From Entomortierella parvispora E1425 (Eukaryota > Fungi > Mortierellomycota), in assembly GCA_020891255.1 (NCBI GenBank), contig BQFW01000002.1:1302001-1366000 (forward strand): DNA of 64,000 bases, given 5' to 3'. The notes beneath the pieces were generated by a model. The model searched no databases and was not told the DNA's origin. It saw nothing but the letters and a program-made list of their open reading frames with translations. Numbering within the stretch: position 1 is the first letter of the stretch; every line of letters starts with the position of its first letter. The position numbers were made by a program, and so were the translations under genes. Shown here in pieces: positions 1 through 64,000 of the stretch.

Positions 1-2976
1 CTCTTGCATATGCCTTCAATTTTCTCGATGTCGAAAATGTTTGCAAACACTACCCGCTTTGCATTGAATGACGCAGTGCAGTCAGCAACGTTGGTCATGA
101 TGCCGGTTGCACCATGTAGGTCATATCGGCCGGCGCTCTCTCCACTTAGCACTTGGTAGAGATGACCAGCGCCCAGCTGTAAACCGTGGATCTTTCCCGA
201 GGAGATAGAGGGAGAGAGTCGTCTGGTGAACTCCGTTTGGCCCAACAACCGCAGCACCGCGTTGGAGATGAGTACAATTGGAGCGCGCAGGACAATGTGT
301 GGGGTATGATGACGATAATCCTCATCTTCAGCATCCCTCCAGCGGCGAGGAACATAGGGTCGCAGAAAATTAATGATCTTCTGTGCGACAAGGAGTTGCC
401 GTTCAGTAAAGGAGGTTCCTTTGTATAACGAGTCCTTGATGTGATCCATGCTGAACGTTGGGGTCGGTAACGGGGACTCGAGCAACGTCCTGACGACGGT
501 CTGCAGACGCCGAAGGGTCTTTCGACTCGGTTCCTTCTCCTTAAGGTCAGAGTTGAGAGTAATCGGACTACTTTGACTTGCATCATCTACATCCATGACC
601 CACTCCGTATCGAGTTCGTCCGCGAAGGCTTGACTCTCAAGGAGGCACATATCGAGATCATCGTCTGAAGAATCCTCCTCCGAGAACACGTCTTCCATAC
701 TCTCATCATAGGCCAGGTCAATATCCGACGCTGAAAGTCCAGCCTCAGAGATCCTCTGAAATGACTTTTTGGATTCTTTGTCAGCTTCTGGCGGCTTTGT
801 ATCGTAGAGGGCCTGGAGCGGAGCAACAAAGTGATGAAGCTGATCGGTGCGACCACTCGAGTAATATTTCGCAACTTTGTTCAGAAGCTTGCTCATGGAG
901 TGACGCCAGTGCGATCGACTTGGTTTGTCCGAGCTGGAGTCTTTGGTGGCTTTTTGCTCGTTCTTTTTCTTGACTGCACTTGACTTCCGCTCCTTATGTG
1001 CCGCCATTCGATCCGGGGCCAACCAAGCCGATAAAAGATAGCGCAGGAGATAATCAAGAGCTTTTTCATAAATCTTCCCTTCCCACAAGTTACTGATGGC
1101 GGTTGCGCATTGACGAGTATGAGCCTCGACAACTTTGGAGTACCTGTCTTTGTGGGGGGCGATCAGACCCGGGACCTTACTGTCGATGGTCTTTGCCAAC
1201 TCTAGCCATTTCGTATGATTGCCAGACTCCTTCTCTAGCCAAGTTTTTCTGCGAGCTATTGGATCCTTTTTGAACTGTGTGTAGAGTTGGCTCAGGTGGT
1301 TTTGTGATAGAACGTTGCGGATGTCGCTATGGAGACTAGAGTTCTTGTTTTCGATGTCACTCTGCAGTGCGACTATTGGTGCCACGTTAAGTATCCTTTG
1401 TTCAGGCGGGATGATGCATTCTGATGGTAAAATATCGCCCAGGCATAGGGTACCCTGTTGCCCTGAGAAGACACCGCCTGCTATCTGCAATTCAATAACA
1501 GATGAAGAGTATCAGCATCAACTTCGATATATGTAGTACAGTGCTACAACGTCAGACTCTGACATCCAGATTCAACTCACCAGGATCGTTCCAACTTGTG
1601 CCAGGAGGTAAAGCGACTGTTCAACGTCCGTTAAGTGATCCTGTGCTTCTTGAAGAAGACTAATAATTCTGCTAAAGTCTTCGTGGTTCGAAAGACCGGG
1701 ATGAAGGGCTTGCTTCATTGTGACCGTACATGTTCGCCATTCCTCAGTGTTCTCGTCATCGTCCGCAGTGTTGGGCTCAGGTTCCCTTCCTTCATCTGGA
1801 CCACATTCCTTTCTCTTCTTTCCTTTTTCAGCCTGAAGTTGGTTGTCTGCCAGACTCTGCTCGGAATTTGTCCAGATTTCGTCAAACTGTCTTTGAACAA
1901 CCTCGCACCAAACACGAAGATTGTTGTTGCTGGTAGCTGCAGTGATGTCGCTGACGACCTGCATACGCGTCAAAGACTGGTTCCTTTGTTCGATGTATAA
2001 AGCAGCGGCATCGCTTAGGGGACCTCTTGGAAGACTCTTTAGATTGGAAAGTCGGGTTTTGAACTCTTCCTTCCCTTCGTGGTCTCTTTCTTGATGCTTT
2101 CGCAGATATGGTCATCAATTTTTTTCTTCAAATGCTCGATACTAAGAGATACAAACATGAACAACGTGCAGTCAGTCATTAAAAGTCTTTTTGTGAAATC
2201 ACCCGCATAAGCTTCAGCATCAGTATCAGTCTTACCAAGACATTTCCAAAAATTCCAGTAACTCAGCTTTCCTAGTGTCGTCGGCACCACTCCTTTTGAT
2301 ACGTAGTCTTTTGTTGGCCCGGAAAGTTGCCATGTTTGTGGGTAATATAACAGCATTGGATGAAGACATTTCTTCGATTGGTTGCGGTAAGGCCAACTCG
2401 CTCGCAGGAGCAACAGCTAGTTCCTCCAACAAGTCTACTGTGTCCACTGGAGCGAGGGCCAGAAATTCGGAAAACTTAAGGTAGGAATCCACTCTGTGAA
2501 AGATTCCACAGACTGAGGGTGGAGACGATGCCTCTGTCCTGGGAGAGAATGTCCTCGGTGCGCCTCGGCAGGAAAACAAAAAGATATTGCAGTTGAGTCT
2601 GTCTGCCAGGTAGACAAGCAAGAGTTGCGTTCTTGTGGGGACGATCATAGTCGAGTTGGTGCTGTTGACTGTAAGGTGCAAGTCGTACTTCCCTCCCTGG
2701 CCTCAGAAAATGTTGGATTATGAAGTGGGCTAAGGAGTTGTTTGGGTCTGCAGGATTGACATCAACACGGAGTCCGCAGCTTCGAAGAGCTAGCAAAGCT
2801 TTCTCAGTCTGTTCTCTACAAGATTGTAGTCTGATGTCCTTGGCGGCATTTTCCAGACGAAGTCTAAAGTCGGATGGCGGCAGAGACCAGGAAGACCGGC
2901 GACTTTTGACAAGCTCGGTGAAGCTTTGAGGTGGGTCGGTACCAGGGCGCGCGACAATGTTGAATGAGAATGTCAT
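1..2976 (-). pseudogene. Large spliced ORF (~930 aa visible, 3' end off-window) with two apparent frameshifts; putative Fanzor1/TnpB-like transposon protein
   Basis: Translated by hand: ATG 2976 (MTFSFNIV); exon 2976-2236; GT-AG intron 2235-2142; exon 2141-1581; GT-AG intron 1580-1485; then a stop-free frame from 1484 to base 1 that the ORF track misses because it has no stop. Frame breaks near 2690-2698 and 2104-2110. Motifs RTCTVTMKQAL, TAISNLWEGKIYEKALDYLLRYLL, NFLRPYVPRR and FTRRLSP..HGLQLGA resemble, from memory, the N-terminal half of Mucoromycota Fanzor1-like proteins. RuvC is not visible in the window. Confidence 0.55.
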
Positions 2977-3545
2977 GGCGATGGTATAAATGGTTGCTGA
3001 TTTGGACGAGGTTCGAGTCGAGCGAGTGAATAGGTGCAATGTATGACTGACTGAATGAATGAATGAATGAGAGACGGGTGAAAGCAGTGGAATGGAGCCA
3101 GGACGCGTTTTTACGTGGTCGTGGATGGATTTGGCTGACTCCTGAGCCACCACTCCTGATTTTTTCAGAGTGAGATTAATTTACTCTCAGTTAAGGGTCT
3201 GTAACACACACGCTTTTATTGCCAATGTCACATTGCGCACCAACTTCTTTTGTCAAGAGGACATCATAGTCTTATTTATTGTCTGCAGTCGCTCAAGTGT
3301 ATGAAGCATTTTGAGCTTCAAGACCGCTCTTACAAAAGATATTAGATTTTCAAACTATTTGTCGGGACTAGATGACTTGCACCATAGAAAAAAATCTCAT
3401 TGCAAGTTCGCCACCAATTCTCAGGCCCCGGACGCACGTGACTGAAGAAGCAGGTCCTTGGACGTCCAAGCTGTTCACCCCACGCTGGCAGAGGCATCCA
3501 CAAAAAGACGACGCAGCTCTAGACAGGACCTGAAAGCTGCCTTGA

Positions 3546-5770
<2,225 letters not shown>

Positions 5771-6075
5771 TCTCTTTGAGTGTTTTTGTTACCTCCTTTG
5801 GGAACTATGGTGCAAGTCATCTAGTCCTGACAAGAATATCTCCAAGTGCAATAACTTTTGAAGGAGCCATCATGATGTCTAGAATTTTTCATAACTGTGA
5901 GCCTCACAACACAACAAATAAAACTATGTTTTCCTTCCGGTGGAAAGACCTGTGGGAGAAGAGCCATGGGCACCGTGGCGGAGCGTTGCAGAGACCCTTA
6001 AAGCCTTAAGCGTGTCATGTGACGACTGACGTGAGTTCGGATTCCGTCCTCTGGTCGTGGGCGTTGTCCGGACAT

Positions 6076-6286
6076 GCATCCCCTTAGATCCCCCACAGCT
6101 CAGGGTCTTTTGGTTGACTTTACTTATAGCCATGTAGCCATGCCTCAGGTCTGCTCTAGATCATGGGTTGGAAATAACTACACGTGACTACACGTGACAG
6201 ATTTCCCCACGTGATAACACCCACTCAAAAATCTTCGCTGGAAATAGCGACCATTTCCCTGAGCTGTGGGGGATCTAAGGGGATGC
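6076..6286. mobile_element. MITE-like element, 211 bp, with perfect 30-bp terminal inverted repeats
   Basis: 6076-6105 GCATCCCCTTAGATCCCCCACAGCTCAGGG is the exact reverse complement of 6257-6286. CAT flanks both sides (6073-6075 and 6287-6289). No convincing coding sequence inside. Confidence 0.7.
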
Positions 6287-6334
6287 CATGTCTTCCTTCA
6301 GTGCTTCAACGACGGCTAGATGAAAACCACGTGA
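6181..6334. promoter_or_regulatory. Cluster of four CACGTGA (E-box/bHLH-type) motifs upstream of the proteasome alpha-1 gene
   Basis: CACGTG at 6181, 6191, 6208 and 6328, 200-350 bp upstream of ATG 6528. CACGTGAC also occurs at ~3436, upstream of tubulin. Confidence 0.4.
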
Positions 6335-6527
6335 TCATACTTCAACGTCACCGAAAAAATGGGGTCGTGAGTATACGACAACGCGGCAACACGTACTGAA
6401 GGGACGCGCACATCGCCATCGCGCACGCCTCGAACAAAGGGAAACCAGAGCTCAACATTCCTCCGCAAACACATTTCAGGACCCTCCATTACCTTCCCCT
6501 CCACAACCACCACAAAAGCACATCATC

Positions 6528-7859
6528 ATGAGTCGAGGTGCAGGATACGATCGCCACATCACCGTCTTCTCTCCCGAGGGAAGACTCTACCAAGTCGGTA
6601 AATAACATTCGTCCACCCAACGCTTTCGCCATCCAGCCAAGACCAATGAGAGAAATGCATACATGAACCCGGGCATGAATGGGACGTCATTGGATTAATA
6701 GTTTCTCTTCCTTCTGTTGATAGAATATGCCTTCAAGGCTATCTCAAACTCTGGAATCACTTCTATCGGTGTTCGTGGCAAGGATTCCTGCGTTGTTGTT
6801 ACCCAGCGCAAAGTTCCTGTAAGAATTGAAAGACTGCAACAGAGAGAGCGGGGCATTTGACCTCAGGAGCTGAGGAAGTGAGAAGAGCAGATTTCATGAC
6901 TGCCGATATATCAGTCCAACAGTGGAATGGAAAGGAGCAACGACTGTTGTACATTGTCGGCTAACGGGGTCCATCTTTTCATATATCGTTCACTGCTAAC
7001 ACTCTTTTGATCCAACCCCTTAGGACAAGCTTTTGGACGCCTCGACAGTGAAGCATGTTTTCCCATTGACCCCCAAGATCGGATGTGTTATGACAGGACT
7101 TGTCCCTGATGCTCGATCGGCTGTGAGCAGAGCACAGAGAGAGGCCGCAGAGTACCGTTACAAGTTTGGTTATGAGATTCCTCCAGATATGCTTGCCAAG
7201 CGTATGGCCAACATCAACCAGGTTTACACTCAGCATGCTGCCATGCGTCCCCTCGGTGTTTGTAAGTTTCGGTTATATTTTCTCCGGCAGTCCTATATTT
7301 GAGATGAAGTGAATTGTTGGCCTTTTCCGTTATTTTCTAATGGCAGTTCTAACAAAAAAAAAAAAAAATCAATTGATTCATTATAGCCATGATTTTGATT
7401 GGATTGGATGATGAGCGTGGACCCCAGTTGTTCAAGATTGACCCTGCTGGATACTTTGTTGGATTCAAGGCGACCGCCGCTGGAGCAAAGCAGACTGAGA
7501 GTTTGAACCATTTGGAAAAGAAGCTGAAGAAAGAGAAGGAGTTGAACGAGGAGGAAGCCATCGAGGTACGTTATTTTATTCGGGATTAGCAATTAGGCCA
7601 GCCCCAAGGACAGCTATCGCATTCGGAGCGTCACCACGAATGACTCAATCTTATGATACACCCAATGATTCTAATGCCTTTGTCCTTCTCACGTTAATGA
7701 TAATAGCTTGCCATTACGACACTTTCCACAGTTCTTTCATCGGATTTCAAAGCTTCAGAGATTGAGGTCGGTGTGGTGTCAGTCAGGGACCCCAAGTTCC
7801 GTACCTTGGAGATCACTGAGATTGAAGACCATTTGCAGAGGATCGTTGAGAAGGATTAA
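6528..7859 (+). CDS. SCL1: 20S proteasome subunit alpha-1 (alpha type-6), multi-exon
   Basis: [29 protein letters not shown]; [20 protein letters not shown]; [18 protein letters not shown]; last exon ends RIVEKD*. Confidence 0.97.
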
Positions 7860-8473
7860 ATAGGACCGTAGTGTGAAACTAAGTAAACCAACAAATTGTG
7901 CCCAAGGGTGCCCAAACACTTTTTTCTTCTTATGTCTGAGCCTTGCGTTCAAAAGTCGGTGCAAAGGAGGGGAGCAAATGAACTCACACGACGAATAACC
8001 ACGACGAATAACCACCCAGAAGAACAGAGGAAAAGTGAGGGGGTGATGTGACGGACGGACGGGCAATGAAAAGAAGAAATTTGTTGAAAAAGCAGTACAA
8101 GAACCGGTCCAGGCTGGGACACTGGGTGCGTGCAGGCGACGATCCTCTTTTGCCTCGAACGGTAGGTTTCTGTAGGAGACGCGCACAGGCAAGGGCCCAT
8201 CCGTTCATGGAGGGTGACAGGAATGTCAGGACATGCTCATGGAGACAGCAAGATGGTGCGTGCACCCTGCAGTGCAAAGGCGTGACTGCACTCACCCTGG
8301 GTCCATGCCCCCGAGCAAAAATATTTTTTTTTCCGCCGCAGTTTTTGGATTGATCTCTCTGTTCAACGCGATCGTCATCAGGGCAACATCTCTTTTTTTT
8401 TTCCCCCCTTCTTCTTTCACATCTCTGTCCCCTCTCCACTCTTCTCATTCCACCCTAACTCATAACTCACTCC

Positions 8474-10826
8474 ATGTCCGCCCTTTCCGCTTCGAAGCAA
8501 AAGCGTCTTGCCGCCAAGGCCGCCAAGGAGGCCTCCAAGAAGTCCTCCAACGCTTCTACACCTGCCGGCACCAACGGCCGCAACACCCCCGCCCTCCCCG
8601 ACAACGACGACAATGACGGCTCCACCTTGGTTCCAGCCTTGAGCGCTTTGGATATTGCCAAGAAGAAGGGCGGTGACCGTACCTCGACCGGTGTTTTGAC
8701 TTCTCAACCCTTGTCGCGTGATATCAAGATTGAGTCCTTTTCTCTTTCGTTCCATGGACGGGAGCTGATCTCCAACACGGATATCGACCTGAACTTTGGA
8801 CGTCGTTATGGTCTTATCGGAGCCAACGGATCCGGAAAGTCGACCTTCTTGGAGTGCTTGGCTGCTCGTGAGGTGCCCATTCCTGAACATATTGATGTAG
8901 GTTTCCTTTGTTGGGAAAGGCTTCCTCTTTTCTTTTGTACTTTTTTTATTTTTTTGTGGTTGTCCTACTCTTTGCCTCCCTCTTGTCATGGAGTGTGTGC
9001 TTATCAGGGGACCAGGAAGCAAACTTGACAAGGAGCAGCTGTTCTTGCAAACAGGGATACGACGTGGTGACGCTGTAGGATTTGAAATGGTATGGTTTCG
9101 TCATCGAGCCCCCGACGGAGCCAAAAAGCACTAGACTTTTCCAAGTGTGTTCTTTGACGTTGTGTTTGTTACCATGGGGCTCGACTTTGCCCTCTTTCTT
9201 TATTGTCCCGACTTGTCTGCGTGATCGCGTTTATTTATATTCTTGTGCTGGTTACGTTTCTGAAGTGGATGCTTTGTGATCCCACCACTGCACTCTTGAA
9301 TTCATGAAGACGAAAGGCATGACGAACTGATTTGAATTGTTTACGTCTTCCCCCTTCCCCTTCCCCCTTCCTCCTCCTTGCAACTCTAGATCTACCTGCT
9401 GCAAGAGGAAGCCGCCCCCTCAGACCATAACGCCATCGAGACGGTTGTGATCGAGGCCAAGCTCGAAGTGGAGCGTTTGGAGAAACAGGTCGAGGATATG
9501 TTGGCCGAGGTCGATGGCGCCGACAATCCTTTGTTGGAGGATGTGTACGATCGTATCGAGTCTTTGGACCCCGCCACCTTTGAGACTCGCGCTGCTCAAC
9601 TGCTTCATGGTTTGGGATTCACCAAGAAGGATATGCTCAAGGCCACCAAGGACATGTCCGGAGGATGGCGTATGCGTGTGGCGTTGGCCAAGGCCCTGTT
9701 TGTCAAGCCCACGTTGTTGCTCTTGGATGAGCCCACCAACCACTTGGATCTCGAGGCCTGTGTGTGGCTGGAGGATTACTTGTCCAAGTATGATCGTATT
9801 TTGATCATCATTTCTCACTCTCAGGATTTCTTGAACGGAGTCTGCACCAACATCATGAACTTGAACCATAAGCGCAAGTTGGTCAACTATGGTGGTAACT
9901 ATGATACTTATGTCAAGACCCGTGCCGAGTTGGAGGTCAACCAGATGAAGGCCTATGTCAAGCAGCAGGAGGAAATCGCTCATATCAAGAAGTTCATTGC
10001 TTCGGCCGGTACCTACGCCAACTTGGTCAGACAGGCCAAGTCCAAGCAAAAGATCATCGACAAGATGGAGGCTGCCGGTTTGGTCGAGAAGGTTGATCCC
10101 CCAATTCTCTTCAAGTTCAAGTTCTCTGATACCGACAAGTTGCCCCCGCCAGTCTTGGCCTTTGACGAGGTCGGTTTCGCCTACTCTGGGGACATGAAGG
10201 ATGCCCTGTATAACGGAGTCAACCTCGGTATTGACATGGACTCGCGCGTGGCTTTGGTGGGACCCAACGGAGCCGGAAAGTCGACTTTGCTCAAGCTAAT
10301 GACAGGCGAGTTGACGGCAACGGAGGGACGTATTCAGCGTCATATGCAGTTGAAGCTCGGAAAGTACAACCAGCACTCTGCGGATCAGCTCGACATGGAG
10401 CTCTCGCCTATTGACTACATGCGTCGACGCTTCCCCGAGTTGCAGCAGGATACTGATTTCTGGCGCCAGCAGATTGGACGTTATGGTTTGACCGGATCCC
10501 ACCAGACTTCGCCCATTGGCCATTTGTCCCATGGATTGCAGACACGGTTGGTCTTTGCAGAGTTGGCCATGTCTCGACCCCACATGTTGCTCTTGGACGA
10601 GCCTACTAATCACTTGGATATGGAGTCGATCGATTCCTTGGCCGATGCCATCAAGAACTTTTCGGGTGGTGTGGTCCTGGTTTCTCACGACTTCCGTCTG
10701 TTGAAGGAGGTGGCAGATCAGATTATTGTTGTCGACCGTGGTGTTTCTGTCTTTGATGGTACCATTGCCGAATACAAGAAGATCTTGCAGAAGAAGTCGC
10801 GCGAGAACTCTGGCCTTGGAAACTAA
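8474..10826 (+). CDS. ARB1: ABC-F family ribosome-associated ATPase (ABCF2/Arb1)
   Basis: Two ABC cassettes (GANGSGKS and GPNGAGKS Walker A; LLLLDEPTNHLD twice) and no TM segments. Intron 8897-9389. Confidence 0.96.
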
Positions 10827-11128
10827 AAAAAACCAAAAAAAACCAAAAAAGATAAAAACAATCAAAAATCAAGAACAAGAGGAATCGAAGGCGCCCACTT
10901 TCTCAGAACCAGCATCAACAAGCAAGCACCACAACATACAGATCATTGCAATGTAGTTTCTTTCTTTTTTTCTTTTCTAAGCGGATTATTTCTTTCAAAT
11001 AGAGTCAACTCTTTCCTTCTATTTTCTCATTCATTTGTAATGTCATTATTTGATGGGAGTATATTTCTGACGTTTTTTTTTCTTGTATTTTGGGAAGAGT
11101 TGAGCGAACGGCGGGCGACATTTTTTTT

Positions 11129-13243
11129 TTAGCAATACCAATCTGCAAAAAAGTGATCCTCGTCCAAATCCAAAGGTGGTTCATCCATGCGTTGACGTAT
11201 CCAACCCATCTCGACAGGATCCTCCACATCGCGGTTGAAGTCTAAAACCGAAAAGAAACGCTGTATGACTTTGGAGGAGCTAGAGGACGCTGTGGAGGTC
11301 GACGACAAATTAGCAGCCGCCGCCGCGGCACTGGTCATAGGTTGTCGAGTCACATGCGAGGACCTCCAGGCTTGAAGGATCAGATCCATAAACTCTTGCG
11401 AGATCTCTCCACAGTTGAACATGCGAACCCGTTCAATCGAGCGCCACCGCACACTCTGGATCGACTGGCCCGTCATCAGCGGACAATCTCGGATATCCAG
11501 CACCTGGAGACTCCAAAGATCCGCCATGGCTGTCAAGGTTGGATCCCCAAGAAGGCGTTGTCCCGAAATATTGATGTTCTGGAGCTCATGACAGGCCTTG
11601 ATGACTGGGATCACGTCCTCGTCCGTCAGCACCGGTTCCGGCCCCGACAAGAGTTGAATAAACGGAATCGAAAGCGATGTCAGGTTCCGACAAAAGGGGG
11701 CAATCCCCTGTCGGAGAACAACCCCCTGAAGCGGCCGACGACCCTGCAAGACCGTCAGACCCCGCAATTGCGGGCCTAGAGTACTCAAGAGGTAGATCCA
11801 GATCTGATTGCTCCAGCTGGAATCAAACACACAGAGGTTCTCCAGCAACGGCAATGACAAGATGGCTCTCAGCAAAGGCCAGTCTCGACTAGAGTAGCCC
11901 AAGACCAAGACCCGCAGCTCTTTGAGACTCGAGATCAGTTGGAGCATGCCCGGGAACGTTGATACACTGCAATACATAGGTGACGGCATATCCAGTTCCC
12001 GAATCTTGGCGTCTTCAATCCCTCGAACAATCGCCTCCAAAACTGGAACTGATGTTGTCTTGGCCAGTTTCTCGGCCGCACTCAATTCAATTTCCTGAGG
12101 TAACTGGATGGAAAGTGTCCTGAAAGGCGAGGTGAATTGCAGCAGGGTCGAGATGTTGTCCAGCATGACACCAGTCCAGACCCCCCCTTCAATTTGCTCC
12201 AAACGCTGTTGCTGTTCCGTGGTCTCCAAGAGGTCGACTTCGACTCTCTGAATGATCTCGGTGATATCATAATTCTTTCCTGTGAGTTGAGCGGATGCAT
12301 GCGAGGAGGCAAGGAGGTGCAGTAATCTCTGACAAGTGGGGTCGAAGGGATCAGGCAGGAGCACTGCTTGCCAGATCGTTGAAAGAGCTGCAATGCGCCA
12401 GGCCATGTTGACTCGAGAGCACGCCAGGAGATCCGAGGGTTGGTATCGATCATAGTACTGTTGTGCGGTGGCCCGACTTGGCAGATGCGAAAAGATGGCG
12501 AGAAGGATATCATGTGGCAGATATGTGTTGTTGTTGTTGTTGTTGCTGCTGCTGCTACCACTGCCGCTCCCGTTCACTGTTACGTCGTCCTGGACAATAA
12601 CAATACTACTGCTACTGCTGCTCCCACCACACAGGATGATGTCGCTGCCGCCTTGGTCTCTGGTGAATCGCGAAAGCTGTTGCTGCGGTGTCTGTTGCTG
12701 TGATGATTGTTGCTGTGCAAGTCGACGGGCCGTCAGGCGCCTTGGGGTGATGTCGGGACGCGTCCTGCGCCAGGGTTGATGATATTTGGCCTGGTGTCTC
12801 TTGGAGGACTGCGACGAGAGAGACAATGGGAGGAGTATTGTTCCAGCAGCTGGTTGTCCTTCCTGTTCATGCGGTGGTGGTTCTTGTCCTTGCACTTGTT
12901 CATGCTGTTGAGATTGTTGTTGCTGTGGTGGTGGTGACGATGTAGGCGTTTCGTCCGAGGTACTGAGTTTTTCCAGGAGAGGTACGACAGCCTGGACGAA
13001 ATCCTGTGAGTGAGGTAATGAAGATGGCAGAGGCGAAGGAGACAAGGATGAGGGTATGTTGAGATAATCTAGAATCCAAGTAAGCGATGGACTGGTTTGG
13101 TCCCGGTCATGGAGGAGATTGTTCTGGGCATGGCCTTGTGGATGCGACGCGGAAGAGGACGAGGAGGATGCTGCTGCTTGCTTCGAGGCGCGGTAGTCCT
13201 TGAGCCAAGTCGAGAGGCGGGGTGCAAAGTCTGAGCGATCCAT
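11129..13243 (-). CDS. F-box/LRR (RNI-like) protein with a low-complexity N-terminus
   Basis: Single 704-aa ORF. F-box motif LPHDILLAIFSHL...LLACSRVNMAWR followed by LRR-like repeats (LQNINISG, LQVLDIRDC). Confidence 0.88.
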   Translation of the reverse strand: MDRSDFAPRLSTWLKDYRASKQAAASSSSSSASHPQGHAQNNLLHDRDQTSPSLTWILDYLNIPSSLSPSPLPSSLPHSQDFVQAVVPLLEKLSTSDETPTSSPPPQQQQSQQHEQVQGQEPPPHEQEGQPAAGTILLPLSLSSQSSKRHQAKYHQPWRRTRPDITPRRLTARRLAQQQSSQQQTPQQQLSRFTRDQGGSDIILCGGSSSSSSIVIVQDDVTVNGSGSGSSSSNNNNNNTYLPHDILLAIFSHLPSRATAQQYYDRYQPSDLLACSRVNMAWRIAALSTIWQAVLLPDPFDPTCQRLLHLLASSHASAQLTGKNYDITEIIQRVEVDLLETTEQQQRLEQIEGGVWTGVMLDNISTLLQFTSPFRTLSIQLPQEIELSAAEKLAKTTSVPVLEAIVRGIEDAKIRELDMPSPMYCSVSTFPGMLQLISSLKELRVLVLGYSSRDWPLLRAILSLPLLENLCVFDSSWSNQIWIYLLSTLGPQLRGLTVLQGRRPLQGVVLRQGIAPFCRNLTSLSIPFIQLLSGPEPVLTDEDVIPVIKACHELQNINISGQRLLGDPTLTAMADLWSLQVLDIRDCPLMTGQSIQSVRWRSIERVRMFNCGEISQEFMDLILQAWRSSHVTRQPMTSAAAAAANLSSTSTASSSSSKVIQRFFSVLDFNRDVEDPVEMGWIRQRMDEPPLDLDEDHFFADWYC

Positions 13244-13556
13244 GAAGGCCAGAAGTCAATTCCTTGCGAGGGAGTGAAGGATGTCAAAGAAACGAGAGGG
13301 CCGAAAAGGGATGAAATTGAATGAAGGAGAGAATTGAAAGGAGCAAAAGAGAAATGAAGGAGTGTGAACAGACAGGCAGACAGACAGACACACAGACAGA
13401 CAGACACACAGACACCCACAAGACACAACGATGGAGACACACAGCCAAAAGGCGACTTCAACTTTTATTTTGTCTTTTCTCCTTTCGCTCTTTTTGCTTC
13501 CTCTCCTCATTCTGACCCCCTCCCCCCCTTGTTTGCATGCAACCCCTGCGCATGTC

Positions 13557-14957
13557 ATGACCACAAGCGACCCTGGCAGGACCAGGACTAGCACTCAATC
13601 CGGGATCACCCCCCAATCACCAAACTCAATCGCCATCGACCATGCGCAACCGCCAAAAGCCATGGTCGCCAATCATAGTCAACAGCCTCCAGCCTCGGCT
13701 TCAGCTTTTGCCCTCAACAACCTAGTGGCGTCCAGCGCAGCTGCGCTTTGTTCCCGGCTATGCACCCATCCGCTTGACACCCTCAAGACCTGCATCCAGG
13801 TCTCGAACACGCCCCAGCCCATCCACTCCACCCTGGCCTCCCTTGTCCGCACCGGAGGACTCTACCGGGGCTTGCCTATCGCGCTCACTTTGAGTGTCCC
13901 GGGTCTGTCCGTCTATCTCACCGCGTACGATCTCACAAAGGAAACCCTCGCGAAAAAGTTTTCATTCTTGGGAACGGACACGGTCCTCAACCACCTCTCG
14001 AGCGCTGTAGTGGCCGAGGTTTCATCCGGTCTGTTTTGGACACCCATGGAGATTCTCAAATCGAAACAGCAGGTGGAGACCATGTCGCCCTCGTCCAATT
14101 TTGCAATGAAACATTCCTTGGCCGGTGGTGGCGCATCCTCGACGTCAACGTCGTCAACAAGAGGCATGGATGATGCAACTCGAGCACGGACGGGGACATT
14201 TGATCTGGCACGGAAGATTTATCGCCAGGAGGGCCTGACAGGGTTCTACAGAGGTTATTTCATTACTCTTGGTGTATTTGTGTAAGTTGACATTTTGCTT
14301 TGCCATTGAAGAATTCTTTATCTTTGCGATTACTGTTTCCTTTGTTATCTTTCCGCCTGGAGCAAATGTTGTCAAGTCGGAGGAGCAATTGAGACTGAGG
14401 GCGCTAGACTAACGGTGATTGTACTTTCATTCTTCCTTCTTTTTTTCCCTCTTTTTTGATCTCGTCTCTGGATCTTGCATCACATCTACCAATCAATCAG
14501 ACCATATTCAATGATATATTTTGCTACGTATGAGCAACTCAAGGAGATGGCGTGGCGAAGGATGGAGATGGCACGTCGGAGTCAAGGCGGACTTGACAAT
14601 GACGCGCTTACCCCCTCTTCCTCCTTGTCTTCTGCTGGAGATGAGGTATTGCCCTTCACGACGATTATGGGATGTGCAGCTGTGGCCTGTGGTGTAGCGG
14701 CGGGAATTTCAAACACCGTGGATGTGGTCAAGACGCGATGGCAAACCTCGATTTTGGTCACGTCAAAAAAGAACAGTGGCAGTGGTCATGTAGACTCATT
14801 GTCGTCCGCTCGGAGGATTGCCAGACACATGTTCCAACAAGGAGGGCTGGCCAGTTTCACACAAGGAATGGGTGCCCGCGTCCTGTGGATGATACCAAGT
14901 GTTACCATCTCCATGTCGGTATTCGAGTGGATCAAGGCTCATGGCCTTGTGTCCTAA
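13557..14957 (+). CDS. Mitochondrial carrier (SLC25 family)
   Basis: Three carrier signatures (HPLDTLKT, TPMEILKS, NTVDVVKT); GFYRGY...FVPYSMIYF spans intron 14282-14500. Start codon is uncertain. Confidence 0.92.
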
Positions 14958-16144
14958 CCTTGTTGTGGGTGGAAAGAGAGAGATCTGCTTGCAGAAAAAA
15001 AATTGATAAAAAAAACAAACAAATCATCATCGATCTTTGTTCTTGTTTGTTGTTGTTGTTGTTGCTGTTGCACTTGTAATCGTCTCGTGGTCGACAAAGC
15101 ACCAGACGAAAAGGGGCTGGGGGTGACCGACAGGACAAGGTCCAAGGCACCTGTACCCATGAGACCCAAGACTCCATGACACACACCTGAGTACCAAAAA
15201 GGGGCGGAGCGAGGAAAAAAGCGAGTGAATGAATGGACAGCAAGCAGGACATGGCAGTAGAGTGGCGGGAGTTGTAACTGACTAGCTTGTCTTTTTTTTT
15301 TTTTTTTTTTTTTTTTTTGATTTTCGATTTACCTGCAGGGAAGAAAAGAGGAGCATGGGAAGGGGAACACAGGGGGGCGAGGACAGTTCACGGACGCTGC
15401 ATATTCGGAAACAAAGAGGAAGAGGCGGGAAAGTCGCATGTGGGGAAAGGGAAACTCATTCCGGAGGCATTGCATGGGAGGAAGGTCGAAGAAAGACAAG
15501 GAAAGAGAAGAGAAAAAAAGCACAGACAGGATGCACCAAGCAAGGACAGGGTCCGTTTCAGGGACAGAGACACTGGTGTTCCTGAAGACATCGTCTTTTC
15601 TGTTCATGCGAGCATACCATGGGCAATGACGCGCATGCTGATCGTTGGGAGAAGGGGGGGGACGCTGTCCAGCAGACTGCCCCTGCGTGGCAGAGTGCGT
15701 GCAGGGCAGCCAGCACGAGCAGGCGAGCGAGCGAGAGCAAAGAAAGAAAAAAGAAAAAGGACCGCACCATTGGGGCAGGACTGGACGGACATGGGCGAGT
15801 GTTGATCAGCACGCGCGCTTGCTTTCCTTTTTTCTCTTCCTCTCCTCTCCTTGTCCTCGTCCTTCTCCTTCTCTCATTCCTTCCTTCAACTTCTCATTCC
15901 TTCTTTCCTCTTTTCCTCTAGCCGATTTTACCTGTATACCTTTCCCTTCCCCATCACTGACTCACTCTCTTCCCCTTGCACCACATACCCATTCATACAC
16001 CTGACTTCCCGCTCTGGACCCGATCGTCTCCCTCTGTCTTTTCTTGTCCCCTTCACTCTTTGTACATTCTTCATCCCATCCCATCCCCCTGTTGCCATTA
16101 ACACCTACACACCTGCATCTACACCCATACCTGCACATATCACC

Positions 16145-16783
16145 ATGTATCATACTATGGTACAAGGGAACGAGGAGGTAGACGAGCCTCTCTGGAATGG
16201 CAAGTTTCTTTCCATTCGTCCGCTCGGTGCGGTCGACTCTTGTCTTCTCTCTGCTCTTCTTCTCGTTCGTTCGTTGGTTACCCGACTGCTCTCGCCCTGG
16301 CTCTGTGTCCCGCTCACACGCCCCTGCTCACAGAAGCGTGGCATGTGCATCCATCTCACAACAGTGGCCACGACTTGCAACAAACAACGCCTTCGTCTTG
16401 TGCCTTGTCTTGTTCTCTTACACACTCTTTCCTTCCTTCACGCGTGTGTGGACTTTAATCGGAGCCAAAAGCGCGTTTTTTTTGCAGAAAACTAACCTGA
16501 TGAAGAGGTGCTGGAACCACTGTTCTTTTCTCTTTTCTCATCTAATAGAAGTGCTGCGTTTTATGCCCGGCCAGCTTCGCAACAATCGCTCCTCGACCTC
16601 CCTAGCCTCTCGAGCTGTGACCATCTACGACGACAGCGACGAATCATCGCCACTCCTAGCCAGCGGATTGATTCCAACACGGAGACAAGTATCACAATGG
16701 ACAAATAGCATATGGAAGAGACAGGCTGTTCTCCTCGTGCTCCCCGTGTCAATCGTAAGGGTCACTCTTTTGTCTGAAAACAC

Positions 16784-16815
<32 letters not shown>

Positions 16816-16816
16816 A

Positions 16817-16847
<31 letters not shown>

Positions 16848-18435
16848 AGACGGAGCAATGAATGATCATCTATGGTGTGGATCTCTCTTTCTCCTTTCTC
16901 TTGAATTGAACCTGTAGCTGAGTTGTTGTCCCAATTCCTATCTTGCTGTGCCCTAGGTCATCATGTGGTGTTCTGTTCCCTTTCCTACGTATCCTATTGC
17001 TGGCGACGATGACGGTGGAGGGACAAACTCATCCAAGCCCTGGTTTCCTTGGCCCTTGCACAGCACCAATATCCCGTCTTCTTTCGACGTTTCAGCAGCA
17101 GCATCGTCAGGGTCTTCACAGTCAACAGAGCAAGTAGTGGCAGCCGCACTTTCAACAGCAGATGCGGTTGGGACAGTGGCAACTGCAGCTATCGCATTGG
17201 TAGGAAGCAATTCCACGACCCTTTCTGACCTTGCGACGCAAGCGATAGACCAGCCACAGGTCCTCTTCAACTTTTGGTTCTTTCTCTGGTTTTACTACGG
17301 CCTGTACAATGCAGTGGCGCTCTTGCTTATCACAAAGATCTTCAACATCTACTCGCTCAACTGGTGGCCCAAGGCGCTAGGAGGTCTGAGGTCGTACTTT
17401 ATCTTCTGGCTGTCGACTCAACTCATGGGCATCGTCGTCTACTACTTCACGGGGCTCGAACGATTTCCGCTCACCTGGGTGTCGCTCACCTTTTGTACAA
17501 TGACCATTCCCCTACTGGTGGCATTCCTTGTCATTCGATCAGAGAACAGGAACGTATACCGACACTCTCTCACATGGGCGCAAAAGACCTTTCTTTCAAC
17601 GTCATCGATCGAGTCCCGTATCCCTGCTTCCTATGTCCGATTCCTTTGGTTCTGCGTCGCACTCGCCATTGCTTTGAGCACCATCGTTACAGGACAACTG
17701 TATGCAGACCAATTTATTCACGCGTCAAAGGAAACTCCTCCCACTGCTATCGAGGGCTTGGTCTACGTTTACTCATGGGTCGGGACTATCTATATCCTGG
17801 ATGCTTTTACGGACTACATTGTGGAAACGCGGGTTCGATCTTACCCGCTGTCTTCCATCTTTAAGCTGTACTATTTCATGATTTACTTCATCTTTTACAG
17901 AAACTTGTTTGTGCGCCTGCGATCATACAAACAGTTCCTGGCCATCCAAGTCGCGTCATCGTTCTGGGTCTGCATCTTTCATCCAATCTGCATGACGCAC
18001 ACTGTCTACAAGGCGTTGGTATACCTTTTCGGGATTACAAAGACCTATGAAGAGTACAAGAGACAGGTCGGCCGAGGCTTGTTTCTCAGAAACCTGGCTG
18101 AAAACGCAACGATGCTCGCCTTCCTCTGTTGGGTGAACATCCTCTACTACGGACCAAACGCCAAAGTCTACCCATACTTTCAATTTGACGACAAGAACCC
18201 AATCTACAAGCACGATATCACAGTCTATGCCTCCATTGGAATCTGGGTCAGCGAGTTGATCTCCAACTTTATCAACCGTTTGATCTGCAAACGGTTCCTG
18301 GGTCACCATGTCACCAAAGAGGCCCTCAAGGACCTGAAAGAATATCCAGAGTTGATTGTCGCGTTTGTCCTGGTCATGGTCCATATTTTGCAGGATATGC
18401 TGTTGTCATTAATCAATCTCGACAACATTGCGTAA
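16145..18435 (+). CDS. Multi-pass membrane protein of unknown function
   Basis: 490-aa ORF 16963-18435 with about 8-10 hydrophobic segments. Upstream exon EVLRFMPGQ...AVLLVLPVSI is followed by a GTAAGG donor. 5' end is uncertain. Confidence 0.75.
16784..16846. repeat. (GA)n microsatellite in an intron
   Basis: Visible GAGA run with short interruptions. Confidence 0.9.
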
Positions 18436-18653
18436 ACGTAGACAACATTAGCCCTTTCTGTCACCCTTGTTGCCCTTGACCTAATCTCTGATACGCGCTT
18501 ATACCATTGCCTCAACCTACTCTCATTTGCATATCATTCCCGCCCCTCCTCCCATTGTAGCATCCCCACCTTGTTGTAATAAAAGAGAAAAGTTCAAAAG
18601 TCGATTCGAGTTGATGAATGAAAATGAGGTATGCAAGTATATTGGTTGTAAGT

Positions 18654-20150
18654 CTACTTCTTTGACTTTTTGGAACTCGATTTGCTGTCGTCTTCCGACT
18701 TTCTCTTCTTGTCCTTCTTGTCCTTCTTGTCCTTCTTCTCCTTCTTGCTGCTGCTTTCCTTGTCTTCCTTGGACTTTTTCTCCTTCTTGCTCTTCTTTTC
18801 CTCAGCTACTGGTGATGCCTCCTCAACCTTCTCAGGCTCCTCAGCCTTCTCAGCCTTCTCAACAACTGTGACTTCCTCGACCTTTGATTCTATCGTTGAA
18901 GGCATGACAGACACAGTGGCCTTCACAAATCCAAGTCCACGGAGTCCAGAAGAGTTGTAACCCTGAGATCCAAGACCAGCCGAGGTGGCGAATCCGAGAC
19001 CGCCAAAGGAGGGTCTAGGAGCCTCCTCTCCGTTAGCAGCAGCGGCAGCATTCACTATTTCACAACGAAGTAGGGTTAGAAATGATTGTCGTTGAATGTA
19101 AAGAAACGGTCGAGACCAACATAGGGTAGGGATCAAAATCATACTCATGCTGTTTTGCATCATGCGGGCGGCGTAGATATCCGTTGAAGTCATGGGCTCC
19201 TCCACAACAGGGGTGGACATGCCTGAGGTGGCAGGCGAGGCAGTCTCAGACTTGATACCCAAAATTTCGTTCAAGCGCTCCGAGTTCTGAAGGGCGGCAT
19301 GCTTGTTTCTAAGGTACTTGTGCCTTGAACTAGAAAAGGGTATATGAAGATCAATTGGAAAGCAAAGAGTCAACGCGTTAGATAAAAAAAGTTCGTAGAC
19401 CTTGAGGAACCCCGGAAGTCGTCCATGTCCATGTTCTAACACACAGTCCAGTGTACTTACGCCTTGCGACCATTGATAGCAGCCATGACATTGCTCTTCT
19501 CCTCGTCATCGCTTGACTTTTTGCTCCTCTTCTCTTTCTTGTCCTTCTTTTCCTTTTTGTCCTTCTTCTCCTTCTTGTCCTTCTTTTCCTTGCCCTCTTT
19601 GGACTTCTTGCTCTTCTTCTCCTTCTTCTCCTTCTTGCTCGACTTTGACTCCTCCTCTGATTCATCCGAGGATGATCCTGCAGATGACTTTTCGTCGCTC
19701 TTCTCTCCGTCCTCCTTGGCATCGTTCTCGACACGCTCGTTCAATTCAGCGAGGAGTTTGCTGAAAGCATCCGTATTTCCGAGCCAGTTGTCGCTCGACT
19801 TTTTGGTGGCGCCGACACCGAGGTGGTTCTCCTTCAGGCGGACCTTGACATGATCTGTGACACCGTCCTCCTTGGCTCCAAGACCCTTACCCTGGGCCCA
19901 ACCCATCTTTTGCATCATCTTCAATCCAAACTTGTTTTCATCTATGGACGGTCATCCAGCAAATGCAGTAAAAGGTTAGTCTTCTGATATACTTGAAAAA
20001 CAAAATAATCCAGGAGAGCTGAGCTGAGGGAGAAAAGTCTGCCGAAGCCCAAGAGAAAGAGATGAGCAGGCGATTACCATTTGCCCAATGCAAGTTTCGG
20101 GGATCGGGCGCAAGGCGCTGCTTCGCATGACGGACGGCTTTCAAAGACAT
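18654..20150 (-). CDS. PXR1: G-patch protein Pxr1/Gno1/PinX1
   Basis: MSLKAVRHAKQRLAPDPRNLHWAN; G-patch KFGLKMMQKMGWAQGKGLG; VRLKENHLGVGA; Lys/Glu-rich tail; multi-exon. Confidence 0.92.
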
Positions 20151-20273
20151 GGCGAGGAATGTAATGGAGTGGAGAGTGATGGAAAGCCAAACGAGTGCAA
20201 TGCAGGTCGACCTCTTGTGCTGCCTCGAGCCCTTTTTTTCTTTTTTTTTTTGTTTCCACAAAAACACCGCATT

Positions 20274-20298
20274 GCGTGACTGCCATAACCAGTCACGC
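20274..20298. promoter_or_regulatory. 9-bp inverted repeat in the PXR1/CTR9 divergent promoter
   Basis: GCGTGACTG-N7-CAGTCACGC lies between the head-to-head ATGs at 20150 and 20600. Confidence 0.35.
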
Positions 20299-20599
20299 CA
20301 CGTATTAATCTCCATCGCAGATGTTGCACCAGGCCTGATGCTGATCTGTGTCCCACTTCCATCTCGCACAGGGACATCAACTAATTCCCAGTATCCGCCT
20401 CATCACTCCCCGCGTCCTCTCTTGATCCCTCTCACCTCTCCACCGTCCTTCCCTCTCTGTGTCATTGCTTGGTCTGTTGTCCTGCCATCTGTCCGCCGGC
20501 TGCACACAACAGGAGCCTTCACACAACCAGGTCTGCATACCATCAGCTGCAGCTCCCCCTCACTGCTCAACGCGTCTCGATCAACAGACATCCTCATCC

Positions 20600-23500
20600 A
20601 TGTATTCTCACCATTCAAACGGCTCCCTCGAGATTCCTCTCAAGGGAACTGAAAATGTTCTGGAAATCGCTCGGTCCAATCTGCCACCCCCCACAGAGTT
20701 GCTTGGAATTCTCAAGCCAGAAGAGGCACCTTTGAGGCATTACGTTCTCTTTGCTGTAAGATCTAAAGACTGAATGCGCATCAGGAGTGGATGTCCAAGT
20801 CGAACGGTGCAGCATGACTAACATCTGCTGTTCTACTTCATCTCTACTACCAGCTTGAATATGCTCGACAGGGACAGGTGGACTCTGCTATCAAGGTTTT
20901 GAGCGACGGTCTTCAAGGTACATCAAGTTCTCGGATATTTGAATAATCGATATGACGTTCAGGAACCTAGTTAACATGCTGTCAATGTTCTCATACTAGT
21001 GCAATACGAGCCAAACCCAAGACCTCGCTTGCCACTGCACAACCTTCTCGCATCGCTCTACATCCGAAAGGCATACCAACACGGAATCACCCCACAGGAT
21101 CGTAATGCCTTGTGGTCGGAGGCCACCAAGCATTTGGGAGCTGCTGAGAAGATCAACCCCAAAGATGACACAACGTGGGTCAGCAAGGGTAGGCACCGAA
21201 GTTGCTGTTGGAGTCTGAACGTTGTGCATTACGGGGATCAACATACTGAATTCACTCTACCCTTTAACAGGTCTTCTTTTGCTTGCACGCAACTCTTATG
21301 ACGACGCCCATCGACACTTTAAGCAAGTTCTTGGAGAGAACCCAAGGAGCATTCCCGCATTGCTCGGAATGGCCCGTATTCATTTCATTCGGGAAGCCTA
21401 TACACAGGCGTTGGCGCTTTACAGGAATGTGCTCAAGATCTCAGCGGATTGCTCTCCAAACCCAAGATTGGGCATGGGATTGTGCTTTTACAAGCTGGGA
21501 ATGGTTGAGGCAGCTCAGACCGCGTTCGAGAGATGTATCGAGTTGGTAAGTCGAGATTATATTTTCTAGTCATTTTTTCTAGTCACATTAGCGACCGATG
21601 TTAACAGGTATTGGGTGCCTTGCATCGATGCTCAATTGTCGTTTACAGAACAGTCAGGATGCCACAGCACATGTCTTGCTTGCAACAATCCAGTTCAACA
21701 AATGCAAGCAGACGGATCTTACACCGGACGATATCACGCAAATTTACAAGGTTGGATTTGAGCATCTCAAGAAGGCATATGGCGCTGACAAGAGGAGCCC
21801 TGTTGTCGGTCTTTACATGGGCAAACATTTCGCCACGGTGAAGGACACAACGAAGGCTATGGCCTTTGCCACCAAGGCATCAGAAGCTCAGGGACTCAAG
21901 AATGTTCAGTCAGAGGGTTTCTATATTATGGGCAAGATTCACCATCAGCAGGACCGTTTCGGAGAGGCGTTGGCTTGCTATGGCAAGGCTGTCAGCTTCA
22001 ACCCCGATAACCTCTTGGCACAATTCGGACTAGGACAGACTCTTCTCTTCAAACAGGATATTGCCTCTGCCATCACAGCTTTTGAGAGGATCCTTGTCAA
22101 GGAGCCAAAGTGTGTCGAAGCTATTGCTGTAAGTATTTTAGGTGTCGATGTTCCATCCTGTGCGTCTACTTTCAATCAACATCCGGCATCTAATCACACG
22201 AAATGATATGACATACTAGGTTTTGGGCTCTATCTACTCCAGATCTCCAGGAACAAAGACAAAGGCACTGGAATACTTTGATAAGGCTACCAACATCATC
22301 CACGAACGCAACACTCTCTCGATGCAGGATCCACTTATGTTCACCGAGATGGCGCAATTGCTGGAGCAGACCGATATCGCAAAGACATCCAAGGCTTATA
22401 TGTTTGCTCTTGGAATTTGCACGCAAAAGGCAGATCGCGGCGAGACTGTGGAGTACATGCCAGAACTTTTGAACAACATTGCCGCAATCAATCATATGGA
22501 CGGGAGACTCGAGCAGGCCGAGGGCAGTTACTCCAAGGCTCTTGACATGTGCGTGAGCAAACTTCAGGAAGACGACGCAGATATGGCAACAGAGGCAACC
22601 ATCACAACTATCCGATACAACCTCGCTCGTTTGTATGAAGAGAGGAATGAGATTGAGCGGGCAGAGGGCATTTACAAGGACATTGCCCAGAAATACCATG
22701 GCTATGCTGATGCCCATCTTCGCCTGGGTGTCATTGAGCAGTCGCGTGGTAATTTTGATCAGGCCGCCGAACTCTACAAGGATGTCTTTGGAATGATCGA
22801 CAACAAGAATGTGGATGCCTGGACGCTCATGGGCATGTTGCAGCAAAAGCAAAACCAGATCAGGAACTCGCGCAAGACTCTGGAGCGTATTGTTAAGGAA
22901 ATCAACCGTCATGATGTTTATGCTTTGTTGGCTCTCGGAAACAACCATCTCGGTATCGCTCGCGAGGAAAAGGATAACATGGCCATGGTTAGTACATTGA
23001 CTCGTTCTCTGGAGGACCCCTGCTATGAATATATCACTCCCCTGGTACCTTTACTGACTTTTAATTTGGTGGTGCGTATAGAAACAAGAACTCTACAAGA
23101 AGGCGTTCGAATTCTTTGACAAGGTTCTCAAGATTGACGCCTTCAACGCCTATGCTGCTAACGGAATTGCCATCTCTCTCGCTGTCCATGGTCATCACAA
23201 TGAGGCTCGCGAGATGTTCCTTCAGCTTCGTGAGGCAGCGTCTGCTATCCCCACCATCTGGCTCAACTTGGCTCTCGTTTCCGCTGATATGGGCCAATAC
23301 GCAAACGCCGTGCTCCTGGTAAGATAAGCAAAATATGTTGACGTTCATCGACTTCATTGATCATCTCTAATCAAATACTCTATGTTGCCATGTTTATTAG
23401 TATGCAAGCGTGTCCAAGAAGTTCTTCAACAATGAGGATGAGAACGTGATCCTTTCTATGGCCAAGGCTCAATACTGTGTCGCAAAGTCAGAGAAGGATC

Positions 23501-24575
23501 CTGAAAAGATGCTTCAAGCACTGTCAATGGCACAGAGGGCGTTCCGACTTCAACCAAGTGATAAAACTGCTCTTTATGACATTGCCTTGATTCAACAGTC
23601 TTACGCCCAGCTGGTTTCTGATCGTGCCCAAAACCAGAGGACAGTAGCGGATATCCATGCTGCCATGGAGGGTCTTGGTGTCGCCAAGAGGTAAGTTTAA
23701 CTTTTGAAAAACAAATCAGACATTAGCCCAAAATCGCTGAGATACTAAAAATAATACCTTCTCTTTTTTTTTTTTTTTCAAAACTTTTTTCTAGCCTACT
23801 GAAATCTCTCATTGCAGTTCCATCCAAGGAGCATGTCTACTATGAACGCGAGATTGCAGCACAGCGTGAGAAGCATGGAGACTCTCTGTTGACAATTTTG
23901 CAGAGAAAGCTCAAGGACCAGGAGGTGTTTGAAGCTGAGAAGGAAAAGATTGCAGAAGAGACGCGCAAGAAGCGCGAGAGCGAGAGACTGAAGAAGGACG
24001 AGGAAGAGCGGATACGTCGCCAGAAGCAGGAGGATGAGGAGCGCGAGATTTTGGAGAGACGTCGTGCACTGGATCAAGGCGCCAAGGAAACACAGAAGGA
24101 ATTGGACGAGATGAACCGGGAGAGATCAGAGCGCAAACGCATGGTTGTGAGTGACGATGAGTTGAGTGAAGGCGAGTTTGATGCGAATGGAGAGCGTGAA
24201 GTCAAGAAGCAAAGAAAGGAGCGTAAGCCCAAGGAACCTAAAGAGCCCAAGGAACCCAAGGAGCCAAAGGAGAAGAGGGGCAAGTTGCGCAAGAAATCCG
24301 ATCTGGAGGGACGTGCTAGAAGCAAGAGCACGGACAGAGACGATGACGACGGCATGCACGACGATCCCACGTCGCGCAAGGCCACGTCCAAGAAATTGTA
24401 AGTGGCAATGATTGTTGCACCGAGCTCTGTTGACGTGACTGATGCGCGTGTGTTACTTGTATTCGTTCCTGGCAAAGCAAATGTTAACGCGTCTTGTCTA
24501 TACCCTTTTGATATTCTTCCTACCTATAGCAAATCCAAGGAGATCATCGACTCTGACGACGAGTTCTCGGATTAG
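20600..24575 (+). CDS. CTR9: Paf1-complex subunit Ctr9 (TPR repeats), multi-exon
   Basis: N-terminal LEIPLKGTENVLEI; many TPR helices; KVLKIDAFNAYAANGIA; charged C-terminus ending KEIIDSDDEFSD*. Confidence 0.93.
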
Positions 24576-24818
24576 GATCGTTGTTGGGTGCAACAAAGCA
24601 GCTTGGCAGACCTTGAATTAAATAATAAAAAGCACGGAATAAAAAACGAAGGCTTGAGTAAACGGAAGGCAGTCACTGGCTGCACCGAATCCGTGAGCCA
24701 TTCCTTCACCGCCCCCGCATCGCACCACCATTCCTGTCTCTTCTCCCACCCAAAATACACCTATATTCTTGTCATCCTTACCACATCCACGGCTCCTACC
24801 CACAACGCAAGCAACATC

Positions 24819-25950
24819 ATGTCTTCGACCAAGAAGAACAAAGCTCGTGCGATGCCCCCACTCCCGACATCCCCGGCTCCATGTCTCGCGCACTCACTAC
24901 AAAACGAGGACTGGCCCATCGAATCACAAAAAGTCAAGGACGAGCAAATCATGGCATTCTATCGCGAATATGCCAAGGTAACCAGCAACCTCAGCAACAG
25001 GGCATTCCACCGACATCCACCCACTCGCCTCATCACCTCATCACATAGTGTGATCGTTTTGTTTTTCTTCTTTTCTTTTTCTTTTCGCCCCGCCCCATTG
25101 TTTTTTTTGCCTGCCACGGAGGATTACTTGCGCTTTGCTCAAGAATGGGAAATGTCAGAGCAGAAGGTGGCATGCAGTGGCGACGGGCGTCTATCGATCC
25201 AAGCAACATTCTGGCTGTTGGGACCATGAGGAAGATCAAGCCGTTATGTTGATCCAGGACGCATCCGACATTGACATGGGCTGAACTCCCCGATCATACC
25301 AGATTCCATTTCCTAGTGTCAATGGACCTAGTTATTGTTATATATCGCTGATCTAGTGGACCTTGCACTTTGCTGCGTGGGAATCGGTCATCATCTCTGA
25401 GGGGGTGCTGGACTCAGCATTGAAGAGGATCGGTCTTGTGAACCTGTGAAGTTTTGCAAGTGTCCTGACATCTGGATCGCCACTTTTTTATTTTGTAAAT
25501 CATTTAGACAGCACCCGAACAAGGCAGTGAGATCGAACCGGACGATCACATCAGAGTAAGGACACGCACATGAATGCCAATGCCAGGATGGAGACAGGGA
25601 TCCTTCCGCCATTCTAGAGCGGACAATGGCGACGATGGATGACATTCTCAACCAGGGGCTGCCTCGGCCGACTCGATGTTCAGCCCATTCATATTTCAGC
25701 CCCGAGATTCGTTCCCTTTGTCTCCCCTGTTTTTTTTCCCTTTGTATTCTGCGTGTCTCCTTCTCACTCACCCTTTTGTCTCCGTTCCAAAGAGAATCAC
25801 GACGGCCCTTACTCGATACACGACCCGTGGACTACCTAGTGGCAAGGGCCTCCCAGAAGAGTTTCTTCGACAGGGTGCCGAACATATCCTTTCGCCATCG
25901 CCAGAGGAACTCATGGAACTATACGCTACTCTGCTCCGGGACAATCTAGG
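24819..25950 (+). CDS. Probable short 5' exons, possibly of the downstream ankyrin-UBA gene
   Basis: ATG 24819 (MSSTKKNK...FYREYAK) is followed by a GTAACC donor at 24978, and further exon-like segments occur near 25122-25166 and 25790-25950. The splice path could not be resolved. Confidence 0.35.
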
Positions 25951-25985
25951 TATATAGCATGGATTTGGCTAGCAGCTCTTTCTTT

Positions 25986-26034
<49 letters not shown>

Positions 26035-26140
26035 ATCAATTTTCATGGATAATATGCTTTTGTGGTCGATTCGTGGCGCAGGAAAATAGGACATTGGACT
26101 GAACGGACTCTGCACTGTATTTTTAGACCTCAACCCAAAG

Positions 26141-29100
26141 ATGCGCGAAGTTCTCACGGATCAGTCTTTTGCCGCTTCTACTCTTGGACTCAGTCATGAT
26201 TTTCATCATCACCACCACCATCTCCAGCACTCACCTCCTCGGTCCTGTGAGGATTGTGGTGCAGACCATGGTCATGAAGATAGACTGGATTTCCCAGAAG
26301 ACAGCTATGAGGATGAGCCAGATGAGGAAGAGTCGGAGGGCGATGAGGACGACCTCGATGATAGAGACCACGACCACGGCTCAAGCGGGCATCACGACGA
26401 TTATGTTGAAGATAGCTTGGATGACGAGGATTACGACGACGACGATGAACAGGACGTAGTCGATGGCTATTCTCATCATTATGAAGAGAACAATGTCAAG
26501 ATGATGGCCTATGAGGAGGAAAAGCTCAAGATGGAGACTGTCCGAAGAGTTCGTGAGGAGGAACGTCGAATCAAAGAAGAGCTCCGTAAGAAGCGAATGT
26601 CTGAACGACTTAGGCAAAAACAAGAGAAAGGTATTTTTATTTTCAAACATTGGTTTGTTCAAGGCGCCCAGAATAGTTTTTTCTGCTATCGAGTGCTGAT
26701 ATTTCGAGACTTTTCTCTGTATCATTTGTAGAACGTATCCTTTTGCTCCAGCGACTTCGACTTGAGGACGAGGAACGCCGCCGACGTGAAGCTCTTGAGC
26801 AGCAACGAAAAGAAAAGTTGGAGGAGGAGATGCGCAAAAAGCGGGAAGCTGGTACGCATAGATTGTCGCATTTTATTCAGTTTTTGAATCTTACAGGAAT
26901 GGAATCAGGCACTAATGGCTTTTCATCATTATGAATCGGACGTTTTTCCAACAGCTGAAAAGGATCAGACAGCGAGATCATTCTTGTTCCAACGCACACT
27001 TCGTTCAGAAACAAAGGTCGTCAAGGATATGATCGAGTCCACCCCGGAGACCTCATCGACTTTGACAGGAGTGCCTCGATTCTGTACCCTTGCTGCAACA
27101 CGACTCGTCGGATGGGAGTTCATGACGATAGTAGAAGGTGTTGGCGAGGTCAGCGAGGAAAGGGGCATCCAAGAGACGCTACTTCATGTAGCTGTTCGTG
27201 TTGGATGTGTCGACCTTGCAGTGTTCTTTATGGAGAAAGGTAGCTTGATTCTAGAACTTCACAGGATGGGAGAGCTGCGGGTTTATTTTTGAAGCAAAAA
27301 TTAACATTCTCATTCTCGCTCATCAATAGGCGCACCATTGGATGCTCTGGACTCTGATGGATTAACCCCTCTCCATACTGCGGCAAAGCACTCTGCTCCA
27401 TTTGAGATTTGCAAGGAATTGGTCGAAAGGACGGTACATCATATCGACAGGACATGTATTGTATCTGGAAAGACGGCATTGCATTACGCAGCACAAAACG
27501 GAAATGCAGATCTTGTGGCGTTGCTCTTGGTGCATCACGCAAGGATCAACCCTCAGGATGTCAAGGGCCACACACCTGAATCCTTGGCCAAGGCGGGTCT
27601 TGACAGCGCACTTTCAGAGAAGCCTAGCAAGAACAACTCGAAGCAGTCAAATACTGCAAGGGCCCAAAGGTATCGCAACACTCTTGGGCATCTTCAAAAG
27701 GCGTTGGCTGCTATCAAAGAGGCGCAGAACCGGAAGGATGCACAGCTGGAAGAGCAAAGGCGGAAGGATGAGGCCCTGGCACGTGCAGAAGCTGAAAAGG
27801 ACAACGCTGCGCGTAGAAAACAGGAAGAGAAATTGGAGGCTGATCTTCGACGGCGTTTGGAAGAAGAAAAGGAGCTTGAGCGGCTAAAGGCGATGGCCTC
27901 TGATCCGAATGGCAACAACAATAACAGCGGTGGCGGGAAGAACAAAAAGAAGAAGAAGAAGGGTAAAGCCGGCTACGATGTGGCCCAGGTTACCAAAGAA
28001 ACACCACCACCGTCCCAAGTGTCTGCTAGTACCGAGTCGACCCCTCTTGTACCGGCAGCAGTATCCGCCCCTCAGCCTGCTCCCGCATCAGCACAGCCTA
28101 AACCGACACCTGCGCCTACACCGGCTCCAGCACAAGCCCCATCACCGCCAAAACCCGCTATCGTCCGAATTCCCAAGCCAAAAACAAGCTACCGTCCCTC
28201 GCACCTTGTGGTGACCAGAATGACTGACATGGGCTTCCCACTGCGTGATTCTCGAAAGGCCTTGATTCAGACAGAAGGAAGAGTCGAGGATGCAATTGAT
28301 TTGTTGACAAGCGGAGCTCAGCTGGCAGACGATTCTGAAGACGAGGCAGAGATTGCCGCCGAAAAGGCAAAGGCGAAACAGGCTGCTGCTTTGGCAGCTC
28401 GTGCTTTGCAAGCCAAGAATCAGGAAGCATACTCACCTGCAAGCTCAAATACGACCTTGAATGTGAGTGCTGGTGGATTTAGTCCTGCTGCTCGACCTTC
28501 TTCCAACGGCACCTTTGTCACCTCATCACAGCCTGCTCAACAACCAGTCGTGCAGCAAGCCCCTCCGCATTTGCGCTCAGGGAATGCTCCTCCTGGAATT
28601 CATCCTGCTCCTGTTCGTCCTGTCAACCACCCTGTTCAGATTTTGCATCGGACACACGCGATGGCACCGCACGCTCAACCTCGGTCTGTTCCAACTCAGG
28701 TCTTGCAACGGCCTCAGCCTGGCTCACAAGCGTCGCAGCTAACTGTCAATCCAGCACTTCGCAAGTCTCTTTCCAACCAAGGAGCCGCTGCCTTGTCAAG
28801 TCCACCAGCTCAACCAGCGACAACTATTGCCAGCTTCATTGCGCCTAGGACAGTCCAACCAACGCCACCCACCCGCGCTCCCTATAGCTATGGACCACCT
28901 GCGTCATCTGCTGTTCAGTCCAAGCCATTGTTGTCTCCTTCTGCGTCGACTCCAAGCTCTGGATTCAAGCTGCCTTCATCCGTGTCCACTTCTTCGCTCG
29001 ACCGAAGCGTAGGAGGAAGAAGACCATCTGCTGAATATGGACTTGGTGGCATCACCCGAAAGTTTGGAAGCATGGACCTGGCCAGTGGACAGAGTGGTAG

Positions 29101-30402
29101 CTTGTCGCCCGGTTTTGGCTCTGTTTCAAGCTTCCCAGGATTCTCCGCATCCACGGCAACCTGGGATGCAACCTCTCTTTCGCCTGTTAGCTCTGGTTTC
29201 CAGCCTCCGTCGATGGCTACCCATAACCTCTGGGCAACTCCTGGACTTTCTCTGCCAGGCGCCCCAATGCTGCAGACAGTAGGAGAGAGCAGCCACACAA
29301 CTGCTGCTTTTGGATCCCCTTTCCTTACCAGCCTTCCCTCATCCCAGTTTCAGCAACATCAGAACCAGTCCCAACAACAACAGGATCAGCACTCTCGGGC
29401 CTCTGCCGTCGGCTCTTCCTCAAACAGTGTATTGGGCTTTAGTAGCAGCGATGCCCTGGACAATGAGGATGGAGAGATGATCAACGACGTTCTCGCCCTG
29501 GCAGGGGAAGAGTTTGCTAAATACGCAGAATACTCCAACCTATCCAACAGCAATCCGTCTCAGGAAATGGCGCCATCTTCGCGATCTTTTGGAGGTGGTC
29601 GTGGCAGTACCAGTCATCCACCTTTGAACACATTGTGGGGTACGGCTGGCAGCGGACAAAATGGAAACGATAGTAATCCTGGAATGCCTTCTCCCATTGG
29701 AACGATGAACGGTCATACCCTGCTATCTGGACGTGGCAAGAGCCTAGACTCTCGGCTGGACAATAGTGGATCTAGTGGTATGTGGAAGCGACCATTCGAA
29801 GTGCCTATGTTTGTAACTAGCTCCTGCTGATGGATCCTCTCCTTTACTTTTGTGCAATCTGTGAAATAGATCTTCAAGGAAGCGGTTCCGTGTCAGAGTA
29901 TAGTCAATGGAATTCTGGATTTGCGCTTGACCAGGCTATGTACCCTGCGCACCAGCGACAGCAACAACATCTCCACCATCAGCAGCAGCAACAATCAGGA
30001 TCAAATTCATTTATGGATAGTTTCTTTGGAGCATCTGGTCCCATGAACGGTCGTGGTGGATCATCCTCGTCTGCTTCCTCGTCACCCTATGGACTTCATC
30101 AGAACCACTTGCAGTCATATTCTCCACAATCACTACACCAGTCTCACCAGCAGCAACAGCAACAGATGCACCCACATACTTCACTTGGGCAGTTTGACTA
30201 TGGATTTGGAGGATTGGGTAACGGAAACGGTCTCTCCTCCCCGTCGTTGTCATCTGTGGCGAGCGACATCACTGGAAACTCCCCGTCGGTAGCATTGCGG
30301 TCTGTAGGCGCGATCGGAAGTAGTCGAAGCCAAGGATCTGATAGCTTATCATTGTCAGGGACAGCCCCTGGTGATAGCAGTAGAAGCCCCAAACAATATT
30401 AA
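26141..30402 (+). CDS. Ankyrin-repeat, coiled-coil and UBA-domain protein with acidic/His-rich N-region and Pro/Ser/Gln-rich tail
   Basis: Ankyrin motifs ETLLHVAVRVG, GLTPLHTAA, GKTALHYAAQNG; UBA-like LVVTRMTDMGFPLRDSRKALIQTEGRVEDAIDLL; GT-AG introns at ~26630, ~26852, ~27241 and ~29779. Confidence 0.85.
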
Positions 30403-31817
30403 AAATAGGCGTTCAATGAAATCTTGTTCAAGTTTGCTTTGTTTACTTTATTTCTTGCAAGAAAAGTAAGAATGTAGTTCACTGAAGGCGACCCGTTATA
30501 CCCATTCTCCAGAGGTTTGGTTGTGTATGACAGACACTTGGGCCTTGCCCCAGTTTGCTCTCAATTACCGCTGACGATTTTTCAGTTCAGACCAAAACTT
30601 TACCTGATTCCTGGGATTTCTGCCTCACACATCGTGTCTGTTTGAATTCGCAATGCTCCATTTGAGGCTGCTCCATTCCCGCCCTCCTGCTATCAGAGGC
30701 GTTTTATCGTTTTGTAGCCCCAGCCTTGTCCTGAGTAGCAACCATGACCTGGAGATCTACTTCAAGGGGGAAAAGCGCGCTTTTTTTTGGTCAGGAGGGC
30801 AGCAAAATTTGACAAAATAAGTAGTATGAAAAAAAAACGCGTGCAAAAAGACGCGTCTTTCTTCCCCTCTTTGACAAACAGCATGTCCGTCTCTCCTACC
30901 CATCCTACGGTCGCGTATCTCCTCTGCCAAGCCTCACCCGAGTCCCGAGTCAAGTTTTTTTCTTCAGACTGCATTGCCAAACAGGTGTATCGACCTGGAA
31001 AAAGCCTCTCATTGGTTCCTCTTTGACCGCTGTGACCCTCTCCCGAGTCGCTTTTTTTTTATATGTTTTGAAAGGAGCCAGCTTTTCACTGGGATGCCAG
31101 GCATGAAGAAAGGAATGTAAATGAGCAGGATGATGCCTCGCCCCCGATTGCACTCATTCCACCATTCACCACGCATGGCTGCGACCATTCCTCGTCGAGA
31201 TTTCGAAAGAGAGAAGTTGGCTTACAGAGTGCGTCATGGTCGTCATACTCGGGGCTTTTTGCCTTTTTGGGAACGCCGGGAGGACCTTACAGGCCAACAT
31301 GGGATTTGTGCATGCTTGTGAAGGGGGATAGGGTGTAGAAGGGGTGTAGAAGGGAAGGGAACGGAAGGTGAAGGAAGTAGTTGAGAAAGAAGGGGAAAAG
31401 CGTTTGCATGGGATTTATACGACAGGGAAAAAAAAAGGAAAATTGAACCGGGTCCTTCTCATTTCGTACAAATACAAACCCTCGCCCCGTTTCTTTTTTT
31501 TGTTTCTTCGTCCAACTCTTCTCTCTCTTCAGAGCACCCTTCACTAGCAAAAGCTTCCTTCACAAGCACAAAGCACCACTGCAAGGCCCTTCCTCCTCTG
31601 CCTGCCTGCCTACTTGCCTGCCATGTCGGTCGTCCACTGCCGCCAAGAACTCAAGGCTCCTCGCCTCAGTCCTCATCGCCCTCCCCGGTGATCAAGCCAC
31701 TTTCAAGACCGCTCCTTGCCTTCAAGACCTCTGGTGCCTTTCATCCTTGGCAACCGTGAGCTACCTTGTCCCTTGCCTGGCCCTCCTTCTGCGGTGACAC
31801 TTCTTCTTGTCCGTCCA

Positions 31818-32980
31818 CAAGAACAGCCGCCTTCCATTCGGCTCATTGGCCGGCCTCTTGGCCCGCCTCATTTCGCGACCAAGTTCAAGACATTGGCCCG
31901 AGCCCGCCACCAAGAATCTTTCGCGACTGCTCTCTGCGGTTGCAAGAAAGGAACAAGGTTCTGTACATGGTCCCCCGGGAGGGTGCTGAGCTTCTTTGCG
32001 GAAGCACCACCCTCTGGATACCATGGGAGTTCCTGGCGTGCTCAACGACTCTTTCGGGGGTCTTGAGCAACTACCTGCGCCTCCTTTTGCCGTTGCTGAC
32101 ATGGTTCTGTACCTGGTTCCTCGGCGGGTATTGAGCTTCCTCGTTGAAGAACTACCTGCCTGATACCTTGATGAGTTCCTGGCGTGCTTCACCTGCGCCT
32201 TGCTTCTGCCTTTATTCTTGGTCTGGCCACCCCGTCTGCAAGAACAGCTGCCCTCCATTCAGCTCATTGGCCGGCCTCTTTGGCCCCGCCTCATTTCGCG
32301 ACCAAGTTCAAGACATTGGCCCGAGCCCGCCACCAAGAATCTTTCGCGACTGCTCTCTGCGGTTGCAAGAAAGGAACAAGGTTCTGTACATGGTCCCTCA
32401 GGAGGGTGTTGAGCTTCTTTGCTGAAGCACCACCCTCTAGATACCATGGGAGTTCCTGGCGTGCTCAACGACTCTTTCGGGGGTCTTGAGCAACTACCTG
32501 CGCCTCCTTTTGCCGTTGCTGACATGGTTCTGTACCTGGTTCCTCGGCGGGTATTGAGCTTCCTCGTTGAAGAACTACCTGCCTGATACCTTGATGAGTT
32601 CCTGGCGTGCTTCACCTGCGCCTTGCTTCTGCCCTCATTCGTGGTCTGGCCCTTCCCTCATCTGCAAGAACAGCTGCCCCCCTCGGGAGGGTCTTGAGAG
32701 ACAACCTGTGCCTCCTTTTGCCGTTGCTGACATGGTTCTGTACCTGGTTCCTCGGCGGGTATTGAGCTTCCTCGTTGAAGAGCTACCTGCCTGACACCTT
32801 GATGAGTTCCTGGCGTGCTTCACCTGCGCCTTGCTTCTGCCCTCATTCTTGCTCAGGCCTTCCCTCGTCTGCAAGAACAGCTGCTTTCCATTCAGCTCAT
32901 TGACCTGCCCTCATTTGCGGCCAAGTTCAAGACATTATTGTGGCCCAAGCCCCGCCTTCAAGAAATTTAGCGACTGCTTT
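31818..32980. repeat. Higher-order tandem repeat: two near-identical ~421-426-bp units plus two partial copies
   Basis: CAAGAACAG anchors at 31818, 32239, 32665 and 32872. Copies 1 and 2 are about 95% identical by eye. An internal sub-repeat (GGTTCTGTAC...GAGTTCCTGGCGTGCT) recurs at a 146-bp offset. Confidence 0.92.
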
Positions 32981-33747
32981 CACAGCGGTCTGCCTAACAA
33001 GGTCTTGGCTCCTTTGTTGGTCGTCCTTCCTTTTCTTTAGTCTAGTACCATGTGTGGTGTGTGGGGGCCCGTTTCTGTGGGCGCCAAGGGTATAACGTCT
33101 GGTTAGGAGTCAGGGCTCACGCTCTACAGCTACTTCCTTTGATATCTCACCTTGGGCCAAAGTGCAGAGCGGTGACTAGATAGCATTGGGTTGGGATCGC
33201 AATCTTCCTTTACATGCGACCTTCAAATAAATTCATTCTTCCAAGCAGGCGACAAGCCCTTGGTCAAACAGCAATACATCTTTTGAAAGAAGTTGAACTA
33301 AAAGAGCATGAGTATAGTACGACGTTGGATGAAAAACACATCGACGATGCGTTTTTGTTTTTTTTTTTTTTTTTTGCGCGTGTCCAAGCGACTTGATCGC
33401 CACACTCATGGCAGGCAATTGCAGGATGCTAGGACGGCAGCCCGCCCGTGCCTTTTCCGAGTGTACATGTACATTCATTGATTCATTCATTCATTCAAAA
33501 AAAGAAAGGAAAAAAAAACATGATTTTCACAACGCTCCCGCCGCGCCCCACTCACTTCATAGCCCGAGATTCTGGTAAGAGCCGGACCTCTTATTTTACC
33601 CCTGCCTTTGTTGTTGCCAATGGCTTCGAGGAGAAGGATTCAAAGCTACTCAACTGCCAGATGGGATGGTCTTATAGGCGAGAGATACTTCCACATTCCG
33701 CGCTTTTTGTGAGCTATAGGTGTATAATTATGGTACTTTTTATTTGT

Positions 33748-35110
33748 CTAGTTGTTGTCGCTGTGCGAGGTATAATGGATGTAAGGCACCCATTCGTCCA
33801 TGTAATAAAAGGTGTTTCTGTAGTTCTCCTCTGTCATCTCAATCTTGTCCTCGATATATTCCTTGGGCATGGCGCTGATGACATGGCAGTTGGGGCAAAA
33901 GTACGCCGCCACATAGCTCAAACTGCTCCCAGAGGTCATCAAGTACTTTGAGGCGACCATGAACCGCAGGGTTTCCTCTGTCGACTGGATGTCGTGGTAC
34001 TGAGCATTAGGAAGAACGCTTTTGATATCCCGCAGCCTCTTCCAGTTGCCCCACATGTGTTCAGACAGCTCCGTGGGTTTAAAATACACAAAGTGCACGT
34101 TTTCGTCTGGCAGAGAGATGTTGAGTTTGCGTCGCATGCCCTGGATCACTTTGACGTACGTCTCTGGCTTTTCCGAGACTTGAATGTCACCCAATCGGAT
34201 ATGGATCACCAAACGATCGACCTGTCCAATTGTGTGCTCTTGAGGATACTTCTCCCGCAAAGTTGACTCTTTGCGCTGCAATAGATCCTGGACATCCCTT
34301 GATGCATTGAAGAATGAAAAGCCAGCGAGAAAGCAATTGGCGTTGGGTCGGGGGTTGTTCTCTGGACACATATAAGAGCTTCGACCTCCAAAGCCCAAAA
34401 GACTGGACTTTCGCAACTCGTAATCGCCCATCTGATCGTAGGCAAACTGGGCAGTGTCCCGGTAGTTGTAGACAGGGATCCACTGGTTCAAGACCATGTC
34501 AAAGTCCTCCAGCTCTGACTGTGCTTGCAGAGAGTGATGGTTCTCGATCCCAGCTTTGCGATTGTTGGCTGCCATCATCGCCCTGAGTTCTGGGGGGACT
34601 GGGTACCGTTGTCGAAGGAGATCCCCGAGCCACTGCAGATCTGCATTTCGAAAGTTGCGCACAAACGCCCGCTCGTTGAAAACGTACTGGAGACCGTTGT
34701 TGTTGGCAAAGTGAAGACCCATCACAAGCTCACTGAACTTGTGGCCCATGCCCTGGTTGGCAAAGTTGTGAGTAAAGTATTTCAACTCGCTCAACGGCAT
34801 CCTCTCGGCCCGAAGGGGTATCCTGTTATCAGCCTCGTCCAGTATCGGGTCATGGAAGGGTGAGGTGGGAGGTACTGGTCTGCTGCTGTAGGTGAGATCC
34901 GGGTGTCAATGAAGCAGAGTTAGATCTTCTTGTCTCTTTGTGGGGAGGTGAGCAAGTGAAGACAATAAAGAATCCAACAACACCGACAACAAAAAGACCA
35001 AGGGAGGGAGGAGAGCCTTACAAAAAGAGGTGTAGAAGGACGAATACCGGGAGTAGCACAAAAAGGTACATCATACATTGCCTCGAGCGAAGCTTTTTCT
35101 TTATCGCCAT
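33748..35110 (-). CDS. Type II membrane glycosyltransferase, GT11/fucosyltransferase-like
   Basis: Exon 1 MAIKKKLRSRQCMMYLFVLLPVFVLLHLF (basic residues plus TM anchor); phase-2 intron from 35021; QGMGHKFSE, VIHIRLGD and FMVASKYLMTSGSSLSYVAA match GT11-type motifs. Confidence 0.7.
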
Positions 35111-35651
35111 TGTGGTGTTTGCCTGGCGGTGGCACTGGGATAAGACAGGGTATGAGAAAGGGGTATGAAAAAGTGGTATTGAGAGATACGATTCAACAAT
35201 AGAGTCAAGGAAGAAGAGTCAAGAAGTCAAGAGAGGGAAGGAGGATGAAAGACAGGAAAGACAGAGGGGAGAGGGGAAAGCAGGCTTCGTTCACTTGGCA
35301 GAGAAGGTGAGAAGGCGGGGAGGGACAAGAAGGAACTTCAAAGGGAAGAAGAAAAAGAAAAAGAAAAAGCCGCCTTCTCTTCCAGCGAGGGAATCGCAGT
35401 CCCCCTGGTTGCCGTTCATTCGCTCGTTCAATTTCTCGATTTTGGGTGTGTGCCTGTCGGCGTTGGACTGCACGAATGCCGGGGGCGAAGGGGAGAAGGG
35501 GAGAAGGGGAGGGCGAGGGCTGAGGGTGATGGTGACGGTGATCGACTCTTTTGAAGTTGGAGAACACACAGCAGAGCAGAGATATCAACAAAAAACATCC
35601 GTGGATCTTGAACACACAGTGAGAGCACAGATCTTCACTCCTCTTCCCTTA

Positions 35652-35707
35652 TCAGTAACCTGGTCAAGAGATTCATTCCCTAGTCAGTAACCTGGTCAAG
35701 AGATTCA
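35652..35707. repeat. 24-bp perfect direct repeat with 8-bp spacer
   Basis: TCAGTAACCTGGTCAAGAGATTCA at 35652-35675 and 35684-35707; an inverted core copy CCAGGTTAC lies at 35728-35736. Confidence 0.85.
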
Positions 35708-35768
35708 GTGGCGAAAAGGATGAGGTACCAGGTTACACAAAGGCAGACATTCGCTTTTTATTCACTTT

Positions 35769-36971
35769 CTACATTGCAGACGATCGGTCTTGGGATTGAG
35801 CCAGTGCATGTGCCTGCGCTTGAGCATGCTTGAGTTCCTTTCTCGAGTTGAAGGAACGACGGTCAATCTTTTTGTCAGAGTGCTGATAGGGATGCATGAT
35901 GAAAAACTCTGTAGGACTCGAACTGGAAACAGGATTCATCTTTGAGTTTTTGCTGGAAGACAAGGACGGTGAAGGAGACAGTTGGGAGGCAGACTGGGAA
36001 GATAAGGGGGAAGAGGTCGGGAATGGCAACGGGGAGAACAAAGAAGAAGCAGGCTCATGAGTGTCCATAGGCATGGAAGAGTAGGGTGATGAAGAAATCG
36101 AGGTCCAGTCCGAAAAGGGCGATGTAGGTAGGGACAGACTTGACATAGTGGAGGCGTCTGACTGTGGGAGACAGGGAAAGTAGTCGTACGGAAGGGCAGT
36201 GAGGTCGGACGGAGTGATCATGGGCATTGGTGCAGGTGACGACAAGGGTGAGGGCGTCAAAGCGAGAGCCATGCAAGCCGGTCCTGTTGACCAGGAACTG
36301 GGCCCTTGATGACTTGCACTTCGAGGAGAATGAAAATTTGTGATACACCGAATGCTAAAGGCACGGCTGCAAGGGCTAGAAGGAGAGGAAGAGCTGGTGC
36401 GGCGATTGGGTAGAGCATCCATGCGCACAAGAGTGGGACGTCCACGTTTTCGAGGCGATTCTTGGTCTTGGAAGGATGCCACGTTGACAGGGGCCAAAAA
36501 GGAGAAGCTGGCTGTCTGTTGGTATTGCCGATTCTCCATCGAAACAGCCAAAGACTGTGCCTGTGACAGAGGTGCAACCGCCAATGTGGACGCGCTCAAA
36601 GGGAACGATAGCGTGTTTGCCTCGCAGTTGTCGTCGATCATCGCGGCAGAGACAGGGTCAAGGAAAGTCAGTCCCATCATCTCTGCGGCAGACAAAAGGG
36701 GGTCCAAGTCAATCCTGGCTGTATTCTTGGGAAACTCGAGGAATCTTGTCTTTTCCGAGTCTTCTTCCAGTCCTAGGAAGACCGTAGCCTGCAACCTTTT
36801 CAGTTCTTCGTCACAGTAATTTAGTTCCGCAGTCTCTTCAGTCTGAGAGGGGAAAAGCACCCCGTCAGGGTCCATGAGACGAGAAGTTTCGGAAAAGCAC
36901 TCGTCTTCAGAGTAAGAGATGGAGCCGGTGGTCAAGGCAATGGAGGGAGGGATGGGGATTGGATTGGACAT
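35769..36971 (-). CDS. Hypothetical Ser/Pro-rich protein with a single AT-hook-like RKRGRP motif
   Basis: Uninterrupted ORF of about 400 codons (track 35769-37064); probable start MSNPIP at 36971; no other recognisable domain. Confidence 0.55.
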   Translation of the reverse strand: MSNPIPIPPSIALTTGSISYSEDECFSETSRLMDPDGVLFPSQTEETAELNYCDEELKRLQATVFLGLEEDSEKTRFLEFPKNTARIDLDPLLSAAEMMGLTFLDPVSAAMIDDNCEANTLSFPLSASTLAVAPLSQAQSLAVSMENRQYQQTASFSFLAPVNVASFQDQESPRKRGRPTLVRMDALPNRRTSSSSPSSPCSRAFSIRCITNFHSPRSASHQGPSSWSTGPACMALALTPSPLSSPAPMPMITPSDLTALPYDYFPCLPQSDASTMSSLSLPTSPFSDWTSISSSPYSSMPMDTHEPASSLFSPLPFPTSSPLSSQSASQLSPSPSLSSSKNSKMNPVSSSSPTEFFIMHPYQHSDKKIDRRSFNSRKELKHAQAQAHALAQSQDRSSAM

Positions 36972-37514
36972 TTGCCGATGTTTTTGGAGAGCTTTGAACG
37001 TTGAACAGGTGGAGTGTATGGTGTTCTTGCTGTGATGTTTACCAGAGGACATCTTTATATACAATATCTTTCTACATGTTCAGCAAAGCAGGCGGCGAAC
37101 CTCCTTTACACCACGACCAAGGGCTCATCAAGATGCTGTGGATATCCTACGAGTCCTCCACCACTCCTTGGTACTGTCCAAGAAAGGAAGTGTATCAGGA
37201 AAAAACGCGTCTTTTGTAACGGGATCCACTCTTGGAATATTACAAGTACAATTCGTTGTTCTTCGCTCCATCCTTCAGCCTCTGAAGTCCCAGGAGACTG
37301 AGAGTTTGATTGAGGAGGTTGAAACTGAGTGTGGGGTTCCCAAATTTACGCTGGTTTCCTTGTGGTCAATGCGGAGATCGATGGGAGAGGAGAACTGTGG
37401 TCAAGGATACACCAAAATCGCATGAGAACAACACTATTGATCTTGAAGGCGAGATATGTGACCCTAGAAAAAACATAGGTGGCCCTGGCGGCTTCAGCAA
37501 AGACAGCAAGCAAC

Positions 37515-39189
37515 TTAGACCAATGGTGTGGTGACAATGTTTTCGAATTTGGCCTACAATCGATCAAAAAGGTAAGTGCGCTGAAGATCGCAAGTGCAGG
37601 CTGACCCTTTGGGAAGACAGCCTTCGCGGAAACTTACCAAGACGTCGGGATCAATAAATTTTCCTACGACCTGAACGCGTTCACTGTAATTCATCCCCAT
37701 GAACATCTTGAGAGAGCAAAGCGAAAGGATGAGCTGAATCGAAAATAGGTTGAACGTCTGAAAGCTAGCTAGAAATCGTTCGTGCTGAATACCGTGGTCG
37801 TCATTAGAAAGGGATGCTCATCGGGGTTCATTCAGATCAGGTCAGCGCATACTGCTACTTACGGTGCTATCTAATTCATTCATCCAGTCCCTCCAGAGCC
37901 ACTCGTCCTTGTCTCTCCACCCATCCTGTTCTCGACGTATACCTCTCCTGGCCAATTCGTCTATCTCCTGCGCAATGTGTTCCCCAACCGCTCGTGACAT
38001 CCTTGCAGCACAGCGGTTGTCTGATGCAAATAGGAGCCGTGTCTGGAACCGCACTGGCGTTGGACCCACTAAATCGTCGATGCCTCTATCTTTTCTGTGG
38101 TTCGACATTGCGCTTCCAGAGTTGTAGGATATTTTTGATGCCCAAGACGGCGCTTCTGTTGTTGTTAGGATCCAGGCCATAAGTTTCCTAAGCTGAACCA
38201 TCACTGGTCCTGAATATGGATCGATCCGAGGGAGAGGGTGGGCAGTAAGAGCAGCCGAGGACCGTCCCGATGACATTGTCGAAAATGCCGAGACTTGAGC
38301 TGCATGAATGGATGATCGCCAGGCATACTCTTCAAAAATAATCCAAAGAACTTTATACCGGGGGCCGATCCTTGCAATGCAAGCAACAAGTTCATTCAGT
38401 CCTGCATCCGGATCCTGTACATTTCTTTGCCCAATCTCCCGTAGAGGATAGAACAAGATCCCGTTCTTTTCATCGACGATGATATCGACATCCACACGGG
38501 TTTTGTCTCTGTTCCTGGTCTGGATCGGGAGCAATGACTATGGGAGCAGGCTTTAACGAGTCAGACGTTATAAGATGATATGCATGTTGCCACCAAACAG
38601 TGACAAGGAAGGTCTGCCCATTTACCCTCAAATATTCTACATCCCGCTCAATGAACTGGATGCGACAGAGATCCTGATCTCGAAGTGCCCGTGTCAGGGC
38701 ATTGTTTTGTAAAAGTCGAGTGGAGATGATATAGCGGTGTTCTTCAGTCGTCGGTGGTGGTAGCGGATCAGGGAGTCTCGGTAGCCGCGGGCTGTCCGTC
38801 TTCCTGGGGTTTGATGGTCCATGCAATCGAGCTTGTGGGGGTGGATGTGGTGGTGCAGTAGAATAGGGAGTGGACGAGCTCCGAGCCTGCGAATGACTAC
38901 CCTTGTGATTGCCATTGTTATTATAGCCATCTTGCATTTCATCCTGTGGTTGCTGCTGCCGATGGGTCTTTGTAGGAAGGTTCAAATGACCCGTTGGTTC
39001 TATCTTGCGTCTTTTTATTCTCGTGTTGGCTGTGGAAATGGACGTCGATCCTGAATTATCTGACGCTGTTGTCACTAGAGGCAACATTACTCGCTGGCGA
39101 GACCGCTGCAGAGCCAAAAACATGCTGATGGAGGCAGCAGGCGAGAACCCTAGAGGACTTTTCGATGGCAAAGGTGCTTTATCCGTCAT
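37515..39189 (-). CDS. XPF/ERCC4-like domain plus HhH-like tail; SHOC1/Zip2-like meiotic protein (tentative)
   Basis: RIQFIERDVEYL | VDVDIIVDEKNGILFYPL...RYKVLWIIFEEY, then HERFLASFQTFNLFSIQLILSLCSLKMF; four exons reconstructed, ending AKFENIVTTPLV*. Confidence 0.55.
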
Positions 39190-39351
39190 GTTTACGGAGA
39201 ATAGGAATGTCCATTTGAGCAAGAGAAGAATGAGGTGAGGTGCGGAAGAAACAAAGGAGTACAGGAGCAAACATGAAATTAAGCTCATATGGGTTTATTT
39301 CGTGGTATCTCGACCCAATCCAAAACTGAGGACCGCCCCATGTCCTTCCTT

Positions 39352-40756
39352 CTATGCGATCGTCGTTGGTGTAGATCCAGAGGCCGTGGTCGATGTAGAC
39401 GTGGACCCAGGAAGACCCTGGGGATTGTGGGACCTGCCCTTGTTGAGAGCACCATGACCGGCAGCAGCTTCCGCCAACAAGGGCTCCGTCTCTGCAGACT
39501 CAAACTCGCTGTAGCCATAGGTCTTGGCACGGTAGTGGTAGTAGATGCACATAATCAAAAGTGTGCCCTGAAGGCATCCTGTCACTGCATACACGATCCA
39601 TGTAGTCCAATTAGCGCCTGGTCGGAGAGCCAGCGAAAGAGTCAAAAGCGCCGCTCCTGGTGTTTGCATCATCATCATTGGAATACTCAGAGCCCCCACC
39701 GACTATCGTTCAGAATAAAGACATTTTGTTAGCTACCGGATCGAGGTGAGCCTACGTTCCTTGTCCATCCCAGAATCACGGAGAATAAAAAGTAATATTT
39801 GTGACCATCTTACCTTGCGCCTGAAAGTCCTCATGATTTGAGGAACATACTGGATCGTGGCGAGGAGAACGCTGGTGATGCCCAAGAAGCTCGCCCAGGC
39901 TGAAGTCAAAGGGTGTTCAGGTCCGCCGACCCAAACCAACATGTAGATCGTGACAAGCACACAAATGATCAAATGGGCTGCCACCACATGGGCAATCAAC
40001 ACTGACACCTTCCATTCCTCTGAAGGAGCAGGGAGGAACTTGAAGCGACGGCTGTGGATCTGAAGCTGTGGCGCCTTCTTGTAAGCTGGAAAGTAAATCA
40101 GGTACAGCACAAACCTATGTTCATCAGAGCGGATTTGATCGGTCAGTTGTCTGTAACGCAACCGTTGGCTGTATTGTCGAGCGTTGCATGGCCAACAGGT
40201 CTTACACCAGTCCAAACATCACAAACTGGACCCCGAGCTGTGCGATCCCGAGAGTGCTTTCCAAGCATGGGCCGAGGTTCTAAGGCAGCGGGGATGAGCG
40301 GGATTCGAAAATATAGATGTCAGCGACAGTTTTTTTCGTTGCACCAAAGTACGGACGCGACTTTACGAGAAGCTACGCACGGCGAACTTACAAGGACTTT
40401 ACAACACATGATCACTCTCCACTGAAGGATGACAATATTGAGAAACGTGGAGCTTGCCGAGATACAGCCAAGGAGAAGGAACCAAGGGCTGATGCCCTCA
40501 CTTGTGCGGTTGATAATAATGCGGAGATGCTAGCAGACAGTAAAAGTCACATAGAGGACGTGAGAACTTTGTCATGATAGAGAGCATATCATTGTCGATC
40601 TATTGGGAGGAGGGCCAGTACCTGGGGAAGGTAGGATACAACCATGCCCACGAGAATAAAGAGGGACAGGGCTAGCTCAAAGTCATTGTGCCTGGCTGTG
40701 CATCCATCTGGGATGTCTGGCTGAGGTGCCGACGAAGTATCATCGGAAAAGAGCAT
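39352..40756 (-). CDS. PQ-loop repeat membrane protein
   Basis: Two PQ motifs (VVSYLPQ and TIQYVPQIMRTFRRK); GALSIPMMMMQTPG; about 7 TM segments; multi-exon. Confidence 0.9.
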
Positions 40757-41708
40757 CCACATGGAATATAAGTTCGTACGGGAGGAATGGAGACTTGAGG
40801 TGATGGAGGAAACGGTCGAATGAATGTTGAAAGGGAAGAGAAAGAGAGAGAGAGAGAGACACAGTGCAAGCGAATTGAGTGGCCCAAGCGTGCCAAGGTC
40901 ATGCTGGCCTCAAGACGTATGTATCACGTGGCGACAATGATGGCCATGTCACCGAGACTGCTCGGTTTGGCGCCTCTTCGGTCTCGAAGATGATGGCAAA
41001 GGGATGTTACTCCGCGTCAACCAGCACTCCTGGTTCAACAGGTGTACAAGTCTATCTGAACCAAATTCAGCTGAACGGTATACAGTAGCTGTTTTGGAGT
41101 GGAAATCCGCAACCTCATCGGCTCAATATCCTCTTGAGTCATGATATCAAATTTGTCTTTTACACGGATACCTTGAGCACACTAGGACCGTATTGTTCAT
41201 TTTTCCATGGGCGATGCTTGTCGCCTTGTGTGTCGATATCTGGTCTTGGGTCAGGTCAAGGGTGCAGGTCAACGAGCGATGGGCGAAATGAATTCATGCG
41301 AGGAAATAAATAGTACTCATTAAATCCACGCCAAATTGTGTGACGTCAGCATGGCCTGCCTTAAGGCAGGCCATTCACACAGAAAATCATCAACAAAAAA
41401 AAGCAGCTCGACGCGGACAACACGCGCCCTTTGATTCCCTTGACTTCGACCCATCTTCCCTTTCCTCTTCTCCTTCATTCCTTCATTGACAGTCTTGCCA
41501 TTCTTCCACAGCATCCCTGCTTAAGCACTCTATCCCGCCTCGATTGATCAGTCACGCCATCTTGACCTGAATTACCCTCAACGCACGCGAGCCCGCAATT
41601 GAATCACGTATACATACGCAAAAGCAAAGAGCAGGACCAAGCCATTCCCTCCCATTCCAGTCACATCATCCGTGACATCAGACCCTTCATTCCTTCTTGG
41701 ACACGACC

Positions 41709-43734
41709 ATGGCCAGGCACCAAGCAATTGCCAGGGCGAGGAAGCGCAAGAATGCCGACCGCAGCGATGGCGAGGACGACTCTGACTTTGACTATACCCA
41801 CAAACAGCCACTCAAGCTGACGAGCCTGCAGCCCTCAGCAAAGGCACAACCCAAGCCAAAAGCACGGAGTAGTCGAACTCAACCACAGTCGTCGTCTTCT
41901 CGCTCAAAGAAACATCAACAGCAGGCCGTCCCCTCTCTTTCTTCTTCGGACAGGGACAGCCCCTCGCCTGTAGAACGTACTCATGCAAGCTCACGGACGC
42001 GACCTGTTCCCAACAAAGACGAAGGCTGGAAGGCCGAGCTGAAAGATTTGGTAAGGCAAGCAGGATGCCTTTGGACCTGGAGGAGTCTATGAAAAAACTG
42101 CTTCTTGAAAGTAGACCATGCTTAACAAGACTAACATGCCTTTCTTTCAATTGAACTTGTGAACTTGCTCTTTGCCTTGCTAGCAGCGATCCAAACGAGG
42201 TATGATATGCTTAGTCCCAGGAGTTTCCTGCCCACCGTTGATTACAACCGTACTGACTCAACTTATTCTTGCATTGCGCCACTAGTCACAGAAGAGGATC
42301 GTGGATTTGTATTCAGGAGGAAAACAATCACTACATCAACGACGGCTGTTGATAACTCGCACTCATCAACCAGGACGACATCTAAAAGTTCCAGCAATGG
42401 CGGTACTAGACAGGACAAAGCCTCTAAAGCTATCAACGATAATCGGCAACGCTTGCGCGACCATACCCCAGAAAGATCCTCGGATGCCATCGTTGAGATT
42501 CCAATGAGAGAGACACCAATGATCAACAAAAACAAAGATTTGAGGGAAGGAAACAGGCGCTCGAGCTTTACCATGCGTGGACGACGAGCATCATCAATTG
42601 GAAATGGATTCAATGGTAAGTACATCTTCTATGAAAATGGATGTGAAAAAAGCCACTCGTTTCGATACCCTTTTTTGTTCTAATCATCTCCATCACTCAA
42701 TTTGTTCATAAGCTCTACCACATCCTTCGGTCGACTCGAGCACTTTCTTCCGCCACATCTCTGCCGAGCAACCATCTGTAATTCGGATGAAGCAGCTGAT
42801 GTCTTGGTGTGCGCGGAGATGTATCGATGGACAGAGGAACAAATCTCAAACGGCACTCAAAGTCGCCAAGCAAGTAGAAGAGGAGACGCTGTCCATGTTG
42901 ATCAGGGGCGACTTTTCAATGTCATGGCTTAACCGTCAGGAGCGAGAGCCGATTCGAAAAGTACCCAAGAAGCCTCACCTGCAAAACGTCAAAAATCTAC
43001 AGAAGCTGAAAGAGTACGAAGAACAAATCGCCAAGCTCCAAAAAGAGGACGAAGAGTGGACAAACGTCATTAGCTCATTCAATACGTTCCACGCCTCACT
43101 TGTGGACAGTGGACCGCCACTACCGCCTGGCGATGACCCAATTATGGTTCAGTCAGTTTTTGCCGATGATATTGACCTGGATCTCTTGACTGCTGACGAA
43201 CGGAGCATGTGGGAAAAGCACTGTAAGGACAAGGCTGTCGCAAAGTCCACGACCACATCAAGTAAAAAAGCTTTGGAATCCAACGCAAAGGCTTCGTCCA
43301 AGGAGCAAAACAAATGGATGGTCGACATGATGAGCACGCTGGAGAAAGAGGTAAGACGAGACTACTTTCGCTGCAGGATTCATTCGACTTTTTTTCATGA
43401 AAATGGAGGAAGTCTTGTCTGATATTCACACTCTTTTCCCATTCGTACTTGCTAGGTCGACAGCCTTCAGGACATCCTTTATGGCGCGTCGCGGTTTGAC
43501 AAAGTGACGAAACAATACACAGATCAGGTCCTAGAACAGATTGCGTCTGCAATTGACGGACGACAGCGACCTGGCCCCATGGAGAGTATACCCGCGGCTC
43601 CTGTTCTCCCATTGTCCACAAAGGGAGCCGCACACGCGACTATTGCGCCTGCAGTCTCAATAGCACCCTCAGCACCGGACTCTGCTGACGATCCACGACA
43701 AATCCTGCGAGCCCTTTCTAGGCTGAGTCTGTGA
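41709..43734 (+). CDS. DSN1: Kinetochore Mis12-complex subunit Dsn1/Mis13
   Basis: GFVFRRK; Aurora-B-type RRSSFTMRGRRASSIGNG; RMKQLMSWCARR; coiled-coil; C-terminal QILRALSRL. Confidence 0.85.
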
Positions 43735-44309
43735 CGCTGCATTTGACCTTAATAAATAACCCTCAGCTTCGCTAGCCAAACATCAGTATCTTTGCGCCGT
43801 TTCATTCCCATGGCCCCATCGACTGGAACAAGATACGGCTCTGATATTTCGACTGTTCTGTGGTGCCGGAGCAGTTAAAGCTCAGACGCGTTACTGGGAC
43901 CTGCATGTCCAAACGCCCTTCTCTTTCCATTTTCCATGTGTTGACGGTCCGACAACGATTGTCCGTTAGAGTGCTTTTGCAACCGCGACCACATCACCAC
44001 ACCCCAGATCCCACTGGGATCCAGCAGGATGAAAGCATATGCTCATGCCATCCATTATCCACACTACACACGCCACACCACCGACTGCCAGCAAAATCGA
44101 TGAATGGAAGGGTACTCCCCCTGTTACGTTTTTTCATTTTTTTTTCAATGTGCTATTTAAACGCTTGTACCGCTCGTGTCCTGGGAACGGGAGAGTGAAA
44201 ATCATTCATCATCGGATGGATCGGTCCCTTTTTCCTTGGTGTGGAAATGCGACGAAAGATATTTATTGCTACACATTGAGGGAGAAGGAGGAAGCGAGAC
44301 AGAAAAAAA

Positions 44310-44340
<31 letters not shown>

Positions 44341-44442
44341 AGGCAGGATAAGAAGAGTCTTTTTTTTTCCTGCTTCTTTTCTGAAGAAGAGTGATGGTGT
44401 GTTTTGGAGGGGAGTTTGGAGTTTTTCGGACGGGTTCCAATT

Positions 44443-44832
44443 TTAATGAGCGCCATTGTCACTGAATCTGAGGCCAAAGTTGATCAAGATGGCGGCCAAG
44501 ATAAAGACGCAGAGGACAGTGGGGCCGAAGCGATCGTCATAAGGTCCGGGCAATCTCTTTCGGATCCTGTCTGCGCGCCAGTGGAAGGTAGCGAGGGCAT
44601 AAATCATGACGACCATGGCCACGAACGTGAAGACACCGGCCGAGATGCGACCGATCCGGTCACCAAAGTTCAACAGACCAATCGCCAAGGATCCCAACAG
44701 GACCGTAAAGTTGAGCCAGGAGAGAAAAGTACGTTCGTTGGCAAAGAAGACCTTGGGTTCGACCCGGACAGGGAGAGCAATACGCTTTCCGGGTGTGGCC
44801 TGCAACAAGGGTTGCGTTGTGGAAGAGGGCAT
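44443..44832 (-). CDS. VTC1: Vacuolar transporter chaperone Vtc1 (polyphosphate synthesis complex)
   Basis: [24 protein letters not shown] plus three TM helices; [13 protein letters not shown]. Confidence 0.97.
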
Positions 44833-45376
44833 AGTGGTTGTGTGAACGTGTCCTGACATGATGTATTCTTTTGTTGTGGGTTGTTGTTTGCTGTGGTTGT
44901 TTTGGGTATATGTCCTGCTGCTTTCCTGCGAAAAAAGAGATGCTTGTGTCTGGGGGACTATTGCATGAAAGAGAATCGATCAGTTCATGTACGTTTGTTT
45001 GTCTTTGCATGCCTCGAAGTTCACAATCACAGGCTCATTTTCCCGAGAGAAGAGAGGAGAAGACGAAGAGAGGTAATGTAAGTTTACCTCTATATTTTAG
45101 TACCGGGGATAACAGAGGAAAGAAGGAAGGAAGGAATGCAAAGAGAGGGCAATGGGAGAGAGAGAGATGGACTGATGAAAAGAAGAGAGAAGAGGAAAAA
45201 GAGGGGAAAGAAGAAAGAAGTGAAGCAGCGCCCAAGCAACAGACCGAAGTGTGAAGGTGCAAAGTGTGAAGTCTGCGATAGTGTGCAATTGAAAGTAGAA
45301 ACCGTTGGATCGTTTCCTTTTTTTTTTTTGTTCTTGTTCTTGTTCTTGTTCCTCTTTGTTCCTCTGCGCGTATCAT

Positions 45377-45415
<39 letters not shown>

Positions 45416-46671
45416 CTCTCTCTCATCATCTTCACAGTCATGGCTGCTCAGGCGACAATGGGTTGTGCTGACCCTCTCCGCTCTTGTCTGCGACACTGAG
45501 CATTGATGGTTTGCCTTGAGTCAGAAACCTAGAAGAACACAGGAGCAGAACAAGACACGACGTCGCCAGCCATCGCGGGGACTCGCTCTGCTATCGACGG
45601 GGCGGACTTGGACGATCTGTCCTCCAAAGACAAAAAGACCGCCCTTTAGGTTCCAACTGCAGCTCATTTCAGTGCCGCTGCCCGCTGAGCACGTTGCGGG
45701 GTCGCACGCTGCGATAGGTCGGATCTGCGCTCTCCCTGGCGTCGCACACACCCAGACAAGCGGGCACACACCTCACCCCGGCCTTCCTCTCATCGTGAAA
45801 GTCAGTGCACGTTTTCTGTCAATTTCTATCCATCTGACATCTCGATTGCCCAACCTGGTCTACAGAGATATATACCTGCACCTTGAGTGTCTGCTCGTTG
45901 TCAACAACAGCAGCCACAACCACAGCCACCACAACGACGCGTCTTGATGGAAACGAGGGTTTGTTGTCGATAGCCCCTAGGGCGCGTCCATTGGATACCC
46001 TGCAGCTGCATGCAGGCATCTAAGCACACGAAAAGGCCATGCTCCCCGCTGTTTCCTTTCTCTCCCCTCTCCTCTGCCACAGTCCCTGGGATGTTGCTGT
46101 TGCATTCGATCGCAGACAAGACAGGTAACACGCAGCAACATCTCTTGCACTCCCTACCGTTCCCCTTGGGACACTTTGCATCTCCCTGGCAACCTCCTTC
46201 CTGGCGCCTGCCCTTCCTTTTGTATTCCCTTCATTCACTTCTGACCCCCTTCTTCCTCTCTGCAACCTCTAGAGTTTTCGTCTTTAGGTTTATATTCTCT
46301 GCGCCCCTTTCTTCGTCCTCCTCCTCTCTATCTGCCGCTTCTTCTTGACCCCTTCTGGTTCCCCGGGACACGAAAAGAGAGAGGGAAAGAAGCCGAAAGG
46401 ATCCCTTTGGTCGCAGCTTCTTTTGTAAAGTCAAGTGCCTTCTGCTCTCACTAGGACTCTTTACATGCATCCAGGTTGTTCTCTCTCTTTTTTTTTCTTC
46501 CACCATCCTCCACTCCTTCTAACTACCTTTCTTTCTTTCTCCCTTCCACTCCTCCCTTCTTTCCTCCCTTCTAATCCCTTTCCTTTCTGCGCGCTAATCC
46601 ACGTTTTAGACTCTCTCGCCCATAGGAACCCCATCTTCCTTTCCCGCCACCACCCACCGTTCCTCCTCGAC

Positions 46672-47613
46672 ATGCATTCCTCTTCGTTTTTCTTGGTTCT
46701 TGCTACCCTACTGGCCATTGCTTCAACTGCTATGGGTAACCAACCGGTCATGGCACCTGCTCTAAAGGCGTGTTACTATTATTACAAAGACTAACATCCA
46801 CGGGTTATCTTATTCTCTACCACCGTCCATCCACTTTTGCTTTCTTCAACAACACCACATTGCTCTCCCTTTCGGCCCTTTTCTTCACGCGTCGATTTCG
46901 ACTGACCTCCTGGGATGGTGGTGGATAACAACATGACAACAACAACAATCATAATAAATAGCCGATCTACAGCTGACGGCGCCCAACTCGACCTCGTTTG
47001 TCACGGCAGGAGGGTCGCTCCAGATCGCATGGACGTACTCTGGAGCAACGCCAGCATCGCCCCCGACCATCTCTGTCGAGCTCGTTGACAATGTAAGAAT
47101 CCCCCCCCCCCCCCCAGATCAAGTCTTTCATTTTTTGGCGCTACAGTCCCCGAGGATATCGCTTTTTTGCCAACGGAACAGATCAAAACACAGCAACGGT
47201 GCAACGACAGCAGTAATGTCCATCTAATACCATTTTCATTTCCTATTCTCCCCCCCCCCCCCCCTCTTCCTTCTCCATAGAACAAGAAACTCTTTACTGG
47301 ACCGTTGGCACTGTTCTCCAACTTGGCCACAACCAGCGGCATGGCGACTTGGTCTGTCCCTAAATTGGGTTTTGTCGGAGGCAACTTTTCTGTGATCCTG
47401 GTCGCCAACATTGCCAGTCAGGCCACCATCTACGCCATCGGTCCTTCCTTTGCCATCCAACCCGAGGGAACTGCGGCGGATCAACAACCCGGCAGTGGTT
47501 CTGCACATGCCAATGGTACATCGACGGCTACGATTTCAACAGCACAGTGGAGACATATGGGCAAGGGCATGGTTCTTCTCTCCGTCATCGTGTTGGTCAT
47601 CACCAGCTTCTAA
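46672..47613 (+). CDS. Secreted, probably GPI-anchored Ser/Thr-rich cell-surface protein with an Ig-like (Kre9/Knh1 N-terminal-like) domain
   Basis: Signal peptide MHSSSFFLVLATLLAIASTA; LTAPNSTS...LQIAWTYSG...ISVELVDN; C-terminal hydrophobic tail; two introns. Confidence 0.75.
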
Positions 47614-48300
47614 TCACGTAAGAGGAGGAAAAAAACAAAAGGGAAAGACTATCCTTCTTTCTTTTCGCAATCTTAGTCTCAACATCTCTCCGGCTAGGAA
47701 AGCCCCATTCTTCAACTTCTTGTCCAATAATATTTGCATCCTAATTATTAGTTTAACACTGACCAATGTGGGGAATGAAAGGAGACAAGATTCATAAAAT
47801 GTTTTCATTGTTTTTATTATTAATTATTACGTTGGCAGTGGTTGAAGACGCCAACCCAGTGAAGGGGGAGGAGGGGATGAGACGTGGGATCGCGGATATA
47901 TGAATAGGTGTGAGATAGAGGAGGAGGGGGTCTATGTTATGAGGTGGGGTGGCGATATTAAGGATACAAGTAGATAAAGGGAAATGCAAAGCAAAAGAAA
48001 GAAAAAGAAAAGAAAAGAAAAGAAAACAAGAGCAAGAAAAGGGAGAAAAAAAATACAAGTAGGAAAGAAAAAAGGAATGGACGTTAAACGAAGAATAGAG
48101 GAAATAAAGAAAAGGGAATACTAAGGTCCAGTCTAGATGTTTGATTAAGAAACATGAGGGGGGGTTTTGAGATCCGATGGCATCGGAAGCTTAGGGAAGG
48201 AGGGAGGGAGAGATGGAGGGAAGGAGGGAGGAAGAGCATGAAAAAAGGAAGAGAGGGTGAAAAGGAGGAGGAGGAGGAGAGGTAGGGGGGAGGAAAAAAA

Positions 48301-49737
48301 TTACAAGGTGTGGACATTGGGCAGGCCATTGAACGGTTGACGCCATCCACACTGGAACTGGTTCTTGTCATAGCCATCGCCACTGGTCGAAGAGTTGTAT
48401 CCCAAATGACGCTGCAACAACGTCTTGCTGGTCACCAAGGTACCGGCGCAGCTTGAGCAAAACTCGTGCTCGCCCATCAGACAATCCTGCAGACTGATAT
48501 CTGGTGGGGGTGCAATCATCCCCTGGGAATGAGCCAAGGCATCCCCTTCCAAAATAAACGACGCGGTCAGGGCCACAGACCGTTTGAAGATCAAGCCCGA
48601 GCCGCCAGTGCCGACAAACAGTCCACAGTGATCCTGCACCTTTCGGTTGGCCTCGTACAAGGTGTTGAGCATTGTCTGCCATCCATCCTCACAGAATGGG
48701 AAATCGTCCTCCATCAGACCCAAGTAGACAGAGTCTTCCTGAGTGCCAATCTTGCGAATCGCGCTCACAAGGTGGTGGCGGTGGTTCTTCTCAAAGCCAT
48801 CCTCGCGGATCCATTGAACGTGCTTGCGAGCTTTGGGGATCTTGTCGAAATAGAGCTTGGCTTCATCGTAGCCAGGAAAGTCTGTGAAGTGCGTGTACAC
48901 CACAATCTGAATCCTTGAGTAGAGAGGATCCACTTCCTCATCCGGAAAGTTGGCCAAGTAAGAGGACAGGGTTTCCTTGATGTAGGTCGTTCCACGCTTC
49001 CTGGGGGCTGTCATGAGGATCAAGGTCAACAAGAATGGAGTCTCGGGTTCGACACTGCTGCTCAAGACTACATTGCTGACGTCAGGACGGTGGGTATGGT
49101 ACTTGTTGCCGGTCAAGAGGACAAGCAAGAGAAACAGGAGGGTTGGGAACGTGTAGGCAAACGTCTTCCAGATAGGTCGCTCGTTCTTTTTACTGTTGTG
49201 GTTGCCCTTGAAGATGGTATCGTCACCTGTCAACGTCGAATCCGAGAATGCGCCGTCGTCCTCCAGCAGAGCTTCCAGGCCTTCCTCATCCCAGAGCTGG
49301 AGTTTTTCAAATGGCACAGTCTGAGGTCTGCCGCCCCAGTGTCCCAGGCTGTGCTGAAAAGAGATTGCGAGGGCAGCAAAGAAGCCAACGACCATGCCTG
49401 CGCCAGCCCACCAGACAACTGTCTTTGGGATCCCGTTCAAGAGGCAGAGGACGATCTGAACAAGCGTTTTCCGCTTACGCCAGAACACGGCAGACTTTTC
49501 ACCCGAAAAGGGTGTCGAAGGGAACAAGGACTGCACGATCAGCAATGCAAACAGATAGGGAGCCAGACCTAAGAATACACCATTGGAGGAAAGTGAGTTA
49601 CTGCTTGTTCGGCTTGCTTTGCTAAAATAAAGGAGGAATGGGTGTCTCTCTTTTTCCTTGTTGTCTTTCCATCCAGTATCAGTGGTTCTCGTGATGATAG
49701 ATCCATGCGTGCGTGCCCTAGATCCCTGGGCTGACAA
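48301..49737 (-). CDS. Membrane-anchored GT54/MGAT4-like glycosyltransferase (5' end uncertain)
   Basis: 478-aa ORF; TM segments, then LMTAPRKRGTTYIKETLSSYL and YLGLMEDDFPFC (metal-binding EDD), resembling N-acetylglucosaminyltransferase IV-like motifs. Confidence 0.6.
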   Translation of the reverse strand: MSAQGSRARTHGSIITRTTDTGWKDNKEKERHPFLLYFSKASRTSSNSLSSNGVFLGLAPYLFALLIVQSLFPSTPFSGEKSAVFWRKRKTLVQIVLCLLNGIPKTVVWWAGAGMVVGFFAALAISFQHSLGHWGGRPQTVPFEKLQLWDEEGLEALLEDDGAFSDSTLTGDDTIFKGNHNSKKNERPIWKTFAYTFPTLLFLLLVLLTGNKYHTHRPDVSNVVLSSSVEPETPFLLTLILMTAPRKRGTTYIKETLSSYLANFPDEEVDPLYSRIQIVVYTHFTDFPGYDEAKLYFDKIPKARKHVQWIREDGFEKNHRHHLVSAIRKIGTQEDSVYLGLMEDDFPFCEDGWQTMLNTLYEANRKVQDHCGLFVGTGGSGLIFKRSVALTASFILEGDALAHSQGMIAPPPDISLQDCLMGEHEFCSSCAGTLVTSKTLLQRHLGYNSSTSGDGYDKNQFQCGWRQPFNGLPNVHTL

Positions 49738-50358
49738 CTCCCCCTCACCCCTGTGTCTGTCTGACCCATGTCAATGTCAGTGTCTGCCAGATCCCAATAG
49801 TCCTGAAGAAAACCCAGAAGGTTCTCGTGCATGGGTGGGCTGCATCGGGTCTCACGGGCTATGACGCCTTTTGCCGTTCTATTTTTTTTTTTAAAATGGT
49901 GGCACTGCCCCCCTTTTGCCGTTGTGATCGCCCTTGTCGTCGTCCTGTGCGTAAAAATAGCCGAGCTCCTTCAAGGCTGCTTGGCCCAACTCCTCTTTCC
50001 CCTTCTCCCTGTGTTTAACAACAACAAGCCCCGTTCCTTTGTTGGGCAGGATCAACAAAGAATGTTTGTTCACGATTCATGCATGTATCTCTTTCCCCCC
50101 TCTTTGCCTGCCTGTGCCTTTTGTTGTGTTTTGCTCAGAACGATACTTGTCGCAGTGTGGGCTGGAACAAGACGAAAAAGAAAAACCCATTGTTCCTGTT
50201 TCCGATGGTCGAAAAGGGTCCAGCTTCTGATTCCGACTATCGAAAGAGCGACCGACATGGAGAGTTCCAGCGGGGTGGTTTCCTGTGTGCCCTCTCCACA
50301 TTTTGAAGGAAAGAAAAAAATAAAGGAAAATAAAAAACAAGGGTCTGCTTTTCTTACC

Positions 50359-51315
50359 TAGGTTGCATTCAAACATGGAATCGCTAAAGAACAAGGAGGG
50401 GATGTGCCATCCAACCGCTCTGGAGAACACAAAGCCCATCAACATGCGGACGGCCATAACCAGGCCCATCACGATCAGACAGAGGTTTCTAAAAATCCGA
50501 GATCCATTGAGGTGAAACGCGACCGTCAAATGGTCCTCAAACAGGGCCAGGGACATTAAATTGGTAGCAGCGAGTACGAAAGCTGTTGCTGCGTTGCCGA
50601 TCTGGGCAGCGCTCAAGAGCGCAGGCGTCAATGGGATGACAAAAGGCGAGACCAAGAGCGACAGGTATTCCATCGAGAAGATGATATGAGACGGCGAGGT
50701 GCAGTGGGCCGGGAACTTTCCGCCCAAACCGACCGCAGTGAAGATAACAGTGAGAGCCAACACTGTCCCTGTTACGGGTTGCACAAGCAATGAGGATATT
50801 GATGGCGAGGCGTTGCCAGAGTTGTTGGTGTTGTTGTTGTTGTTGTTGTTGACGCTGTTGTTGTTGCTAGAAATGTTGTTGACACTGTTTCCATTACCGT
50901 TAATAATGTTGATATTCGTGGTGGATTGAGGGGGTTGGTATGGAAAGTAGGAGGAGGAGGAGGAGGAGTGTGGAGAGGACGAGAGAGAGCCGGGCGAGTT
51001 CATGGTGACAATGGTGCTGACGGGCGGTGTAGAGGGTGCAGAAGAGATCGAGGTCGAGGAGGCAAAGGTCTTTAGCTGGTAGGCGGTTGGCGAGTGCGGT
51101 GGGGTGGGGACACTCATTGTGCCGGGGTGGTTCATGGCAGGAGAGGCCGGGCGGGAACCCGGGGCAGAGGATATTGAGGAGGCATAGGAGGATGAATGTG
51201 AGTGTGAAGAGGAGATGGCCGAGTGAGGGGCCAGGTGGTGGGCAGAGAGGGCAGAGTGGAGCTGCTGGCTGATATTCCTCTGCTGCGGGGCAGAGGAAGG
51301 AGCAGTGGCGACCAT
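50359..51315 (-). CDS. Membrane-protein exon (Ser/His/Asn-rich N-terminus plus about 4 TM segments); 3' continuation unresolved
   Basis: MVATAPSS... start at 51315; hydrophobic helices; GTAAGA donor at ~50358. Confidence 0.6.
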
Positions 51316-51825
51316 GGCAGCCGGTGCTGAGTGAGTATGTGAAGAAGAAGAAGAGTACGGAGAAGTGGAGAGAATGAGAGAATGAGAGAATGAATGAGAG
51401 AAGGGAGAGGAATGCAAATAGATGAAAAAAGGGATGAAGAGTGAGCGATGAGAGAAAGAAGAGGAGCAGAAGGAGGAGAGTGAAGGATGAAGAAGATGAG
51501 GGAGGAGAAGAAGAGAGAGGAAGTGGTCGTCTACGGCTGAAGAGGAGAAGAGGAGAAGAAGAAGAAGAAGAAGAAGAAGAAGAAGAGGGTCAGTTTTGTT
51601 CAATTCATCTGAATTCATTCATGGTTGAAGATGAGAGGGAGAGGAGAGAATAGAGACACAGACAGACAGAGAACGGTGCTTTGCCTGCTCCGTTTTTTTC
51701 TTTTTTCTTTTCTTTTTTTTTTTTCTTTTCTCTTTGTCCTCTTTCTTTTTCTTTCTTCTAGCTGAATACGTTGGGAATGGGGATGATGAGGACAATGTCT
51801 ATCCATTCATCCCTGTCCCTGGGTC

Positions 51826-51899
51826 CTGTTGTCCTTTGTTGACCTCTGTTGTCCTTTGTTGACCTCTGTTGTCCTTTGTTGACCTCTGTTGTCCTTTGT
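51826..51899. repeat. 20-bp minisatellite, about 3.7 copies (CTGTTGTCCTTTGTTGACCT)
   Basis: Exact tandem copies visible at 51826-51899. Confidence 0.92.
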
Positions 51900-53871
51900 C
51901 CTTGTTGCGAATAGAGTGTTGTGGGCACAAGGACTGAATGGCAGATACGAAGACTGTTGCAACTTTGTGGCCGTCCACTGCAACCGCACGCCTGCATGGA
52001 CAATGCCAACGCATCTGGATATCCTGCAACTCGCCTATCCAGCATGGTCGTCTGAGTGAGGGGATGGAAGAAGGGGAAGGGGAAGGAATAAAAGGCTGTT
52101 CCTCCCTGGTTGCAGGAGGTGGTGCCAATGTGCTCGCCGTAGTCGTCGTCGCTGTTGTCGGTATTCGGCCGTCGTCTGTCGTCGTGGGGGGTGGAGGGGA
52201 CAAGGGGGAAGGGGTAAGATGGAGCCCAAGGGTTACCTGGAAGCGAGAATGGAGTGTGCAGTGCAGAAGAACAAGAGAGCAAGCAGCGAAAAGGAAGGAA
52301 GGAAGTAAGGGGAGTAAGTGAAGGGGGGGGAGATGAGATGAGAGCGAGTGGGTGGTGGGTGAAGAGAGAGAGAAAGAGAAAGAGGAGGTCAAGGAAGGAC
52401 AAAGAGATGGAAGACAAGAGGCAAGGGCACAAGGCAAAGACAGTTGTTATGGTTGGAGGAGAAAGAAAAAGAAAAAAACGTCAAGGTGAGCCCTGTCGGC
52501 CCCTCTCTTCCCATGCGCTGTTTTCCGAGTGAATTGGCACAGAAACCCATAGTCCGATTCGCTTCTTTCTCTCTTTTTCTCTCTTCTCACCTATTCCTTC
52601 TTCATTCTTCTTCTCCCTGTCCTGAGTGGCCGACAAGAACAAAAGAACGGGGCCTGAGAGGCCCCACCGAACGGCCCTCACCTGGCTTCGTCCGTGGGGA
52701 TTGGCCCTGTTTGGTGCTGATTCCAACTTTTTTTTTTCTTTATTTTATTTTAATTTTCCGAGCTGAATTGTCCCTGGACGGAACACGAGCCTGGCTCTGA
52801 GCTAGGCCAAGGCCAGGCCATGCCCGGGGCTCTCATCCTCTTTTCCCTTGATAAGTTTGAAAGTTTGCTGTCAAGGTTCCACCGAAGTTTGACCTTTGTG
52901 CTTTCGCCGTGTGTGTGTTATCTCCTTCGCGCCCAGCGATCAACTCTTTATTTTTTTTTGTTCATTCCCAGCCAACAATGCATGCACGTAATGTACAGTA
53001 CCCTGTTGCCTCTTTCATCGTGCTCTGTTTCTCTTGTCTTTCGCCTCTCTCTCTATCTCTCTCTGGCACGCCCTGCCTGTGCTCTCTTCCATCCTTAGCT
53101 TCTGGCAGTGATGCAACATCTGCACTACTTTTCTTGTTCAAGAGCACGTCTTGCCTTTGAAAGTGTCCACGCGCCATTTTGCCACTGCTCTCTCGTACCA
53201 TCTTCACATTGCTATCTTGACTAACTGCTCACAACAAACATGGTCAACAAATGGTTCCAACTCTAGCAACAAGAGATCAATTTTTTTTTTATTTTGAGAG
53301 CGGTGAAAGAGTTTGCAACGTCCTCGACTCGAGGGTCTCTTGTTTGAAACTGGATTTACGAAACTAGTCTCTTGATAGTCCAGGGGCACTAAAAAGAAAG
53401 TAAAATCCCTTTGGTAAAAAAAAAGTGTCGTCATGGTGAGGTGAATTGCTGTCGCCGTCGCCGTCGCATTCTTATTCTTAGACAGATTGTCTAGTTAGCC
53501 TTGTCAATACATTCCTAGCTCGGGATGACAAGCCTCCCAAGCCCATCAGCCTTGGGTGCAAGAACAAAAGAACCATCAACAATGCAAACAATACATGAAA
53601 ACGATGGACAATGAAAAAAGCACAGACAGCAAAAAGTTCAAGAATAGATTTTGATTTGACCGTTGAGGCACATCCATTTTGCCCAGATTCGGATTGGCCC
53701 AATGGACTTACTGTAATGTCATTTCCCCCACCCCCAGCTGGAGGTCCACGCGGTTTGCCACGCCCTTGCTGCTGTGTTTCCCTGCACCACTCCCACTCGC
53801 CCCCCTCGCCTTCTTCCTCATCACATAATCAAAATGACCCGATGGACATAATAAAACAAGGCTGTTCTTTA

Positions 53872-55485
53872 TTACATGTCTTCCGTGCTCCACATGTGAG
53901 CCTCCATCGCGCTGTGCTTCTTTGCATTCATTCGCTACAAGAGAAAAAAAAAGCAGTTATTGCAAATGAAGAGTACGAGTTAGCTTGGTTTCCATTATGT
54001 GCACTTGCAAAAGATATAAAACACTACGAAAGAAATTACCTGGAAATAATCCTTCTCGAAGCCAGTGGAGCGATCGACTCCATCCCAGCGATAGCCTGGC
54101 CGGATGTTGAACCGGTTGGGTGGGAACGATCCCTGGTATTGTGGGTATTTCGGTGCAGATTTCTTTGACTTTTTCACTCCTGTCAAGAAGCGCGCGGCAG
54201 GGTCATTCCAACGCTCTCGGTCCTTGAGTTCCTCGTTCAAATCCTCGTCGTCCTTGTAGCGGGCCAAGGGCTTGAGCTTTTCCTCTTCTTCCCGCTTCTT
54301 TCGTTCCTGTTCTTCCTCGCGCTGTACAAGACCCCTGCCCCACTCCATCATCTTTTCTTGCTTCTCCAGCTCTTTCTTGGCGGCCGCGGCCTTTTCAATC
54401 TTTTCCTGGACACGGTCAATTTTACGACCTTGAGCATCACGGTAAACGGTCTCTGCATCACGTCCACTCTTGGCAGGATCCAAAGCGCGCATGCGTGCTT
54501 CTTCTTCTCTCCTTTTCCGCTCCAGCTCCCGTCTTCCTTCCTGTGCTGTCTGAAGTCCCACCACAGGCCGGATGGGCTCTAGAGATGGCGAGCGGGAGCG
54601 AGATCTCGAGGGCGATCGGTTCCGTCTCTTGGGAGAAGGCGATCTTGGGGAGAAGGACCGTTGGCGAGACCTGGATGCGTAGGGTGAAGGTGATCTGCTG
54701 GACCTCTGTCTTTGATTCCGTGATGACCAGGGTGAGGGAGATCTGGACCTGTTTCTCTTTCGTCCTTCTGGAGAAAACGACCTCTGACGTTGCCCTTCCT
54801 GTTTCGTTGGCGGTGAGGTTGCCCTCCACTTTTCTACTGGTTTCGAGCTCTTTTTGACAGGGTTCCTGAGGCGTGCTGATGTTTCGCTTTCTACCACTAT
54901 TGACATTACCGATATTGAAAAGGAGGGATATCCAGTTAGTGTCCATGGCGCTACTCTTGCTCTTGTCCAGTATATATATATAAAAGACTAGAAGCTCTTA
55001 CCAATGCCTGCAATAGCAGGACGTTCATCCTCATTATCGACATCGTCCCATTCGGGCACATGGTTTCTCTGAGGTTGCTGTGGTTCCTGCGGCTCCCCTT
55101 CCCGAACAGTCTCCCAGTTACTCGAGTTTGATTTGTATGCAGGAGCCTTCTTTTCCTCTACTGCTGGTACTATTCAGAAACAAAGAAACAAAATAGAGTG
55201 TTAGAGACCATGACGGCGCTCAAGGGTCACGTCATACAGCCAAAATGAAATGAAGGGGAAGGCTATAATAAAAACTACGTTACAGTAGTCGTCCTCTGAT
55301 TCTGAAGCGGGATTGTTCCAAGAGACTTCATCCTCGTCATGGATAGCAAAGTTGCCCTTGCGGACGGTGGTCTTTGCCGAGGACGAAGACTTTTTCTTTT
55401 TGGATTTCTTTTTCCGGTAGTCGTCTGTGGATGAGGATGAGGGTTTTGACATGTATTTGCTGAGATAGTCCTTTGTTGACGACAT
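53872..55485 (-). CDS. BUD13: RES-complex splicing factor Bud13/Cwc26
   Basis: MSSTKDYLSKYM; RS-rich middle; ETVYRDAQGRKID; WGRGLVQ; RWNDPAARFL; NRFNIRPGYRWDGVDRSTGFE; last exon HMWSTEDM*. Confidence 0.96.
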
Positions 55486-56350
55486 GATGCTGATGCTGCT
55501 GATGCTGCTGCTGCTGTTCCTGCTCCCTGGGTGATCTGCAATGACTGTTGGTGGCTATAGGCAACAAGGTGAATGAACAATGCACAATAAATAATCCAGC
55601 ATGACCCGCAACACACCCACCCACCCACCATCCACGCACGCGAGTCCCTGCATGGAATCAACGAATGGGGAGTGTGCTGTGCCCACGTCTGTCTGGAGTG
55701 TGCTAAGCCACCGGGCCCGATTGTTCTTTTTTCAGATTTGGGACAGGATGGCCATGTGTGTGTTTTTGTGTTTATCGACCCTTTTTTTCTCTTTTCTTTT
55801 TTTTTTTTAGCATCCTTTGAGGCCGTGTCTGTTGTTAGGAGAGGATATAGCAGTAAGACCCGTCAAGTGGCATGGGGCACCAATGGTAAAGGTAACGGTA
55901 GAGCAAAAGGTATTTTTGTAACAGGTCCAAGATCGTTCACGACTCGTGCAAGAGAAACAGGAGAGAGGGAGTGAGTGAGAGAGTGAAAGAACCAAAGAGG
56001 AAACGGAAAAAAGGGTTCAGCCCTTCTGGATCGAGTCCCGCTGCAGCGTTGCAATATTGCACCGAAATTACACCCAGGGATGCACCAAAAACTGAGCTCG
56101 TTCGTTTGAGGTACACCCACTGCGCCTGTGCTTTCCTCACCTCCCCGGTTCTCTTTCTTGCTCGTCCCTCTTTTTCCTTCTTTCTTCATTCCCCTCTCTT
56201 TACCTCTTCACTCGTCCATTCTTTGCCCCTCTTGCTCTCTGTCCTTTTTGTTGTCACGTCTCGTCCATCTTCAATTGATATATTCCTTTTACCCCTGTAT
56301 CGAAAAAAAAAAAAAAAAAGTCGTCTCCGCTTGCACTACAGCACTACATA

Positions 56351-58134
56351 ATGCGCTCCTCTTTCACCCTCGCAGCCACGACTGTCCTCGTCGCCTCCTC
56401 CCTCTTCATGGCCAGCAGCGTCGAGGCCCAGCAGCTCTGCAACGGATATGCAGCGCTCTGCTCTAAGCAATACAGCCAGGTCGCCTATGCCACCACCCAC
56501 AACGCCTACGCTTTCACGCCTGCGGGTTCTCGCCCTGCCCTGGCTGCCAACCAGGACAATAACATCACCACGCAGCTCAAAGATGGCATTCGCGCCCTCA
56601 TGCTCGATGCCTACAATGTCCCCTCGGGCAACCCCGATGACATTGAGCTCTGCCACACCTCGTGTAAGAAATGGAGACAGCTCCTTTTCCACATCCCCTT
56701 CATCCCGCTCTCTTTTTTTTTTGTTTGTTTATTCGACAGAAACAGCCTGGGCGGCTCTTCTCTGCTCTTTGTTTTCTCGTTCCTGCTTCTGTTCAGTTTT
56801 GCATCCCCACTCAAGAGCAACACAGCCCTTTGAAAAATGACAACCTGCCATTTACCAACACGCCACATTCTCGCCCCACCTGCACTGTCAATTGCTCTGT
56901 ATCGCTAATCGTCGCCTACTTTTTGCCTGTCTGGTTATTTTTAGGCACCCTCTTTGATGGTGGTCTTTTGTCTACGACTCTGGCCGAGATCAAGACTTTT
57001 ATGGAAGCGAACCCCAACGAAGTCATTACCATCTTTTGGGAGAATGCTGGCAACCTCACCCCAGCTCACTTTCAGGTACAGTTTGTCAAGAGGAAAAGAA
57101 GAAGAAAATGAAAATGAAAAGGAACGACGAGAAAGATGGAAGGAACAAAGTAGACCCTCACTGTGCCTCGTTGTTTTTCTTCTTGCTGTTGATATGTTTA
57201 CCGTTTTGTCCTTGTCCTGCATCCCTCAACTCCTTTATTTTCGGACCTTTTTTTTTTTTGTTTTTATATAGATTGTTTACCAAGCGGCTGGCATGGTGGA
57301 TTATTCATACACTCAACCCGTTGGTAACAACACCTGGCCTACCTTGGCCGAGATGATCTCGAGCGGGAAGCGTCTTGTCAGCTATCTGGATGACGGTGCC
57401 GATGCCTCGGTTCCATGGTAAGAACAAAAATCAAAAACTAAAAAACATATGAGACCCGGGAGAGCAGGAGTAGGAGGGGGGATATCGTTTATCCACTTAT
57501 CCACTCGTGATAACACCCTTCTCCACAGCCCTGGATCGAGATGATCCAGGCCAGACGCACGCGCAGTTGTGGCGCAGAACAGGAGGGAAACCAAAAACAG
57601 CAATGCAATGTTTCGTACATTAATTGCGCCCCTGTTTTTTTTTTTTTTTTTTTTTTTTTCGCTCCACCTAGGCTGATGGCCGAGTACGACTTTATCTTTG
57701 AGACGCCCTATGCGATCCCCACAGGAGGACCTTACCTTTGCACAGTTGACCGTCCTAGGGATCAGCGCAAGTCGATGTATGTGCTCAACCACTTTGTCTC
57801 TGGCAATTTGACATTGGATGGCGTTGTGGTCGATATCCCCCAGCCTGGAGCAGCCTTGCAGACCAACGGAGCAGCTCTGGTCTCGCACGTCAACAACTGT
57901 ACGCAAGTCTTTAGCCAGAGTGCCAGTTTTATTGCTGTGGACTTTTATGAGAAGGGCTCGGTGATGCAGACGGTTGCCCAGGTGAACGGAGTCACGTTCA
58001 ATGGTATCTTGCCAACCCAGCCCACAAACTCGACCAGCGGCGCGTCTTCTACCACCCCACACATGGGAGGATTCTCCAAGGAGTCTGTCGCCATGGCAGT
58101 GGCAGCCGTCTTTATGGCTGTCATGGCTCTTTAG
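56351..58134 (+). CDS. Secreted, GPI-type PI-PLC X-domain-like phosphodiesterase
   Basis: Signal peptide; LCNGYAALCSKQYSQVAYATTHNAYA; QLKDGIRALMLD; NPNEVITIFWEN; SFIAVDFY; hydrophobic C-terminal tail; four introns. Confidence 0.9.
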
Positions 58135-59094
58135 ATTTCTGTTAGAGATGAGATGAAACTGCGCCTGCAAAAAAAGAATGCACGTTGCAGAGATACCACA
58201 CCTCAGCCGCTTTTTTAACCCCACGCCTTTACGCCACTCATGTATATAAAATAAAAAAAAAGTTCTTGCTACCCTTTTTATGACGAAGGTGCCTTTCCCC
58301 TCCTTTGGAGGATTGTACGAGCCGTGGGCCAGTTCAGTGGTACCTGCAGGTTCGCAATCCTCCGCTTTCTCCGTTGCAAAAGGAGAGTCAATGGCCTCCA
58401 AGTAGACACCTCCGTGACCCGCGCAAAGTATCAACTGTTTCTTACATCCAGCTTTTGAAACATGCTTCCTTGGTCTTGCGGGTTTGCGCTTTGGGATCGT
58501 TTCTCTATCTCCCATTCTCCCTCTCTATTTGACTCTGACTCTCCCACTCTCTCTCTCTCTCTCCCTCTCCTCTCGTTCTCTTTGCCTTTCTTGCTCTCTG
58601 TGTCACTGTGGCTGCATTGCTGCCTTCAACACACCAACAACACATGGCCAAACAAATCACCCAGCCCTGAAATTACACAAATTACGACAACCGTGCCCTG
58701 GGATGGATCAATCCCCGGGGTTGAACACAAATGTCTGTGCGGCGATCGACGCGCACTATCCGTAGTGAGGATGAATGTCATCTAGGAAACGCGTCCCTTT
58801 CCTTTCGTTCTTGGTTCTCCCTGGAGTGATCAGTGCTTGGAAAAAGGAGGAGGGAAAATGAGGAGAGAAAAGGAGGGAGAGGATAACTATATAAAGCTCT
58901 CTTTCTGACTTTCTTCATTTCAAGGATCCAATGAACCTCCTGATCTCACATTGACACGACCTGTCCGGACCTGTGTGCCATGCTCACCGTTCATCATCGA
59001 AAAAGCGTGGTCAGCAAGGCTTCGAGAGGCGTCGATGCCGAGTCTGTTATCGGGGCTATTGAGGTGAACCAAAGAGCAGACAACAAGACGGACG

Positions 59095-59133
<39 letters not shown>

Positions 59134-59940
59134 GCGGCAAAATAATAACAAAAAAAAAAAAAAAAAAACAAAAAAAAACGAAAAGAGACGACCCCGTTAT
59201 TGATGAGAGGCAGAGTAATCCGTTGTATGCACGACTCATCCCATAAGAAAACACACACATGCAATCGAAACGAAGATTTTCTGTAAAGGGCTTACTGATA
59301 CTCTTGGGCACCTCTTTTCTTTCTTTTCCTTTCCCCTTCTTCCTCAGGAGTTGTTGCCCGACCGAGGCCAAAAAAAGAGACTGGACCATTCATTTCACAT
59401 GGAGGTTTTTTTTTATTTTTTAAAGGACAGGCAGAGTCCACCAACACCGAACATGGTCGACCCAACAGTGTCAACACCCAAGTCGTTTTGGGCACCCCCG
59501 GCTCCCTTTCCCTCGCAGACTCCCTCTTCCTATCGCCACCTTCTCTCTTTCTCTCTCTCTCTTTTTTTTCTTTCCTCAAGAAATATAAACGACGCGTCCG
59601 GGACTCCATCCCCTTGTTCTTCACTTTTACCTTTTCTTCCCTTTTTCTCTCCCCCTGGTCGCTTTTCCTTCTCCTGGTACCCGCTTTCGTAACTTTTTAC
59701 AACCAACCCATTTCAGCAGTTCACTCTCTTTCCTCTCTTTTCGAATCACACGACCATTTTTTGTCTTCTCTTTCTCTCTCTCCTTTACCTTCCTCTTCCC
59801 CTTCTTCCCGCTAGTCTCCTCCGCCCCCCAGCACATCTGTCATCCTTCTACGAAACAAAGCCCCACACCCATATAGTGCTGATATCTCTCTAGAGCACAA
59901 TACACAAGAGACAAGAACTTCACATACACACATACACGCC

Positions 59941-61048
59941 ATGCACATTCTCTCGTCCACATACGCGATCGTCGCGTTCACGACCCTCTCCACAGTCCTG
60001 CAAATGGGCCCCTCTCACTCTGCCATCACTGGGGTCGAGGCTCATTCATGGTTGGATTGTGTCAATTGGGTCATCAAAAACCCAAGCAAAGGCCTCTGGG
60101 TCGCTGGGGCTGGAGAATGCAGAGGGTTTGCCCGTCGGTACCCCAAAGGGAGCGAGTTTGGGACCTTGGACCATGCCAGCCCCTCTCGTCATTATCAACA
60201 AAAGGGCCCGCATCCCGAGAAGGAGCTGCCTTGTTCTGATCACAAACACGGTCAGGATGTCGGCGCAGACGAAACAAGGGGTAACCCGGTCTCGTCTGCC
60301 TATGGTGGTAAATGGGGCGAGATGACGACGGTCCTCGTGGGGGATGAACTCTGTGTGCGATGGCCGGCCAAGAACCACGCCGAGAAGAATGAAGACAACA
60401 CCGTCGTTCAAATCAATCTCTCCAAAAACAAGGATGGCAAGGACCCCACCCAATTGCAATTGTTGGAGAACACGATCGCGAAATTGCCTTACAAGAACTG
60501 CAGTTCGGCCAGTACTCCGGACAGACGGCCCTGCGGTGGTTGTTTCAAGGTCCCTCCCCGGCTTTCGGGTATTTATCTCCTGCAATGGCGATGGATGTTG
60601 AACCCAGGCGAGTGGTACACCTCTTGCGCGGTAAGTGACACGAGAAAGAAAGGAGGAAAGGGGATCGGAGAATAGGAGGGATAAAATGAAGGAAGACCTT
60701 GACTGACATGGACGTGTTTTCTTCCTTGCCTTCCTTTGCTTTTATCGCTTTTAGGATATTCAAATCGGCAACAGTGCGTCTGGCTCCAGCGGTGTAGGCC
60801 AGATAGAGCCCATTGTCGACAATGGCAGTGACGATAACGGTGGCAATTCGTCGTCGTCGGACGATGACGACCACAAGCAAGATGATGATGACAACAAGAA
60901 AAAGAAAAAGAACCATGACGACGACAAGGACGACGACGATGAGGACGACAAGAAAAAGAAAAAGAAGCACCATGACGACGACAACGATGACGATGATGAG
61001 GACGATGACGACCATCATGGCAAAGACAAGAAACACAAGCATCATTAA
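59941..61048 (+). CDS. Secreted LPMO-like (His-brace) protein, paralog 1, with Asp/Lys/His-rich tail
   Basis: Signal peptide ending VEA|HSWLDC (His codon 60043); WPAKNH (His codon 60376); YLLQWRW; EWYTSCA|DIQI across GT-AG intron 60631-60754; stop at 61046-61048. Confidence 0.75.
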
Positions 61049-61230
61049 GATCTCTACACCTACTTTTATACTATGATATTTTTTTTTCTCCCCCACATAC
61101 TCTTTTCATGAGCACAGACCTTTATCGCATCCTACACCCTTCTCCCCACCTCCCCTTCCTCCCAAATGGGCCATCCCATCAGTGTAATTTGGCAGTTTGA
61201 ATTCATTTTTTCATGTTCATAACGTAGCAG

Positions 61231-61261
61231 AAGGGCCTGCATTGCCACAGTGCAGGCCCTT
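61231..61261. other. Perfect 11-bp hairpin about 180 bp downstream of paralog 1
   Basis: AAGGGCCTGCA-TTGCCACAG-TGCAGGCCCTT. Confidence 0.6.
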
Positions 61262-61335
61262 TAATCATTCTTCATCATAAAGCATTTTCTCGTTGATTTC
61301 ACCCTCTGCTGACTCTCCTCTCTGGCACTTTTCTT

Positions 61336-61379
<44 letters not shown>

Positions 61380-63317
61380 CAACTTCTCGAATGAAGGAGA
61401 ACAAGGGCAGGGCCAAATCCAATTGCTCTTAAGCTAGAGACCACCTCGACCTGGCTAAGCGCAAACTATTTACCCAGCACCTGTCGCCGTTTGACAAAAG
61501 CGCTGTTCCCGAGGAGAAGAAGGCTAGGAGAGCACCTTTTTTTTTTCTTGGATCTGAGAGCATTCACAAACAAGTTTTTTTGTCCGTTTAGGCACCCCTC
61601 CTTCTCCGGGGTTTGTCCAAACCTTGTGGAGTTGTGCTCCTGTTGACAATTTATTGTGGCCATTTCTTTTGTTGTTTTTTTTCTCCCTCTTTTCGTGATC
61701 TCCTTCTCCTTCTCCTTTCCGCTGCTTCCATTGTGAGGGAGAAGAGGGGCCTTGCTTATTTGCCTCGACAGCTGAGAGCCTTGAACTAGGGATGAAAAAA
61801 ATAAAATAATAACAGATGTTGACCATCACCATTACCTTCTCGTCTGACCTGCCAACACTTCCGTTCGTGGAGCACATTGACCTGTGGGCACTCGACGAGT
61901 CGAGATAACAACAAAAAGGTGGGGAAGGCGAAATGAGGGGTGTGGAAATAGCCCGAAGGGGGGGAGGGTATCACGGTAGGCAGGAAACGGAGGAATGTGC
62001 GCCGTGCCAAATGAACGCCAGAACCACCCTGCTATTGTAGTTTTTCCAGGAGATTTGAATCCACGATCGTTTAGAAAGATCGACTTGATTAATTGGTCTT
62101 AAGGATGTCCCGGATACTGGGTCCATCTCTCCACGCAACTCCGGCCATGGCTTACAGCAGCACTGACCGAGGTCATTGGAGGCCAATGCTCTCTGCTTGC
62201 TCGCCGTTATCTTTTATATAAGCCGAGACCACTAGAGATGAGCAAGTTTGTGAGTGGGACAGACATGCGAAAGTGGATTGAGACACTAATAATTAACGGC
62301 AGAAAACAGGTGTTCGGTTTCTTGCTGCACGGAATCTCCATAGTGCTGCAATCCGACAGTGGCAAAGGGATCTCCGCCAAGGCCGGCGTTCATGTTGGGG
62401 AAAGGAGTGGGCGTACAAGCTAGAGGACATGGACAATAAATAGACATAAGACTATGTCGTAGGGATACAAAGAGGCAGAGACTCGTACCGTTGAGGTAGG
62501 AGATTGACTGCAGACACACTTGCATCCATCTAAAAACACTCGACCCAAGTACAAGGTCCAGACTCGGCAGATCCTTTCCGCCTTCCAATCAATCGGATGG
62601 ACGAGATGGAGTGTGCTTTTGGGCTTGGACAAGGCGCCGCCCTGGCGGATGCCAGTGGACGACTTGGAAAGTCGGCCATGGGCCAACCACAAGAGAAAGA
62701 AAACGAGGGACAGAGAGAGAGAGAGAGATTGAAGGATAGGGGCCTCTCCGGCAGAAAAGCAGCAGCGGCAGATCCTCAAAGATGCTCACTTTTCTGATAA
62801 AAATAATTGTCCTTGTTTCTCGTCGTTCGATCGACTTCATTTTTTTCTTCTTTTTAGGTCTTGTTCTGTGACCATGTTGTGGATACCGAGAATTAACGTT
62901 TTCTTTCTTTTTCTTTCACAGCTGCTCTCAAAGGTCAATAGGCTAACGAAGAAAGTCTTTTCCCTCCTTCTCTTCACGGCTGTTGTTGCCCTGACACGCT
63001 CAAATGGCCAGCGCCCAACACTAAAGTACTGTAATTTTTACTCGGAGGCACCTGTTGCAGGAGGAATGAATACCCATTCCTCAAGGTTGTCAGTCAATCA
63101 AGAAGAACCTGTCATGTTTGTATAAAAGCTGGCAATGTCGCCAGGCACGCGCGTCTTTCTTTTCTTTTTTCCCCTTGTCAATCCCCCTTCCCCCACACTT
63201 TACCCCTCACGCTACTCGTCTTAGCATACCCACCTCCTCTCACCTCGCCTTCATATCTCACGACCTCCCTCTCATCCCCTCCTCTGCCACCTACCCAAAA
63301 CTCGCGCACAACTCATC

Positions 63318-64000
63318 ATGGTTCTCAAGTCCACCTTCACTTTTATCGCTGTGGCCGCTTTGGCCATCTTCACCGCTGCCCCCCAGCAGGCGGATGCTCA
63401 CTCTTGGGCTGACTGCATTGACTGGAAGTTCAAAAACTCCAAGAACGGCGTTGCTGGCAAGCAGGGCCAGGACTGGAGTGACAATCAGGGCAAGTGCCAG
63501 GGTTACGCTCGTCGTTACCCCTTGAACAAGGCCTTTGGCTCCTTGGACTCTGCCTACCCCAGCCGTCATTACCAGCAGGTCAACAAGAACCCCGACAGCG
63601 CCCTCCCTTGCTCCAACCGCAAGGCCGGTAAGGAGCCCGGTTCGGACGAGACCCGTGCCAACCCCGTCTCCAAGGCCTATGGTGGCAAGTTTGGTCGCAT
63701 GACCGTCACCACCGTCGGTGACACCCTCTGCGTTCGCTGGCCCGCCAAGAACCACGCGGCCAAGAACGAGAAGAACCTCCCTGTTTACATCAACCTGTCC
63801 AAGGTCCGCAACGGCAAGGACATTAGCCAGAAGGAGTTGCTCAAGAACAACATTGCCAAGCTTCCTTACAAGAACTGCCGTCCCGGAAAGAACGAGGACC
63901 GTCGTGCCTGCGGTGGATGCTTCAAGGTCCCCGTCCGTGCCGCCGGTGTCTACTTGCTTCAGTGGCGCTGGATGTTGAACAAGAACGAGTGGTACACTTC
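63318..64000 (+). CDS. Secreted LPMO-like (His-brace) protein, paralog 2 (3' end off-window; absent from the ORF track)
   Basis: MVLKSTFTFIAVAALAIFTAAPQQADA|HSWADCIDW...CVRWPAKNH...CGGCFKVP...YLLQWRWMLNKNEWYT; open to base 64000; colinear with paralog 1. Confidence 0.8.
   Translation, partial: MVLKSTFTFIAVAALAIFTAAPQQADAHSWADCIDWKFKNSKNGVAGKQGQDWSDNQGKCQGYARRYPLNKAFGSLDSAYPSRHYQQVNKNPDSALPCSNRKAGKEPGSDETRANPVSKAYGGKFGRMTVTTVGDTLCVRWPAKNHAAKNEKNLPVYINLSKVRNGKDISQKELLKNNIAKLPYKNCRPGKNEDRRACGGCFKVPVRAAGVYLLQWRWMLNKNEWYT

What the first reader, a model, noticed from the sequence alone, without database searches (positions are those of the whole stretch)
59941..64000. Tandem pair of secreted proteins with an LPMO-type copper-site signature but an atypical HSW N-terminus
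Seen: two paralogs (59941-61048 and 63318-64000+). Each has a signal peptide whose likely cleavage exposes His as residue 1 (EA|HSW, DA|HSW), a second conserved His in CVRWPAKNH about 110-120 residues later, a YLLQWRW strand and E-W-Y-T-S; paralog 1 continues C-A-DI, while the window ends inside paralog 2's motif. Conserved Cys residues are present. Established: LPMOs (AA9-AA11, AA13-AA17) bind Cu through His1 and an internal His, with an axial Tyr/Phe in a (Q/E)-x-(Y/F)-x-x-C-A-D-like motif. Inference: this is an LPMO-fold copper protein family. I do not recognise HSW(L/A)DC as the start of a named AA family, so it may be unclassified, acting on chitin/chitosan or another wall polysaccharide, or in copper handling like X325 proteins.
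Basis: partly seen in the sequence, partly recalled or inferred. Interest (0 to 1): 0.85.

Follow-up and report, generated by a model that had tools for sequence, protein, structure and literature searches.

The report
Unclassified LPMO-like copper protein pair
Two neighbouring genes of this soil fungus encode secreted proteins built like the copper enzymes that cut chitin and cellulose by oxidation (LPMOs), but they belong to a widespread family that no curated LPMO model covers and that nobody seems to have tested.

Summary
Paralog 1 (59941-61048, one GT..AG intron at 60631-60754, 327 aa) and paralog 2 (63318 to beyond the window end, 238 aa) are real genes. They are identical to deposited Entomortierella parvispora proteins.

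Both have a signal peptide followed by His-Ser-Trp, a second invariant His in WPAKNH, and an invariant Tyr in E-W-Y-T-S-C-A-D. Across 104 relatives at 24-84% identity, two His and one Tyr (H1 of the mature protein, H146, Y226) are invariant, with Ser2, four Cys, Pro142, Gly210 and Trp218.

AlphaFold models (pLDDT 85 and 91) match only LPMOs. AA10 scores Z 10.8-11.4, AA15 10-11, AA13 about 10, AA11 9-10, AA9 8-10 and X325 7.5. The first His lands on His1 of every LPMO.

No Pfam family is met. Relatives link the family to Pfam DUF7492. Kin occur in Mortierellaceae (many copies, in conserved tandem pairs) and dictyostelid and other amoebae, with structural neighbours in AlphaFold DB and many relatives of unknown origin in metagenomes.

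Most likely this is an uncharacterised LPMO-type histidine-brace copper family. Catalysis and substrate are inferred, not shown. CAZy/dbCAN could not be queried.

UniProt's automatic names already call some members LPMO-like. The scan noted a similar tandem pair on another piece of this genome. For paralog 1, cleavage exactly before His35 is less certain because its signal peptide has a long c-region.

The parts
59941..61048 (+). Paralog 1 gene (327 aa, = P0292 / EMPS_01296): exon 1 59941-60630, intron 60631-60754, exon 2 60755-61048 (stop TAA at 61046-61048)
   Evidence: ORF and sequence. 100% identical to the deposited protein over exon 1. Exon 2 matches residues 231-327 at 100% by tblastn.
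59941..60042 (+). Paralog 1 signal peptide (residues 1-34), with an unusually long c-region (QMGPSHSAITGVEA). Predicted cleavage is VEA|H.
   Evidence: The -3/-1 rule is met (V, A). These residues are disordered in the model, and the fold starts at His35. The alignment shows an 8-residue insertion relative to most kin. SignalP was not available.
60043..60051 (+). His35-Ser36-Trp37: predicted N-terminus of mature paralog 1. His35 is the candidate His1 of the histidine brace.
   Evidence: H and S are invariant in 104 sequences. Model residue 35 is aligned on His1 of all LPMO structures.
60376..60378 (+). His146 of paralog 1 (in WPAKNH): candidate second histidine of the brace
   Evidence: Invariant in A1, A2, A3 and A4. 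The 111-residue spacing from His1 resembles that of ScLPMO10C (109; figure recalled, not tested).
60610..60630 (+). Glu224-Trp-Tyr226-Thr-Ser-Cys-Ala: E-x-Y motif giving the candidate axial Tyr and second-sphere Glu. It continues D-I-Q-I after the intron.
   Evidence: Y226 and C229 are invariant. End-of-alignment offsets place Y226 on the axial Tyr/Phe of AA10, AA11, AA13 and AA15 structures. Those residue numbers are from memory.
60773..61045 (+). Disordered C-terminal tail of paralog 1 (91 aa; 35 Asp/Glu, 17 Lys/Arg, 9 His; pI 4.5; ends KHKHH)
   Evidence: Composition. No Pfam domain found. Kin of the same clade carry Gly/Lys-rich tails, several ending in His.
63318..64000 (+). Paralog 2 gene (238 aa, = P0050), cut by the window end after residue 227. 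No intron in the part seen. The mature protein is strongly basic (pI 9.8).
   Evidence: Translation. 100% identical to P0050. pI.
63318..63398 (+). Paralog 2 signal peptide (residues 1-27), with canonical A-D-A|H cleavage
   Evidence: The h-region forms a helix at residues 5-19 in the model. The -3/-1 rule is met.
63399..63401 (+). His28 of paralog 2: candidate His1
   Evidence: Model residue 28 is aligned on His1 of all LPMO chains.
63753..63755 (+). His146 of paralog 2: candidate second brace histidine
   Evidence: Invariant column.
63993..63995 (+). Tyr226 of paralog 2: candidate axial tyrosine
   Evidence: Invariant column. Offset mapping.

Best explanation
Both genes encode secreted, disulfide-rich members of an uncharacterised family of LPMO-type mono-copper proteins.

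Proposed mechanism:
1. Signal-peptide cleavage exposes His as residue 1.
2. The amino terminus and side chain of His1, together with His146, form a histidine brace that holds one Cu.
3. Tyr226 sits axially and Glu224 lies in the second sphere.
4. After reduction to Cu(I), the site activates H2O2 or O2 on a flat face. It then oxidises C1 or C4 of a wall polysaccharide, breaking the chain.

The most likely substrates are chitin or chitosan, given the chitin-degrading lifestyle I recall for Mortierellaceae. Cellulose or beta-glucan remain possible for the amoebozoan kin.

The pair is an old tandem duplication kept across Mortierellaceae. The copies differ in charge and tail, which suggests different targets or localisation. 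Paralog 1 has a domain pI of 8.4 plus an acidic Asp/Lys/His tail. Paralog 2 has a pI of 9.8 and almost no tail.

Shown here: the gene models, the secretion signal, the LPMO fold, His1 superposition, and invariance of His/His/Tyr. Inferred: copper binding, catalysis and substrate.
For: Fold:
- Foldseek against PDB returns almost only LPMOs, all of the 40 best rows except PmoD, another copper-binding protein; the best is AA10 at E 2e-4.
- A Foldseek-independent scan of 48,161 chains puts 24 LPMO or LPMO-like entries on top. Scores are AA10 Z 10.8, AA15 9.9, AA13 9.7, AA11 8.9, AA9 8.9, X325 7.5, AA16 7.0, AA14 6.8. Unrelated sandwiches score 6.1 or less.
- The second model (pLDDT 90.8) gives Z 11.4 and 11.0.

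Active-site residues:
- Residue 35 (paralog 1) or 28 (paralog 2) aligns to His1 in every family.
- H1, S2, H146, Y226 and four Cys are invariant in 104 sequences down to 24% identity.
- The (small)-x-(small)|HS[WFY] start recurs in most representative clusters that hold the N-terminal part.
- Alignment offsets put Y226 on Phe219 of ScLPMO10C, Phe187 of CBP21, Tyr184 of TdAA15A, Tyr224 of AoAA13 and Tyr140 of AoAA11 (residue numbers recalled from the literature).
- Glu224 fits the E-x-(Y/F) second-sphere motif.

Context:
- One relative carries a CBM1-like module.
- Language-model and structure neighbours are LPMO_10, DUF7492, BIM1-like and AA14 clusters.
- Tandem pairs of other Mortierellaceae species mostly split into the two clades that hold the window's paralogs.
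- A 659-nt contig, 93% identical over 63320-63978, lies in a soil metatranscriptome library.
Against: - There is no biochemical evidence of any kind.
The Tyr mapping rests on remembered residue numbers and an ungapped last strand.
- Z of about 10-11 and 9-21% identity is a distant match.
- The paralog 1 signal peptide has a 13-14 residue c-region. An alternative small-x-small site (SHS|A, after residue 27) would leave seven extra residues and destroy the brace.
- Glu224 is not conserved in all distant kin (Q, D or S in some).
- Some distant kin have hydrophobic C-termini that look like membrane or GPI anchors, as non-catalytic X325 proteins do.
- No RNA run of the organism itself was listed. 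RNA libraries can also contain DNA.
Confidence: 0.6

Rival explanations
1. Non-catalytic LPMO-like copper-binding proteins, like X325/Bim1. They would bind Cu with the same brace but serve copper capture or delivery, or wall homeostasis, rather than polysaccharide cleavage. The Asp/His-rich tail of paralog 1 would add metal-binding capacity.
For: - X325 is among the structural matches (LaX325, Z 7.5). A BIM1-like cluster is among the Atlas neighbours.
- Several distant kin end in hydrophobic, anchor-like C-termini.
- The paralog 1 tail has 9 His and 35 acidic residues.
- The family has many copies per genome and no known substrate.
Against: - X325 is clearly further away (Z 7.5) than the catalytic AA10, AA15 and AA13 families (Z about 10-11).
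- The Pfam BIM1-like domain is not matched.
- The window proteins and the aligned Mortierellaceae kin show no anchor-like C-terminus.
- The E-x-Y second-sphere motif typical of active LPMOs is kept.
- One relative has a CBM1-like module.
Confidence: 0.2
2. Divergent members of an existing CAZy family, most plausibly AA11 as called by dbCAN-type pipelines, or AA10/AA15. On this reading the family is not new, only poorly covered by Pfam.
For: - A survey of zygomycete secretomes reports AA11 enrichment in Mortierellomycotina (PMC9391592).
- UniProt's automatic names for members are 'Chitin-binding type-4 domain-containing protein' and 'Lytic polysaccharide monooxygenase'.
- An Ascomycota LPMO_10 cluster is the third nearest by language-model features, at 0.89.
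Against: - Pfam LPMO_10 hits only 2 of 71 members, at E about 0.008 and below threshold, and none of the window proteins.
- AA11 structures score lower (Z 8.8-10.1, 128-143 residues aligned, 15-21% identity) than AA10 and AA15.
- None of the 50 Foldseek rows listed is labelled AA11.
- The family profile finds no solved LPMO by sequence.
- His1-His2 spacing is 111-118 residues, against about 60 in AoAA11 (from memory).
Confidence: 0.15
3. Secreted beta-sandwich proteins that only share the immunoglobulin-like LPMO scaffold. They would be metal-free, for example structural wall proteins or carbohydrate binders.
For: The structural Z scores are moderate. The tool notes that a best Z of 7-8 is common for models with no true match.
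Against: - Every hit above the background step is an LPMO.
- The alignments start exactly at the post-signal His in all families.
- Among His and Tyr residues, exactly the two His and one Tyr expected for a brace are invariant over 104 sequences. A scaffold-only relationship would not predict this.
Confidence: 0.05

Closest known systems
AA10 LPMOs (e.g. ScLPMO10C/CelS2 4oy7, CBP21 2bem)
   Same: Best structural match (Z 10.8-11.4, 145-158 residues aligned), with His1 superposed. The C-terminal motif is of the same kind, W-x-W ... E-x-(F/Y)-x-x-C-x-D. The His1-His2 spacing of about 110 residues is like that of cellulose-active AA10s (recalled).
   Different: Sequence identity is only 7-18%. 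Pfam LPMO_10 is not met. Residue 2 is an invariant Ser where I recall Gly. The axial residue is Tyr, where most AA10s have Phe (recalled). The mature domain has eight Cys, so up to four disulfides if all pair. The family is eukaryotic.
AA15 LPMOs (TdAA15A, 5msz)
   Same: Z 9.9-11.0, with His1 superposed and an axial Tyr. Both are eukaryotic.
   Different: 14-17% identity. No LPMO_10 match. Different N-terminal and His2 motifs.
AA11 LPMOs (AoAA11 4mai, FfAA11 7p3u, AfAA11B 9exj)
   Same: Both are fungal. The E-x-Y-x-x-C-x-D type motif and an axial Tyr are shared. AA11 is reported as enriched in Mortierellomycotina secretomes (PMC9391592). Z is 8.8-10.1.
   Different: Only 126-143 residues align at 15-21% identity. 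AA11 has a much shorter His1-His2 segment (about 60 residues, recalled, against 111-118 here). The Pfam model that covers the Ascomycota LPMO_10 cluster does not match.
Pfam DUF7492 (PF24320), uncharacterised proteins commonest in Ascomycota
   Same: 41 of 71 family members match it at E of 0.1 or better (best 6e-9). One (P0182) passes the curated cut-off and is itself hit by the Mortierellaceae profile at 5e-21. DUF7492 models are structural neighbours.
   Different: The window proteins do not match the model even at E of 10 or below. Mortierellaceae kin match only below threshold and only at the two ends of the profile. DUF7492 has no described function, and no paper in the library mentions it.
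X325 / Bim1 LPMO-like copper proteins (LaX325, 6ibh)
   Same: LPMO-like fold with an N-terminal His. They are secreted fungal proteins. Z is 7.5.
   Different: X325 is further away than the catalytic families. There is no BIM1-like Pfam match. The window proteins have no GPI-like C-terminus. The domain is larger (about 200 aa against about 130-150).

Membership tests
LPMO superfamily (histidine-brace copper fold) | Immunoglobulin-like beta-sandwich LPMO fold | tested here: met
   Two AF2 models (pLDDT 84.7 and 90.8). The top 24 of 48,161 chains are all LPMO or LPMO-like.
LPMO superfamily (histidine-brace copper fold) | His as residue 1 of the mature protein | tested here: inconclusive
   His directly follows a signal peptide with small residues at -3 and -1, across most of the family, and it superposes on His1. 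SignalP and N-terminal sequencing were not available. Paralog 1 has an atypically long c-region with an alternative site.
LPMO superfamily (histidine-brace copper fold) | Second His and axial Tyr/Phe converging on His1 to form the Cu site | not testable with these tools
   Coordinates of the models are not returned. Indirect support comes from the invariance of H146 and Y226 and from alignment offsets that place Y226 on the axial residue of five families.
LPMO superfamily (histidine-brace copper fold) | Copper binding and oxidative cleavage of a polysaccharide | not testable with these tools
   Needs protein expression, ICP-MS/EPR and product analysis.
AA10 / AA11 / AA15 (as covered by Pfam LPMO_10, PF03067) | Significant match to the LPMO_10 model | tested here: not met
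   No hit for the window proteins at E of 10 or below. 2 of 71 relatives match at E about 0.008, below the cut-off.
AA9 (PF03443) | Significant match to the AA9 model | tested here: not met
   Only E of 0.01-0.03 in a few relatives, at 14.8 bits against a cut-off of 27.8.
AA14 (PF22810), X325/BIM1-like (PF20238), Egh16-like (PF11327) | Match to the family model | tested here: not met
   None is listed for the window proteins, and none is among the 25 families shown for the 71 relatives. They appear only as distant Atlas neighbours.
Pfam DUF7492 (PF24320) | Match above the curated cut-off (27 bits) | tested here: not met
   The window proteins have no hit. Close kin score 22.9-25.1 bits. Distant kin reach 31.3 bits. 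The relationship is real but the window proteins lie outside the model.
CAZy AA families by dbCAN/CAZy assignment | Assignment by the CAZy curators or dbCAN HMMs | not testable with these tools
   No CAZy or dbCAN library is available here. Papers list AA9-AA11 and AA13-AA18 as the LPMO families, and none found describes this one.

The most novel reading that the evidence does not exclude
These proteins are founding members of a new CAZy auxiliary-activity family of catalytically active LPMOs. Its signature would be the HS(W/F), WPAKNH and W-x-W-x-x-N-x-x-E-x-Y-x-x-C motifs. It would be ancient in eukaryotes (Mortierellomycotina and Amoebozoa, possibly oomycetes and marine protists, and DUF7492 in Ascomycota), with a substrate or role not covered by AA9-AA18. 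One example would be remodelling of the organism's own chitosan, chitin or cellulose wall.
Probability: 0.4. Interest if true: 0.75.

Novelty: new variant of a known kind. Interest (0 to 1): 0.6.

Why it matters
As I recall, each newly defined LPMO family (AA11, AA13-AA17) brought new substrates, new biology or new tools for breaking down biomass. This family is large: 405 representative clusters at E of 0.001 or better. It reaches from a chitin-degrading soil fungal lineage to cellulose-making amoebae. It is invisible to the curated LPMO models tested here.

If it is active, three things follow:
- It would extend oxidative polysaccharide cleavage to early-diverging fungi and protists.
- It would give DUF7492 a function.
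- Surveys that rely on the curated LPMO models tested here would miss these candidates in soil data.

If it is a non-catalytic copper binder instead, it would be a second LPMO-like copper-handling family beside X325.

Tried and rejected
- Pfam on both proteins and on the tail gave nothing meaningful.
- phmmer and a family profile against all PDB sequences gave only chance hits to asparaginases.
- Literature searches for DUF7492, for LPMO with Mortierella, Mortierellomycotina or Dictyostelium, and for new LPMO families found no description of this family. AA18 exists. I take it to be an unrelated bacterial enzyme, from memory only.
- RNA evidence for the intron could not be obtained. No RNA run was listed for paralog 1. 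The runs laid were divergent strains or soil samples, and one contig ended near the exon 1 boundary without being interpretable.
- I looked for model coordinates to measure the Cu-site geometry, but none are provided.
- tblastn of family members against the window found no third copy or pseudogene.
- A profile-profile comparison with bona fide AA10 or AA11 alignments was not run. No such sequences could be obtained by reference, and typing them from memory would be unreliable.
- Neighbouring genes gave no functional link. Bud13 lies at 53995-54906, and the secreted protein upstream is unidentified.
Full report
**1. What is in the sequence**

The window is fungal DNA. The two proteins are 100% identical, over the parts the window holds, to two proteins on one 3.99-Mb contig. 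One of these (P0292, 327 aa) is deposited as an Entomortierella parvispora protein. The other is P0050 (238 aa).

Paralog 1 starts at 59941. The ORF would read through to 60675. However, a canonical intron (GTAAGT at 60631, TAG ending at 60754) joins ...EWYTSCA to DIQIG... This restores the family consensus CADIQIG and gives 230 + 97 = 327 aa, with the stop at 61046-61048. tblastn of P0292 finds both exons at 100%.

Paralog 2 starts at 63318 and runs off the window after residue 227. The full protein ends ...CADIQIGKKK. The two copies are about 55-57% identical. No third copy lies in the window.

**2. The motifs are real and conserved far beyond chance**

In 39 Mortierellaceae sequences, A-H-S after the signal peptide, H146 in WPAKNH, Q215/R217/W218 in LLQWRW, and Y226 in EWYTSC are invariant, along with several Cys.

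A profile search of 1.84 billion representatives found 405 clusters at E of 0.001 or better. Named ones include dictyostelids (Heterostelium, Acytostelium, Tieghemostelium) and Paradermamoeba. One cluster has a Tara Oceans member, and many others come from metagenomes of unknown origin.

Of the 149 listed hits scanned, about two thirds carry HS[W/F/Y] within their first 60 residues, typically as (small)-x-(A/G/S)|H-S-(W/F/Y)-x-x-C-x-(D/N) at residues 13-40. Most of those without it lack the N-terminal part of the family domain or are fragments.

In a 104-sequence alignment that reaches down to 24% identity, the invariant columns are H1 of the mature protein, S2, H146, Y226, four Cys, P142, G210 and W218. 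So exactly two His and one Tyr stay invariant, as a histidine brace with an axial Tyr would require.

**3. Fold**

The AlphaFold model of paralog 1 exon 1 has pLDDT 84.7. The signal peptide is disordered and the fold begins at His35. The model of full paralog 2, built from the 104-sequence alignment, has pLDDT 90.8.

- Foldseek against PDB returns almost only LPMOs among its best rows. AA10 is best at E 2e-4, and AA13, AA9, AA15 and AA16 follow.
- Foldseek against Swiss-Prot models returns only AA10, AA13 and AA9 entries.
- VIA-align gives Z 10.8 (ScLPMO10C), 10.2 (TdAA15A), 9.7 (AoAA13), 8.8 (AoAA11) and about 8 (AA9) for paralog 1.
- For paralog 2 it gives 11.4, 11.0, 10.6, 10.1 and 9.8.
- A Foldseek-independent scan of 48,161 chains puts 24 LPMO or LPMO-like entries on top, including X325 (7.5), AA16 (7.0), AA14 (6.8) and a Phytophthora oxidoreductase (6.3). 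Generic sandwiches begin at Z 6.1.

In nearly every row the alignment starts at His35 or His28 of the model and at His1 of the solved chain. The Burkholderia chain 3uam is the exception and starts two residues earlier.

The ends of the alignments place Y226 four residues before model position 230 in model 1, and at matching offsets in model 2. Using residue numbers I recall from the literature, this puts Y226 on Phe219 of ScLPMO10C, Phe187 of CBP21, Tyr184 of TdAA15A, Tyr224 of AoAA13 and Tyr140 of AoAA11. This is an inference.

**4. Family assignment**

- No Pfam family matches either protein, even at E of 10 or below.
- Neither a single sequence nor the family profile finds any solved structure by sequence.
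- Close kin hit DUF7492 at 23-25 bits (cut-off 27) and AA9 at about 15 bits.
- Of 71 diverse members, 41 hit DUF7492 (best 6e-9), 2 hit LPMO_10 (0.008) and 2 hit AA9.
- P0182 passes the DUF7492 cut-off and is hit by the Mortierellaceae profile at 5e-21. The family is therefore homologous to DUF7492 but lies largely outside that model.
- AlphaFold DB neighbours are an entry named 'Chitin-binding type-4 domain-containing protein' (29% identity, E 3e-13), several unnamed entries, and DUF7492 proteins. Organism names are masked in that output. From their accessions I take the first to be from Dictyostelium purpureum and some unnamed ones to be from oomycetes, but I did not check this.
- In the ESM Atlas the nearest clusters after the family's own two are an Ascomycota LPMO_10 cluster, then DUF7492, BIM1-like and AA14.

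UniProt's automatic names already call some members 'Chitin-binding type-4 domain-containing protein' or 'Lytic polysaccharide monooxygenase'. The resemblance has therefore been picked up by machines. Even so, I found no paper on the family or on DUF7492.

One caveat remains. A secretome survey reports AA11 enrichment in Mortierellomycotina (PMC9391592), and I cannot exclude that dbCAN labels these proteins AA11. Structurally, AA11 is not the nearest family, and its His1-His2 segment is about half as long (recalled).

**5. Evolution and context**

Adjacent locus tags show that many Mortierellaceae carry these genes in tandem. In a maximum-likelihood tree, most of these pairs split between a clade holding paralog 1 (support 89/88) and a clade holding paralog 2 (85/74). 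The duplication therefore appears to predate the genera sampled, although support is only moderate.

Paralog 2 has an 85% identical copy elsewhere in the genome (EMPS_10130). The scan's earlier notes describe another tandem pair of the same kind on another piece of this genome (s1-173329), so the scan has found this kind of pair before.

The mature domains are basic (pI 8.4 and 9.8). Paralog 1 adds a 91-aa disordered tail with 35 acidic, 17 basic and 9 His residues. Kin of its clade have Gly/Lys-rich tails, several ending in His.

Distant kin carry other extensions: a CBM1-like module (P0266), WW domains, TSP1/EGF modules and hydrophobic C-termini.

Neighbouring genes give no functional clue.

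**6. Expression**

No RNA run of the organism was listed. A soil metatranscriptome contig of 659 nt is 93% identical over 63320-63978. This is weak evidence that a close relative's copy is transcribed in soil, because RNA libraries can hold DNA.

**7. Signal-peptide caveat**

Paralog 2 has a textbook signal peptide, with an h-region helix at residues 5-19 and an A-D-A|H site.

Paralog 1 has an 8-residue insertion, so its c-region is 13-14 residues long. An alternative S-H-S|A site exists, and cleavage there would leave seven residues ahead of His35. My subjective estimate is that His is residue 1 with about 0.65 probability for paralog 1 and about 0.9 for paralog 2.

**8. Verdict**

This is a genuine, conserved tandem pair of secreted LPMO-fold proteins with a complete candidate histidine brace. 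They belong to a large eukaryotic family that the curated LPMO models tested here do not cover.

The most likely function is an LPMO-type copper oxidoreductase acting on a wall polysaccharide (0.6). A non-catalytic copper-binding role (0.2) and membership in an existing CAZy family (0.15) are the main rivals.

Noticed in passing
window 56351-58134 (+): Multi-exon gene for another secreted protein, with a signal peptide (MRSSFTLAATTVLVASSLFMASSVEA) and a hydrophobic, GPI-like C-terminus. Pfam gave nothing on two exon pieces. From memory it resembles PLC-like phosphodiesterase X-domain proteins.
   Followed up: partly
window 53995-54906 (-): Arg/Ser-rich protein with a Bud13 domain (pre-mRNA splicing, RES complex; E 6e-52).
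   Followed up: yes
P0134 (relative, not in the window): A family member (E 1e-66 to the Mortierellaceae profile) is deposited as a Marchantia paleacea protein on a 2.98-Mb contig. It could be a fungal contaminant scaffold or a fungus-to-liverwort transfer.
   Followed up: no
P0042 / EMPS_10130 (same genome, another contig): An 85% identical copy of paralog 2 sits on a different 2.26-Mb contig. The scan's note s1-173329 describes a tandem pair on another piece, which suggests a duplicated block.
   Followed up: partly
P0266, P0177 and other distant relatives: Some distant family members are fused to a CBM1-like module, to WW domains behind hydrophobic segments that may span the membrane, or to TSP1/EGF modules. 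Several end in hydrophobic, GPI-like tails.
   Followed up: partly
window 58500-59800 and 62650-62760: Long (CT)n/(GA)n-type simple repeats and strong CT skew in the intergenic and promoter regions (GC skew -0.585 at 59500-59999). They read as SLSLSL or ERERER in spurious ORFs.
   Followed up: no
window 63320-63978: A soil metatranscriptome library (run X4) holds a 659-nt contig 93% identical to paralog 2, at depth 37.
   Followed up: partly
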